DNA of 63,202 bases, the filler included, from Octopus bimaculoides (lineage: Eukaryota): assembly GCF_001194135.2 (NCBI RefSeq). It is 10 parts of 8 records of this genome, joined end to end, with 100 filler letters (N's around TTAATTAATTAA, not from the genome) between each part and the next. Parts side by side here need not be neighbours in the genome. Positions count along the whole stretch, not along the records: positions 51,268 to 58,520 come from NC_068994.1; 9 more parts are not named here. One strand, written 5' to 3'. Under the pieces are notes generated by a model that did not search any database, was not told the DNA's origin, and saw only the letters and a list, made by a program, of their open reading frames with translations. Positions 1 to 63,202 of the stretch are shown here, one piece after another. Every line of letters begins with the position of its first letter. The first letter of the stretch is position 1. The translations under genes were made by a program, and so were the position numbers.

Positions 1-568
1 CAAGAAAAGCTCTACTTTGTAATTTGTCCATTTTCTGTATTTAGCCCTGTGTAGCTATAATAAAAAGATATCTATCTGTGGGCATATGCCGAATGGGTGC
101 TGTCGGCCGAGTCTATCGTGACAATTGCTCCGCCACCTCCTCTCAACCGGAAAAGCAAGGCAGTGTTCATCATACTGGTGGCCATGGTGAAAGAATGTGT
201 GCGGTGAACTCGAGCGAAAGGATTAGAGACAAACATAGTTAGATATAACTCGTAAAAATACTAGAGTTCCGCAATGTATCTTCTCAGCTCATGTAAAGAA
301 AAACAGCAAATTAAGGAACACAGCTTCAATCTTATAGAAGATCAATAAAAATTATATTTTAAAAAAAGCCTATAACAGACTGGGAAGAAAATGAAGGAAT
401 CCGGAAGATAGACAGCTAGTTAATTATGCTAACGTCAGACGAATATTTTTGACCGCCATTTTTAGAATGTTAGAAAAGAAACAACGCGCTCGGTATAACA
501 TGACAGAGTGAAATGTTATAAGCATAATTCATTTCATAAACGTACCTAAATATATGAGTAGAAGAGAA

Positions 569-569
569 T

Positions 570-649
<80 letters not shown>

Positions 650-1373
650 AGTCGAAATGAAAAAGAGACGACGTGGTTAGTGAGTTACGGAAACGAACAG
701 CTAAACATGGAATGTAATTCACCAGTTATGGAGTTTAAAAATTAGCACTAACCTATGAAATTCCACACCTGGAAGCAACTGCAATAAGGATAAGGGCATA
801 CAAAAAAGGGATCGCCACTGGAAAAAAATATAGGGGAAAATATAAAGAAATGAACGTGAGAAAAAAGCCAGATAAATACGCGTGCGCGTGCGTGTGTAAA
901 AGTGAAGAAAATGAACAATGATAGAAATATGACAAGGATAAATTAATTTCAGAAATATTGTTAAGTTCCGATAGAGACGGGTTCATTAACGTCAATTAAT
1001 GAACTATAGGTGTAATGAACCACGCTTGCTATCACAGGGATATGTACATATATGTATCTAAACGCACAGAGATATACACAGAAACAGACATATACGTATA
1101 CATACACACTTGCACACAGACTCGCCCACATATAGCCACACGTACACGTTTGTGTATTCATTTTTATATGAATGCACGCAAAAAATATGTAAGCATATAT
1201 CCCTATGTATGTATATGCGTGAGAGAGCGAGAGAGAGAGAGCGTGTGTGAGTGCACGCAAGAGAGAGAGAGAGAGAGTGTGTGTGTATGTATGTATATAT
1301 GTAGCTACATACTGTTTTATATGCATAGATTTATAAATTAGATATACTGTTTGTACTAACATAAATATATATG

Positions 1374-1440
<67 letters not shown>

Positions 1441-1486
1441 GTGTGTGTGTATATAGATATATATATATACATATGTGTGTGTGTTT

Positions 1487-1525
<39 letters not shown>

Positions 1526-1590
1526 TGTATGTGTGTGTGCGTGTTTGTGTGTGTGTTTGTGTGTGTTTGTGTGTGCGTGCATGTGTGCGT
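569..1590. repeat. (GT)n, (GA)n and (TA)n microsatellites
   Basis: (GT)n at 569-648, (TA)n at about 1375-1437, (GT)n at about 1441-1590. Confidence 0.95.
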
Positions 1591-1771
1591 AGCGGAAAAA
1601 TAGATCCAGCAATATCTGAAAGAGTTTTTGGCATGCTGTCTATATGAATCATTGCACTGTAAACGAATGACAAGATAAGGTATCACGTTTGTTGCCAACA
1701 GAAAGAAAAACAACCAAAAAGAACGCAATAATTCTTAGCAACAACTGAATATAATAATGATAATAATAATA

Positions 1772-1869
<98 letters not shown>

Positions 1870-2346
1870 CATAATAATAATAGATATTATTTTCCCTTTA
1901 TAGCCACGAGGGCGACAAATGAAGAAGCCTTGTAAAGACAGGTTACAATTGTTTTGGCTTACAACATAAATCGGATGATGAAAAAAAATATATATAAATA
2001 CATATATTTTGGTAAACATCGAATCATAGTGTGAAAATGTGATAGAGTCCCCAGAGGGGATAAGACAAAGGAGGAATCCCTACAGACTCAAGATTTTCTC
2101 TGATTACCAATGTTAAATTCCTTTCCCCGACACCATCTGTCATTCATCATCCTACAGGTGGTTTTTGTTGAGGATAGGCGCATTCATACGGACCAACTTT
2201 GCCGCTGTTACTAGTCATTCAACAAACTGCTGATATACTTAATGGTAGCACTTAGCTCGTCATGTTTAATTTCATTTACAAGTGTTGCAAAAGTGTCTGT
2301 TTTATGTCGATATAAGACATAAACCAATAATATTAATTAAACTTAT

Positions 2347-2881
2347 TGCCATTTTGTTTAGGACAGGTATAATTACCAGCACAGGAAACGTGTATCATGC
2401 ATCAAAATGAAGCTGGTCCTCTGTGGATCACAACCCTACTTCTCAACATTGTCACCGTTTCTCTCAATAGCAAAGTTCCACCTTCGAATGAGAGTTTGTA
2501 TCCCTGCCCCGTAAAATTCCGTTAACTGTTATTTGAGCCACTTCTTCACTACACTTTTCACTTCCCCCGTCACTGGAATAATGTTTGCCTCTCAAACCCT
2601 CTTTCATGGGGCCGAAGAGATGATAGTCCAGTGACGAGGATGTGAAAACTGTAGTAAAGAAGTGGCTCAAAGAACAGTCAACAAAATTTTACGGGGCAGG
2701 GATACATGCTCTCATTCGAAGGTGGGACATTGCTATTGAGAGAAACGGTGACTATGTTGAGAAGTAGGGATGTGATCCACAGAGGACCAGCTTCATTTTG
2801 ATGCATGATACAAGTTCCTGTGTTGGTAATTATACCTGTCCTACACAAAATGGCATTACTTTTTGACTTCCCCACTTAGTA
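2347..2881. mobile_element. Fold-back of two mariner 3' ends (about 230-bp inverted repeat)
   Basis: 2347-2577 is the reverse complement of 2627-2855 (about 90% by eye). It encodes the transposase C-terminus (YHLFGPMKEGLRGKHYSSD...). Only the right arm carries a TIR-like end (ACTTTTTGACTTCCCC...TA). Confidence 0.85.
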
Positions 2882-3370
2882 TATCTATTCACGTTCATCA
2901 GGGAGGTTTGTTTAAAATAGATACATTGATACATAGTTGATTATATATGTTAACGTAAATATACTGTAGAAAACCAGAAACCTGTAGTATTCTTCTCGAG
3001 AAAGCATTGCTTATAGACGTGTAGTGCTAAAAGGCTCAGAAAAATATCAGTTGCAGATGATAAGCGTCAGAATTCTGCGTCTTTGAACTGCATCAATACC
3101 AACCAATCACTGTGATAAATGAATCAGCGTTAAATGGATCATCTTTATACATCTTGAAAATGTCACTAAACCTGCGGCCCAGAACCGTGAAGCTCCCATC
3201 ATTAATTATTTTCTTTATTGTCTCTATGTTTTCTTCTAGAGATTATACTCGTCTGCTCGTTTGTTACGTACAGACGCCTTCGTATATTTCTATTCACAGG
3301 CCCCATGTTGATGGATATGTCTATGTAAATTCGTATATAATATAGAACCTCATAGCACTATCATGCAAAA

Positions 3371-4005
3371 GAGCGGCGAGCTAGCAGAAACGTTAGTACA
3401 TCGGTCGAAATGCTTAGTGGTATTTCGTGTGCTGTTACGTTCTGAGTTCAAATTCCGCCGAGGTTAACTTTGCCTTTTACCCTTTTGGGGTCGATAAATT
3501 AAGTACTAGTTACGCACTGGGGTCGATGTAATCAATTTAATCCCTTCGTCTGTCCTTGCTTGCCCCCTCTATGTTTAGCCCCTTGTGGTTAATAAAGAAA
3601 TAAAAAACTTTAGCATGCCGGGCGAAATGCTGAACGGTATTTCGTCTGCTGCTACGTTCTGAGTTCAAATTCCGCCGAGGTCGACTTTGCCTTTCATCCT
3701 TTCGAGGTCGATTAAATAAGTACCAGTTGTGCACTGAAGTCGATGTAATCCACTGACCTCCCTACTCATGAAAATTGCGGGTTGTGTCAAAATTTGAAAT
3801 CATTCTCATTAGTCAATTGAAAATAGCAAACTCATGATATCGTTAGCACGCCGGACAAAATTCTTAGCGGCGTTTCATCCGTTTCATGTTCTTAATGCAA
3901 AAACCACCGAGATCGACTTTTCCTTTCATGCTTTAATGGTCGACAAGCTCCTCCTGCAAAATTCCCGGCCTTGTGCCTGTAAAATAAAGGGTTATTATTA
4001 TTAGT
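3371..4005 (+). mobile_element. Three head-to-tail copies of a short tRNA-derived SINE (family B)
   Basis: Copies at about 3371-3601, 3609-3810 and 3840-4005 share GGCGAAATGCT...GTTCTGAGTTCAAATTCCGCCGAGG...TTTGCCTTTCATCC...GGTCGATAAATTAAGTAC (B-box GAGTTCAAATTCC). Confidence 0.85.
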
Positions 4006-4933
4006 CAATTGGTTAACTATTTAACCAATCGATTGCTTGATCAATAGCTGAATCAATCGATCAGTTAGATCTATTAAAGTCCTTTTGTCGCTATTCGCAG
4101 CTTCATCTACTCTCTACTCCAGGTGGACTTTGTCAATTCTAGCTGCTTGAGTGATTGACTGAAAGATTAATCGAACAATTGATTAGTTGATTGGTTAAAT
4201 GGTTACCTAATTCAGTAATGATAAATGAAGTGAAGTGAAATAGAACCAGTATGTGTGTTTATCATTAGCACAATGATAAACAATGATCCTCCCGAAATAC
4301 TCCAAATTATGTTCCAACACACGAATTCACAACAAGAATCTTGTAAATCAAATAGAAAAAAAATAATAATTATATTTCATTTTCTATCAAACATTCTAAC
4401 TTCTAACAATTTCTTTGTGCATATACAATTGACATAATAAATACTAATTTTCAAATTAAAATATCTATTATCTTGAAATATAATCAAATAAATCAAACAA
4501 TGACGTGAACCTTCATACTCTCGGTGGATTCGAACATGAATATGATAATCGCTGTTATGTGTTGTGTAAGTAGAACAATTTCCCTATTTTTCATTTGTAA
4601 AATTTCCCCTATAAATAGCCTGTCATTTACTCCCTGTTCTCCTCCTCCGTCTCTATGATTCTTTCTCTCTCATTTTATGTGTAGCTTCCTTTTATTCATT
4701 GTCTGCCACCAAGCCTATTATGTGCGGTCATCTTGCACTTCTTATGTTAACACTCCTTGTATCTATATTTCACATACGCTATCTCCTATAACGCGTGTGT
4801 TCTATATGTTTTCATATATTTTGTCTGACCGAAAAAAAAAATCTCCTAGGATTATATCCGCAGCGAAAGGGCATTTCACGTCCAAGTTCCTTTCCGCAGA
4901 AACTACGTCTTATTAATGATTCAAATGATTATA

Positions 4934-5154
4934 TATGAGGGGGATCTGAAATGTTCCTGGTTTTAATGGTATTGGGAAAAGACTTGTTGGACATCCAAAA
5001 TTCCGAATTCTTTTACAGGTCTTAGAGAAACTGAAGGACTATTGCAATAAATATGTGAATCTAAGAGGGAAACACGTTGAATAAAAATATAATCAACTGA
5101 TCCTCCTGTATTTTCTCTTACCCAAAGCCAGAAACTTTTCAGCACGCCATCGTA
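4934..5154 (+). mobile_element. Mariner-derived MITE
   Basis: TA-flanked imperfect 31-bp TIRs (TATGAGGGGGATCTGAAATGTTCCTGGTTTT / AAAGCCAGAAACTTTTCAGCACGCCATCGTA). The interior retains the transposase end (KYVNLRGKHVE*). Confidence 0.7.
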
Positions 5155-5529
5155 TACATTTGTTTCATGTTTTAAGGCTGTATGAACGTATGGGTATTTT
5201 ATTATTCAAAACGTTTTGCCACTTTTTAAAAACAAGTTTGTAATTTGAGGAAGACGGTTGAAATTTCAAGCTGAAGCGGGTCATACATGACTTCGTGGTT
5301 CGCTGGTTTGATTGGTAGCAAAAGTAGTTGTGTTAGTATTGCTGATAGTGGTTTTGGTAGCGGTGTTACCGATGTTGGTGTCGACGAATGGATGATTTTA
5401 CTGTTGCTGCTAACAACAGCTCTAGTAATTTCCAAACACTAAACACATTGCAATTTAACTCAGTGATTCTCATCCACTTTCTTCTTCTTGTTCTTCTTGA
5501 TTACTTTCTTTCTTTTTTTTTTCGTTCCT

Positions 5530-6126
5530 GCTGTTGTTATTGTTATTGTTATTGTTGTTGTTGTTGTTGTTGTTCATCTCATTCTATCAATCGATAAATG
5601 AGCAAATGTTTGAACAGTTTTAATAACAGCGCCGCAAAATAGAATAACAAAAACAGAAAGAAAGACACAAGAAAAGCAACAACAACAATGACAACAACAA
5701 CAGCAATAAAAGACCACAATGGAATCAACAACAACAACAACAACAGGAACAACAACAACAACAACACCAACAACAGGAACAATATCAATAATAATAATGA
5801 TGCCGACGACACCAACAATAAAGGTTATTTTCAATGGAAATTACGTTGGTCGTTCTTAATTTTGTTACTAAATATTTTGTTCTTACATTTGTTGTTGTTG
5901 TTGTCGTCGTTGTTATGTTATTTCATTGTTTTATTTGTAGTTATTATTATTTGTTCTTTGNNNNNNNNNNTTTTTTTTTTTTTTTTTTTTTTGGTTCTTT
6001 TTTTTTTCCAATATTCGCCTTTTGTTTCGATCTGCTGTTGTTGCTGTTTTTGAATGATGTATCTCTTCTTGATGCCTTAGTTGCTATTTCTGTGGCTAGC
6101 TCTTATCGCCGTCGTCATCACAGCTG

Positions 6127-6185
<59 letters not shown>

Positions 6186-6219
6186 GTCATCATCATCATC
6201 GTCATCATCATCATCATCG

Positions 6220-6253
<34 letters not shown>

Positions 6254-6534
6254 TATCGTAATCATCATTATCGTAATCATCATCATCGTCATCATCATCA
6301 TCATCATCTTCATCATCATCATCATCATCATTATCAGCATCATCATCATCGTCATCATCATCGNNNNNNNNNNNNNNNNNNNNNNNNNNNNNNNNNNNNN
6401 NNNNNNNNNNNNNNNNNNNNNNNNNNNNNNNNNNNNNNNNNNNNNNNNNNNNNNNNNNNNNNNNNNNNNNNNNNNNNNNNNNNNNNNNNNNNNNNNNNNN
6501 NNNNNNNNNNNNNNNNNNNNNNNNNNNACAGCTG

Positions 6535-6593
<59 letters not shown>

Positions 6594-6594
6594 G

Positions 6595-6644
<50 letters not shown>

Positions 6645-6664
6645 GTCATCATCATCATCATCAA

Positions 6665-6704
<40 letters not shown>

Positions 6705-6739
6705 GCCATCATCATCTTCATCGTCATCGTCATCGTCAC

Positions 6740-6770
<31 letters not shown>

Positions 6771-7380
6771 GTCGTCGTCGTCGTCGTCATCATCATCATC
6801 ATCATCATCTCAACACCATCATCATCATCGTTGTCGTCATCATCACCTTCCTCTTTTCCCTACCCCCACCTCCTCCTCCTCCTCCTCCTCCGCCTCTACC
6901 TCCTCTTCCTCTTTCTGTTCCTCCTCATCATCATTATCAACAACAACACCATCCTGTCTAATCCCCTTCGTCGGTTGTTCTTTTCGCTGTGGAACCTATA
7001 ATCGTTGGTGTTAGGATTACGTTTGCCAGATCAGCGGCACTTGGCCATGTTTCAGGACGACATGGATGTGGCGCAAATGCTAGCAAGGGGCGAATGGTGG
7101 AGATGGTGACAGCGATGGCCACAACGGTGACGGCGATGACGAAGCTGACGATGTCGACGACGATGACGAAGCTGATGATGACGGCCATGACAAAAGTGCT
7201 GCTGATGACGATGATGACGCTGATGACGATGATGACGTTGACGATGATGATGCTGATGATGATGCTGATGATGACGATGACGATGACGATGATGATGATG
7301 ATGAGTAGGAGTGGGAGGAAGACGATGCTATTGCTGCAGATGATGATAATGATGATGATGCTGATGATGATGACGCTGAC

Positions 7381-7442
<62 letters not shown>

Positions 7443-7572
7443 CGATGACGATGATAACGATGACGATGATGATGGTGACGACGATGAAAATGACCATGAT
7501 GATGAAGATGATGCTGATGATGATGACGATGACGATGATGATGATGATGATGATGATGACGATGACGATGAC

Positions 7573-7610
<38 letters not shown>

Positions 7611-8028
7611 CGACGACGACGTCTAGGTCGATGACAGCGATGATGACGACGATGACAACGAAGGCAACGGCAACGATATGTCGACAACGACGACGACAAC
7701 ATCCTCCACCACCACCACCACCGCCACCAAGATAATTCTGGTGATTATCGCAACCACGATGCAGTTTGTGCTGGCCGTGTTCATTTGGCGAGGGTGATGG
7801 CGACGACGTACAGTTGTGCTGTTGTCTGTGTTGAAGCTGGAGAACGATAGGGGGGCGGGATGGGAAGAGTGCGGGATGCGATGAAGGAAAATTAAAAGGC
7901 TGATTTGTTTCAACAAAAAAAGCAAATCTGCTTCCCTGAAAGGCTTGTTATCGGCCAATCAGCAATTAATAGTCTCTACAAGTTGCTAATCGAGCGACTC
8001 ACTTAATAATAATGATAATAGTAACAGC

Positions 8029-8078
<50 letters not shown>

Positions 8079-8170
8079 TAATTATAATAATAATAATGGT
8101 AGTAATGATAGTAATGATAGTAATGATAATAATGATAATAATAATAATAATAATAATAATGATAGTAATG

Positions 8171-8237
<67 letters not shown>

Positions 8238-8407
8238 TAATAAAAGTAATAATAATGATAATAACAATGATAATACTACTAATAATATTGATAGTAATAA
8301 TGATAATAATAATAATGGTGGTGGTAATAAGATTAATATTGATGATAATAATAATTTGAGATGATGGGTAAGATAAGTGTCAATATTAGTAGCAACAAAG
8401 ATAATAC

Positions 8408-8465
<58 letters not shown>

Positions 8466-8608
8466 GATGATGATGATGATGTAGTTGCTGTTGTTTTTGG
8501 TGGTGGTGGTGGTGGAGGTGAGAGTGGTGGTGATGTTAGTGGTGGTGGTGGTGATTATGATGATGATGATGATGACGATGACTATGCAAACAATAGCAAT
8601 ACTACTGT

Positions 8609-8641
<33 letters not shown>

Positions 8642-8924
8642 TGCTGCTGCTGCTACTACTAATAATAATAATAATCAGAAGAAGATGAAGAGGAAGAATG
8701 TAGAAGTAATAACAGTGTTAATAATCATGATAATATTAATACTTATGCTAATAATAATATTGATAATGATGATGATTACGATGATGATGATGACGACGAT
8801 GGTGATGGCGATGGCAATGATAATGATTATTATCATTTTATTTTATTTTTTACCTTTTATTTTAGGCTTTGTTATTAATATTTTGACAATATTTATGTTG
8901 ATGATGTTTGATAATAGTTCCAAT

Positions 8925-8979
<55 letters not shown>

Positions 8980-9013
8980 GCGACAATAATAACAAACGAA
9001 AATTGCTATTTTC

Positions 9014-9053
<40 letters not shown>

Positions 9054-9085
9054 TCCTTAAATAATTATACTACTACTACTACTAC

Positions 9086-9132
<47 letters not shown>

Positions 9133-9135
9133 GAA
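5530..9135. repeat. 3.6-kb mosaic of trinucleotide microsatellites (GTT, AAC, CAT, CCT, GAT, AAT, GGT, ACT)
   Basis: Seen directly; it generates the poly-H/I/M/N ORFs of the track. Confidence 0.97.
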
Positions 9136-9779
9136 GTAATGATAATGACCTAAGCAAACAAAGAAACAACAGCAAACGACACACGGAAATACCTCAGTTT
9201 TAACATAGAATTAATTAATGTATCCTGCTGTGCGTTAATTGTATCGTGAATATCCTCGCACCAAATTGATTAGAGTAACATGTTCTGTTCTTGTCTTTTA
9301 CTGTGTCGAGATTAATTCGAACAACAGCCACGTGAAGTTTAACGTCTGTTTGTTGCATATGTTGACAAAATGGTTGCTTTTATTTTGTCTCATTTTATCT
9401 CATTTTTAATTTTCTTCTGCTTTGTATTGTTGTTCTGTTTTTGCTTTCGTATTAACAATCTTAAAAAGATTGCATTCAACTATTGCTTTTTTTTTTCCTT
9501 TTTTCTTTTTTCTTTTTCTTTTTTCATCCACTGTTGCATGAAACACAGCATGCTATTGATGGGTTATCTATTCTGGTTTTAGATCGAACGTGATCAGTAC
9601 CTGCTCGTGTTAACAAATCGCAGGTTGGATGTGGTGGTCAGGTTGCTCAGTGGTTAATGTTAGCTCAGCTATTATGGCCTTTCTGAAACGTAAACAAAAT
9701 CTGAACAGAGTATGCAAGCACTCAGCTATTTTTTAACTGTGTCAAATGAAGAAGGTCTAAGCGTACGGACATTATAAGG

Positions 9780-10420
9780 GCATAGCAATTCATTCCACGC
9801 GTTCAAAAGATTATCCATGATATCCACCCCCGCCAAGTATAAAGAACAGATAGGCCCATCGCCAAACAACTTTAGGAAGCGGGGTCGACTATTAGAACTA
9901 TGGTGCACGGAGTTAAAGGAGCAACGTTTGAACTGTACCATACATTTACCTAACAAGGTTAAAATCCTTGAGATCATGGCACGCTTTGGCGCTTTGATAA
10001 GAAAATCTTCAACTAAGACAAAGATCCTAGCTAGAGAAATGGTACGTGGTTATGTGCGGATCCTTCTGAAGTCTCCAGAGTGATGCACACTAAGTTTTCA
10101 GCAACTGTTATGGTTTTAGGTGCTGGTGAGTAACGGAGGTTATGTTACTCACAATTTTTCCACAGGTATTTTGGAATTAATTCTGTTGGATACGCTGAGG
10201 TACTGGAGATCGTAGTTAAGCCCTGGATGAATAAAATACGTAGTGAAAGACAATACGTGATTAAAAAAAAACTCCGCTTCGTCTCACAAACCCACGCTAG
10301 TCTAAAATGGGTGTTGGACAAGCTTTATGGCCATGTAACATAAACCTCGTGGTTTCCAAATTCGCCAGATTTAAATCCCATGGATTAGTAGGTTTAGGCC
10401 GTTGTCCCTTGCCATCACAA
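9780..10420 (+). pseudogene. Decayed Tc1/mariner-superfamily transposase (maT/DD37D-like)
   Basis: Frameshifted segments VMHTKFSATVMVLG, YAEVLEIVVKPWM and WFPNSPDLNP. Confidence 0.65.
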
Positions 10421-11643
10421 ATTGCTGCTCTTTAAACCTGCAACGCACCTGTATCCCGTTCAGGAACTCAGGGATCTCAATTAAGTATGCGTCATGAAAA
10501 CCGTGTAACCAGTTTTAAGTGTCCCGAAGCTCACGAAAAATGAGCGTCTGTATAGCATTTAACTTTATCGACCTCACAAGGATAAAAAAGCAAAGTTTAT
10601 CTTAGCAAATTTAAACTCTGAGTGCAAAGACTGAGGACAAACACTCCAAAGCATTAATCGCAGTCATTCCTAACGATTCCATCAACTCGCTACTCGTATA
10701 CGTATTATATTATAAAACAAAAATAAAAGGTTTTTTTTTTAAAAAAGAACATACAGTACGTTTGAGTATACAATGGAAGTATATTTTCCCAGTCCAAGCT
10801 ATAATTTTGTTATTACCTTTTTAAATAATATTAGTTCGACTTATGTCTACTGAGGTTTCTTAGTTCTCTTTGTATAAAATTCATAGATAAATTTTAAAAG
10901 GAGAACATCGCGCTGCTAACACAATAGTAAGGAACAATATTGAATGGTAAACCTTTAACGTATTTGGTAGTATATCATGGTTGTGAAATGAAATACTTTG
11001 TCCTTGCTTTCAATTAATAATTCTCATTGATATTCTTCAACTATATGAACTGAAAACCAGAAAATATTTTAGTTTTGTTATATAACATATTTTTGTTCAT
11101 TTCGCGTGAATCCGTTTTTTAAACTAGAGTACGAAAGAAAAAAGAAGTAAAAAAAATAAATAAATGAAACGATATATACATAAAGCATCATTCGACTATC
11201 TGTTCTAACAACATCCCCAATTAACGCATCACCACTCTGAGCTTCCCATATACACATACATGCGTTTTGTGTGTGTAAATGTGTGTATGGAAATGTCTCC
11301 GCGGCTGTGCAACAAATTGCGATGTTTTTAAAGAAGGCCATCCAAAGAGACACAAGTGCTTTAAACAAATAACGTTTCTTTTCATGTTTCTTTTTGCTTG
11401 CTTATTTCCTATTCCAGTTTGATAAAGAGATCAGAACGAAACGTCAGTCTACCCCTTTTCTGTTTTTTCATATTCTCGGCGTGCAATTTTGTGTTCCCAA
11501 TTATTTTAAGTTTTTTCCTGTTGGTGAATAGATTTTGTTTGAATCTTTGTCAACTTGTAATCTGTCATGTTGTACAACTGTTTGTCCGTTATTCCCATCG
11601 TACCGTGTGTGCTATTTTTACCTCTCCGCGTGTTTGTATGCTA

Positions 11644-12544
11644 TTGGATCACCCCATAAGTAAGGCGGGGTTTTTTTTCAATTACATGAATTAAAAGTCG
11701 GAAGGGGGCGGGATAAACTACCTGCATCAACTTACTATACAAGAAGGTAGTAATTTTACCTTGTCCTTATTCTTAGTGCAAATTTTGAAGAGTGCATTTC
11801 GATTCTAACAGTCATTTTTTCAAAGCTTTAATGGAAGTGATTTATTCGACATATCTTGCTTAATGAGTTCAATAAAGACAACAACGCAACGGAAAGTGCG
11901 AGGAATATTAATGCAGTATATGGGGATCGGACAATAAGCGTAAACCAATTTCAGCAGTGGTTCCAGAAATTCCGAGCCGGAAACTACAGGCTAGATAGCG
12001 AGTCTCGTCATGGAAGACCTGTAGAGCTCGACGAGGATGTCCTGCAAACCCTAGTGGAACAAAATCCCATCGTAACTGTTGAAGAACTAGCAGAGAAGCT
12101 AGGATTTGGTCATTCAACCAGTCATTCAAGACAGCGATAGAAGAAAAATGACCATCTTTGGCTTCAAGATGAAAGGTGTTTTTCCATCAGGATAATACTC
12201 GGCCACATACAGCGAGGATTACATTCCAAAGGCTGGAGCAGTTTGAATGGGAAACGACGCTTCATCCACCATATACGCCGTACATTGTTCCATCTGAGTA
12301 TCATTTATTCCAAAGTCTTCAAAATCATTTGGACGGAAAAAATATGAATCCTGTAGACAAAGTCAGAACAATACTGAAGGAGTATTTTTCGTCACAAACA
12401 AGTGAATTTTGGAAGAGAGGGCTTGCATGTCTACCAGGCAGATGGAAGAGCATCGTATAAAATACAGGAGAGTATATTTTAGATGAAAAGAAAACTTTTG
12501 AAAAAGTATTTTAAAAAACTCGCATTATTTATGGGATGACCCAA
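11644..12544 (+). mobile_element. Internally deleted mariner-family DNA transposon
   Basis: TA-flanked TIRs TATTGGATCACCCCATAAGTAAGGCG / CGCATTATTTATGGGATGACCCAATA (22/26 match). Transposase N-terminal HTH part at 11856-12140 (ARNINAVYG...WFQKFRAG...GRP) and C-terminal part at 12176-12460 (FHQDNTRPH...HPPYTPYIVPSEYHLF, a degenerate YSPDLAPSDY). Confidence 0.92.
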
Positions 12545-13344
12545 TACACCGTGTACGCATATAGCTTATGACACCAATCGTGAAAAGAAATCCATTTCTA
12601 ATACGATATATTTTATGAGTAAACATATTTTATGAAATTAAATTTAGTACTTACTTATATGAGTTATTCACTTCTCTTGTTACTCGTTTCTTAAAAAAGA
12701 GAATATTCATTCGTTAACACACAGACATATTAAGCTCTGCTCTATATTTACATAGACATAGCGAACATATTCGACTCAAATTATGATACATCATAAAGGA
12801 AAAATATTAATTTTATATGAAAAAATATTTACTATATGAAAACATATATTTCATGTAATAAAATTATTTTATATAATAAGATCATTTTACGTAATAAAAT
12901 ATACTTGATGTAATAAAAGTGTTTGAGTATTAAATGGTATAATCGATTTAATCAAACCAAATATTCGAGTTTTAATATGATATAAGTATTAAATGTTAAA
13001 TATTGATATTGTTGCCACAAACTAAACTGTTTAATAATTAAGTAAACAGGAGGATCCGATGGAATCTTGTGATGGTGGGCATTGGCAAATATTGGATATA
13101 AACAGTTAAAATGTTCCACTTGGCTACGACAAACCAATTTATTCTACTTAATTTGTATGTTCTGTATCCTCCTCCTCCTCCTTATCCTCCTCCTCCTCCT
13201 TATCCTCCTNNNNNNNNNNNNNNNNNNNNNNNNNNNNNNNNNNNNNNNNNNNNNNNNNNNNNNNNNNNNNNNNCATCAACAGCAGCAGCAGCAACAGCAG
13301 CAGCAGTAGCAGCAGTTGTATCACCATTATAGTTCGTGCTGATA

Positions 13345-13634
13345 GAAAAGTTCGCAAGCCGGGCGAAACGCTTGGTGACATTTCGTCCGTCTTTACATTC
13401 TGAGGTCGAGTCTGCCTTTTATTCTTTCAGGAGTTGATACAATAAATACCAGTTATACACTGGAGTCGATGTCATCGACCAACCACCTCCCCGCAAAATT
13501 TCAGGCTTCATGCCCTGAGTAGAAAGGATTTTCATCTTTTCGAGGTCAATAAAATGAGTACCAGCTGTGTACTGGTGTCAATGTAATAAACTTAGCTCCT
13601 CCCACGAACTTGCAGGCCATATCCCAAAATATCA

Positions 13635-13676
<42 letters not shown>

Positions 13677-13872
13677 TAATATCGTTATCATTTTAATATT
13701 ATTATTACCATTATTATTATCATTGAGGCGGCGAGCTGGCAGAATCGTTAGCACGACTTTGCCTTTGATCCCTTCGGGGTCGATGAATTAAGTACCAGTG
13801 AAACACTGGAAGCAATGTAATCGAATAATCCTCTCCCACCAAATTTCAGGCCTTGTGCCTTTAGTAGAAAGG

Positions 13873-13905
<33 letters not shown>
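13345..13905 (+). mobile_element. Cluster of SINE family B copies/fragments with (ATT)n tails
   Basis: Copies at about 13345-13530, 13531-13640 and 13724-13905 (the last internally deleted: GAGGCGGCGAGCTGGCAGAATCGTTAGCAC|GACTTTGCC). Confidence 0.8.
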
Positions 13906-13919
13906 GACGTCGCACAGTA

Positions 13920-14260
13920 TACAACATCGTTAGGTTGTTGTTTGAAGATGTTGCGTCTACCGGGGGTTTGCACTGTTTGTCAATACATCTAGATTGTAGG
14001 GTATCTCTAAGGTTTCCGATGTTTCTTTCAGATTGGGTGGTATTGAACCCAATGCTCCGATGACAATAGGGATAACCTTTATGCTTGACTCTCCTAGCTG
14101 CCACATCTTAGCGATCTCAGTTCTCAGGTCTCCATATTTATCAACTCTTTCTCTTTCATGATGATATGTTGATCTCCTGGCACTGCTACGTCGATTATTA
14201 GGCACTCTTGTTTGTCCCTCCTAAAGGTTACGATATCCGGCCTTCGGTGTTCTAACACAC
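13920..14260 (-). mobile_element. 3' end of an RLE-type (R2/NeSL/CRE-like) non-LTR retrotransposon
   Basis: VLEHRRPDI...EKVDKYGDLRTEIAKMWQL...KVIPIVIGALGSIP: restriction-like endonuclease motifs, followed by an (AAT)n tail on the minus strand. Confidence 0.85.
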
Positions 14261-14497
14261 TCACTGACAAAATTTCCACTCATTTACTTATTTATTTTTC
14301 TTAAAATTCTCGCTGCGTCTTGAAACCTTTTCAGTAGTCGTTGAGTCTCGACTATTGAAAAGGTTGCAAGGCGCAATGAAAATTTTAGAAAAATAAATTA
14401 GTAAATGAGTGGAAATTTTATCGGTGAGTGTGTTAAATTATAAGGAACTAAAAGAGAATTACTCTTCCCAAGAACAACAATATATATATTTATATCA

Positions 14498-14630
14498 TAC
14501 CAAATCCACTCACAAATCTTTTGGTCGGACTGAGACTATAGCAGAATACATTTGCCCAAGGTGCCGCACAGTGGGGCTGAACCCGGAACCATGAGGTTGG
14601 GAAGCAAGTTCTTATTACACAGCCACTCCT
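14498..14630 (-). mobile_element. SINE family A, 5' half
   Basis: CAAATCCACTCACAAATC...GGGCTGAACCCGGAACCATG...ACACAGCCACTCCT. Confidence 0.8.
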
Positions 14631-14899
14631 TAAATGATAAACAAACCAAGGCTGTTATGGAAATGATTTAATTTGACCGGTGGAGCGGCGAATATTAGGA
14701 AACATCTTTGGAAATCATGGCCTACATAGAATTTGTAAAGGTGAATGCGAAATTGGTAAAAAGATTGCGAAAGAATTCGACATGACTTGCCTCAGTAGGT
14801 AAGGAATAAAACTGCCAGCACTAGAATCACGTGTTCGAATCAGATGCTGTTGTTTCTTAGATGTTCATGTAGTTCTTCTGTTTGTGTGGTATGTGTCTG

Positions 14900-15345
14900 T
14901 GCTTATATGAGAGTGTTTGCTTGTGTGTGTGTGTGTGTGAGGGAGTGTGTGTGTCTGAGAGTGTGCGTGTATAACTAGGTGTCTGTGTGTGTGTTTCTGT
15001 CATTTCTTCTGTCTGTGTGCGCATGAGTGTGTGTGTATATATATATATTTATATGTGTGTGTTTTTGTGTATATATATTTGCATGTGTATGTGTATGCAC
15101 ACACGTTTGAGTGACTCTGTGCGCACATGAATGTGTGTGTATATATATATCTGTAGGTGTGTATGTACATATGTGTGCGTGTGTGTGTTTGTATGTGTGC
15201 GTGTGAGTGTCTGTGCGTGTACAATTATATGTGTGTGCGTGTGTCTGAGAGAGTGCGTGTATACCTATATGTGTCAGTGTGTGTGTTTCTGTGTATGTGT
15301 ATAAGCATCTGTCATTTCTTCTATGACTGTACGCGCATGAGTTTC

Positions 15346-15377
<32 letters not shown>

Positions 15378-15972
15378 CATATATATGTGTGTGTGTGTGT
15401 GTACATATATGTGCGCGTTTGTGTGTACGTGTGTATGTGTGCGTGTTTTTGTGTGTGCACGTGTGGAGGGTGTACAATTCTACACAATACAGTGCTCAGC
15501 AAATTTCGGATTTAAAATTCAAAATAGAAATACACAACGAGGAACCAGAATCAGATTATCATTTTGGATTCATGTATTGTGGCATTTCTTAAGTCTTTCT
15601 TAAAAATACCCATCTGAAAATTGGAAAATACACATGTATACAAAAAATGTATACATATGTAAATACATACATACATGCATACATACATGCATATATACAT
15701 GCATATATTCGTATACGTATATATACTTTTCGTACGTGTACACACGGGTATATACACACGTTTATGCAATATATGCATGTATGTATGTATGTATGTATGC
15801 ATATAAATACATGTGTACGTATGTGTGCATGTGTGTGCGTGCGTTAGCGTGTGTGTGTGTGTATTTCATCATTCATTAGTATACACCGATACCCATGAAT
15901 ATATATATATATATATATACTCACATGCATGCATACATACATATATATATATATATGTAAATATATATATAT

Positions 15973-16006
<34 letters not shown>

Positions 16007-16120
16007 NNNNNNNNNNNNNNNNNNNNNNNNNNNNNNNNNNNNNNNNNNNNTTAATTAATTAANNNNNNNNNNNNNNNNNNNNNNNNNNNNNNNNNNNNNN
16101 NNNNNNTATATATATATATA
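14900..16120. repeat. Compound (GT)n/(CA)n/(TA)n/(ATAC)n microsatellite block
   Basis: Seen directly. Confidence 0.95.
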
Positions 16121-18207
16121 TGTACGTATGTATGTATCTATTAATCTATCTTTCTACACACGCACGCTTCTATGTATATTTAATACAGATAGTATTCGTT
16201 ACTAATCACAATATCATCGTCACCCTTTTCATGCAAACGAAATTAAATAAGTGCATTTTTTGTTTATATATAACATGCAGTTATATAATAAAATATTGTT
16301 ACATACAAAATGGAAGTGAATTGAAGCAAGGCGATATGTAAATATTTAATAGCAATGTCATCTCAATATTACTTATCTTGAAAAGAAAAACGTAAAAACA
16401 ATATTTAAGCAATAAAATATTAATTCATAGTAGAACGCCGACAAAGAATGCAGCTGTTAAAATTGTGAATTTTAAGCTATAAATTAAAATACGGCTAAGG
16501 GTTGTTAACAAAATGGTCATTTAATATTTCAAAAGTATAGCGCGCTTTCACAAATACCTCACGCGTGCTTGCTTGAGAAGTTTCTTTGCGTTTGAAAAAT
16601 AACAACTGGAAAACAATATCAAAAATTCTCTTCACTGAACACTTTTATTGAAAAGTCTAATTTTGGTTAAGCCTGCTTATTTTTCTCCTTCTGGGAACAG
16701 AATGTAGGAGATGAATATTTATTATACCTTATTATTCCTGAGGGTCTCACCAAACTGATCACAAATGGATGGTTGCAGCAATTTAAGTATTTACATTTGC
16801 ATATATGACACGGTAGTTACTTACTCACGCACACAGAGAAATGCGTACATAATTATATTAATTAATTATTTATTTGTTTATTTTTGCTTGATGTGTTTGC
16901 TTGAATGGTCAGTGGGGAAGACCATCATAAACTCTAGCAGACTAGTGAAATTGTTGACGTTAATGTTTCTCTTAACCCTTCACCCTTTCTGTGTATCACG
17001 TGTAATACACAGGACGTATTTCGTTGGCATACATGCATCGTATGTGATACACATTTTCTTTTCTTTCAACCATCTGGATAATTTGGGATATGTAGAATAC
17101 AAGCTTTACATTTCAAGGACTGTAGAACAAAATGGCTAAAAAGAAAATTTGAAGACAAGCATGGGTGTTTAGGACAAACTTATGAAAATGATTTGGACAG
17201 GTGAAAGATGAAACTACTGCTAGTCAACATGTGAGAAAGATATGAGCAGATGTGAAATTCTAAAGGGCCAACGTCCAAATAAAGAATTACTAGAAATAGT
17301 GATTAGTGCAATTTCGGACGGGAGCAATATAAAGAATGTGTGAAGGACATGTGTTGTTAGAATACTTGAGAGGAAGTGATATGAGCCCAGCTAGTGATCT
17401 TATGATATCGGTCGGATAACCTTACTCATGACGCGGTCTTGCAGTTTCTGTGCGTGAAATAACAGTAATATCTCATGTGTAAGAATGTTACATTATTATG
17501 GGCATCAACTGAATATTGTAGGCTGCCAGTAATTCCCCAAGGGAAAAAATTACATACAAACATTCTTATTTACACAAATACCTGCATGCAGGCTTACATG
17601 TATAAAATCACGCATGTATACATACATCAATGCATGCATACACATACACATATACTGAAACACATATATCAACACACAAATATGAATTACACACATAAAC
17701 GTTATTCTCACTAACGAAATCTCCTCTCGACTTTTTAATCTATTTATTTAAAATTTCTATGATAAGTTAAAGAAACTTACAGAAAAGAAATAAAATCTTG
17801 ATAAAAGTCATAAACTCACACAGATGAAACGATTTTGTCTTTTCTGTAACTTATGTGTTCAATCGACCTCAAAAAATAATCGGTGTGTGGGGTTTGGAAC
17901 GAAAGGAATAATGGTAAAAATAGCCAAAAGAAAAAAAAAGAGCGATCTAAATCTTCTTAAATCTAAAGATTTAATTCTTGAGATTTTTAGATTAAAATTT
18001 AAACTTTAAACCCTGCAAATACAATGATGAGGAATAAATGTCAAAATGAGTTTTTGTTTGTCATAATATTTGTGCGTATATATTACACATACCTACGTAC
18101 ATACATTACATACATACATATATTTGTATGCCTATGTGCATATATATATATACACACGCACTTCTACATACGTATATATGCGTATAATATATGTATTTAC
18201 ATGTATA

Positions 18208-18290
<83 letters not shown>

Positions 18291-19063
18291 GTATGTGTGT
18301 GTATTTGTGTGTTAATATGCGTGTGCATATGTATATCTATATATAGACAATAGTAGTATTAACTTTAACATCACTTGTTTTCATATATAGAAATACTGAA
18401 AAAAATAACTGGTTCCGTACTTTATACATATACACCTGCACACAAACACTGCGCACAAATAGACGCATACACGCACCCACACACGTACAAAGATATATAC
18501 AAAAAGAAAGAGAGAGAGAGAAATTGATATATAGTAAATAAATAGACATAGATATATACACATACATACACGTAAATTTATACATATATACATACGCCCA
18601 CATGCATACAATCATGCCCATATATTAGGTGTATATACATATGCATATGTATGTCTGTGTATTTATCTATATGTGTGCAAATACCTATATATACACACAC
18701 ACACACATATATATATATATACATCCATACATGTATATATACATATACACCCCCCTCCACACACACATACACATATGCATATACATTCAATGTTGTAGTT
18801 GTCTATCAAGTTTAAACTGAAGCTATCACATCGTGAAAAATTCATTTAATATCACATAAACGGTTAAATTTATTTTTATTTCAAGAAAAGTGAAAGCTTT
18901 CGCTATACATCTGTAATCTGGACATTGAATCAATTCGTCTGAAGTCAGTAAAATTGTATTAGTGACTATGCTGCAATTGTGCGACGAAAACTTTGTAATT
19001 TCATGAAATAATAATCAAATTAGCTGTTTATTAAATCAACATGGTCTTCACAATGTAACTGTT

Positions 19064-19128
<65 letters not shown>

Positions 19129-19229
19129 CTTTCACTCTCTATTTATCTATTCATTGGGTCGAACACCAATAGTACTAACATAAATCCGACCAAAGACAAC
19201 AAAACATGGTATAGCATTACTAGTTCTGT

Positions 19230-20100
19230 GGATATTTCTGTAGCTTTTAGTTGCGTTTCTTCCTGTCGTTTTATCCATAAGCAACCTTACTTTATAACCC
19301 TCTGTCACTGTTTGCGGCCAGTCGCTGTCTCCTTTCGTGAAAGCCACAGTCCAATTGAGATGTTACATTGAGAGAGTCATTTTTAAAATGAAGTTTCCGG
19401 CTCTTTCTTTGAAGGCGTACGCATTTCATCTCTCTGGTGGAAACGTGATCCTAGCGTTTTCCATATGAATCAAGTTCTATCAAAATAGACTGAACACGAG
19501 ATATATTTATTTAACTGTTGCGAGATCTCAATGCAATGAATGTGGTCTTGCCAGGATAATATTCATTGCAGATCGAAGCTGGTGCACCAGCAGATTCATC
19601 AACTTTTTCTTATGCAGAGCATATTCTGATTGTCGGTCTCAGAAGAATAACCACGGACAGGCTTATTACAACTATAGTTTAATTTTATAGTTTGTTTGCC
19701 GTTAAATATCTTCACATCGTGACTGAAATTCTGAATTTCCTGAAAGTGACCGCATAATCCAGAGCTTCAAGAGGAATTATTGATGACTGATTTAATCGTT
19801 CACTAAGATGTTTCCGCCAGTGTTGTGATAAGATCGTCCAAGATTGTAGAAACATAAGCTATTCTTACGTTAAATCGGAGCGCCTCCAACTCTCTGGGGA
19901 AAGTACACTTCTCTACAGAAGGCCTTTACATTATAAAGCAAGAATCTTCAAGGACCTGAATGTCATCTTCCTCCTTAATCCCATCGTCGGAATTTCAGAC
20001 ACCGCAGCTCCTTTTCCAATGAGGAATTGGCGTCTTTCAAACAACTGGTAACTTGATGTATTCTCTGTACATTGAGAACAGTTTAAAGCGACCTTCGTCT
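19230..20100 (-). mobile_element. Decayed RTE-clade LINE ORF2 (endonuclease-RT linker to RT start)
   Basis: Heavily frameshifted segments resembling the RTE consensus: LRCLKFR..WD, KAFYREVY, ILSQHWRKHLSERLNQSSII, FTKGD. Confidence 0.55.
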
Positions 20101-21464
20101 TTCAAATAAGAGCTACTCTATTTTTTATATTATTTTCGTCAAACGTGTCAGCATGTTTGCGTTTAGGGAATACTATCGAAAGAATGACTGCTTTCAAGAT
20201 TGTGTCAGGCAACCACCGCTACCATCATATACAGGCAGATGATGGTACCAGTTTCAGTAGGCTATTCATACATACATACATGCATGCATGCATACATGCA
20301 TACATGCATACATACATACATACATACATATATGCACACACACACACACAACCGCACGCGCGCATACACATATTATACACANNNNNNNNNNNNNNNNNNN
20401 NNNNNNNNNNNNNNNNNNNNNNNNNNNNNNNNNNNNNNNNNNNNNNNNNNNNNNNNNNNNNNNNNNNNNNNNNNNNNNNNNNNNNNNNNNNNNNNNNNNN
20501 NNNNNNNNNNNNNNNNNNNNNNNNNNNNNNNNNNNNNNNNNNNNNNNNNNNNNNNNNNNNNNNNNNNNNNNNNNNNNNNNNNNNNNNNNNNNNNNNNNNN
20601 NNNNNNNNNNNNNNNNNNNNNNNNNNNNNNNNNNNNNNNNNNNNNNNNNNNNNNNNNNNNNNNNNNNNNNNNNNNNNNNNNNNNNNNNNNNNNNNNNNNN
20701 NNNNNNNNNNNNNNNNNNNNNNNNNNNNNNNNNNNNNNNNNNNNNNNNNNNNNNNNNNNNNNNNNNNNNNNNNNNNNNNNNNNNNNNNNNNNNNNNNNNN
20801 NNNNNNNNNNNNNNNNNNNNNNNNNNNNNNNNNNNNNNNNNNNNNNNNNNNNNNNNNNNNNNNNNNNNNNNNNNNNNNNNNNNNNNNNNNNNNNNNNNNN
20901 NNNNNNNNNNNNNNNNGGCCAGAGTTCTTTCGTCACACTTCTGTGACCTCATCAGTGGTCCTTTGCTTTCTTCTTTCTTATGTGTATCCCACCTTGTTAA
21001 CGATCAGCCATTTTGTATTTTGTATTCCTATTGTATGTGTCTACGCATGCGTATCCCTCAATGTGTGTCTATGTTTTGTAAGTGCATGTGTGTGTATGAG
21101 GAGTGCCTGTATTATCTATATCCTCTGTTAATACATGTTCGTTTATTTTTGTTTTTATTTATTTATTTGTTCATGTGTTTATATCTACTTTTTTAATTTT
21201 TTTGCTTTATTTTTGTGTTTTGTATTAGTTTTTGTTTTTTTTGTATTTAATTTGATTTTGTTAACGTATGTAGTATTTAATTCCATTTGTTTATCTATGT
21301 ATTGTATTGTATTATATTTTGTTCATATTGTTATCGGTTTATGGGGAATTTATTGTCATATGTTGGGGTTTGTTGGGTGGGGTGTGTTAGTGTTCCATTC
21401 CAGTTTCCTATTCAGGCTGTGTTTATCTTCTATTATGTGTTTAGCTTCTGTAATTTGAAGAAGT

Positions 21465-21578
21465 AGTAGTAGTAGAAGAAGAAGAAGAAGAAGAAGAAGA
21501 AGAAGAAGAAGAAGAAGAAGAAGAAGAAGAAGAAGAAGAAGATGAAGAAAGAAGAGGAGGAGGAGGAGGATGATAATA

Positions 21579-21624
<46 letters not shown>

Positions 21625-21650
21625 GAAGAAGAAGAAGAAGAAGAAGAAGA
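21465..21650. repeat. (AGA)n-(AAT)n-(AGA)n microsatellite
   Basis: Seen directly. Confidence 0.95.
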
Positions 21651-22096
21651 ATATTTGCAGTAGTGTTAGTAATGGAAGTATTTTTTAGTGATGGTGATAA
21701 CAACGATGACAATTATGGTATAAATCAGGCAAGTTATACGGAAAAGTCTGTATATNNNNNNNNNNNNNNNNNNNNNNNNNNNNNNNNNNNNNNNNNNNNT
21801 TAATTAATTAANNNNNNNNNNNNNNNNNNNNNNNNNNNNNNNNNNNNNNNNNNNNAGGAATAGACAAATGGTAAGAATTTGTTAAATCCGAAACCTGGTT
21901 CCTGTTTAATAATGATTTTTTTAGGTGATTTTAAATGTCTTGCCCGCTCACGTTTTTGGTATGCTGCTATATTTCATGTTGAGAACTTTTTAGGTCTTAA
22001 TAGACACAAGATGTGATCTATTTCTAGCGCATTAATTGTCCACGTTAGTGGTCGACGTTATTTTTTAACATATATATATATATATATATATATATA

Positions 22097-22501
22097 CTTT
22101 TATTATTTTACTTGTTTCAGCGTCATTAGACTGTGACCATGCTGGGGCATCGCCATGAAGAATTTTAGTCGATTGAATCGACCCCAATTCTTGTTTTATT
22201 TTTGAGCCTGCTACTTATTCTATCGATATCTTTGGCCGAATCGCTAATTTACGGGGACGTAAACACACCAGCACCAGTTGTCAAGCGGCGGTGGCGGACA
22301 AACATAGAAACGCAGACACACAAATACACACACACACATATACGACAGAGTTTTGTCAGTTTCTGTCTACCGAATCCACTCAAGATTTTGGTCGGCTAGA
22401 GGGTATAGTAGAATACACTTGCCCAAGGTGCCACGCAGTGGGACTGATCCCGGAACAATGTGGTTCAGGATACGTAAAGGCAACACCTTTACCACACAGC
22501 C
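22097..22501 (-). mobile_element. SINE family A, diverged
   Basis: Aligns by eye over its length to the 25196 copy (CAAATCCACTCACAAG, TTGCCCAAGGTGCCACGCAGTGGGACTGA). Confidence 0.85.
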
Positions 22502-22817
22502 GGTGAGTATGTAGGGATGTCGTATTATCCTAGATATATCATTTCATCCTAGCAGGTACCATAATAGCCTCAGGTATATTCCAGGCTCCGGCTGACCACA
22601 TTAGGTAATAATATTCCACTGTAATTTTTCTGATGATTAAATCCGGTATTTGAGAATAAATATATTTGAGATTCCCGTTGGCTACTTGACTTTCCAGCTC
22701 TATGCTCTAACGCGCGTCGATCATTTTAATTAACTAATTATGCTGTATAATTAACTGTTAAAGCTAAAGAAAAATTTGAAGATGTACCAATCTCGGTATT
22801 CTTTGTAATTGCTTTGG

Positions 22818-22870
<53 letters not shown>

Positions 22871-23569
22871 GCAGGCTGTGGTGAATTACTGCTATGTCTA
22901 GCAGGTGAGTATTAATCACCGACGCTATGATGACATAAAATTAGGTCGAAACTGTGCAGTTTGGTNNNNNNNNNNNNNNNNNNNNNNNNNNNNNNNNNNN
23001 NNNNNNNNNNNNNNNNNNNNNNNNNNNNNNNNNNNNNNNNNNNNNNNNNNNNNNNNNNNNNNNNNNNNNNNNNNNNNNNNNNNNNNNNNNNNNNNNNNNN
23101 NNNNNNNNNNNNNNNNNNNNNNNNNNNNNNNNNNNNNNNNNNNNNNNNNNNNNNNNNNNNNNNNNNNNNNNNNNNNNNNNNNNNNNNNNNNNNNNNNNNN
23201 NNNNNNNNNNNNNNNNNNNNNNNNNNNNNNNNNNNNNNNNNNNNNNNNNNNNNNNNNNNNNNNNNNNNNNNNNNNNNNNNNNNNNNNNNNNNNNNNNNNN
23301 NNNNNNNNNNNNNNNNNNNNNNNNNNNNNNNNNNNNNNNNNNNNNNNNNNNNNNNNNNNNNNNNNNNNNNNNNNNNNNNNNNNNNNNNNNNNNNNNNNNN
23401 NNNNNNNNNTATATATATATATATATATGATGGCTGTCGACTCATTACCCGAGTTTGACTTTTCTCAACACCAGTACTGACAGAGTACATACACATAGGC
23501 ACAGAAATACGCAGTAATGTGGAGTTAACTATTTACAGCTTAAAATTACTATATGGTTAGAAATAGTCT

Positions 23570-24660
23570 GTGTTTTATGTGTCCGGAAATGAGTTTTTAG
23601 TCCAGCGAGAGACTTACTAATCTTTCTACCCAGACGACATGTAAACGCTTGATTTCGTTGTGAAGACTGTTGCATACTGATATTGTGATATTTGATACGC
23701 CTTGTCAATCCAGATTTAATCTACTTCTGCAGATATTATTGCAGAGAAAGCAAGATAATTCGACAGATCATAACTGTGAAAAAATCAGTGTGTGGCGGGT
23801 GGGGGCCTTAATAAATGTTAAATGATGACGAACTAGTCCAGTTTGGGCATGACAAGTTAGGAGAGAAGGTTCATTGGCTAGAATCAAACCCTTTCTTTCC
23901 TCTCATTTTATCACTGCGTGTTTCTGCTTGTTATCTTCAAACAAGGTAGCACTCTCTCGAATTTTTCTCCTCTATTTTGGCCGATCCGTTGCATCACTTT
24001 CCCAGTTTGCATGCATCATTTTGAAATTCACTCGCGAGATACTTGTTGAATGTTTGAAACGCATTTTTGGTTTGCATTGAGACCTCTTTGCTTTTTTTAT
24101 CTGGCCATTTAACACTTGTTTGGGCATGCGTTGATCAGATCCCCTTTTCAGGTGGCCAGTCCAGCGAAGTCTGCGTCAATTTCAATGCTATTGACATCAG
24201 CACGTTCAAGTACTTCAGAATTTGATAATTTGTGCACCAACGGTTGCGCAAACATCGCTGATGAAATTGCTCTAATAATCTGTGATGCTTCTTATATACT
24301 ACTCATGTCTCAAATGAGTAAAGGAGGGATGAAAGCAAACTTTGTGCTTTTGGTAATATTTCTATTAGGCCAAACTAACCCTTCAAGATTCTTGAAAGCC
24401 TAAGATGCTTTTTGAAGACCGTTCGCTATTTCATCATCTAAAGAGCAAGCATGATTCAATACACTTCCAAGATACGTAAATTTATCTAAAAAAAAATTCA
24501 GGTCTATCTTTTGAAGAAAAATCTCAGGTTCATAATATAAGTTGGAAGCTGGTTGAACATAACAAGTTTAATCTGAACTTATTGTTAGCTCAAAGGCCAT
24601 ACAGGATTCATAAAGTTTAAGTATTAGGTACTGCATATCACTGATGTTCCAGGACATTCT
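23570..24660 (-). mobile_element. Decayed RTE-clade LINE, RT C-terminal half
   Basis: CMAFELTIS, FTYLGSVL...LDDEIA..LQKAS.AFKNL, LEQFHQRCLR, LRWTGHL..SDQRMPKQVL, and a terminal SLAGLKTHFRTH zinc-finger-like end. Confidence 0.85.
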
Positions 24661-24769
24661 ACGGAAGGTTACTCAAGCTACACCCCCCCCCCTTTTTGTA
24701 ATTAACTGAGATGGCGCTACAGAGCAAATGAATTATTTGTAATCTGTTGTTAATATTTCTGTGTGTTAG

Positions 24770-24925
24770 GGCAACGAGCTGACAGAAATGTTAGTAAGCC
24801 GGGCAAAATACTTAGCAGCATTTCGTTCTGAGTTCAAATTTCGCTGTGCTCGACTTTACCTTTCGTCCTTTCGGGGTCGATAAAATAAGTACCAATCGAA
24901 CAGTGCGAAAATTTGAAATCAGTAT
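24770..24925 (+). mobile_element. SINE family B
   Basis: GAGCTGACAGAAATGTTAG...GTTCTGAGTTCAAATTT...GGGGTCGATAAAATAAGTACC. Confidence 0.75.
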
Positions 24926-25004
24926 TTCTGCCTGTTGATTAAATGTACCCGTAAATGATCTAAGTTTTGTGCAACGTTTTGCTTTCTTCATTCTGTCTTC
25001 ATGT

Positions 25005-25195
25005 GTGTGACCTCATAGCCTAGTTGTTAGGTTGTTCCATTCGTGATCGTGAGATCCTGATTTTAGTTCCTTGACCGAATCGTGTGATGTGTTCTTGAGC
25101 AAAGCACTTCATCTCATATTGCTCTGTAATCACTTCGACACCTGACGTGAGGTACCTGTACGGGTAATGCTGATTTGATAATGTAGAGCACAAAT
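25005..25195 (+). mobile_element. SINE family C fragment
   Basis: ATAGCCTAGTTGTTAGG...GTGTTCTTGAGCAAAGCACTTCATCTCA. Confidence 0.6.
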
Positions 25196-25616
25196 ATTTA
25201 CTCTTTTTACTCTTTTACTCTTTTACTTGTTTCAGTCATTTGACTGCAGCCATGCTGAAGCACCGCCTTTAGTCGAATCAAATCGACCCCAGGACTTATT
25301 CTTTGTAAGCCTAGTACTTATTCTATCGGTCTCTTTTGCCGAACCGCTAAGTGACAGGGACATAAACACACCAGCATCGGTTGTCAAGCAATGCTAGGGG
25401 GACAAACACAGAGACACAAACACACACACATACACACATATATATATATATACGACGGGCTTCTTTCAGTTTCCGTCTACCAAATCCACTCACAAGGCTT
25501 TGGTCGGCCCGAGGCTATAGTAGAAGGCACTTGCCCAAGATGCCACGCAGTGGGACTGAACCCGGAACCATGTGGTTGGTAAGCAAGCTACTTACCACAC
25601 AGCCACTCCTGCGCCT
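25196..25616 (-). mobile_element. tRNA-derived SINE family A, near full length
   Basis: Reverse complement of AGGCGCAGGAGTGGCTGTGTGGTAAG...CCGGGTTCAGTCCCACTGCGTGGC (A- and B-box-like), with an internal (CA)/(TA) tract and a (TAAAAGAG)n tail. Highly similar to 33715 and 50842. Confidence 0.9.
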
Positions 25617-25726
25617 ATTCATTTGATCACTATAAACAAATTATTTGCGCAGGTCGTTCAGCAAGAAATTGCAGACTCTCCTTTCTCGGGCTACTAGCGA
25701 CAACCATTATTCATTGTCTTCACATA

Positions 25727-25935
25727 GGTCGATGAACTGGCAGAATTGTTACCGCACCAAACGAAATGCTTGGCGGCAAAAAATTCAGGGGTTCAAATGC
25801 CGTCGAAGTTGATTTTTGCCTTTTATTCATTTGGCGATCGGTAAAATAAGTACCAGTCAAGAACTGGGGTCAATGTAATCGACTACCTCCAACTCCCCAA
25901 ATTTCAAGCTTTGTACCTAGGATAAAAAGAACTTA
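25727..25935 (+). mobile_element. SINE family B, diverged
   Basis: GAACTGGCAGAATTGTTA...GGGGTTCAAATGCC...AAAATAAGTACCAGTC...CCCCAAATTTCAAG. Confidence 0.7.
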
Positions 25936-26129
25936 TAATGTTTTCATGTGTGTGCTGTGATTGTAGAGGAAGCATTGTGTATAACACTTAGTAAATTTGT
26001 CTTGTGTGTGTGTGTGTGTGTGTGTATGTGTGTGTGTGTGTGTGTGGTATGTTTAAATACTTCAGTGTGAAAAACGATTGTTTTTATGTCCTCTAGTCTT
26101 GTTGGTAAAGAGAGAGAGGGGGGGAGCAA

Positions 26130-26870
26130 GTTGATTTGGTTGGTGTTAATTTGTAGCTGTTGTTTTGGAGCCAGGTTTTTAAGTGATTTATGTCGGGTTG
26201 GAGTAGGTCGGTCCGGTCTGGAGAATCAAGGTGAGAGAGAGAAATAATTTACCTATGATGATCGACATGCGTGTGTGCCTGCGCGAGCGCGTGCGTGTGT
26301 GTGTATGTATGTGTGAGAGAGAGAGATGTGGGAAGATGTGTGCCTCTGTGTGTATGCGTGCGCATGTGTACGTGTGCAGGTGTACGTGTGCGCGCGCGTG
26401 TTTCGAGAGATATGAGTTTTGATGGTGCAGCTATTGATTGAAAAGCGTGGGTGAAAGGAAAAATCCTTGTAGGATTCCATTCGGAAAATTACAAATTTTA
26501 TAAATGTTGTTTTTGTTCACTAAATAGGCTTGGCCATCTGACAGGTAGTTGGTTTGCAAGCCAGCGCTATGTGTTGTTTCCTTAAGGAGATTTAGGTATT
26601 TTGTATATGAGTGGATAGCGGGTTTGGGGAGATGATAGAGGCGAACTAAAAGATTTATTGATGCCAATGGTTGTTGGGGAAGTAGAAGTGAGTTGTTTAC
26701 TTTGCCGTTGAAGCCGCCAGGTCTTCTGTATTAGGTTTGTAAGCTGTGTGTGGCAGTTAGACTGAAGAGTATGAATCTATGCTTTGATTTGGGAAAGAGA
26801 AACGTGTTGGTTAGTGATGTCTTTCTAACTCGTTGTGATTGTACATTGGATAGTGGGTGACTTTGTTTTG
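26130..26870 (-). mobile_element. Decayed Jockey/I-like LINE reverse transcriptase interrupted by a microsatellite
   Basis: NGILQGFFLSPTLFN (PQG..LSP.LFN motif) and downstream DLLQPDIKSL...QLQIN. Confidence 0.5.
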
Positions 26871-27628
26871 CGACGCTGCTTCACTTGAACTCTTTTTTTT
26901 TTCGTTTTAAAGTTCCTATGATTTTTCCTCCTGGTTTCGAGATTTCAGATATTTAGTAGAACTGAATCGATTGGGTTAACGTTACTTGACAGGATTTTTC
27001 CCTGCATTGAGAGAAATATTGTGCGCGTAAATATTTTCTCCCTCTCTCTCCCCCTCCCCCATCTCCTCTCCTCTCTCTTTCTCTCTCTCTCTCCAGTGGT
27101 CAATCCACTACGTTCCGTTGGGACAACGGTATGAGAGTTGAAAAGGTTTCAACGTCTACTGGGAACTATATAAGCACGTAAAGCAAAGTAAGCTATTGAA
27201 ATGCAGTTTGTTGGTTATGGACATAGTACTATAAACTCTCAGCTTACAGCTAGGTAGATTGTTGACAGTTGATAATGTGTTTGTCAAGGACACTACACAG
27301 TAATCTATACTACATTATAGTACCTACTTAAAGCTAAGTCGACTGTTGACAGTAAACTGTATTGGTCATGGACAATGTACGGTGAACTATTCAACTCTGT
27401 GATACTAAGGTGGATATTGAAGTGTGTTAGTCATAAATACAGTGCAGTAAATTATCCTACACTATGTCATCTACTTGCAGTTCGGAAGACTGGTGACAGT
27501 TAAGTTTGTTATTGACAGCTAAGATGACTGTTGACAGTTGATAATGTGTTTGTCAAGGACATTGTGCAGTGAACTATATTACGTCTAAGTAGACTCTTGA
27601 CAATTCTTAGTGCACTGGACATAGTAAC

Positions 27629-28410
27629 CAAATCTCTCTCTCAGATCACACACGCCTTAACGTTGAAATATATCTTTGATAATGTTGTCCTGGGTACACA
27701 CTGACTGTGTAAAAAGGGATGAATACGATTTGACTGTCTTTGGTCTTAGGTCTTTACATTTGGACTGACCTGGACTGAAAAAAAAAAAGCTACTACTAAC
27801 ACCACCACTAATATATTCTTCCTAATGGAAGAATTATTAGTGGTGGGCCTGAAATTTAGTGGTGGGAGAGCAAGTTGATTACCAGTGCTCAACTGGTACT
27901 TAGTTTATCGACCCCCAAATAATGAAAAGCAAAGGATGAAATGGCTCGGTGGCATTTGAACCGAGAACGTAAAACTGGGCAAATGCTGCTAAGCATTTTG
28001 TCCGGTTTGTTAACGATTCTACCATCTCGTCGACTTTACCATCAATAGTAATACAAACACCAACAACAAGAGAGCTTCTACACGGCCACTCGACCTACAA
28101 AAAATAGCAGCCAAATCGCCTTCAAATCCTCAGAAAACAAAGGACACATTGGCCGATGTAGTCCTAGATACACAATCAGACGTTGTGGTCACGGTTGGAA
28201 CATTTTTGACCTTGACTTAACAGCTACAACAAAAACAATGTATTACGATCCAATGAAAGGGTTGCTTCATTGTCATGCGGTTTGTTATAAATAGCAGTCA
28301 AATCTCCCTCAAATCACATCCTACCGTCTAAATATTAAGAAAGAACACATTAAATGACGAAGTCTTAAATATTCCTTTGACCAGGTGGTCACGGTTGAAA
28401 CTTTAATGCT
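27629..28410 (+). repeat. Three diverged copies of a roughly 130-bp interspersed repeat
   Basis: CAAATC(T/G)CC(C/T)TCAAATC...ACACATT...GTCCT...GGTGGTCACGGTTG at about 28075-28215 and 28285-28410; a weaker copy at about 27629-27760. Confidence 0.5.
27815..28040 (-). mobile_element. SINE family B, diverged
   Basis: GGCCTGAAATTT...ACTGGTACTTAGTTTATCGACCCC...ATTTGAACCGAGAACG...TAACGATTCTACC. Confidence 0.7.
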
Positions 28411-28904
28411 GAAGTCAACTCTATGAGGTCTATTAGGTCGATGCATCAACATTCCCACCAGCAGCCGCCGCAGCCGCCGCAACCGCAGCACCCATCACCA
28501 TCATCATAACCATCAGCAGTCCCCCCCACCACCACTACATCTACCACCACCAACATCACCTCCACCACCAGCTCTACCGCCACCACAACTCTCCACTACC
28601 ACCACCACCATCTTCCACTTACCATCGATAAAACAAATATCAAGGTCCAGCACGTGTCAACCTTGTTGAACACCACAATATTATTTCTTCTCACCGAGTT
28701 TTTTCACGAGAGATAACGATGTAATCACAATTAAATCAATTACTGATCAAACTGTGTTGTTCTTGTTGTTGTTGTTGTTGTTGTGTAGCGCTGTAGAATC
28801 AATGAAAGCTGGTGATATATGTATGTTACGTACGTACATAAACACATACATACATACATACATACATACATACATACATACATACATACATACATACAAC
28901 CTCG

Positions 28905-29095
28905 TGGGCATCGGTGCCGATTTTCTCTTCCTCCGTTTTTCCATTTTTTGAACTTTCCATCTTTCCGACGAAGGGCTCCGCCCGAAACGTCATGCTCTCT
29001 CTCTTTCCTTTCCCGAGCGTCCAATAACACTATCCGTATCACGTCCTCACTTTGTTGTTTTTTTGTTATTGTTTTTTGTGTTTTTTTGAACTTAC
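28905..29095 (+). mobile_element. Penelope-like element terminal-repeat relic
   Basis: CCGACGAAGGG...CCCGAAACGTC signature followed by a T-rich tail, bounded by (ATAC)n on both sides. Confidence 0.5.
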
Positions 29096-29711
29096 ATACG
29101 TACATACATACATACATACATACATATATACGTACGTACGTACGCACATAAGTGCATGAACATGCATGCCTACATACATTCATGCACACACATCACTACC
29201 ACCCCAACCGACATTTCTACTTTCACCGCTTCCGTAACACTTACCACAACTACCACTGCAGCCGCCATATATATATATATATAAACATATATATATATAT
29301 ACATATATATACATATATATACATAGATATATACATATATATATATAATAATAATAATAATAATATTAGGGATAAAATCCAAAATTACAGGTAAAAACTC
29401 AATTAAAATCAATTCATTAAAAATTAAAATTAAATTAAGTTTNNNNNNNNNNNNNNNNNNNNNNNNNNNNNNNNNNNNNNNNNNNNTTAATTAATTAANN
29501 NNNNNNNNNNNNNNNNNNNNNNNNNNNNNNNNNNNNNNNNNNGAACTTGTGAAGCATCTTATGTCACCCGAGGAAGCTTTTTTGCACTGTGCGTTGCATT
29601 CGGTCTTATTACATCGTTCCACGCCTACCAGGCAGCAGTGCAGTATGAAGCCGAAACGATTGTACTAATAAATGCTTCTAGTTACACTCCGTCTTCTGTA
29701 TTAATAGACTT

Positions 29712-29773
<62 letters not shown>

Positions 29774-30518
29774 GCACATAAACATACACATATTCATGTA
29801 AGGATAGTCTATTCCACAGAAATTTCAACACATAAAGGTAAGAATTACATCTCTCTATCAAAGACATAAATTTCTCTGTTACACTCGTTATATAGCTAAC
29901 TTTCTTGACACCAACAATCTTCTATTTTCAAACCTCATAAAAAAGGTTGGGGTGAATGAAAAATTCCAATATACACATAGCCTCTTCAACCATCTGCAAA
30001 GCATCGTTATAAACATTATGAAGAGGACCTCACTGATACTTTCTTCTTCATCATATAATGAATTGACGTGCAGGGAATAACTTGTCTGTACAACAAAACA
30101 CCAGCGGTCTCAGAAAAAAGTTCCAATACATAAATATTAATATATCCATAATAAGCAAGAAGCATACAAACAAGAAAAGAAAATTTAACTGATTTTATAC
30201 CCACTTTACATGTTTGAAGCATGACAACTGTTTCAAAAATAAAAGCTAACCTGTTCTTCTAAATAAACATTGATACAGTAAGTAACCTCCCTACTATCAA
30301 CTAACATCTAGCTGTCCAGAGCCCTTTTGAGCCGCCTGAACTTTTGGTACCAGGACACTTTGCAGGATTATGAACTACCATTGGTCGGATTTCGTATTCA
30401 ACCAACGACTCTACTCAGACTATAATATCCACAATGAGAATATTTGACTCCATTTCACAAGAGTCACCTATATATAGTAATGAAGTTCCTTGTAAACATA
30501 CCCTGTTTCGGGTTTAGA

Positions 30519-30729
30519 TACGAGGGGTACCCCCCAAAAACCCAAGAATTTTGAAATATCTTATTCACTTAGTTTTAAATGCTTACACTTTTATCGCCTT
30601 TAAAGTATTCTCCATTTGAAGCAATGCATCGATCCAAACACGTTTTTCATTGTTAGAAGCAGTCCTCGAACTGGTGCAAAGTGATGCCTTTTAACGACTC
30701 TGTCGTTTTTTTCTTCACCTCTTCCACAT
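30519..30729 (-). mobile_element. Mariner/Tc1 3' end fragment
   Basis: One TIR TACGAGGGGTACCCCCAAAA; minus-strand translation DVEEVKKKTTESLKGITLHQFEDCF...DRCIASNGEYF. Confidence 0.75.
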
Positions 30730-31130
30730 CTACAAAATGAAGATGTTGATGCCAATTTGCTTCGCACGAGAAATGTTATTGAGGATGCAGTGAATCATAA
30801 AGAAAGCCAACTGAATGACGCGCAAAGAAAAATTTATGATGTTATTGTGACCGGTATTGAGAAACAATATAATCACTAGAACAACAACAAACCTTATCCG
30901 TGATATCATTTTGATGACTGTGCACAAATTTTGGAATTTGCTTCTGGTGTTGGTGGCATGGCAAAAGTTTTTTGATATATTCAGTACATGTACCCAAATG
31001 ATAATAGCCCGAGTGTAGTGATATCAGCACCAACAGGAATGGCCGCTTTCCAACTAAACGGAACGACTGTTCTTCGATTGCTAAAACTCAAAGTGCAGCA
31101 CGGCAAAACTCAAAAAGATTACTTCCATTG
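30730..31130 (+). pseudogene. PIF1-family helicase relic, probably Helitron/Helentron-derived
   Basis: Translation ...SQLNDAQRKIYDVI...FASGVGG-GKSFLI (frameshifted Walker A)...VVISAPTGMAAFQLNGTTVLRLLKL (PIF1 motif Ia), with stops. Confidence 0.7.
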
Positions 31131-33714
31131 AGGTTCTCTTTGATAGTTTAAACAAAGTCTTTTCCATCAAAACTGGTGATAACTTGCGACCGGGAAAATT
31201 ACAGTAAGGTTCATGTGATAAGATAAGTTCATATACGATATGGAGAAAAGCAATCTAGGGTTTAAGGATTTAGTCTTGATAAGAGAGTAAAAGAAGAGTT
31301 AGTCCAGACGACGATAGCCTAAGAACGATTCTTCATGAAGTAGAAGATTAGTTTAGTACTTTAAAGAGGAGTCTCAGGTGGTAAATTTTAGACATCTTCA
31401 ACAAATCCTTGACGGTACCGCTGTTAGTTGGGTATTTTCTAGGATTGTGCAGAGCTCCAAAACCACCCTAAAAGCATTCGTTAAGTTCTTGCGTATATTG
31501 CCGATTTCTGAGCTTGTATTAAACAGCTACAATTAAACCTTGGGAGAGGCATTATGCCGGTAATAAACACACGCTAGTTTCATGTGTAGTATGAATCAAT
31601 TGAACTTGTCATGAAAGTCGACTGACCGCCTTCATTTAGTAAGGAAGACTGGCTATTTTTTTTCTTTGTGTGTGTGTGTGTCTAATGTTTATGGAAAAGG
31701 AAAATACTTAATGCTGAAAGGCATGGGAACTGCATTTTGCCTCTCTTGACCATTTCTCAACTTCTTTAAATTGACAACGAGAGAAGGGTGAAGGTGAAGA
31801 TAAAGACGTTGTTGTCTAATTGTTTTGCAAATGCAGTGCAATTTACGATATTACTTTGGCCAGCCTGATTATCCATCTATAATCAAGCGGCAGTTATCTT
31901 TAGGTAGTCATTGATTTCGAAGGATTAAAGTCATCTGGGACTTCTACTGGGTACCCTGAATTACCCTAGATAGTTCTCACTACTTTTGGAGAAATTTTCT
32001 TACCAACATTTCATCTTTATCTACTGTTTTTATTGATTTCGTTTTCATTTTATTTTCGTGGTCGATAAAGTAAGTAGTAATCATGTCTGTGGTTGTCTTT
32101 GGTGATTTGTTTTAATAACCACCTGTTAGAGAAAAACTGGTGTTTAAAAAAATTAGTCACCACGCTGCTCACAGAGCGTGCTTAAGCATTAGGAGCCAGT
32201 ACTTATGGAGATTCTTTGACTATGACTGCTCCTCCATGAAAATATTCCTGTTAGAAACTATTATTGTTTCTATGATATTAGAATAGCAGAATTGGTTGAG
32301 TGTAGTATCACCTTTAAATTCGAGAGGTTTATTATTTTGCTTCTTTTCGCTTTACTGTCGATAAAACAAGTACCAGTCAGTTACTAATGTCATTTTCATT
32401 TACATTATCACAAGAGAATGTGAAATGTGCTCTTGTGACATTGTTAGATGTCGATATTCTTTTCAAACACGTGAAATACATTTAGTAGCCCTGTTTAATG
32501 ATCGAAGACCGAAATTTTATTCCAAGGGGACTGGTGATAACTTGCGACGGGGAAAATTACAGTAAGGTTCATGTGATAAGATAAGTTCATATACGATATG
32601 GAGAGAAGTAATCGAGGGTTTAAAGATTTAGTCTTTAAGAGAGTAAAAGAAGAGTCAGTCCTGACTTTTCTCACCGCAGCATACAACATTACTCACGACG
32701 ACTTCCAATACCGAATGGTAGAGGAGGAAGAGCTATCGTTAAATTTTCGATTGTAAGTTGATTTGCTCTTCTACTACTCCAATTCTAATGCTAGCTTGCT
32801 TGCCTGAGTTTCAGTAAAGTATACTCATAGCACACGCTTTTCCCTTTCCATATAATCTATTTTACATTTCATTATTTAAAACACACCTTGAGTTCTTTGC
32901 AAAACGGCACTAGTTCACTCACCTCAAGAACAATAATTACACAAGTTCATGAATCATACACAAGTTCGTGAGTCATGTAGAGTTATGACTTTGTTATGAC
33001 TCACAGAAGATTTTAATATTAGTTAAATAAATCAGAAAACCATACACACATTAACAGACGTAGATATATGCATGTATGTGTGTGTATATATTTCCTTTTC
33101 TTTTTGTCCCTCTATTGCTCTCTCCTCCTCTTCTCTCCTTCTCTCTTCTCTTTCCGTTTGGGTATGTATAACACCCCACACATGTATGTAAATATCAAAA
33201 TACAAACATAAGTACATATACGCAGACGTCCACACTCACAGATATGTGCGCGCAGAAACAGGGACGTGTGCTGACACGCATTATACAATACAAAGATACA
33301 CAGTCCTACGCAGGCTCGTAAATGTCATACTTTTTATCAGCAGTCTATGCAATTGTCTAGAAAGGAAGTGTCTTTGTTAGAAAACTGGAACAATCATACT
33401 ATTTGTTGTATTTCCAATACTGCCAGTAAATATTTATTTAAATAGACAACCAACTTACCATTCACCATCAGCGTAGCTCTCAACAATGAAATATGGTTCA
33501 TAGCAATATTACCTTTAAGAAACTTTTGTGGTACAACGAATAACAGCCACTTTTATAGTTGGCAGCTTATGTGATCAACATAAAGTACGCATATATACAC
33601 TTGCGCACACACATGCGTATATACATAATCTTGTATATTTTCTAGCACATTTACTAGTGCTAAAATATTATTACATACGCGTGTGCACACACATATATAT
33701 ATACATGTGTGTAT

Positions 33715-34010
33715 AGGCGCAGGAGTGGCTGTGTGGTAAGTAGCTTGCTTACGAACTACATGGTTCTTGGTTCAGTCCCACTGTGTGGCACCTTGGGCAA
33801 TTGTCTTCTACTATAGCCTCGGGCCGACCAAAGCCTTGTGAGTGGATTTGGTAGACGAAACTGAAAGAAGCCCATCGTATATATGTATATATATATGTAT
33901 GCGTGTGTATATATGTTTGTGTGTCTGTGTTTGTCCCCCCAGCATCGCTTGACAACCGATGGTGGTGTGTTTACGTTCCCGTAACTTAGCGGTTCGGCAA
34001 AAGAATAAGT
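33715..34010 (+). mobile_element. SINE family A, 3' part missing
   Basis: Near-identical head, B-box GGTTCAGTCCC and internal TA/TG tract compared with the 25196 copy. Confidence 0.9.
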
Positions 34011-37000
34011 ATTTTAGAATATGATACTACTAACCCTTTCTCTCTCTCCTTTTTTTCCTTTAATACTGTCCTTGGTTTGTCACCCATACCCCCACCACCT
34101 ATATACTACCTCTGCGCATTCCTTCTTCCTCACTAAACCATTTACCCTCATCCCCCCTTCCTCCTTCCCTCACAATACTCATCCTCTCTGTCCAGTCAGA
34201 TTAACTGACCACAAAAAATATACTACTACCACCCCCCACACCTGAATCATTCCTCTATCCCATTCCCCTTCTGTCTTTAAGACTTAACCTATTTACTCTA
34301 CACACATCTCTCAATTGATTTGGGACATCCTTCAAGTAAACACAAACAATATACCTCGGACACAATATGGCATATATCTACCTCTGCTATTTCAGCCTTT
34401 GCTGCAGCAACTATCTCCGGAAAATTCCCACAAGGATTATTTTACATGGATACTTACTACTGGAATGAAACTACACTCCTAGTACTGTTCTTTCTTTCTT
34501 TTTTCAGCGCATCACACTCACTCTAACTTCATACTATNNNNNNNNNNNNNNNNNNNNNNNNNNNNNNNNNNNNNNNNNNNNTTAATTAATTAANNNNNNN
34601 NNNNNNNNNNNNNNNNNNNNNNNNNNNNNNNNNNNNNTACTTATTATATAAAGATAGAAAAATTATTTAAAAAATATCATAATATCAAAATAATAACCAT
34701 TCAATAATCATATATATATATATATATGATTTGACAATATCAAAAATAAGGTATTAGTCCGAAGTAGCAATAGCATTACCTTTAGCTCTATAATTATATA
34801 CTATATTTGAAGACGAACACATGTTTCAATTGCACCGATTAGTAATCGTTACAATTGCAACCCTACTATAAAACGGGGTAGTCTCTTCAGGGACTTAATT
34901 TGATATCCCTCAGTATGACCGTTTAATGATTTTCTTCTATAAACTCTGCGTTGTATAATATAGAGTTATCCGTTAAATAAATATATATGTGTGTCTTTGT
35001 GGGTGTGCATGTGCATGTGTGTTTGTGCGTATGTGTGCATGTGTGTATAAGGGAGTGTTTGTGCTCGAATTCCTCTGTCTGACTGTCTGTATGTATATGC
35101 CTATGATAAAATAGGTACGTTGGTTTCAGCCAGAGGCTGTGGTAGTTCTGGAGAACAAAATTAAATGGCTCACAGGAAAGAACGCACCCGGCTAATGACA
35201 TGAATTTAGATAAGACCTAAGGTCTAATTTTGACGGCCCTCCCTACTCAGATTCTCATATAACTGCCCCTGAGTGTTTACGGTTTTCTATTCGTAGAAAA
35301 AAAATTAGCAAGTCAAGTTTTTACTTATTCTCCCCAAGCGAACAGCACACTAAGTCAATATGCTAAATCTGCAATCGAGAAATCTCCTCAAATTTACATC
35401 TGAGTCTAATATCCTTAATGTCTTTCAAAAATGTCATGTCCTTTTCAGTCACTTGTTTCAAAAGTTTCCGCTTTGTGAAGAGTGTGAATGTTTGTGGAAA
35501 TGATGGAAAGCTCGAGTACATGTCTCTGTGTCTGTAGGTGCTTGTTTGTGTGTGGGCGTATCTAAACTATACATTTGTGTAAATAATGATAGCAGTAGCG
35601 TATAATGGTGATGTGGTAACTCAGTGTACCCACTTGTCCTCAAAGTCCCACGTTTAGGCAGAGTTAGCAAGTTAGCACCTTGCGGGTTGGCAAATATCGG
35701 CAGTTGGTTGAATCGATTCCAGTACTTCACTAGATCTGTATTATCTTGTTGATATGTGAACTACAAAATAAATTATTGTCCTTACTGGGATTTATAATCA
35801 TGAAGTAATTTATATATAGAGCATTGGAATATCCAACGAGCCAAGGATCCTCTCAACCAGCCGCTATTATAAAAGAACAGAATGCATTGAATAATGGCTT
35901 GTAAGTTAGGGACAAGGCCAGCAATTTTGAGGGTAGGGTATTACTCCATACGATCAGATCTAGATCTAGCTCTTGCTCAATATTAACAGCCATCGAAGAA
36001 TGGAAGATCCAGCTGACCGCAGCAGAATTTGAACCCACAACATAAAAAAAAACAGTAAAAAATTCTGTAAAACTGTTTTTTCTCAGACTTTCTGAAGATC
36101 GTTTTGATAATGCACATTAGAAATGCCATAACAACAACAAAAGGTCTTAGATGTAGGGAAAGCGAGGTGGCATTACCTTAACCAAAACAAATTACAAAAA
36201 TGGCTCACACAGAGAAAAGTAAAATAGGTATTTCAATTCAAAAAACAATTGCATAAATTTAATGAGTATACTTACGTAAACATAGCTTACTATGAGCCCA
36301 ATACTTACATTAACCTTGTCTATCATTCGCAATCTATTTACCATAATTACTGCTGTGATGTATAAAAGTGAATTTCTTGACTAAATCCATTTCGTTTTTT
36401 ACCTTTTTATATATTTTAAAATTATCATCATTCTGAGGATAAATTCATATCGATGCATAATAGTCTTCTTTCGAGAAATTGTACTGCGTTATCAGGTAAC
36501 TGCAGTAATATTTCTAATCCAACAGATATTAAGAAACCTATACAATGATTCTGAACTCTCAAGATAGTGACACATTCGGTAATAAAATGTACACGAAAGT
36601 AATTAACGTATGCATACATACGTACACATACACACATCCACATATATATAGGCATATGTATANNNNNNNNNNNNNNNNNNNNNNNNNNNNNNNNNNNNNN
36701 NNNNNNNNNNNNNNNNNNNNNNNNNNNNNNNNNNNNNNNNNNNNNNNNNNNNNNNNNNNNNNNNNNNNNNNNNNNNNNNNNNNNNNNNNNNNNNNNNNNN
36801 NNNNNNNNNNNNNNNNNNNNNNNNNNNNNNNNNNNNNNNNNNNNNNNNNNNNNNNNNNNNNNNNNNNNNNNNNNNNNNNNNNNNNNNNNNNNNNNNNNNN
36901 NNNNNNNNNNNNNNNNNNNNNNNNNNNNNNNNNNNNNNNNNNNNNNNNNNNNNNNNNNNNNNNNNNNNNNNNNNNNNNNNNNNNNNNNNNNNNNNNNNNN

Positions 37001-38965
37001 NNNNNNNNNNNNNNNNNNNNNNNNNNNNNNNNNNNNNNNNNNNNNNNNNNNNNNNNNNNNNNNNNNNNNNNNNNNNNNNNNNNNNNNNNNNNNNNNNNNN
37101 NNNNNNNNNNNNNNNNNNNNNNNNNNNNNNNNNNNNNNNNNNNNNNNNNNNNNNNNNNNNNNNNNNNNNNNNNNNNNNNNNNNNNNNNNNNNNNNNNNNN
37201 NNNNNNNNNNNNNNNNNNNNNNNNNNNNNNNNNNNNNNNNNNNNNNNNNNNNNNNTATATATATATATATATATATATTCAGAGGGGGAGAGATGGATAA
37301 AAACGTATGTTTATATACATACATATGTGTGTATGTGTGTGTATGTGTATGTGTGTGCATGTGTGTACGGGCATGTGTGTATTTGTGTGTGTGTAGAGGT
37401 TTCTATATCTATTTACCTCTCTAATCATATGATTATGGAGGCATCGGCATTAATATTTTAACATCATGCCCTAACCAGTCGTATTGGCTGATCTGTGTGC
37501 ATACATATCTATGTAATTATACATATAAAACTACACCACATAATGAATCCTCTCGTGGTGGATATTAGGTGTAGTTGGTTGGCAAACTACATAAATGCTT
37601 TCTTGCTACCTAGTACAATCGACGTAATCTTTTAGCTACCGATAACTATATACATTAGGATTTTGAGAGTCTGTTGTATTTTCTGAGGACCCATCACAGT
37701 ATTGACGAAATGATGCAACCTGCCAAAACCGTAGCTTCAAGTTCGCCACTTTAATGAACTAAACATTATATAAAATATATGATTTACGATAAGTCTATAG
37801 TTTATGGGTATTCTCTATAACAGTCTGCCTATTCAATATTTCTTCAATAACAGTTTGATATCGCTTCGAATATATTCTCTCGTGTATTCAGAAGTGCAAT
37901 TTTACTTAATTCATTAAAAGTTGATTCAATGACTAATTCAGCCCATTTTAGAGCCACACCTAAGCCAATGTTATTAAAGAAACGTAATAGCCTATTTCAT
38001 GATTAGCACTCCGTTTAAAAGAATTCTCAGCGAAGCCAATTTATCTACTTATTAATGGTTCCAGAGTTCACTTACGAAACTTTAAAATTGATTTTCTGTT
38101 TTCTTACCGTGAAATTAACGGATACATGTTGCTAAAGGCTACCTAGAATAAATACGTAATATTTACACAGAAACCTATCCATAGATATATCACGCAAATG
38201 TATATGCATACATATAGACAGAAATAAATACATACGCACACATACGCACACACATATATATGCATGTATATATATATATGCATATATATATATATATATA
38301 TATATATANNNNNNNNNNNNNNNNNNNNNNNNNNNNNNNNNNNNNNNNNNNNNNNNNNNNNNNNNNNNNNNNNNNNNNNNNNNNNNNNNNNNNNNNNNNN
38401 NNNNNNNNNNNNNNNNNNNNNNNNNNNNNNNNNNNNNNNNNNNNNNNNNNNNNNNNNNNNNNNNNNNNNNNNNNNNNNNNNNNNNNNNNNNNNNNNNNNN
38501 NNNNNNNNNNNNNNNNNNNNNNNNNNNNNNNNNNNNNNNNNNNNNNNNNNNNNNNNNNNNNNNNNNNNNNNNNNNNNNNNNNNNNNNNNNNNNNNNNNNN
38601 NNNNNNNNNNNNNNNNNNNNNNNNNNNNNNNNNNNNNNNNNNNNNNNNNNNNNNNNNNNNNNNNNNNNNNNNNNNNNNNNNNNNNNNNNNNNNNNNNNNN
38701 NNNNNNNNNNNNNNNNNNNNNNNNNNNNNNNNNNNNNNNNNNNNNNNNNNNNNNNNNNNNNNNNNNNNNNNNNNNNNNNNNNNNNNNNNNNNNNNNNNNN
38801 NNNNNNNNNNNNNNNNNNNNNNNNNNNNNNNNNNNNNNNNNNNNNNNNNNNNNNNNNNNNNNNNNNNNNNNNNNNNNNNNNNNNNNNNNNNNNNNNNNNN
38901 NNNNNNNNNNNNNNNNNNNNNNNNNNNNNNNNNNNNNNNNNNNNNNNNNNNNNNNNNNNNNNNNN

Positions 38966-39000
<35 letters not shown>

Positions 39001-40349
39001 AACAGAGACACACACGCGCACACACATATATTTATATATCTTTGCGTGTGTATGCATACATCCACATACATATGCATGTATATATGTATGTATGCTCAGT
39101 AATTATATGTCCATCGTTATCTAGTAATTCATCTCCTCTCCTTGTTTCTGTGTATATGTGTATATTTATGACTTTGTATTAGTGTATATGTATGCATAAA
39201 TATGTACACGCAACATATGTTTGCGCGCATATATAGCTACGTGTCTTTATGTGTGTCATGTATGTTTATATCCACTAATAAATATTGGTAATACAATATA
39301 ATGTGTAAAATTGGGATGATTAAATACATTTCATATGAAAGGGAAATGAATTGCAAATACCTCCTAAATAATCAGTGAAGCAATATGAACATAGAACTAT
39401 TAGATTACGAGTATAGCTTGGTCTTTTTGCTGCAGAATTCCTCTCTGAAATTTCCTTGCATATTGACAATTAATGTTACTTCCATAAATCTTTGCCGTTG
39501 CTGTAGCGTTTCTTCATTAAGTTATAGAAACACGCGCGTACACAGAAATAACATTTTTACTCATATAAAATGCATCTGCATGTACATACTTACATGTGTG
39601 TATATACATACACATTATATATGTGTACATGCTCACTCCCAGAACACATGCACAAGGATATATACATATCAGTAAATAACTATTTGACTGAGATCCATGC
39701 AACTTAATTTTCCGTAGGCACGTAGAACGAACCTGTCTCGTCAGGTATCTAGAGATGACTTACATACATATTGATATGTCTACGCATATAACCCACCAAT
39801 ATATGCACTCTCTATTTCTGTCATGTATGCACACACATGCAAGTTCACAAACAAACATGTAAACAACTAGAAACATACTTTTCTTATTTGTCGAAGACAA
39901 AACGATGTACGATGAAAATATGATGAAAATGTATATTCAATTACACAGTTAAAAATGTCCCCTTTATATCAGTACATTGTTTAAAATGATGGTATTACGT
40001 GTGTTTATATGTACTAACGACATATATTGGTACATATGTATTTTCGTTCGTTTGCCTAACATCCAGAAATCATGCAACCAAAAACTAAATGTACGATAGG
40101 GATAAAATAAAAATTAGTGTGTTTCTTGATGAAATAGATTAGCGTTTTGAGAAATAGATAATAATGATTTCAAATTTTCTCTCCACACCAGATAATAAGA
40201 GATTGAAGTGCTAGTCAATTACATCGACTCCAGTATTCAACTGGTTTTATTTTGTTGACTCCGAAAGGATGAAGTGCAAAGTCTGTGTGCTGATGACTCT
40301 ACCAGCTCGTCGCCTTAGAAAATAGATAATAAAATATAGTGAACGCGTG

Positions 40350-40500
40350 AGTATGGCTTCCCAATCACATGGTCTCGTGTTCAGTCTCACTACGTAAGTC
40401 TTTGAGCAAGAGTTTTTTATTAAGGTCCAGGGGTGACCAAAGAATTGTGAGTGAAGTTTCCTGAAGACCGAAAGAAGCGTATCCTATGTGTGTGTATACA
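40350..40500 (+). mobile_element. SINE family A, degenerate 5' part
   Basis: GCTTCCCAATCACATGGTCTCGTGTTCAGTCTCACT...GACCAAAGAATTGTGAGTG. Confidence 0.55.
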
Positions 40501-42188
40501 CACACACACACACATATGTATGTATGTATGTATATATATATACACACATATATATATATATATATACACGTATGTATATATCTGTGTCTATTTGTATTTT
40601 GTGAACCTGTAAGATGTGTATATAGTCATATATATATATACATGCATGTCCATATGCATGTTTGAAGCTGCAGATACATTTGCGTATATATTCCTATCGT
40701 ACATTTATTTGCATATGAATATTATTTATTTTGTGTGTGTATATGTGATTCTCTAATTATGTAGTTATATCGTATCTGGGAGTACACTAATGTTTGTCTC
40801 TCTCTATGACATGTATGTATATTAATAGAAGTATAAATATACAGCTGCCTGAGTATTGCAGTGGATCTATATTTTTATTTTATTATTTCTTAATTTTTTT
40901 AGCATGTTAAATCTTATACAAATATGTTCCTTAGCTAGGTGTGTTGACTTCAATACAGTTTATTTGAAGGGCGTTTGGCCTTTAGTCCCATTTGAAAATA
41001 ACAGTTGGTCAAAACTATACGGCTTCTGTTTCCAACAGAATTCATACATATGATACTGTATTTTATTGCTTATATACATTTTTAAACACCTTCAAAATAT
41101 TGTTTTGTTTAATCCTACTACTCTCGTTCTGCTCCTACTCCTTTCCTACCTTTTGCTTACATTAAGGATGAGCAAATCACTGAACTAATATCCTGCATTC
41201 CACTTCATAACAGAAAGGTGTATCTATTATTTACATTTATACTTTAATTGCAATATCAATCTAATTTTATCACTTATCGGTTTTCTATACATTGTATAAA
41301 TAAAGAAAAGAATTGTAGGTACAAACACAATTGAAGCATTGGTGTAACAATGATGTTCTGATGATCTGAACAGCTAGAATTGTGTATCTGCATTTATTTT
41401 TAATTGTACAATTATTCTATACCATATGTAGCATGCATATTGTTACAGACATGTAAAACAATTTATTATACATTGAAATTGTTATTACATGACGAAGGCT
41501 GCGAAATGATTCTAATCCGACAGATATCAACTAGTTAAATAAATATATCTCTCATACCTCCTAACATCATATCGTCTATATACACCTCATGAAATAATTT
41601 CATAGATTCGATCCCCTGGATTTCAGCTGCATAGAACTCTGCATTATATTCTTCTGTAATGGATGATTATGTGGTATGATAGCCACTTGAGACATAGCTA
41701 GTATGATAGCCACTTGAGACATGTTTCTGTGATTGCCACAGGATTCCATGAATCCATGTATCATAATACAAATTTATACACACACAGACACAGACACACA
41801 CACAAACACACACACGCACACACACACACACACATACAAACACACACACACACACACACATACACACACGCATACCCACACTATGTATGTATTTGCAAAA
41901 ACCTCTGATTTTGTGCTTGTGTCTGTTTCTGCGGCTTGACAACCTCTGATAATTTGTTTATCCTCTCCAAGCACGATAGAAATATTACCAGGCTTTGTTG
42001 TTTATTTTTTAAAAATTAAGTGCCTGTGTCAATTTCTTCGATTACAATCCTTGAAAGTGATGCCACAGCAAAGCCGTTGTCTAATGACNNNNNNNNNNNN
42101 NNNNNNNNNNNNNNNNNNNNNNNNNNNNNNNNTTAATTAATTAANNNNNNNNNNNNNNNNNNNNNNNNNNNNNNNNNNNNNNNNNNNN

Positions 42189-42228
<40 letters not shown>

Positions 42229-43646
42229 AGGTAAATAGATATGTAAGTAAACTGATAGATGGGTACATAGGTAATATGGACAAAAGTGGCACACACACAT
42301 ACACACATACAAACACACAAATAAGCAAGTAAAAAGAATGCATTTCTGATAACGGACAGAGTCAACGACTATTGAAAAGGTTGCAAGATGCAACAAAAAT
42401 TTTAGAAAAAATAAATAAGTAAACAAGTGGCTATTGAACCTGTGAGTGTGTTAAATAATAAGGCACTAAAAGGGAATGATTCTCCTCAGACAGAATAAGA
42501 TATATATATGCACACACACATATATATATATACACACATACATACATATGCATATACACATAGACACACACACATACGCACACACACAGACACATATACA
42601 CATACAAAACACACATTATCATGTCGTATGTTGTGTGAGCATACAATTAGTCAATTGTATTATAGTTCAATATTTATTGCATTNNNNNNNNNNNNNNNNN
42701 NNNNNNNNNNNNNNNNNNNNNNNNNNNNNNNNNNNNNNNNNNNNNNNNNNNNNNNNNNNNNNNNNNNNNNNNNNNNNNNNNNNNNNNNNNNNNNNNNNNN
42801 NNNNNNNNNNNNNNNNNNNNNNNNNNNNNNNNNNNNNNNNNNNNNNNNNNNNNNNNNNNNNNNNNNNNNNNNNNNNNNNNNNNNNNNNNNNNNNNNNNNN
42901 NNNNNNNNNNNNNNNNNNNNNNNNNNNNNNNNNNNNNNNNNNNNNNNNNNNNNNNNNNNNNNNNNNNNNNNNNNNNNNNNNNNNNNNNNNNNNNNNNNNN
43001 NNNNNNNNNNNNNNNNNNNNNNNNNNNNNNNNNNNNNNNNNNNNNNNNNNNNNNNNNNNNNNNNNNNNNNNNNNNNNNNNNNNNNNNNNNNNNNNNNNNN
43101 NNNNNNNNNNNNNNNNNNNNNNNNNNNNNNNNNNNNNNNNNNNNNNNNNNNNNNNNNNNNNNNNNNNNNNNNNNNNNNNNNNNNNNNNNNNNNNNNNNNN
43201 NNNNNNNNNNNNNNNNNNNNNNNNNNNNNNNNNNNNNNNNNNNNNNNNNNNNNNNNNNNNNNNNNNNNNNNNNNNNNNNNNNNNNNNNNNNNNNNNNNNN
43301 NNNNNNNNNNNNNNNNNNNNNNNNNNNNNNNNNNNNNNNNNNNNNNNNNNNNNNNNNNNNNNNNNNNNNNNNNNNNNNNNNNNNNNNNNNNNNNNNNNNN
43401 NNNNNNNNNNNNNNNNNNNNNNNNNNNNNNNNNNNNNNNNNNNNNNNNNNNNNNNNNNNNNNNNNNNNNNNNNNNNNNNNNNNNNNNNNNNNNNNNNNNN
43501 NNNNNNNNNNNNNNNNNNNNNNNNNNNNNNNNNNNNNNNNNNNNNNNNNNNNNNNNNNNNNNNNNNNNNNNNNNNNNNNNNNNNNNNNNNNNNNNNNNNN
43601 NNNNNNNNNNNNNNNNNNNNNNNNNNNNNNNNNNNNNNNNNNNNNN

Positions 43647-43913
43647 CACGCACAGCCCATTTCCAAAGGTCTCGGTCCGTAGTCATCGCCTCGGTGAGGC
43701 CCAATGTACGAAGGTCTTGCCTCACCACCTCAGCCCAGGTCTTCCTGGGCCTACCTCTTCCACGGGTTCCCTCAACTGTTAGGGTGTGGCACTTTTTCAC
43801 GCAGCTATCCTCCTCCATTCTCACCACATGTCCATACCAGCGCAATCGTCTCTCTTGCACGCCACAACTGATGCTTCTAATGTTCAGCTTTTCTCTCAAG
43901 ATACTTACACTTT
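43647..43913 (-). mobile_element. RTE-clade LINE 3' coding end
   Basis: LREKLNIRSISCGVQERRLRWYGHVVRMEEDSCVKKC...GRGRPRKTWAEVVRQDL...DRDLWK. Confidence 0.9.
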
Positions 43914-44916
43914 GACGGGTATTCACGTATCTTGTTATTTTCATTCCTGTGTCTGTTTCAATAATTCTTATATCAATGCACCATTATACAAGATGTAAGA
44001 GAATTATATCATCAATCAGCCACAGCATGCAGCTGCTTCTTCAAGAAATCAAACTGTCCCAGTCTAACTCCTCTGAAGAAGTGGCTGCGAAATTCCAGAA
44101 TAACAGGACATTGGTTCAAATAGTGTGTGTGTGTGTGTGTGCATGCATGCGTGCACATGTGTGTGTATTATAACAATGTTTGTTTTTTTTTGTTGAGTTA
44201 TAATAAAAACAATTTGACATTAAACAATACTTTTTGTAGAGTGCATATTTATTATTTTTTAACAAGAATAGTGTTGACAGTGACTTCAAAGTTTCAGCCT
44301 GCACATATGTGCACGCATGTGTGTGTGTGTTTGAGTGATAGTAGGAATGTGTACTGGAAATTTTTTGCAGGTATTTTGGTTGAAAGTAGACCTTTTAAAT
44401 AATTTCTACAGTATCTATTCAGTGGAAAGTTGTAATGTTAATTTTTTTTTTTTTTTTTTTNNNNNNNNNNNNNNNNNNNNNNNNNNNNNNNNNNNNNNNN
44501 NNNNTTAATTAATTAANNNNNNNNNNNNNNNNNNNNNNNNNNNNNNNNNNNNNNNNNNNNTATATATATGTATATATATATATATATATATACATTAAGA
44601 GTAGAAGGAAATACAGAATGCAACAAACTGCACACCTGACGGTTACAGAACTCGAAAAGTGTGCTAGAAAAAGAGAAGGTAAACTTGAATGTTCAATCAG
44701 GAAGTTAAAATATAGGCATATAGAAAGATAGAAAATGGTTACAAAGAAATGTTAGACCCCTAAGCACAGTTCCCAAGAACGACACTTCCAGTCGCTACTG
44801 TACAGTATGGAAATTTCTGTTATTCTCAAACCTTGCTTCACGACAAGTTACTTTTCTTACCAAAATTTTCAGTATTATAGGCGCAGGCGTGGTTGTGTGC
44901 TAAGAAGCCTGCTTCC

Positions 44917-46358
44917 GCGCATGCGTTGTCCAGTAGTCGTTGTGCGAATTTGTTGAGGATCGGACGGTTTTTTTTTTCGTGCTGCCTAGAAAATGTATTT
45001 AGACCATAGCGGGTCTTCAGCAGAGGAGGAGCTGGTAAGGGCGGTCATAAAGATGGACGGAATGTTGGAAAAGACAAGGAGTTTTGCTGAGATCACGGAG
45101 ATGAAGCGAAGGGAGTTGGACTTGGCTGGTCCGAAGGAGTATGAGAAGATGGTACAGAAGGTGGGCGGCGACGTGAGGTTGTCGCCTCCCAAAGGAATTA
45201 TGGAGCGGATGGAGAGAAAAACGATCACCTATAAGGTGTTCTCGTTAAAAGGAAAAAAGGCCGAGCAGGTAGAAGCCGAAATGGAAAAAACGCTAAGGGA
45301 GCGGTCAAAGGAAATAACATACATAACTAAAGGAAGCAGATATGGGGCAATGCTCGTCCAATTTAGGAAAGTAGAGGAGGCGAAGAAGCTGGCGAGTGTG
45401 GCGGTGAAAACAGAGGAAGTAGTGCTTCTGACCACATACCTTGGAAGAAAGACTTCCAAGGTAAGGGCAGAAGCAATCCCACCTGATATAGAAGTGGCTT
45501 GGGTGGCGGCGGCTGTCCTTGTTGGAAGTGAGGAGAAAGTGGCTGTCCTTCAAGCCACAGAAACGGTAGAAGGAGGGTGGAAAGGGAAGACACAAGAACT
45601 AATTATACGTGCGGAGGAGGGACGACTGGAGAGTTTGGCAGAGATGGTGACGTTGGGAGAAATTGTGCTGAGAGTATGGGTAGAGGACAGAGTACCACGT
45701 TGTTTTAAATGTGGCCAAAAGGGCCACATTAGAGCTTACTGCCCTCTACAGAGGACAATAGTAGAGGAAACAGTTGTGGAGACGAAAGAGAAAAGAGAGA
45801 AAGAAAAGACAGATGGAGGAAAGGAGGAGGAGGAAGAAGAATGGACAGTAACATAGAGTAGAAGGAAGAGAAAAAAGAACGAACACTGAGTGTGATGTGG
45901 TACCCCAGTCGAACTCCATTCTCACCTAAGACCACTCAGACCCACTCTCCCCATACAGACATTAAAGCCATCCACCCCATTTACCCACAGGAAAACAAAA
46001 AAAGAAGAAAAAAGAGCAGACACCTCAGAATTTAGAAGACTCCTCCCCAATGAAAAAGGTTACGAGAGAGTCAGTCATGGAGCGATAGTGGAACTGGAAC
46101 AGAGACTAAAAGGAAATTAGGACTCATAGGCGGCGAGTGGTGTTGCTCAGTGTGGGGTCAGTAGCACACTCTTCATACTTTTATTTTCAACTATCACGCA
46201 TGTTATCATAATTTTAATTTGTTTTTCATGTTCATTTTCATGTGTCATTCATAATATATTTCATTTTTATATATTTTTAATTGTTATATGTCCCCACATG
46301 TGTTGTAGTGTCCCCTCTATGAAATGCCTTTATGGCAAAAATATTGACATAAAGAAAA
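44917..46358 (+). mobile_element. ORF1-only non-LTR retroelement (HAL1/half-LINE-like, L1/Tx1-type ORF1) inserted in a SINE
   Basis: TGCTTCC is duplicated at 44910-44916 and 46360-46366 (8 bp with one mismatch). The two flanks rejoin into a contiguous SINE head. The element has a 76-nt 5'UTR, ORF1, about 240 nt of 3'UTR and an A-rich end (CATAAAGAAAA). No RT or endonuclease sequence lies between the TSDs. Confidence 0.8.
44993..45856 (+). CDS. LINE ORF1/gag-like nucleic-acid-binding protein with a CX2CX4HX4C zinc knuckle
   Basis: 287-aa non-repetitive ORF on a purine-rich strand containing RVWVEDRVPRCFKCGQKGHIRAYCP and an acidic/basic tail. The same frame continues past three stops to 46120 (...RADTSEFRRLLPNEKGYERVSHGAIVELEQRLKGN*), implying an ancestral ORF of about 375 aa. 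Confidence 0.8.
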   Translation: MYLDHSGSSAEEELVRAVIKMDGMLEKTRSFAEITEMKRRELDLAGPKEYEKMVQKVGGDVRLSPPKGIMERMERKTITYKVFSLKGKKAEQVEAEMEKTLRERSKEITYITKGSRYGAMLVQFRKVEEAKKLASVAVKTEEVVLLTTYLGRKTSKVRAEAIPPDIEVAWVAAAVLVGSEEKVAVLQATETVEGGWKGKTQELIIRAEEGRLESLAEMVTLGEIVLRVWVEDRVPRCFKCGQKGHIRAYCPLQRTIVEETVVETKEKREKEKTDGGKEEEEEEWTVT

Positions 46359-47147
46359 TTGCTTCCCAACTAAATTGTTCTGAGTTCAGTCCCACTGCGT
46401 GGCACTTTGGGTGTCTTCTGCTAATTCCTCGGGTCGACNNNNNNNNNNNNNNNNNNNNNNNNNNNNNNNNNNNNNNNNNNNNNNNNNNNNNNNNNNNNNN
46501 NNNNNNNNNNNNNNNNNNNNNNNNNNNNNNNNNNNNNNNNNNNNNNNNNNNNNNNNNNNNNNNNNNNNNNNNNNNNNNNNNNNNNNNNNNNNNNNNNNNN
46601 NNNNNNNNNNNNNNNNNNNNNNNNNNNNNNNNNNNNNNNNNNNNNNNNNNNNNNNNNNNNNNNNNNNNNNNNNNNNNNNNNNNNNNNNNNNNNNNNNNNN
46701 NNNNNNNNNNNNNNNNNNNNNNNNNNNNNNNNNNNNNNNNNNNNNNNNNNNNNNNNNNNNTATATATATATTTGTGTCGTCTGTGTTTGTTTCCTCATCA
46801 TCACTTGACAACCGATGTAGGTGTGTTTACGTCCCTGTAACTTAGCGGTTCGGCAAAAGTGACCGATAGAATAAGTATTAGGCTTACAAAGAATAAGTCC
46901 CGGGGTCAATTTGTTCGACTAAAGCCGGTGCTCCAGCATGGCCTCAGTTAAATGACTGAAACAAATAAAAGAATTAAAGAATTTTCTCTCTCTAAGGGAA
47001 ACAATAATTTTTGAAAATCAATTACAGCATGTTCCCTCCTCATAAAAATATGCAGCCAGAGCAACAACTCCCGTTTCTAATTCATCTAAGGTGAACAAAG
47101 CATTCGTTATCCAGTCATATGTTTGCTTGCTGTGGATTTCTCTACCT

Positions 47148-47479
47148 CAGTGGTTCTCAACCAGGGTCCATATAAGATTTTTGGGCACTCACGCAACAAA
47201 ATAGTAAATTGGGGGACCTACAATTGTATTTTAAGGACCTCTGAAAAAATTTTGCTTTAGATGTATGTATTGGTATGTATTGCAAGAAACAGCAAGGTTA
47301 CTTTCTGGAACGTTTTACATAGTTCAAGCTACACAAGTTATCGTATGAAAAACAAAATAGGAATTTTGAAAAACGTTTCTATAAAAGTAGTTTTTAAGCA
47401 TCAAATGGCCAAAGGAGGTCCGCCAGAATAAAATAGTAATCAAAGGAATCCATAGATAAAAACTGGTTGAGAACCCCTT
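47148..47479. mobile_element. hAT(Charlie)-like MITE
   Basis: Termini CAGTGGTTCTCAACC / GGTTGAGAACCCCTT (13/15 inverted match). An 8-bp TSD is not preserved. Confidence 0.55.
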
Positions 47480-47964
47480 ATATCCTAAGTCATAAACAGG
47501 TTGACTACCGTAAAGTTAAATGTGCTGGAGATTTCTCTCCTATGTCACTCACAATTAGTTCATTGCCAATGAAAACTTCAGAGAACTTCGTGGCACACGA
47601 TATTAGGAAACCATGTTTATTAAGGGAACTAATTTACTAATTTAGGTTAGTTGTTTGGCTAATAACAACCAAGAAAGTTTTTGAAAACTACTAGAACTAA
47701 AAAATCACGCAACAGAACTCGGTGTTGCCATTGAATTTATGAAATGAAAAGAATTTTAATAGGGTCTCTTATCTAGGGGTGGGGGACTTCAAAAAACCTT
47801 GCTTTAACATCTTCTCTGCTCAGTTCTGGGAATTTACTGCTGAAGTAAGTAGCCAAAGAAGACGCTTTCTTTATTCAATACCTTCACTCAAAGCTTTTGT
47901 GATGAAATAATTAATATTGTTTATACTGTTTAAATTAAACTGTTTTAGTAGAATGAAATATATT

Positions 47965-48131
47965 CTTTTCTACTCTAGGCACAAGGCCTGAAATTTTGGG
48001 GAGGGAGTCAGTTGATTAGATCGACCCCTGTACGCAACTGGTACTTAATTTATCGACCTCGAAAGGATGAAAGGCAAAGTCGACCTCGGTGGAATTTGAA
48101 CTCAGAACGGTTCTGCCAGCTCGCCACCTTA
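47965..48131 (-). mobile_element. SINE family B
   Basis: GCACAAGGCCTGAAATTTTGGGG...GAAAGGCAAAGTCGACCTCGGTGGAATTTGAACTCAGAAC...CTGCCAGCTCGCCACCTT. Confidence 0.85.
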
Positions 48132-48470
48132 TAAGATGAAATATATTAAGGGCATAATATGTTGAAATATAATAAATTTGAAGGGGAGTGGCCTAATATT
48201 CAGGGTCTTGCACTTATGATCTCAAGATCATTGTGTCAGTTCCTAGACCGGCGGTGCATTGTGTTCAGCAAAACACTTCGTTATACCTTGCTCTAGTCCA
48301 ACCACCAGTAAGCGAGTAACTCTACGACAGACTGGCATCTTGTTCAGTGGGGATGTTAGCTTGTCCAATATTGCGATATTGTGATTTCACAGATAGTAGA
48401 TCATTGTTTTTGATTTTGCGCAAGAGCAGTAACTTTGAGAGACAGGGGTTAGGTGATATCATCAACCCCA

Positions 48471-48760
48471 TTTAGTGGTTAGGGTGTTAGACTCATGATC
48501 ATAAGATTGTGATTTCGATTCTGGGACCGGATGACGCGTTGTGTTCTTGAGCAAAACACTTCACTTCACGTTGCTACAGTTCACTCAGCTGGTAAAAATG
48601 AGTAACCCTGCGAAGGATCGGTGTCCCGTCCAGGTGAGGAATATATAAGCCATGGAAACCGGGAAACCGGCCTGGTGTGACTCGAGAAGGAAACTTTACC
48701 TTTACTTTAGCCTGCCCATCAAGCCAGCGGCTTGCAATCATTCGAAAGCTACAGCAATGG
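48471..48760 (+). mobile_element. tRNA-derived SINE family C
   Basis: TAGTGGTTAGGGTGTT (A-box-like), TTCGATTC (B-box-like) and GTGTTCTTGAGCAAAACACTTCA core, shared with copies at about 25005-25195, 48185-48350 and 60970-61300. Confidence 0.7.
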
Positions 48761-48879
48761 GAAGAAACACATTGTGATTGACGGTGTATAATCACATCCG
48801 ATAGTCTAGTTGATATTGCAATATTGTGATTTCATAAATAGTAGATCATTGTTTTTGATTTAGCGCAAGATCAGTAACT

Positions 48880-49070
48880 TTGAGAGACAGGGGTTAGGCG
48901 ATACCACCAGCTCCACTACTTGACTGGTGTTTTATTTTATCGGTCCTGAACGGGTGCAAAGCAAAGTTGACCTCGGTGGAAATCGAACTCAGATCATAAA
49001 GACCCGGATTCAAATACTGCAAAGCATTGTCTTCGATGCTCAAACAATTCTGTCAGTTTTCCGCTCTCAG
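48880..49070 (-). mobile_element. SINE family B, diverged
   Basis: GACTGGTGTTTTATTTTATCGG...GCAAAGTTGACCTCGGTGGAAATCGAACTCAG. Confidence 0.65.
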
Positions 49071-50136
49071 TGGATTATTAAATTGACCCGAGAGTCTGTT
49101 GCATCAGTGCCCCAAATATACGGAAGAGTCGGTCTAACTTCTAATGATCCAAAATATAAGGTGATAACTGATGAGGGGTGAGTGTATCCTTTCTGTATTG
49201 TTTCCAGTCTTTCGTATGTTCCTTCGACATTCTTCTGTGCCACATTTTACTATTATAAAGGAGTATGTTGTTTCTCCAAAACTAATACTGACAGTATTGG
49301 TCCATGTTAGTCCAATATATTTTTATATACTTTCTACATTTGTATATTATTTGTGTATATTGATGAACTTTTGTGAACTCAACTGATGATTAATTAGGAA
49401 ATAAAAAGAAAGAAATTCTGAGAGAGGACGAGACAGAAGACAGACAGGGGGTGGGAGAGAGAGAGAGAGGAAGATGGAAAGAGAGACAGAGAGAGCTTAA
49501 AATATAGACTAAGGAGAAGGAAATTCTTATTGACATTACTACCTCTGCACTTGGATGCCCCAAACGAGAGTGAAAGCTACTGGGAGTGAGAGAGAGTGAG
49601 AGACAGATAGATAGACAGACAGACAAGTAGGGCGAGAGATTTAAAGCGAGAGAGAGAGAGAAAGAGAAGGGGAGGAAGGGAGAAAGAGAGAGATGGGAGG
49701 GGGGCGTGACAGACAAGCAGAATTATAATTCAATGATAAATGCGAAGTGGAAGAAATGGTGTGTATGTGTGTATCTTTGTGCATGTGTGTGCGTGTGCGA
49801 ACGAGTGTATCTTGTGTGTGTGTGTGTGTGGCGGGGGTGGGGTACGTGTGTGTGATAAGCCAGCTAGCTTCAAGAGTAAAGTTTTATATCACATCACAAC
49901 GCCCCACAGGGTACATTGATGAGATAATGAGAACGGGAAAAGGGGGTGAAGACGAGTGGGTATTAGGGGATGGGGTGTGGGGAGGTGAGGAGAGAGGGGT
50001 GCGTTCAGGTGGGGGATAAGGTTCAGGATGACTCAACACCTGAAAATAGGAAAAATAAATAAAATAAATAAAAACATGTTTCTTTCTAGGTGACGCCTGG
50101 TTCTAATCCTGTATTCTTCTCATCTCCTTAACTGTA

Positions 50137-50198
<62 letters not shown>

Positions 50199-50841
50199 AT
50201 GGGGGTGTCTCTGTGTGTGTGTGTATGTGTATATATGTGTGTGTATGTGTATTTATATAGAAGTAGAGACAGACATACACAAACACACAAACAAACATGC
50301 ATACATATATGTATACATGCATACATATATGTATACATGCATACATATATACATACATGCATGTAGACATGCATACATACATACATACATACATACATAC
50401 AAGTATGCATACATATATATATATACATGCATACATGCATACATGCATACATACATACGTACATACATATATGCGTGAGGATGATTGGTGGTACATGTGT
50501 ATAGACATAAATAAGTGGCTGATACGAGTGCGTACGTGTGTGTACGTGAGAGAGAGAGAGGTAGAGGGAGAGAGCGAGACTGAGAGGGAGAAGCAGAAGG
50601 AAGGGCAGAGAAAGACAGAGGGAGAGGGAAAGAGATAGGGAGAGATAGTGCGCGTGTGCGTGTGTGTAATGTGTGTTATTAAAATTATAGATTTGATGGG
50701 GTATTTTTTCACCCAGGTACAAGGGGAATTCTTAGAATCTAGGCGTATTAAGTTCCCTTTGATCTTAACTTTACCTCTGTCTGCATGTATACTCACAAAA
50801 GCAACTCCCGTCTGCGAGCGTGTGTGCTCTTGTATAAATAT

Positions 50842-51167
50842 AGGTGTAGGAGTGGCTGTGTGGTAAGTAGCTTGCTTACCAACCACATGGTTCCGGGTTC
50901 AGTCCCACTGCGTGGCACCTTGGGCAAGTGTTTTCTACTATAGCCTCGGGCCGACACTAGCCTTGTGAGTGGATTTGGTAGACGGAAACTGAAAGAAGCC
51001 TGTCGTATATATGCATATGTATATATATATGTGTGTTTGTCCCTGCAACATCGCTTGACAATCGATGCTGGTGTGTTTACGTCCCCGTAACTTAGCGGTT
51101 CGGCAAAAGAGACCGATAGAATAAGTACTAGGCTTACAAAGAATAAGTCCTGGGGTCGATTTGCTTG
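50842..51167 (+). mobile_element. SINE family A, cut by a gap
   Basis: Near-identical to the 25196 and 33715 copies; ends at the N linker. Confidence 0.9.
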
Positions 51168-51267
51168 NNNNNNNNNNNNNNNNNNNNNNNNNNNNNNNNN
51201 NNNNNNNNNNNTTAATTAATTAANNNNNNNNNNNNNNNNNNNNNNNNNNNNNNNNNNNNNNNNNNNN

Positions 51268-51680
51268 GGGCTGTGATCATTAATGTCTTCTATAATTACT
51301 TTGACTTTCAGAATCTTCATAAAAGACTTTGCCTTGTTTACAGATATTTTAATATATTTGAAACATTGTTTCCTTGGTTTGCACAGAGACTCGGCATCAA
51401 TTTTGTGTGCCGTGTACAATTTACCATCTTGTGTGACATTGAACAACTGGGAACTTTCCATCCATTCTTGCTGAAGTTGGTTATATGTTAGTAGATTTCT
51501 GTCTGTCAAAGAGCCACTGTCACCCAGCATGGCATCAGCAGCAACATCTCCAATAAAAGTTTGGGGACTACTTTCTTCGTCGACATGGTACTCGAGGTCA
51601 ATTGAAATGCAGAAGTGTAGTAATACAACCAAAATATTTATTTGAATGGACAACTGTCGCCCTGGCATTCCTCCTCCCAT
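51268..51680 (-). CDS. Pcdh: Protocadherin, 5' part only (signal peptide + first cadherin repeat EC1), truncated by an assembly gap; here called gene B
   Basis: Translation MGGGMPGRQLSIQINILVVLLHFCISIDLEYHVDEESSPQTFIGDVAADAML...LFNVTQDGKLYTAHKIDAESLCKPRKQCFKYIKISVNKAKSFMKILKVKVIIEDINDHSP. It has a hydrophobic leader, the EC1 Cys pair (DAESLC...CF) and the DxND(N/H)xP calcium-binding motif. ATGs lie at 51680 and 51668; the track start at 51683 is a GTG. The track stop (51216) is inside the artificial gap linker and is not real. Confidence 0.95.
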
Positions 51681-51882
51681 CACTTTGTTTAGTACAACAC
51701 TGAGACATGTAACCCCATATATGGTAACTGGAACAAGAGGAACAGCAGTGGTCTCTCCGAGAATGATGATATTAAAGGCATAATGTTGAAAGGTATTAGG
51801 TATAATAAAATGGGAAGAATAATAGATACCAAGTGGACATTAAGTGGACATCAGGTAAACATCATGTAGACATCAGATTGAT

Positions 51883-51900
51883 CTGCAAGAAAAGGAAAAA
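51883..51900 (-). promoter_or_regulatory. Splice acceptor opening the protocadherin B coding exon (implies a 5'UTR intron)
   Basis: Minus strand reads TTTTTCCTTTTCTTGCAG|ATCAATC, about 200 nt upstream of the ATG. Confidence 0.6.
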
Positions 51901-51962
51901 CCTTGACATTAAAATTATCTGCCACATTAGCAATTGTTAGTTCACACACACATATGCATATA

Positions 51963-52090
51963 TCCTTTTCTACTCTAAGCACAAAGCCCAACATTTTTGG
52001 GGAGGGGGCCATTCGATTAGATTGACCCCAGTATGCAACTGGTACTTAATTTATTGACCCCAAAAGGATGAAAGGCAAAGTGTCAACCAT
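51963..52090 (-). mobile_element. SINE family B, 3' part, in the protocadherin B 5'UTR intron
   Basis: TTTTCTACTCTAAGCACAAAGCC...CAACTGGTACTTAATTTATTGACCCCAAAAGGATGAAAGGCAAAGT. Confidence 0.8.
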
Positions 52091-53183
52091 GTTGGAGCAC
52101 CACTTTATATACTGGGACAACCCTAAGGTGGCTGATCTTAACAGTTTTGTATTGTTTTCTGACACTGCATACAGGACTATTTTATCCAATGTGACCTTCC
52201 TATTTAAGAAAGTAGAGTGTATGTTGGGTGAACTTTGTCACTATTTCTAGCAAACTGACCAACCAGTTAGAGGTTTCCCACTTTAGCTTGTCTCGTTATG
52301 ACTGCTTTTGTTGATCATCACCATCATCACAATTACCACAAGCTAACAACAACTTGTATCATGGAGTCAGCGCTTGTCATGTTACCACATCCATAACAAA
52401 ACTAATGAAATCCCTCAACCCTATGTCAACTCCTTTCACTTGCCAGCCCTGTTACAGAGTATACTGAGAGTATTTTACTATGGCATCAGCAACAGGGGTT
52501 GTTTGTTCCCAGGAAACCTAAAGAGTCATCTCTACCCTAGAATGTTGTCTCATTCTCAGCAAATAGAAAACAACATAATGACAAGGAACCAGGGTGAGGG
52601 TCTGACAGAAAAGACTACAATGCTACATGCATCAGAAAATACTTCATAATATGGCTGAAAGGTTTCATAGAGAATGGTCCCTGAAGCAGTATTTGATTCA
52701 CAGCTTACTGAAGGAATTATCTTCTGGAGAGATAGGCAGTTGGTCAAAGATGACAGAGACAGATAGACAGCAACATAGGAATATATTCACGTGTGTGTGT
52801 GTGTGTGCACATTCATCCATATATATCTATGAATATATTCATACATCTTAAAGACACAAGACCAATTCTTTTTATGATGAGGAAGATGCAACCAAGTTAT
52901 TATCATTGAGCCATCAAAGATTCACTTTAATCAGATGAAATTATGAAGTTTAGAAGAAATACAGAACCTTAAATACGTCTTTCTGAGTTTTGTTGGTATA
53001 AAATATGGTGGAATATGCAGAACGAGAAAGAGTGAGAGTTTTTCTATTCCTAACATGGCTGCCTTCATTTTTGATAATGACAGCACAGATTAATAATTAC
53101 AAAGGAAAATTTATTGTCACATTTACAAAGTAACTGGAATAAAATGATACACACACACACATACATATCCATAGACATATATA

Positions 53184-53230
<47 letters not shown>

Positions 53231-55450
53231 NNNNNNNNNNNNNNNNNNNNNNNNNNNNNNNNNNNNNNNNNNNNNNNNNNNNNNNNNNNNNNNNNNNNNN
53301 NNNNNNNNNNNNNNNNNNNNNNNNNNNNNNNNNNNNNNNNNNNNNNNNNNNNNNNNNNNNNNNNNNNNNNNNNNNNNNNNNNNNNNNNNNNNNNNNNNNN
53401 NNNNNNNNNNNNNNNNNNNNNNNNNNNNNNNNNNNNNNNNNNNNNNNNNNNNNNNNNNNNNNNNNNNNNNNNNNNNNNNNNNNNNNNNNNNNNNNNNNNN
53501 NNNNNNNNNNNNNNNNNNNNNNNNNNNNNNNNNNNNNNNNNNNNNNNNNNNNNNNNNNNNNNNNNNNNNNNNNNNNNNNNNNNNNNNNNNNNNNNNNNNN
53601 NNNNNNNNNNNNNNNNNNNNNNNNNNNNNNNNNNNNNNNNNNNNNNNNNNNNNNNNNNNNNNNNNNNNNNNNNNNNNNNNNNNNNNNNNNNNNNNNNNNN
53701 NNNNNNNNNNNNNNNNNNNNNNNNNNNNNNNNNNNNNNNNNNNNNNNNNNNNNNNNNNNNNNNNNNNNNNNNNNNNNNNNNNNNNNNNNNNNNNNNNNNN
53801 NNNNNNNNNNNNNNNNNNNNNNNNNNNNNNNNNNNNNNCTGCTCTGTGTATATATTTCACCCTAGTCTTCAGCTATGTTTAACATTGATTTCAATACAAT
53901 TACAATACTTCATCTGCACACTGAGAGATGTTATCATTAATAAGAATAACAACAATAATAATAATGATAATCACTGAAATATCTCACTGAACCAAGCAGA
54001 AATATTCCTCCATGATTGAATATTACAATAAATACACATATTTGATATTAATTTGTATTATTAGAAATGAAACAACAGTTGAGGTAGGTATTTGTCAGTG
54101 ATATAAGGGCCCTTTATAACAGTATCTTAGCATTTTCTCCCATCACAACACTATGTGAAATAAGTGCAACTGCCTATCTTCCTGTATATTTATATATTTG
54201 TCGGACAATACTGTGTTTCTAGGAAATGAAAATGTGAATAATCCAAGATGGGTGTAGACTTACTTTTATTGTCTGATCCATAATCTGGAGCTCTTGGCAG
54301 CAGAGTGTGACAGTCTGGAGAAATGCGTAGCAGGTTGTAAAAAAAGTGTGTTGAAGTTGGTGATAGTGTGTGTGGTTGTGGATCAGAGGCTGTAATGGCT
54401 GCTGCTGCTGCTGTTGCCGCCACTGCTGCTGCCACTGCTGCTGTTGCAGTCTGCTGCAATCACACACACACACACACACACAGACCATTATGGAAGTGAC
54501 TACAGACATTATGTTGTCACTACTTACAGGAATCAAACTCCCTCAAATTTCAGCTTAGTTTAACTATTTGTAAAGTGTGTGTAGAATATATAAACATTTG
54601 ATGTATATTATATATATATACATATGTGTTATTGTTTATGTGTGTATAAATTTGTTCTAGTATTTGAGTAAATGGTGTGTGTGTGTGTGCGTGTAGATTA
54701 TATATACATTAAAGTATGCAAGTAGAATGTTTATATATATTCTGTCTTTGTGTAAAATGCATATATTGCAATGTGTGTGTGGTGTGTGAAATGTGTATTT
54801 CCAATGTGTTGGTATTTGTGTATTTATATATACATGTGTGTATTTAAATGTGAGTGTAGAATGTGCAGATACAAGTATGCATCTGGAGTAAAATGTGCCA
54901 AGAATATTTCAAAGATTGGTGAAATGTAATTCCTTAAATCATTTTTTTAGAATGTTTTTAATTTATATCAATAATTTCTTACAAAGTTATGTGAAGTTAT
55001 CTGGGAAGTAGTGGCTTTCATGCATGGCTAGCAGCATTTAGGGCTTAGCTAAAAAAGAAATCTTGTTATTTGAACCTGGGACCCTAACTGTTTCTATGTT
55101 TCTATGGGTGTACATCATGCGGTAGACCACTGCAACTTCACATGCATATCAAAGATATCTCCCGACATGATATGGATTTATGGTGTTCCCACATTCACTA
55201 CATGTTGGAGACTCTTCCACACCATGTGGAACTATTACATACAGAACTCAGCACATGATAGAGACCTATTCTGGAGATCCAGCACATGTTGGAAATGTAC
55301 AGTAGTGAGATCTTTCCCATGTGGTGAATGTATGCTGAGGAAGTTTTACTGCATGTAGCAAATGACCATGTGGAGTTATAAACATCATTAAACAATAAAA
55401 CTAACTTAGCATAACACTTAAACTGATATTTTCAGACAAATATGTTGAGT

Positions 55451-55514
55451 GACACCATGGAATGATGACACCATGGAGTGACGACACTATGCAGTGATGA
55501 CACCCAAGGGTGAT
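55451..55514. repeat. 16-bp tandem repeat x4
   Basis: GACACCATGGAATGAT / GACACCATGGAGTGAC / GACACTATGCAGTGAT / GACACCCAAGGGTGAT. Confidence 0.85.
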
Positions 55515-55879
55515 GAAGTGGTAGATGTTTAGAAGTCCATTGAGTGTTGTGATACTTCCTACATGAAGACTTAGGGAAGAAGAGTGATGTGTCTTGTTGA
55601 AGGATTGAAAGTAACTGCTGGAGACATTGCAGTTGTTAATGTTGTTGTTATAATGGTTGTTGTGTGAAGTAGTGAGTAGCTGTAAAGAGTGTGACTATTT
55701 GAGATATGTTATTGTTGTTGTGACTATATCCAGTAGTGAAATGGTGTTGTTGCACTTGTATCCAGGGGTTAAATGGCTGTTGTGACTGTATCCCATCTAG
55801 AGTGACATCTACTTTTTAATTCGAGTTGGTAACTGAAAAAGAAGTAAAGAAACCGATCAGTCATTGATTGATATTTTAG

Positions 55880-56097
55880 GAATATTATTGATTTCAAATA
55901 TTTAGCACAAGGCTAGCAATTTCAGTGAAGGAGGGGTGAAAGTAGTCAATTACCTCAATCCCAGCACTTTACTGGCCCCGGAAGGGTGAAAAGCAAACAT
56001 GACTTCTGCAGAATTTGAACTCAGAACGTAGAGAACAGACAAAATGCCACTCAGCATTTTGCCCAGCATGCTAACGATTCAGCCAGTTTGCTGCCTT
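55880..56097 (-). mobile_element. SINE family B, diverged
   Basis: GCACAAGGCTAGCAATTT...GAATTTGAACTCAGAACGT...GCATGCTAACGATTCAGCCAGTTTGCTGCCTT. Confidence 0.7.
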
Positions 56098-56497
56098 ATT
56101 TTAGGAATAATATTAACATGAAGTTTCGTTTTTATCTCTTCGAACAAGGGAATCTAGCACCCCCACTCAGCTCAAAACAATATCTGTGTATCGCGATTTC
56201 CAGGTTATTTCCCTTCATCAGTACAAGGACTAAAATTACAGCAACATTCGTCCTAAACCAGCACTGCTATGTTATGTTGGCAAACAATCTTTTATCTCTG
56301 CTGTTATTGAGGATATGGCCATGGTTGATGTGCAGGGAAGGAATCAGCAGGAATTCTATGTGTAAATCAAAGAAGTATGATGGGATCAGAGGTTGACTGA
56401 CAGAAAGGGTCACCTTCATAGGTGGAAGACACACAAGTAAGTAGTAAGAGTTAAACATGAAACAAACTGCAACAACTCCCCAGAGGTTGTACAGAAT

Positions 56498-56900
56498 GTG
56501 GGGGAAGCTTCTGTTATGGACAGTGGGGGTCACCTCAGTAGTAGTGCCAGTAGGGTCTCTGAAAGAACAGTTGCTAGAGTAAGAACAGGATGGGAAAAGT
56601 TCAAGGAACTATTATTTGTGTTGTTATTAAAGGGCTTTTCTTTCATCATGAAAGACAGATTGTTTGATACTTGTGTATGAAGTGCACTGCTGCATGATGG
56701 CAAGATATGGCCTTGGAACGGTCAAAGGCTGGAAAGAAATGAGCGTAGCATGCTCCATTGGATGGGTAATGTTAGTGTGCATGAATAATGTCACAGTTGA
56801 AATGAGATGAGAGAAAAACTGGTATAAGAGGAACCAGGAGTAGTGTGTAAGGGGGAAGGCTGAGGTGGTATGGGTATAGGGGGACAAAAATGGGTGTCAA
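56498..56900 (+). mobile_element. Decayed RTE-clade LINE RT C-terminus
   Basis: VARVRTGWEKFKELL..L..KGFSF.MK.RLFDTCV, then RLERNERSML.W. Confidence 0.75.
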
Positions 56901-57829
56901 GGGTTTCTGAAACTGAGTTCTTTAAGTGCTGTTTGTCCCACCCACACTTAACAAGAAAACTTCTCATACACCCTACCACATCGAACCAAATTACATCTCT
57001 CCATCTCTACACTTCTCTACATTTCCATTTCATGCTCTATGCCTACCTACCACTCCTCAATCCTGTCCTCTTGGCCCTGTTCCACTATATCATTGCTCTC
57101 CGCTAGCCCCTGATTTGTGTGTTCCACCCACACACCCTGTCTCACTGTATCATTGCTCTCTGCTAGCCCCCACCTGTGTGTTCCACCCACATGTAACAAG
57201 AAAACTTCTCACACATCCTACCCCAACAAACCAATCTACATCTTTACACCACTTCTCTTCCTCACATTTCCTCCTTCATGCACTATGCCTACCTCTCACT
57301 CCCCAATCCTGTCCTCATGGCCCTGTTTTTCTGTATTATTGCTATCCGGTAGCCCCACCCCACCAATCTATATATATACTCAGGTTCTCACCACCCTCTT
57401 CTCCCTCCTCTGCACTCTCCAATCATGCTTCTTTCGCAATATCCTGTCACTTATATTGTGATTTTCGAACCTCAAGGGTATGCCCTGACACTTGCTGCCA
57501 TCTGTATCTCTCTCTTTCTTCGCTTAACCATCCCATTTATATTCTGATCCCTGTACTTTGTGAGTATACCCAGCATTCTGCCACCATCTATCTCTATCCT
57601 GCTGTCTCCCACTCTCTCTCTCCTCCTCCTGCACTTCCCTCAGGTTGGGTAACCATGTATTTCCTTTGCAGTAGTGCACCTGTTTCTGTCTTCATTCCTG
57701 ATATCTCTCCCTCTCTCTCATGTTCTGTCTCTACCTCACTATAATCTTTTATCATCTGACATAAGATCACCTCCTCCAAAGCCCCGTCTCTTCTCAAAGA
57801 TTTTTTTTTGTCTTGCAAGTACTTGGTAA

Positions 57830-58135
57830 CCCTGTCAGTGCAGGTACCACTTAAAAACTCCCAGTCCACACTGTAAAGTAGTTGGTGTTCAGAAGGGCAT
57901 CCAGCTGTAAAAACCTTGCCAAAACTGGCCTCAACTGCTCTTGAACCACATAGAAAGAATTAAGTCCACTCTGCTGAGTGGTTGCTGTTAGAAAGGGTAT
58001 CCAGCTGTAAAAATTAGGCCAAAACAGTTACAGAAGTCTGGTGCAGGTTTCTGCTTGGCCGGCTCCTGTCAAATCATTCCAACCATGCCAGCATGGAAGG
58101 CAGATGTTAAACGACAACGATGATGATGATGACGT
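57830..58135 (+). mobile_element. RTE-related SINE/LINE 3' tail with (GAT)n end
   Basis: AGAAGGGCATCCAGCTGTAAAAA occurs twice; ends CCATGCCAGCATGGAAGGCAGATGTTAAACGAC(AAC)(GAT)n. Confidence 0.55.
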
Positions 58136-58264
58136 TGATACAATCACCCGAGCACACACACACACATACAAATATGTATACAGAAAGACAAATAGACAGA
58201 TAGATAGATAGATAGACAGACAAAGAGACAGGCAGATAGAAAAATTATATCTATTGTAACTTAC

Positions 58265-58520
58265 CAATACTGTATTGGGTGGACTCTTCTCCAGGGTACC
58301 CGTGTTTGACCAATCAATCTGAGACTCATACTGCGGGTAAAAATCTTCCTTACATTCCACAAATGGCATGTTTCTATTATTCATCTCAGAAGAGTACCTC
58401 ACTGGGGTACCAGGAATACTGCTGCTCTGACACGGTAACGGTTGATCAATTCTGTTACATATAGCTGACCGATTAACACCTTTCCTAGTGCTCTTGGCCG
58501 AGCGAGACTGACCACTGCTA
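58265..58520 (-). CDS. Probable 3' end (cytoplasmic part) of a protocadherin large exon, open from the gap edge to a splice donor; here called gene A
   Basis: Manual translation from the gap edge gives 85 stop-free codons: SSGQSRSAKSTRKGVNRSAICNRIDQPLPCQSSSIPGTPVRYSSEMNNRNMPFVECKEDFYPQYESQIDWSNTGTLEKSPPNTVL, followed by TTG|GTAAGT (phase 0, intron starts 58264). It is Ser/Pro-rich, and the FYPxxESQxxW segment resembles my recollection of octopus protocadherin tails. It is on the same strand as the EC1 fragment. Family assignment is inference, not a database match. Confidence 0.6.
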
Positions 58521-58620
58521 NNNNNNNNNNNNNNNNNNNNNNNNNNNNNNNNNNNNNNNNNNNNTTAATTAATTAANNNNNNNNNNNNNNNNNNNNNNNN
58601 NNNNNNNNNNNNNNNNNNNN

Positions 58621-58770
58621 GTAGAATGTGTGCAGTACCCAGTAGTGCAATTTTCTGTATGTTATATATATTTGTAAGTCCTGGTGTTTTTGTTATGTAT
58701 TTGTCTGAATATTTTTTTATTATACCTAAGGCACCTACTATGATAGGAATTGTTTCTGTTTTTATCATCA
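58621..58770 (-). mobile_element. Fragment of an RLE-type retrotransposon C-terminus
   Basis: KTETIPIIVGALGIIKK...IQKIALLGTAHIL, homologous to the 13920 fragment. Confidence 0.8.
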
Positions 58771-58789
58771 TCATCATCATCATCATCAT

Positions 58790-58940
58790 TAAGGCGGCCG
58801 GGCGAAACGCTTAGTGCTTAATTTTGGGGGTCGATAAATTAAGTACCAGTGAAACACTGGAGTCGATCTAATCGTCTTACCCCTTCCCCCAAAATTTCAG
58901 GCCTTGTGCATATAGTAGAAAGGATTGTTGTTGTTATTAT
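58790..58940 (+). mobile_element. SINE family B, internally deleted
   Basis: AAGGCGGCCGGGCGAAACGCTTAG...GGGGTCGATAAATTAAGTACCAGT...AAATTTCAGGCCTTGTGC. Confidence 0.75.
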
Positions 58941-59355
58941 CAAAGAACAGAAGGAGACCGGCAGTTGGTGCAATTTGTTATTGCTGCTGAAACTGCTGCA
59001 ATTGTTACGGTTGCTGTTGCTGCTACTGCTGCAGCCGTTGTTGTTATTCCTGCTGCTGCTGTTGCCACGGTTGTTTGAGTGAAACGAGCAGACACGGTTG
59101 AAAGTCTTGTTCATATAAGACGACATTTTTAATGCCTCTTCGTTCTGCATATAAGAGGGGGGGGCCGGATGGGTGACGCGGATAGTTGTCATGCATCACC
59201 ACTCAACCAAAGAGCAGCAGCAGTAGCAACAACAACAACAACAACAACAACAACAACCCTAATTATTTATCTGCCTACCGTCGTTGACACACACACTTGT
59301 AATATATGTACATATACACCTCTGTTTTATCAACCGATCTATATCTATCTTCTTT

Positions 59356-59398
<43 letters not shown>

Positions 59399-60734
59399 GT
59401 GTGTGTGTGTGTATGTCTGTCTGTCTGTCTGTCTATCTATTTATCTATTTATCTATGTATGTATGTGTGTACGTATGAATCTATCCAACTGTTTGTGTAT
59501 GTGTCTGTCTGCTTATCTATCTATCTATCCATCTGCTTGTTTGTCTGTTTGCCTCTCTTTCTCTCTCTCCCTCCNNNNNNNNNNNNNNNNNNNNNNNNNN
59601 NNNNNNNNNNNNNNNNNNNNNNNNNNNNNNNNNNNNNNNNNNNNNNNNNNNNNNNNNNNNNNNNNNNNNNNNNNNNNNNNNNNNNNNNNNNNNNNNNNNN
59701 NNNNNNNNNNNNNNNNNNNNNNNNNNNNNNNNNNNNNNNNNNNNNNNNNNNNNNNNNNNNNNNNNNNNNNNNNNNNNNNNNNNNNNNNNNNNNNNNNNNN
59801 NNNNNNNNNNNNNNNNNNNNNNNNNNNNNNNNNNNNNNNNNNNNNNNNNNNNNNNNNNNNNNNNNNNNNNNNNNNNNNNNNNNNNNNNNNNNNNNNNNNN
59901 NNNNNNNNNNNNNNNNNNNNNNNNNNNNNNNNNNNNNNNNNNNNNNNNNNNNNNNNNNNNNNNNNNNATCTATCTATGTACGCACTTATACGTATACACA
60001 CATACATGTGTGTATGCATATATACAACTCTCTCTCTCCCTTTCTTCCCACATACATATACGCAGGCATAGACACACATTAACATATATGTGCATACGTA
60101 TGTGCGTGTGCATACGTGTGTGTGTGTGTGTGTGAGTGCGCATACGTATGCGTTTGTGTATATATACGTGTACGATCCTCTACATCCAATTATTCTTTCA
60201 TTCGTTCCAGTCCCAGCGCTACGGCCATGCTGGGTCACCGACTTTCAACGGTAAAATCGATCATATTGACTCCAGTACTTGCAGACTGGCTCTTGCAATA
60301 TCGATCAGTTTATATAATACAACTTTTGTTTAAACAACTTTTAGGCAGAAATGAGAGCAAGACAGTGATGATAAATAATTACTGGGCTTCCGAAATTGGT
60401 CGGGTGGGGAGAGAGAATGCTGTCCATAAAGAGGGGACATGTCCCGAATGCCTGAAACATTGTGGTTTCCGCTAAAAGCACTCGAAGTGCTAGGAGGTGT
60501 TTTTCAACTGGATAATGACAACAGAGTGGACCCTACTAAAGATAGTTAAGGACCAAGTGCTGGTGTTAAACTGGATTTCGGCATTGATTTGCCTCTGGGT
60601 GTGGGCCATTGCAGCATTCGAACTCGGGACGCAAATAGCCGGGACAGTTACCGCAAAAGCACATGGTGCGATGGTTTTGTAGTTCATCATCAACATCGTC
60701 ATCATTACCAACATCATCATCATCATTATCGTAA

Positions 60735-60769
<35 letters not shown>

Positions 60770-60969
60770 ATCATCATCAGCATCTTCATCACCATCATTT
60801 TCCTCATCGGCGTCATAACCCTCGGACATTATTATCTCAAGTACCAAGATTCGTAAGGCCGGTNNNNNNNNNNNNNNNNNNNNNNNNNNNNNNNNNNNNN
60901 NNNNNNNTTAATTAATTAANNNNNNNNNNNNNNNNNNNNNNNNNNNNNNNNNNNNNNNNNNNNTATATA

Positions 60970-61300
60970 TAATGGCTGAGTAGTTAGAGCGTCGAGCTCA
61001 CAATTATAAAGTAGTAAGTTCGATTTCCGGACCGAGCTGTTTGTTGTGTTCTTGAGCATGTTGCTCCAGTTTTTCCACTTCACTCAGCTGTAGAAATGAG
61101 TTGCGACGTCACTGGTGCCAAGCTGTATCGGCCCCTTTGCTTTTCCATTGGATAACATCGGTGGTGTGGAAAGGGGAGGCTCATATGCATGGGTGACTGC
61201 TGGTCTTCTATAAACAACCTTGCCCTGGACTTGTGCCTCGGAGGGTAACTTACTAGGTGTAATTCCATGGTCATTCATGACCGAACGGGTCTTTACCCTT
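60970..61300 (+). mobile_element. tRNA-derived SINE, family C-like
   Basis: ATGGCTGAGTAGTTAGAGCG...AAGTTCGATTTCCGG...GTGTTCTTGAGCA...TTCACTCAGCTGTAGAAATGAGT. Confidence 0.7.
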
Positions 61301-61325
61301 TTCTTTATACACACAAACACGCGTG

Positions 61326-61720
61326 TTTGGCAGGCGAGGTTACGTCGAAGAAGTTTTCTTCCCAACCATATGGTTCTGGATTCAGCACCACTATGTGGCG
61401 CCACACGCGAGTGCTTTCTACTATAGCTCCGCGCCAATCAGTCTTGAGAGTGGATTTGGTAGACGGAAACTGAAAGTAGCCTGTCATGTATACATATATA
61501 TGTATGTGGGTGTTTGTGCGTGTATGTGTGTGTGTTTTTTATGTATGTGTGTCTATGTGTGTATGTGTGTCTTCGTGTTTGTCTCCCAGATCGCTCGACA
61601 GCGGAGTTGGTTTGTTAACGTCCCCGTAACTTAGCTAAAAGAATGAGTACCAATCTTAAAACGTTCAAGGTAGTGTTCAAGCATGGCCGCAATCCAATGA
61701 CTAAAACAAGTAAAAGATAA
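61326..61720 (+). mobile_element. SINE family A, old diverged copy
   Basis: TTCCCAACCATATGGTTC...GTGGATTTGGTAGACGGAAACTGAAAG...CATGGCCGCAATCCAATGACTAAAACAAGTAAAAGA. Confidence 0.75.
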
Positions 61721-62469
61721 TAGATATATATTGTGGATCTTTGTGTTCTTCGTCACAGTTTACAATTTTGTTCCAATTGCTTACCACACAGCCACTCCTG
61801 CGCCTATATATATATAGGATTAGATAAATCAGGGGACAACTGATGAAGGGAATGTTCTTTATGTTGCACGTCTCGTTTCTCTGTTGTTGTTTTTTTCGTT
61901 GTCCGAAAAAAAGTTCGTTTTCTATGTTTTTGTTATTTTATGATCTCGTTTCTCATTCTGTCCACGTTTTTTTTATGTCCTGTACCCATGTATGCATGTA
62001 TATATATATTTATATATAAAACAAATAATAAATGAGTATATGCATATATACGTACAGGTATGTGCATACCTACGTCTACCTGTATATATAGGAGCATATC
62101 TGGGTACAGGACATTGCAAACAAAACGTAGACAGAAAAATAATAATAATCAGAGCACAGAAAACACACAGGCCACATAGAGAACATTTTCCTTCATCAGC
62201 TGCCCCCATTCTAACACAGGCGTTTCGATGTGTGTGCGTGTGTATGTACATATATGTATGTATATATGCATATATTTATATATTATTTATATTATATATA
62301 TATATATGTGTGTAGGTATGTACATATATGTATGTATACATGCGTATGCTCATATATCATTTGTGTTTTATGAAGAGAAGTTGGCGATCGACACCCATTT
62401 CATAAAAATTGAATACCTCCCTTCGCTTCTTCATCTGTTTTTCTCTTTCCCTCACATACTCTTATATTC

Positions 62470-63158
62470 TCATCTATTTATCTATCAATCTGTCAATTCA
62501 TCCATCTATATACATATCTATCTACCTCCCTTCTTAACTATATCTATCTATCTATATATTTCTCTATTTGTCCATCAGTCTGTTTATATATCTATTCATC
62601 CAACATTCTATCTACTTATCTACCTATCTACCCATCTACCATCTATCTATCTAGCTATCTAGCTATCTCTCTATCCATCAATCTATCTATTCATTCAGCA
62701 TTCTGCCTATTAAACTACATATCTATCTATCTATCCATCTTTCTATTTGTCTGTCTGTCTATCTATCTATTTATTTATCTCTCTATCTACTCATCCATCT
62801 ATCGACCCATCTATCTAACTATCTCTCTATTTATCTACCCATCTTTCTATCTCCCCACCTATCTATCTCTCCATCCATCTATCTATCTCTTTGTCTATCT
62901 ATCTATCTATCTATCTATCTATTTATCTATCTACCTATCTATCTACCCAACTACCGACCTACCTATCTATCTACCAATCTATTTATTTCCCTACTCGTAT
63001 ATATATCTACCTACCAACTTAACTATATCTGTCTATCTATTTTCCTATACATCCATCCATCCATTTACCTATCACCTGATTTATCTACAAATGTATGCAC
63101 CCCTTCAACGACCTCGCCTTCAACTTATCTATATATCTGTCGACCCATCTATCTGTCT

Positions 63159-63202
<44 letters not shown>
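62470..63202. repeat. Degenerate (ATCT)n tract ending in (GT)n
   Basis: Seen directly. Confidence 0.95.

What the first reader, a model, noticed from the sequence alone, without database searches (positions are those of the whole stretch)
51268..58520. Head-to-tail protocadherin unit: donor of gene A, then the start of gene B 6.4 kb later - a variable-exon cluster?
Seen (minus strand): [gap] - end of exon A + donor - 6.4 kb - acceptor + ATG + EC1 of B - [gap]. Known: protocadherins are massively expanded and tandemly clustered in coleoids, and in vertebrate clusters each variable exon splices to shared constant exons. Inference: if the donor of A has no strong local 3' exon, it must splice across B to a shared downstream exon, a convergent variable/constant architecture. 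Local candidates (acceptors at 55833 and 52724) would instead make A a self-contained gene.
Basis: inference. Interest (0 to 1): 0.7.

Follow-up and report, generated by a model that had tools for sequence, protein, structure and literature searches.

The report
Two self-contained octopus protocadherin genes
This is an ordinary stretch of the known octopus protocadherin gene array: the tail of one gene finishes at its own tiny last exon 2.4 kb downstream, and the start of the next gene follows, so nothing here needs vertebrate-style shared "constant" exons.

Summary
On the minus strand an open frame ends at 58265 with a phase-0 GTAAGT donor. About 6.4 to 6.6 kb further on, splice acceptors precede an ATG (51680) and a Cadherin_2 EC1 domain. 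The sequence is Octopus bimaculoides.

The headline reading, a variable-exon cluster splicing to shared constant exons, is not supported. The acceptor at 55833 opens a terminal micro-exon (55832..55809, LPTRIKK*). This micro-exon ends the annotated orthologous and paralogous proteins of O. sinensis, O. vulgaris, O. bimaculoides and Argonauta hians.

In all nine related units I examined in four species, each big exon has its own micro-exon copy. It lies 0.5 to 3.5 kb after the donor and, wherever a next gene lies in the fetched DNA, before that gene. Codon changes between copies are mostly synonymous (15 against 2). Two paralogs within O. bimaculoides end differently (LPTRIKK against LPTRVKR), so they cannot share one exon.

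Published work already states that cephalopods diversify protocadherins by whole-gene duplication, not by shared final exons.

The caveat is the assembly gap (53231-53838). It lies in the non-coding spacer and breaks no reading frame, but I could not verify that A and B are adjacent, nor the distance between them.

The parts
58265..58520 (-). 3' end of the large coding exon of protocadherin gene A. It encodes cytoplasmic tail only, CDS 58519..58265 (85 codons, phase 0 at its end), and is cut at 58520 by the piece's edge.
   Evidence: Open frame. 95% identical to P0001. 96% nt identity to both O. vulgaris copies. 95% aa identity to residues 723-809 of the intact 816-aa O. sinensis ORF.
58259..58264 (-). 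Splice donor GTAAGT of gene A.
   Evidence: Read directly from the sequence. The same donor sits at the same codon in L001, L002 (two copies) and L004.
55833..58264 (-). Intron of gene A (2432 nt), rich in interspersed and tandem repeats.
   Evidence: Bounded by the donor and the conserved acceptor. Homologous introns are 630, 2008, 2095 and 3491 nt. Repeats.
55809..55834 (-). Acceptor AG (55834-55833) plus the private terminal micro-exon of gene A: TTA CCA ACT CGA ATT AAA AAG TAG = LPTRIKK*, CDS 55832..55809.
   Evidence: It matches the annotated C-termini LPTRIKR, LPTRIKK, LPTRVKR and LPTRLKK. It is the only hit to the O. sinensis 27-mer in the piece, against 0 of 1000 shuffles. It is one of two sites among 376 AG dinucleotides that pass a simple acceptor filter. 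Changed codons against the other micro-exon sequences (summed over six rows, two of them identical): 15 synonymous, 2 conservative nonsynonymous.
53839..55808 (-). Sequence downstream of A's stop: presumed 3' UTR, then intergenic spacer. Poly(A)-signal hexamers at 54962-54957 (ATTAAA) and 54270-54265 (AATAAA). The last 176 nt (54014..53839) are conserved with O. sinensis.
   Evidence: Hexamers; their use is an inference. 96% match to L001 1-178.
53231..53838 (.). Assembly gap (608 N) inside the A-B spacer. No coding frame crosses it.
   Evidence: The flanks are described.
51728..51729 (-). Acceptor AG 47 nt upstream of B's ATG. It marks the start of B's large exon and implies at least one upstream non-coding leader exon.
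   Evidence: An acceptor 33-47 nt before the ATG is present in every one of the related big exons I checked, in O. sinensis, O. vulgaris and Argonauta. Read in phase 0 from A's donor it gives LPYMGLHVSVLY*, so no in-frame A-B fusion is possible.
51883..51884 (-). At most it belongs to B's 5' leader.
   Evidence: Pyrimidine fraction 0.75. Read in phase 0 from A's donor it stops after 6 codons, INLMST*.
51268..51680 (-). Start of protocadherin gene B: ATG, signal-peptide-like segment and EC1 (137 codons), cut at 51268 by the piece's edge.
   Evidence: Pfam Cadherin_2 E=1.2e-8, 35.1 bits against a cut-off of 23. 100% identical to O. bimaculoides P0003 over 105 aa. Mosaic: the first ~220 nt are 40-68% identical to the O. 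sinensis METRET-type gene and the rest 93-96%.

Best explanation
The piece holds the junction between two separate, complete-gene units of the Octopus bimaculoides tandem protocadherin array, both on the minus strand.

Each unit is built as follows:
- at least one non-coding leader exon, inferred from the acceptor 33-47 nt before the ATG;
- one ~2.4 kb exon encoding signal peptide, six EC repeats, TM helix and almost the whole cytoplasmic tail;
- a phase-0 GTAAGT donor;
- a 0.5-3.5 kb intron;
- a private terminal micro-exon of seven codons plus stop, LPTR[I/L/V]K[K/R]*.

Gene A's donor at 58265 splices to its own micro-exon at 55832..55809. Transcription probably ends within the next 1-2 kb. 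Gene B starts after a ~4.1 kb spacer that includes the estimated gap.

Diversity in this array comes from duplicating the whole unit, 3' micro-exon included, with gene conversion between copies. It does not come from variable exons spliced to shared constant exons.

Shown: the sequence features, their conservation, and the per-unit duplication of the micro-exon. Inferred: actual use of the 58265-to-55832 junction in O. bimaculoides RNA, the poly(A) site, B's leader exon, and an intact ectodomain in A.
For: (1) O. sinensis P0001 is 95% identical to exon A and continues after ...TTIL with LPTRIKR*. The window encodes LPTRIKK* immediately after the AG at 55833, in phase with the donor.

(2) Full-length proteins end the same way: O. 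vulgaris P0011 (LPTRIKK), Argonauta P0012 and P0013 (LPTRIKK, LPTRLKK) and O. bimaculoides XP_014772602.1 = P0026 (LPTRVKR). More distant paralogs (51-61% identical) end with related short peptides.

(3) Private copies. Each donor is followed by its own micro-exon:
- L001: last exon base 10381, micro-exon 13873-13896.
- L002: 12424 to 13055-13078, and 20298 to 22307-22330. The first micro-exon precedes the second gene's ATG at 17875.
- L004: three units, micro-exons ending at 7020, 14549 and 22140, with non-overlapping gene ranges.
- L005: micro-exons at 4789-4812 and 12916-12939.

(4) The copies differ in nucleotide sequence, mostly at synonymous sites (15 synonymous against 2 nonsynonymous codon changes). 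Sequence beyond the stop diverges at once. This is a small island under selection on the peptide.

(5) Within O. bimaculoides, A ends ...PPNTVL+LPTRIKK and P0026 ends ...PPTTIL+LPTRVKR. These are two different terminal exons, not one shared exon.

(6) The same logic holds in another subfamily. In L003, five units each carry their own exon 2 and exon 3.

(8) Gene order. In Argonauta, MEVDC-type genes precede the METR-type gene. In O. sinensis, the homolog of the gap's left flank lies upstream of the METRET-type gene. The distal half of B's EC1 is METRET-type at 93-96%. This is consistent with the scaffold order A then B.
Against: - I could inspect no RNA evidence from O. bimaculoides. The junction rests on annotated protein models of four species and on conservation.
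- A's ectodomain lies in the neighbouring gap, so A could be a 3' gene relic. One such relic exists in O. sinensis at L001 21590-22057.
- The A-B adjacency crosses an unsized gap. B's 1.55 kb upstream region and its first ~220 coding nt have no counterpart in the O. sinensis locus that holds the left flank.
- O. bimaculoides also has a full METRET-type gene elsewhere (P0026).
- NCBI models in these arrays include at least one cross-unit join, P0041. Skipping of private 3' exons therefore cannot be ruled out from DNA alone.
Confidence: 0.82

Rival explanations
1. Vertebrate-like variable/constant cluster. A's large exon is a variable exon whose donor splices across B, and across further variable exons, to shared constant exons at the 3' end of the array.
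For: The genes lie head to tail, and the large exon ends in a phase-0 donor. One NCBI model in another subfamily, P0041, joins a big exon to 3' exons 27 kb downstream, across three units.
Against: - A conserved private terminal exon lies 2.4 kb after the donor, and likewise in all nine units examined.
- Terminal peptides and their codons differ between paralogs of one genome.
- The part that could be 'constant' would be only seven residues.
- Annotated gene ranges in Argonauta do not overlap.
- The literature states the opposite (PMC9068888).
Confidence: 0.03
2. One gene on mis-ordered contigs. The contig with B's 5' end (51268-53230) really belongs upstream of the contig with A's tail (53839-58520). 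The ~1.8 kb of EC2-EC6 and TM would then be hidden in gaps.
For: - Both fragments are cut by gaps exactly where the near-identical ectodomain sequence would begin and end. Short-read assemblies collapse such sequence.
- A's tail (PPNT, LPTRIKK) and the first half of B's EC1 both resemble the MEVGC type, weakly.
- I could not verify the join across 53231-53838.
Against: - The scaffold order as given reproduces the unit anatomy of sister species: tail, micro-exon, 3-5 kb spacer, leader acceptor, ATG.
- The homolog of the left flank lies upstream of a protocadherin start on the same strand in O. sinensis.
- Tandem same-type copies are the rule: two in L002, at least four in Argonauta.
Confidence: 0.08
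3. A is a non-functional 3' relic: a tail plus micro-exon with no ectodomain, left behind by unequal recombination next to gene B.
For: O. sinensis carries such a relic. L001 21590-22057 has only the end of EC6, the TM helix and the tail, with no cadherin coding sequence upstream. A's upstream sequence is unknown because of the gap.
Against: The A tail is an intact 85-codon frame with only 3 aa differences from O. vulgaris. Its donor, acceptor and micro-exon are intact. The adjoining gap is the expected result of collapsed near-identical ectodomain sequence.
Confidence: 0.07

Closest known systems
Octopod tandem protocadherin arrays (O. bimaculoides chromosome 14 cluster; Albertin et al. 2015 and 2022; Styfhals et al. 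2019)
   Same: Same organism and same family: head-to-tail multi-exonic genes, closely related neighbours, and signs of gene conversion (B's mosaic EC1). The published mechanism of diversification, full gene duplication, is what the private micro-exons show.
   Different: Nothing essential. Only the anatomy of this subfamily is spelled out here: a leader acceptor 33-47 nt before the ATG, and a 7-codon terminal micro-exon. It can be read off public gene models.
Vertebrate Pcdh-alpha and Pcdh-gamma clusters (variable exons plus three shared constant exons)
   Same: Tandem large exons, each encoding ectodomain, TM helix and a proximal cytoplasmic segment, and each ending in a splice donor (established knowledge: Wu and Maniatis 1999; Chen and Maniatis 2013).
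   Different: In vertebrates there is no coding exon between consecutive variable exons, and all isoforms share a constant C-terminal domain of roughly 120-150 residues. Here every unit has its own terminal exon, which encodes only seven residues and differs between paralogs.
Vertebrate Pcdh-beta cluster (self-contained genes without constant exons)
   Same: A tandem head-to-tail array of self-contained genes, each with its own short, gene-specific cytoplasmic tail and no shared constant region (established knowledge: Wu et al. 2001).
   Different: Pcdh-beta genes have a single coding exon. The octopod genes are multi-exonic, with a leader exon or exons, a large exon, and one or two small private 3' exons. 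The expansions are independent (PMC4978886; PMC9068888).

Membership tests
Protocadherin (cadherin superfamily) | N-terminal cadherin EC1 domain (Pfam Cadherin_2) with a calcium-binding DxNDx linker motif | tested here: met
   B: Cadherin_2 E=1.2e-8, 35.1 bits against a cut-off of 23. It ends ...IEDINDHS at the piece's edge.
Protocadherin (cadherin superfamily) | Six or seven EC repeats, a single TM helix and a cytoplasmic tail in one polypeptide | not testable with these tools
   EC2-EC6 and the TM helix of both A and B lie in assembly gaps outside the piece. By homology, A's tail is 95-96% identical to the tails of intact 815-816 aa proteins with six EC repeats and a TM helix.
Vertebrate-type variable/constant clustered Pcdh architecture | No private 3' coding exon between one variable exon and the next | tested here: not met
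   A micro-exon at 55832..55809 lies between A's donor and B's ATG. A private copy follows the donor in all nine units examined, and it precedes the next gene wherever one lies in the fetched DNA (L002, L004, L005).
Vertebrate-type variable/constant clustered Pcdh architecture | All isoforms share identical constant exons encoding a common C-terminal domain | tested here: not met
   Paralogs within O. bimaculoides end LPTRIKK (A) against LPTRVKR (P0026). Copies within Argonauta differ at the nucleotide level. C-termini across 120 octopod protocadherins are heterogeneous. The far 3' end of the array itself was not available.
Vertebrate-type variable/constant clustered Pcdh architecture | Each variable exon is a first exon with its own promoter directly upstream | tested here: inconclusive
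   A conserved acceptor 33-47 nt before the ATG shows that the large exon is not a first exon. I could not locate the leader exon or the promoter.
Octopod tandem whole-gene protocadherin array | Neighbouring complete genes on the same strand, head to tail | tested here: inconclusive
   Both fragments are on the minus strand in the order A then B. An unsized scaffold gap lies between them. Synteny with O. sinensis and gene order in Argonauta agree with this order but do not prove the join.
Octopod tandem whole-gene protocadherin array | 3' exons are duplicated together with the large exon, so each unit is self-contained | tested here: met
   Window unit A, plus L001, L002 (two), L004 (three) and L005 (two), have private micro-exons. 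The five L003 units have private exons 2 and 3.

The most novel reading that the evidence does not exclude
Private 3' exons are sometimes skipped. A large exon's donor would then join the near-identical 3' exons, or the leader acceptor, of a downstream unit. Transcripts would run across several units, and the duplicated 3' exons would act as interchangeable quasi-constant exons.

The one concrete hint is the NCBI model P0041 in O. sinensis. It combines the large exon of unit 1 with exons 2-3 of unit 4, 27 kb downstream. Its last 91 residues match unit 4 with 0 mismatches and its own unit with 1 mismatch. Fused multi-unit models of 4660, 1571 and 1786 aa also exist.

For this locus it would mean A's donor occasionally joining B's unit. 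Both acceptors upstream of B's ATG give stops within 6-12 codons, so no fusion protein would result.

These models may equally be annotation chimeras caused by near-identical paralogs.
Probability: 0.1. Interest if true: 0.55.

Novelty: already known. Interest (0 to 1): 0.12.

Why it matters
Had the variable/constant reading been true, it would have been a striking second invention of the vertebrate clustered-protocadherin splicing scheme. It would also have contradicted published cephalopod genome analyses. The evidence instead places this locus within the published picture: octopod protocadherin diversity comes from duplicating whole genes, 3' exons included.

What remains useful is practical. 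The anatomy of this subfamily (leader acceptor, ~2.4 kb exon, 7-codon terminal micro-exon) can help to repair fragmented or fused gene models in these arrays.

Tried and rejected
- Pfam on the A tail found nothing. A's identity rests on homology only.
- Pfam on five spacer ORFs found no credible domain.
- Rfam at E<=0.1 gave only sub-threshold miRNA-model hits on TA/AC microsatellites beside the gap. ARAGORN found no tRNA-like element.
- I tried to close or bridge the gap with other assemblies. Look-ups of the O. bimaculoides models P0003 (B) and P0026 returned 'not on record'. A look-up of O. bimaculoides P0028 on the chromosome-level assembly returned a different locus that shares only interspersed repeats.
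- The O. sinensis region upstream of L001, where A's true ortholog should lie, could not be fetched. The only gene model there, a 4660-aa fused product, is not in the searchable protein set.
- L001's own gene (tail 94% identical to A) and L002's copies (96%) are paralog-level or positionally non-orthologous. Their introns and spacers do not align with the window apart from the micro-exon and repeats.
- Albertin et al. 2015 (PMC4795812) is not held in the library. I used Albertin et al. 2022 and Styfhals et al. 2019 instead.
- An in-frame A-B fusion through either acceptor upstream of B's ATG is rejected, because both give stops after 6 or 12 codons.


Full report
**What is in the piece**

Both features lie on the minus strand. 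The piece opens at 58520 inside an open frame (58519..58265, 85 codons) reading SSGQSRSAKSTRKGV...FYPQYESQIDWSNTGTLEKSPPNTVL. The frame ends in phase 0 at 58265, followed by GTAAGT.

At the other end, an ATG at 51680 opens a frame running MGGGMPGRQLSIQINILVVLLHFCISIDLEYHV...IEDINDHS. The piece's edge cuts it at 51268. This fragment matches Pfam Cadherin_2 (E=1.2e-8, above the curated cut-off). It is 100% identical to an Octopus bimaculoides model, P0003, which identifies the organism.

A second acceptor at 51729-51728 sits 47 nt before the ATG.

**Is exon A a protocadherin?**

The 85-residue tail has no Pfam hit, and a search of 5.8 billion proteins found only two relatives. The better one is O. 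sinensis LOC118766020 (P0001, 134 aa, 95% identical). It turned out to be the C-terminal piece of a complete protocadherin.

In its locus L001 (O. sinensis chromosome CM016872.1), one uninterrupted 816-codon frame (7961-10411) encodes a signal peptide, six cadherin repeats, a TM helix and this tail. O. vulgaris P0011 (815 aa) and Argonauta hians P0012 and P0013 (813 and 817 aa) have the same build and the same tail.

A is therefore the 3' end of a gene of this subfamily. Its own ectodomain lies in the adjoining gap and was not seen.

**Where does A's donor go?**

P0001 continues after ...PPTTIL with LPTRIKR and a stop. In the window, the AG at 55834-55833 follows an 85% pyrimidine tract. Directly after it comes TTA CCA ACT CGA ATT AAA AAG TAG, which reads LPTRIKK*, in phase with the donor.

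- Of 376 AG dinucleotides between the donor and B's ATG, only this site and one other pass a simple acceptor filter.
- The O. sinensis 27-mer finds only this site in the piece, and none in 1000 shuffles.
- Annotated full-length proteins end LPTRIKK (O. vulgaris), LPTRIKK and LPTRLKK (Argonauta) and LPTRVKR (O. bimaculoides XP_014772602.1 = P0026).

**Private or shared?**

In every unit I could examine, the large exon's donor is followed by its own physical copy of the micro-exon:

| Locus | Species | Last base of large exon | Micro-exon |
|---|---|---|---|
| L001 | O. sinensis | 10381 | 13873-13896 |
| L002, copy 1 | O. vulgaris | 12424 | 13055-13078 |
| L002, copy 2 | O. vulgaris | 20298 | 22307-22330 |
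| L004, three units | A. hians | not listed for each | ends at 7020, 14549, 22140 |
| L005, two units | A. hians | not listed | 4789-4812 and 12916-12939 |

In L002 the first micro-exon lies before the second gene's ATG at 17875. In L004 the three gene ranges do not overlap.

With the window this makes nine units in four species. Measured introns run from 630 to 3491 nt, and the shortest unit implies about 0.5 kb. The window's intron is 2432 nt.

The copies differ in sequence, mostly at synonymous positions. Compared with the window there are 15 synonymous and 2 conservative nonsynonymous codon changes. Sequence on either side diverges at once.

Within O. bimaculoides itself, A (PPNTVL + LPTRIKK) and P0026 (PPTTIL + LPTRVKR) cannot be using one exon.

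A second subfamily behaves the same way. In L003, five tandem units each carry their own exon 2 and exon 3. This is whole-unit duplication, as Albertin et al. 2022 state (PMC9068888; see also PMC6339937).

**The gap (53231-53838)**

The gap lies in the spacer between A's stop codon (55809) and B's ATG (51680), so no reading frame depends on it.

- The left flank (54014..53839) is 96% identical to L001 1-178. There the O. sinensis sequence runs on into microsatellites and a repeat, and reaches a protocadherin start on the same strand 7.8 kb later.
- The right flank starts with (TA)17 and (AC)n, a typical break point for short-read assemblies.
- However, the 1.55 kb upstream of B and the first ~220 nt of B's coding sequence have no counterpart in L001 or L002.
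- From about nt 230, B's EC1 is 93-96% identical to the O. sinensis METRET-type gene. B is therefore a mosaic.

In Argonauta the order is at least four MEVDC-type genes followed by the METR-type gene, all on one strand. This fits an A-then-B order. The join and the 6.4 kb distance remain unverified, and three further look-ups aimed at an O. bimaculoides locus failed.

**The acceptor before B's ATG**

An acceptor 33-47 nt upstream of the initiator ATG is present in every related large exon I checked in O. sinensis, O. vulgaris and Argonauta. These large exons are therefore not first exons. Each gene should have at least one non-coding leader exon, which I could not locate.

No A-B fusion protein is possible.

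**Rivals**

- A vertebrate-type variable/constant scheme fails two of its defining features here: there is a private coding exon between units, and the C-termini are not shared.
- 'One gene on mis-ordered contigs' cannot be excluded from sequence alone, because both fragments end in gaps where the collapsed ectodomain would be. The scaffold order as given does reproduce the unit anatomy of three other species.
- A could be a 3' relic like L001 21590-22057, but its frame and splice signals are intact.

**Residual novelty**

The NCBI model P0041 joins the large exon of one unit to the 3' exons of the fourth unit downstream (0 mismatches against 1), and several fused multi-unit models exist. These may be annotation chimeras among near-identical paralogs. 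Only long reads can tell.

**Verdict**

This is an ordinary, already described kind of locus. Interest is low.

Noticed in passing
L003 10001-39688 (O. sinensis CM016872.1, 59.50-59.55 Mb): Five tandem units of a different ('YEEIP') protocadherin subfamily each carry private exons 2 and 3. Yet the NCBI model P0041 joins the unit-1 large exon to the unit-4 exons 2-3, 27 kb downstream. Its last 91 aa match unit 4 with 0 mismatches and its own unit with 1 (N/H). This is either real cross-unit splicing or an annotation chimera.
   Followed up: partly
window 51729-51728; also L001 ~7926, L002 ~9967 and ~17841, L003 ~9959 and ~43371, L004 ~9963, L005 ~903 and ~9966: A strong acceptor lies 33-47 nt upstream of the initiator ATG in every octopod protocadherin large exon I inspected. 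This implies at least one unannotated non-coding leader exon per gene.
   Followed up: partly
window 51680-51268: B's EC1 is a mosaic. The first ~220 coding nt are only 40-68% identical to the O. sinensis METRET-type gene and resemble the MEVGC type slightly more. The rest is 93-96% identical and differs from O. bimaculoides P0026 by one residue. This suggests gene conversion or unequal crossover.
   Followed up: partly
L001 21590-22057: A 3' protocadherin fragment (end of EC6, TM helix, tail) with no ectodomain upstream and a variant ending, ...EDFYPQFETQHVPCKKRYLVVTEVNVG*. The same variant tail occurs in an O. bimaculoides model (P0002). Up to the divergence point the fragment is 99% identical to the O. 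vulgaris copies.
   Followed up: partly
L001 1-22057, L002 18025-23078, L003 40747-49688: The annotation holds fused multi-unit products of 4660, 1571 and 1786 residues that run across several tandem protocadherin units. They are probably model chimeras in near-identical arrays.
   Followed up: no
window 58138-57839, 56086-55976 and 52081-51965: Interspersed repeats that hit many places, in both orientations, in the O. sinensis, O. vulgaris and O. bimaculoides loci. In L006 the homologs of the last two segments abut as one element. ARAGORN finds no tRNA-like head.
   Followed up: partly
window 57400-56960 (TRF array 57075-57191): A 60-bp unit repeated twice, inside longer direct repeats in A's intron. 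This produces a spurious 272-aa plus-strand ORF (56926-57744) with no Pfam match.
   Followed up: yes
window 54398-54457: An imperfect (GCT)n / (CAG)n run of about 20 units in the spacer downstream of A's micro-exon. It lies inside minus-strand ORFs that encode poly-Q and poly-A stretches and have no credible domain hit.
   Followed up: yes
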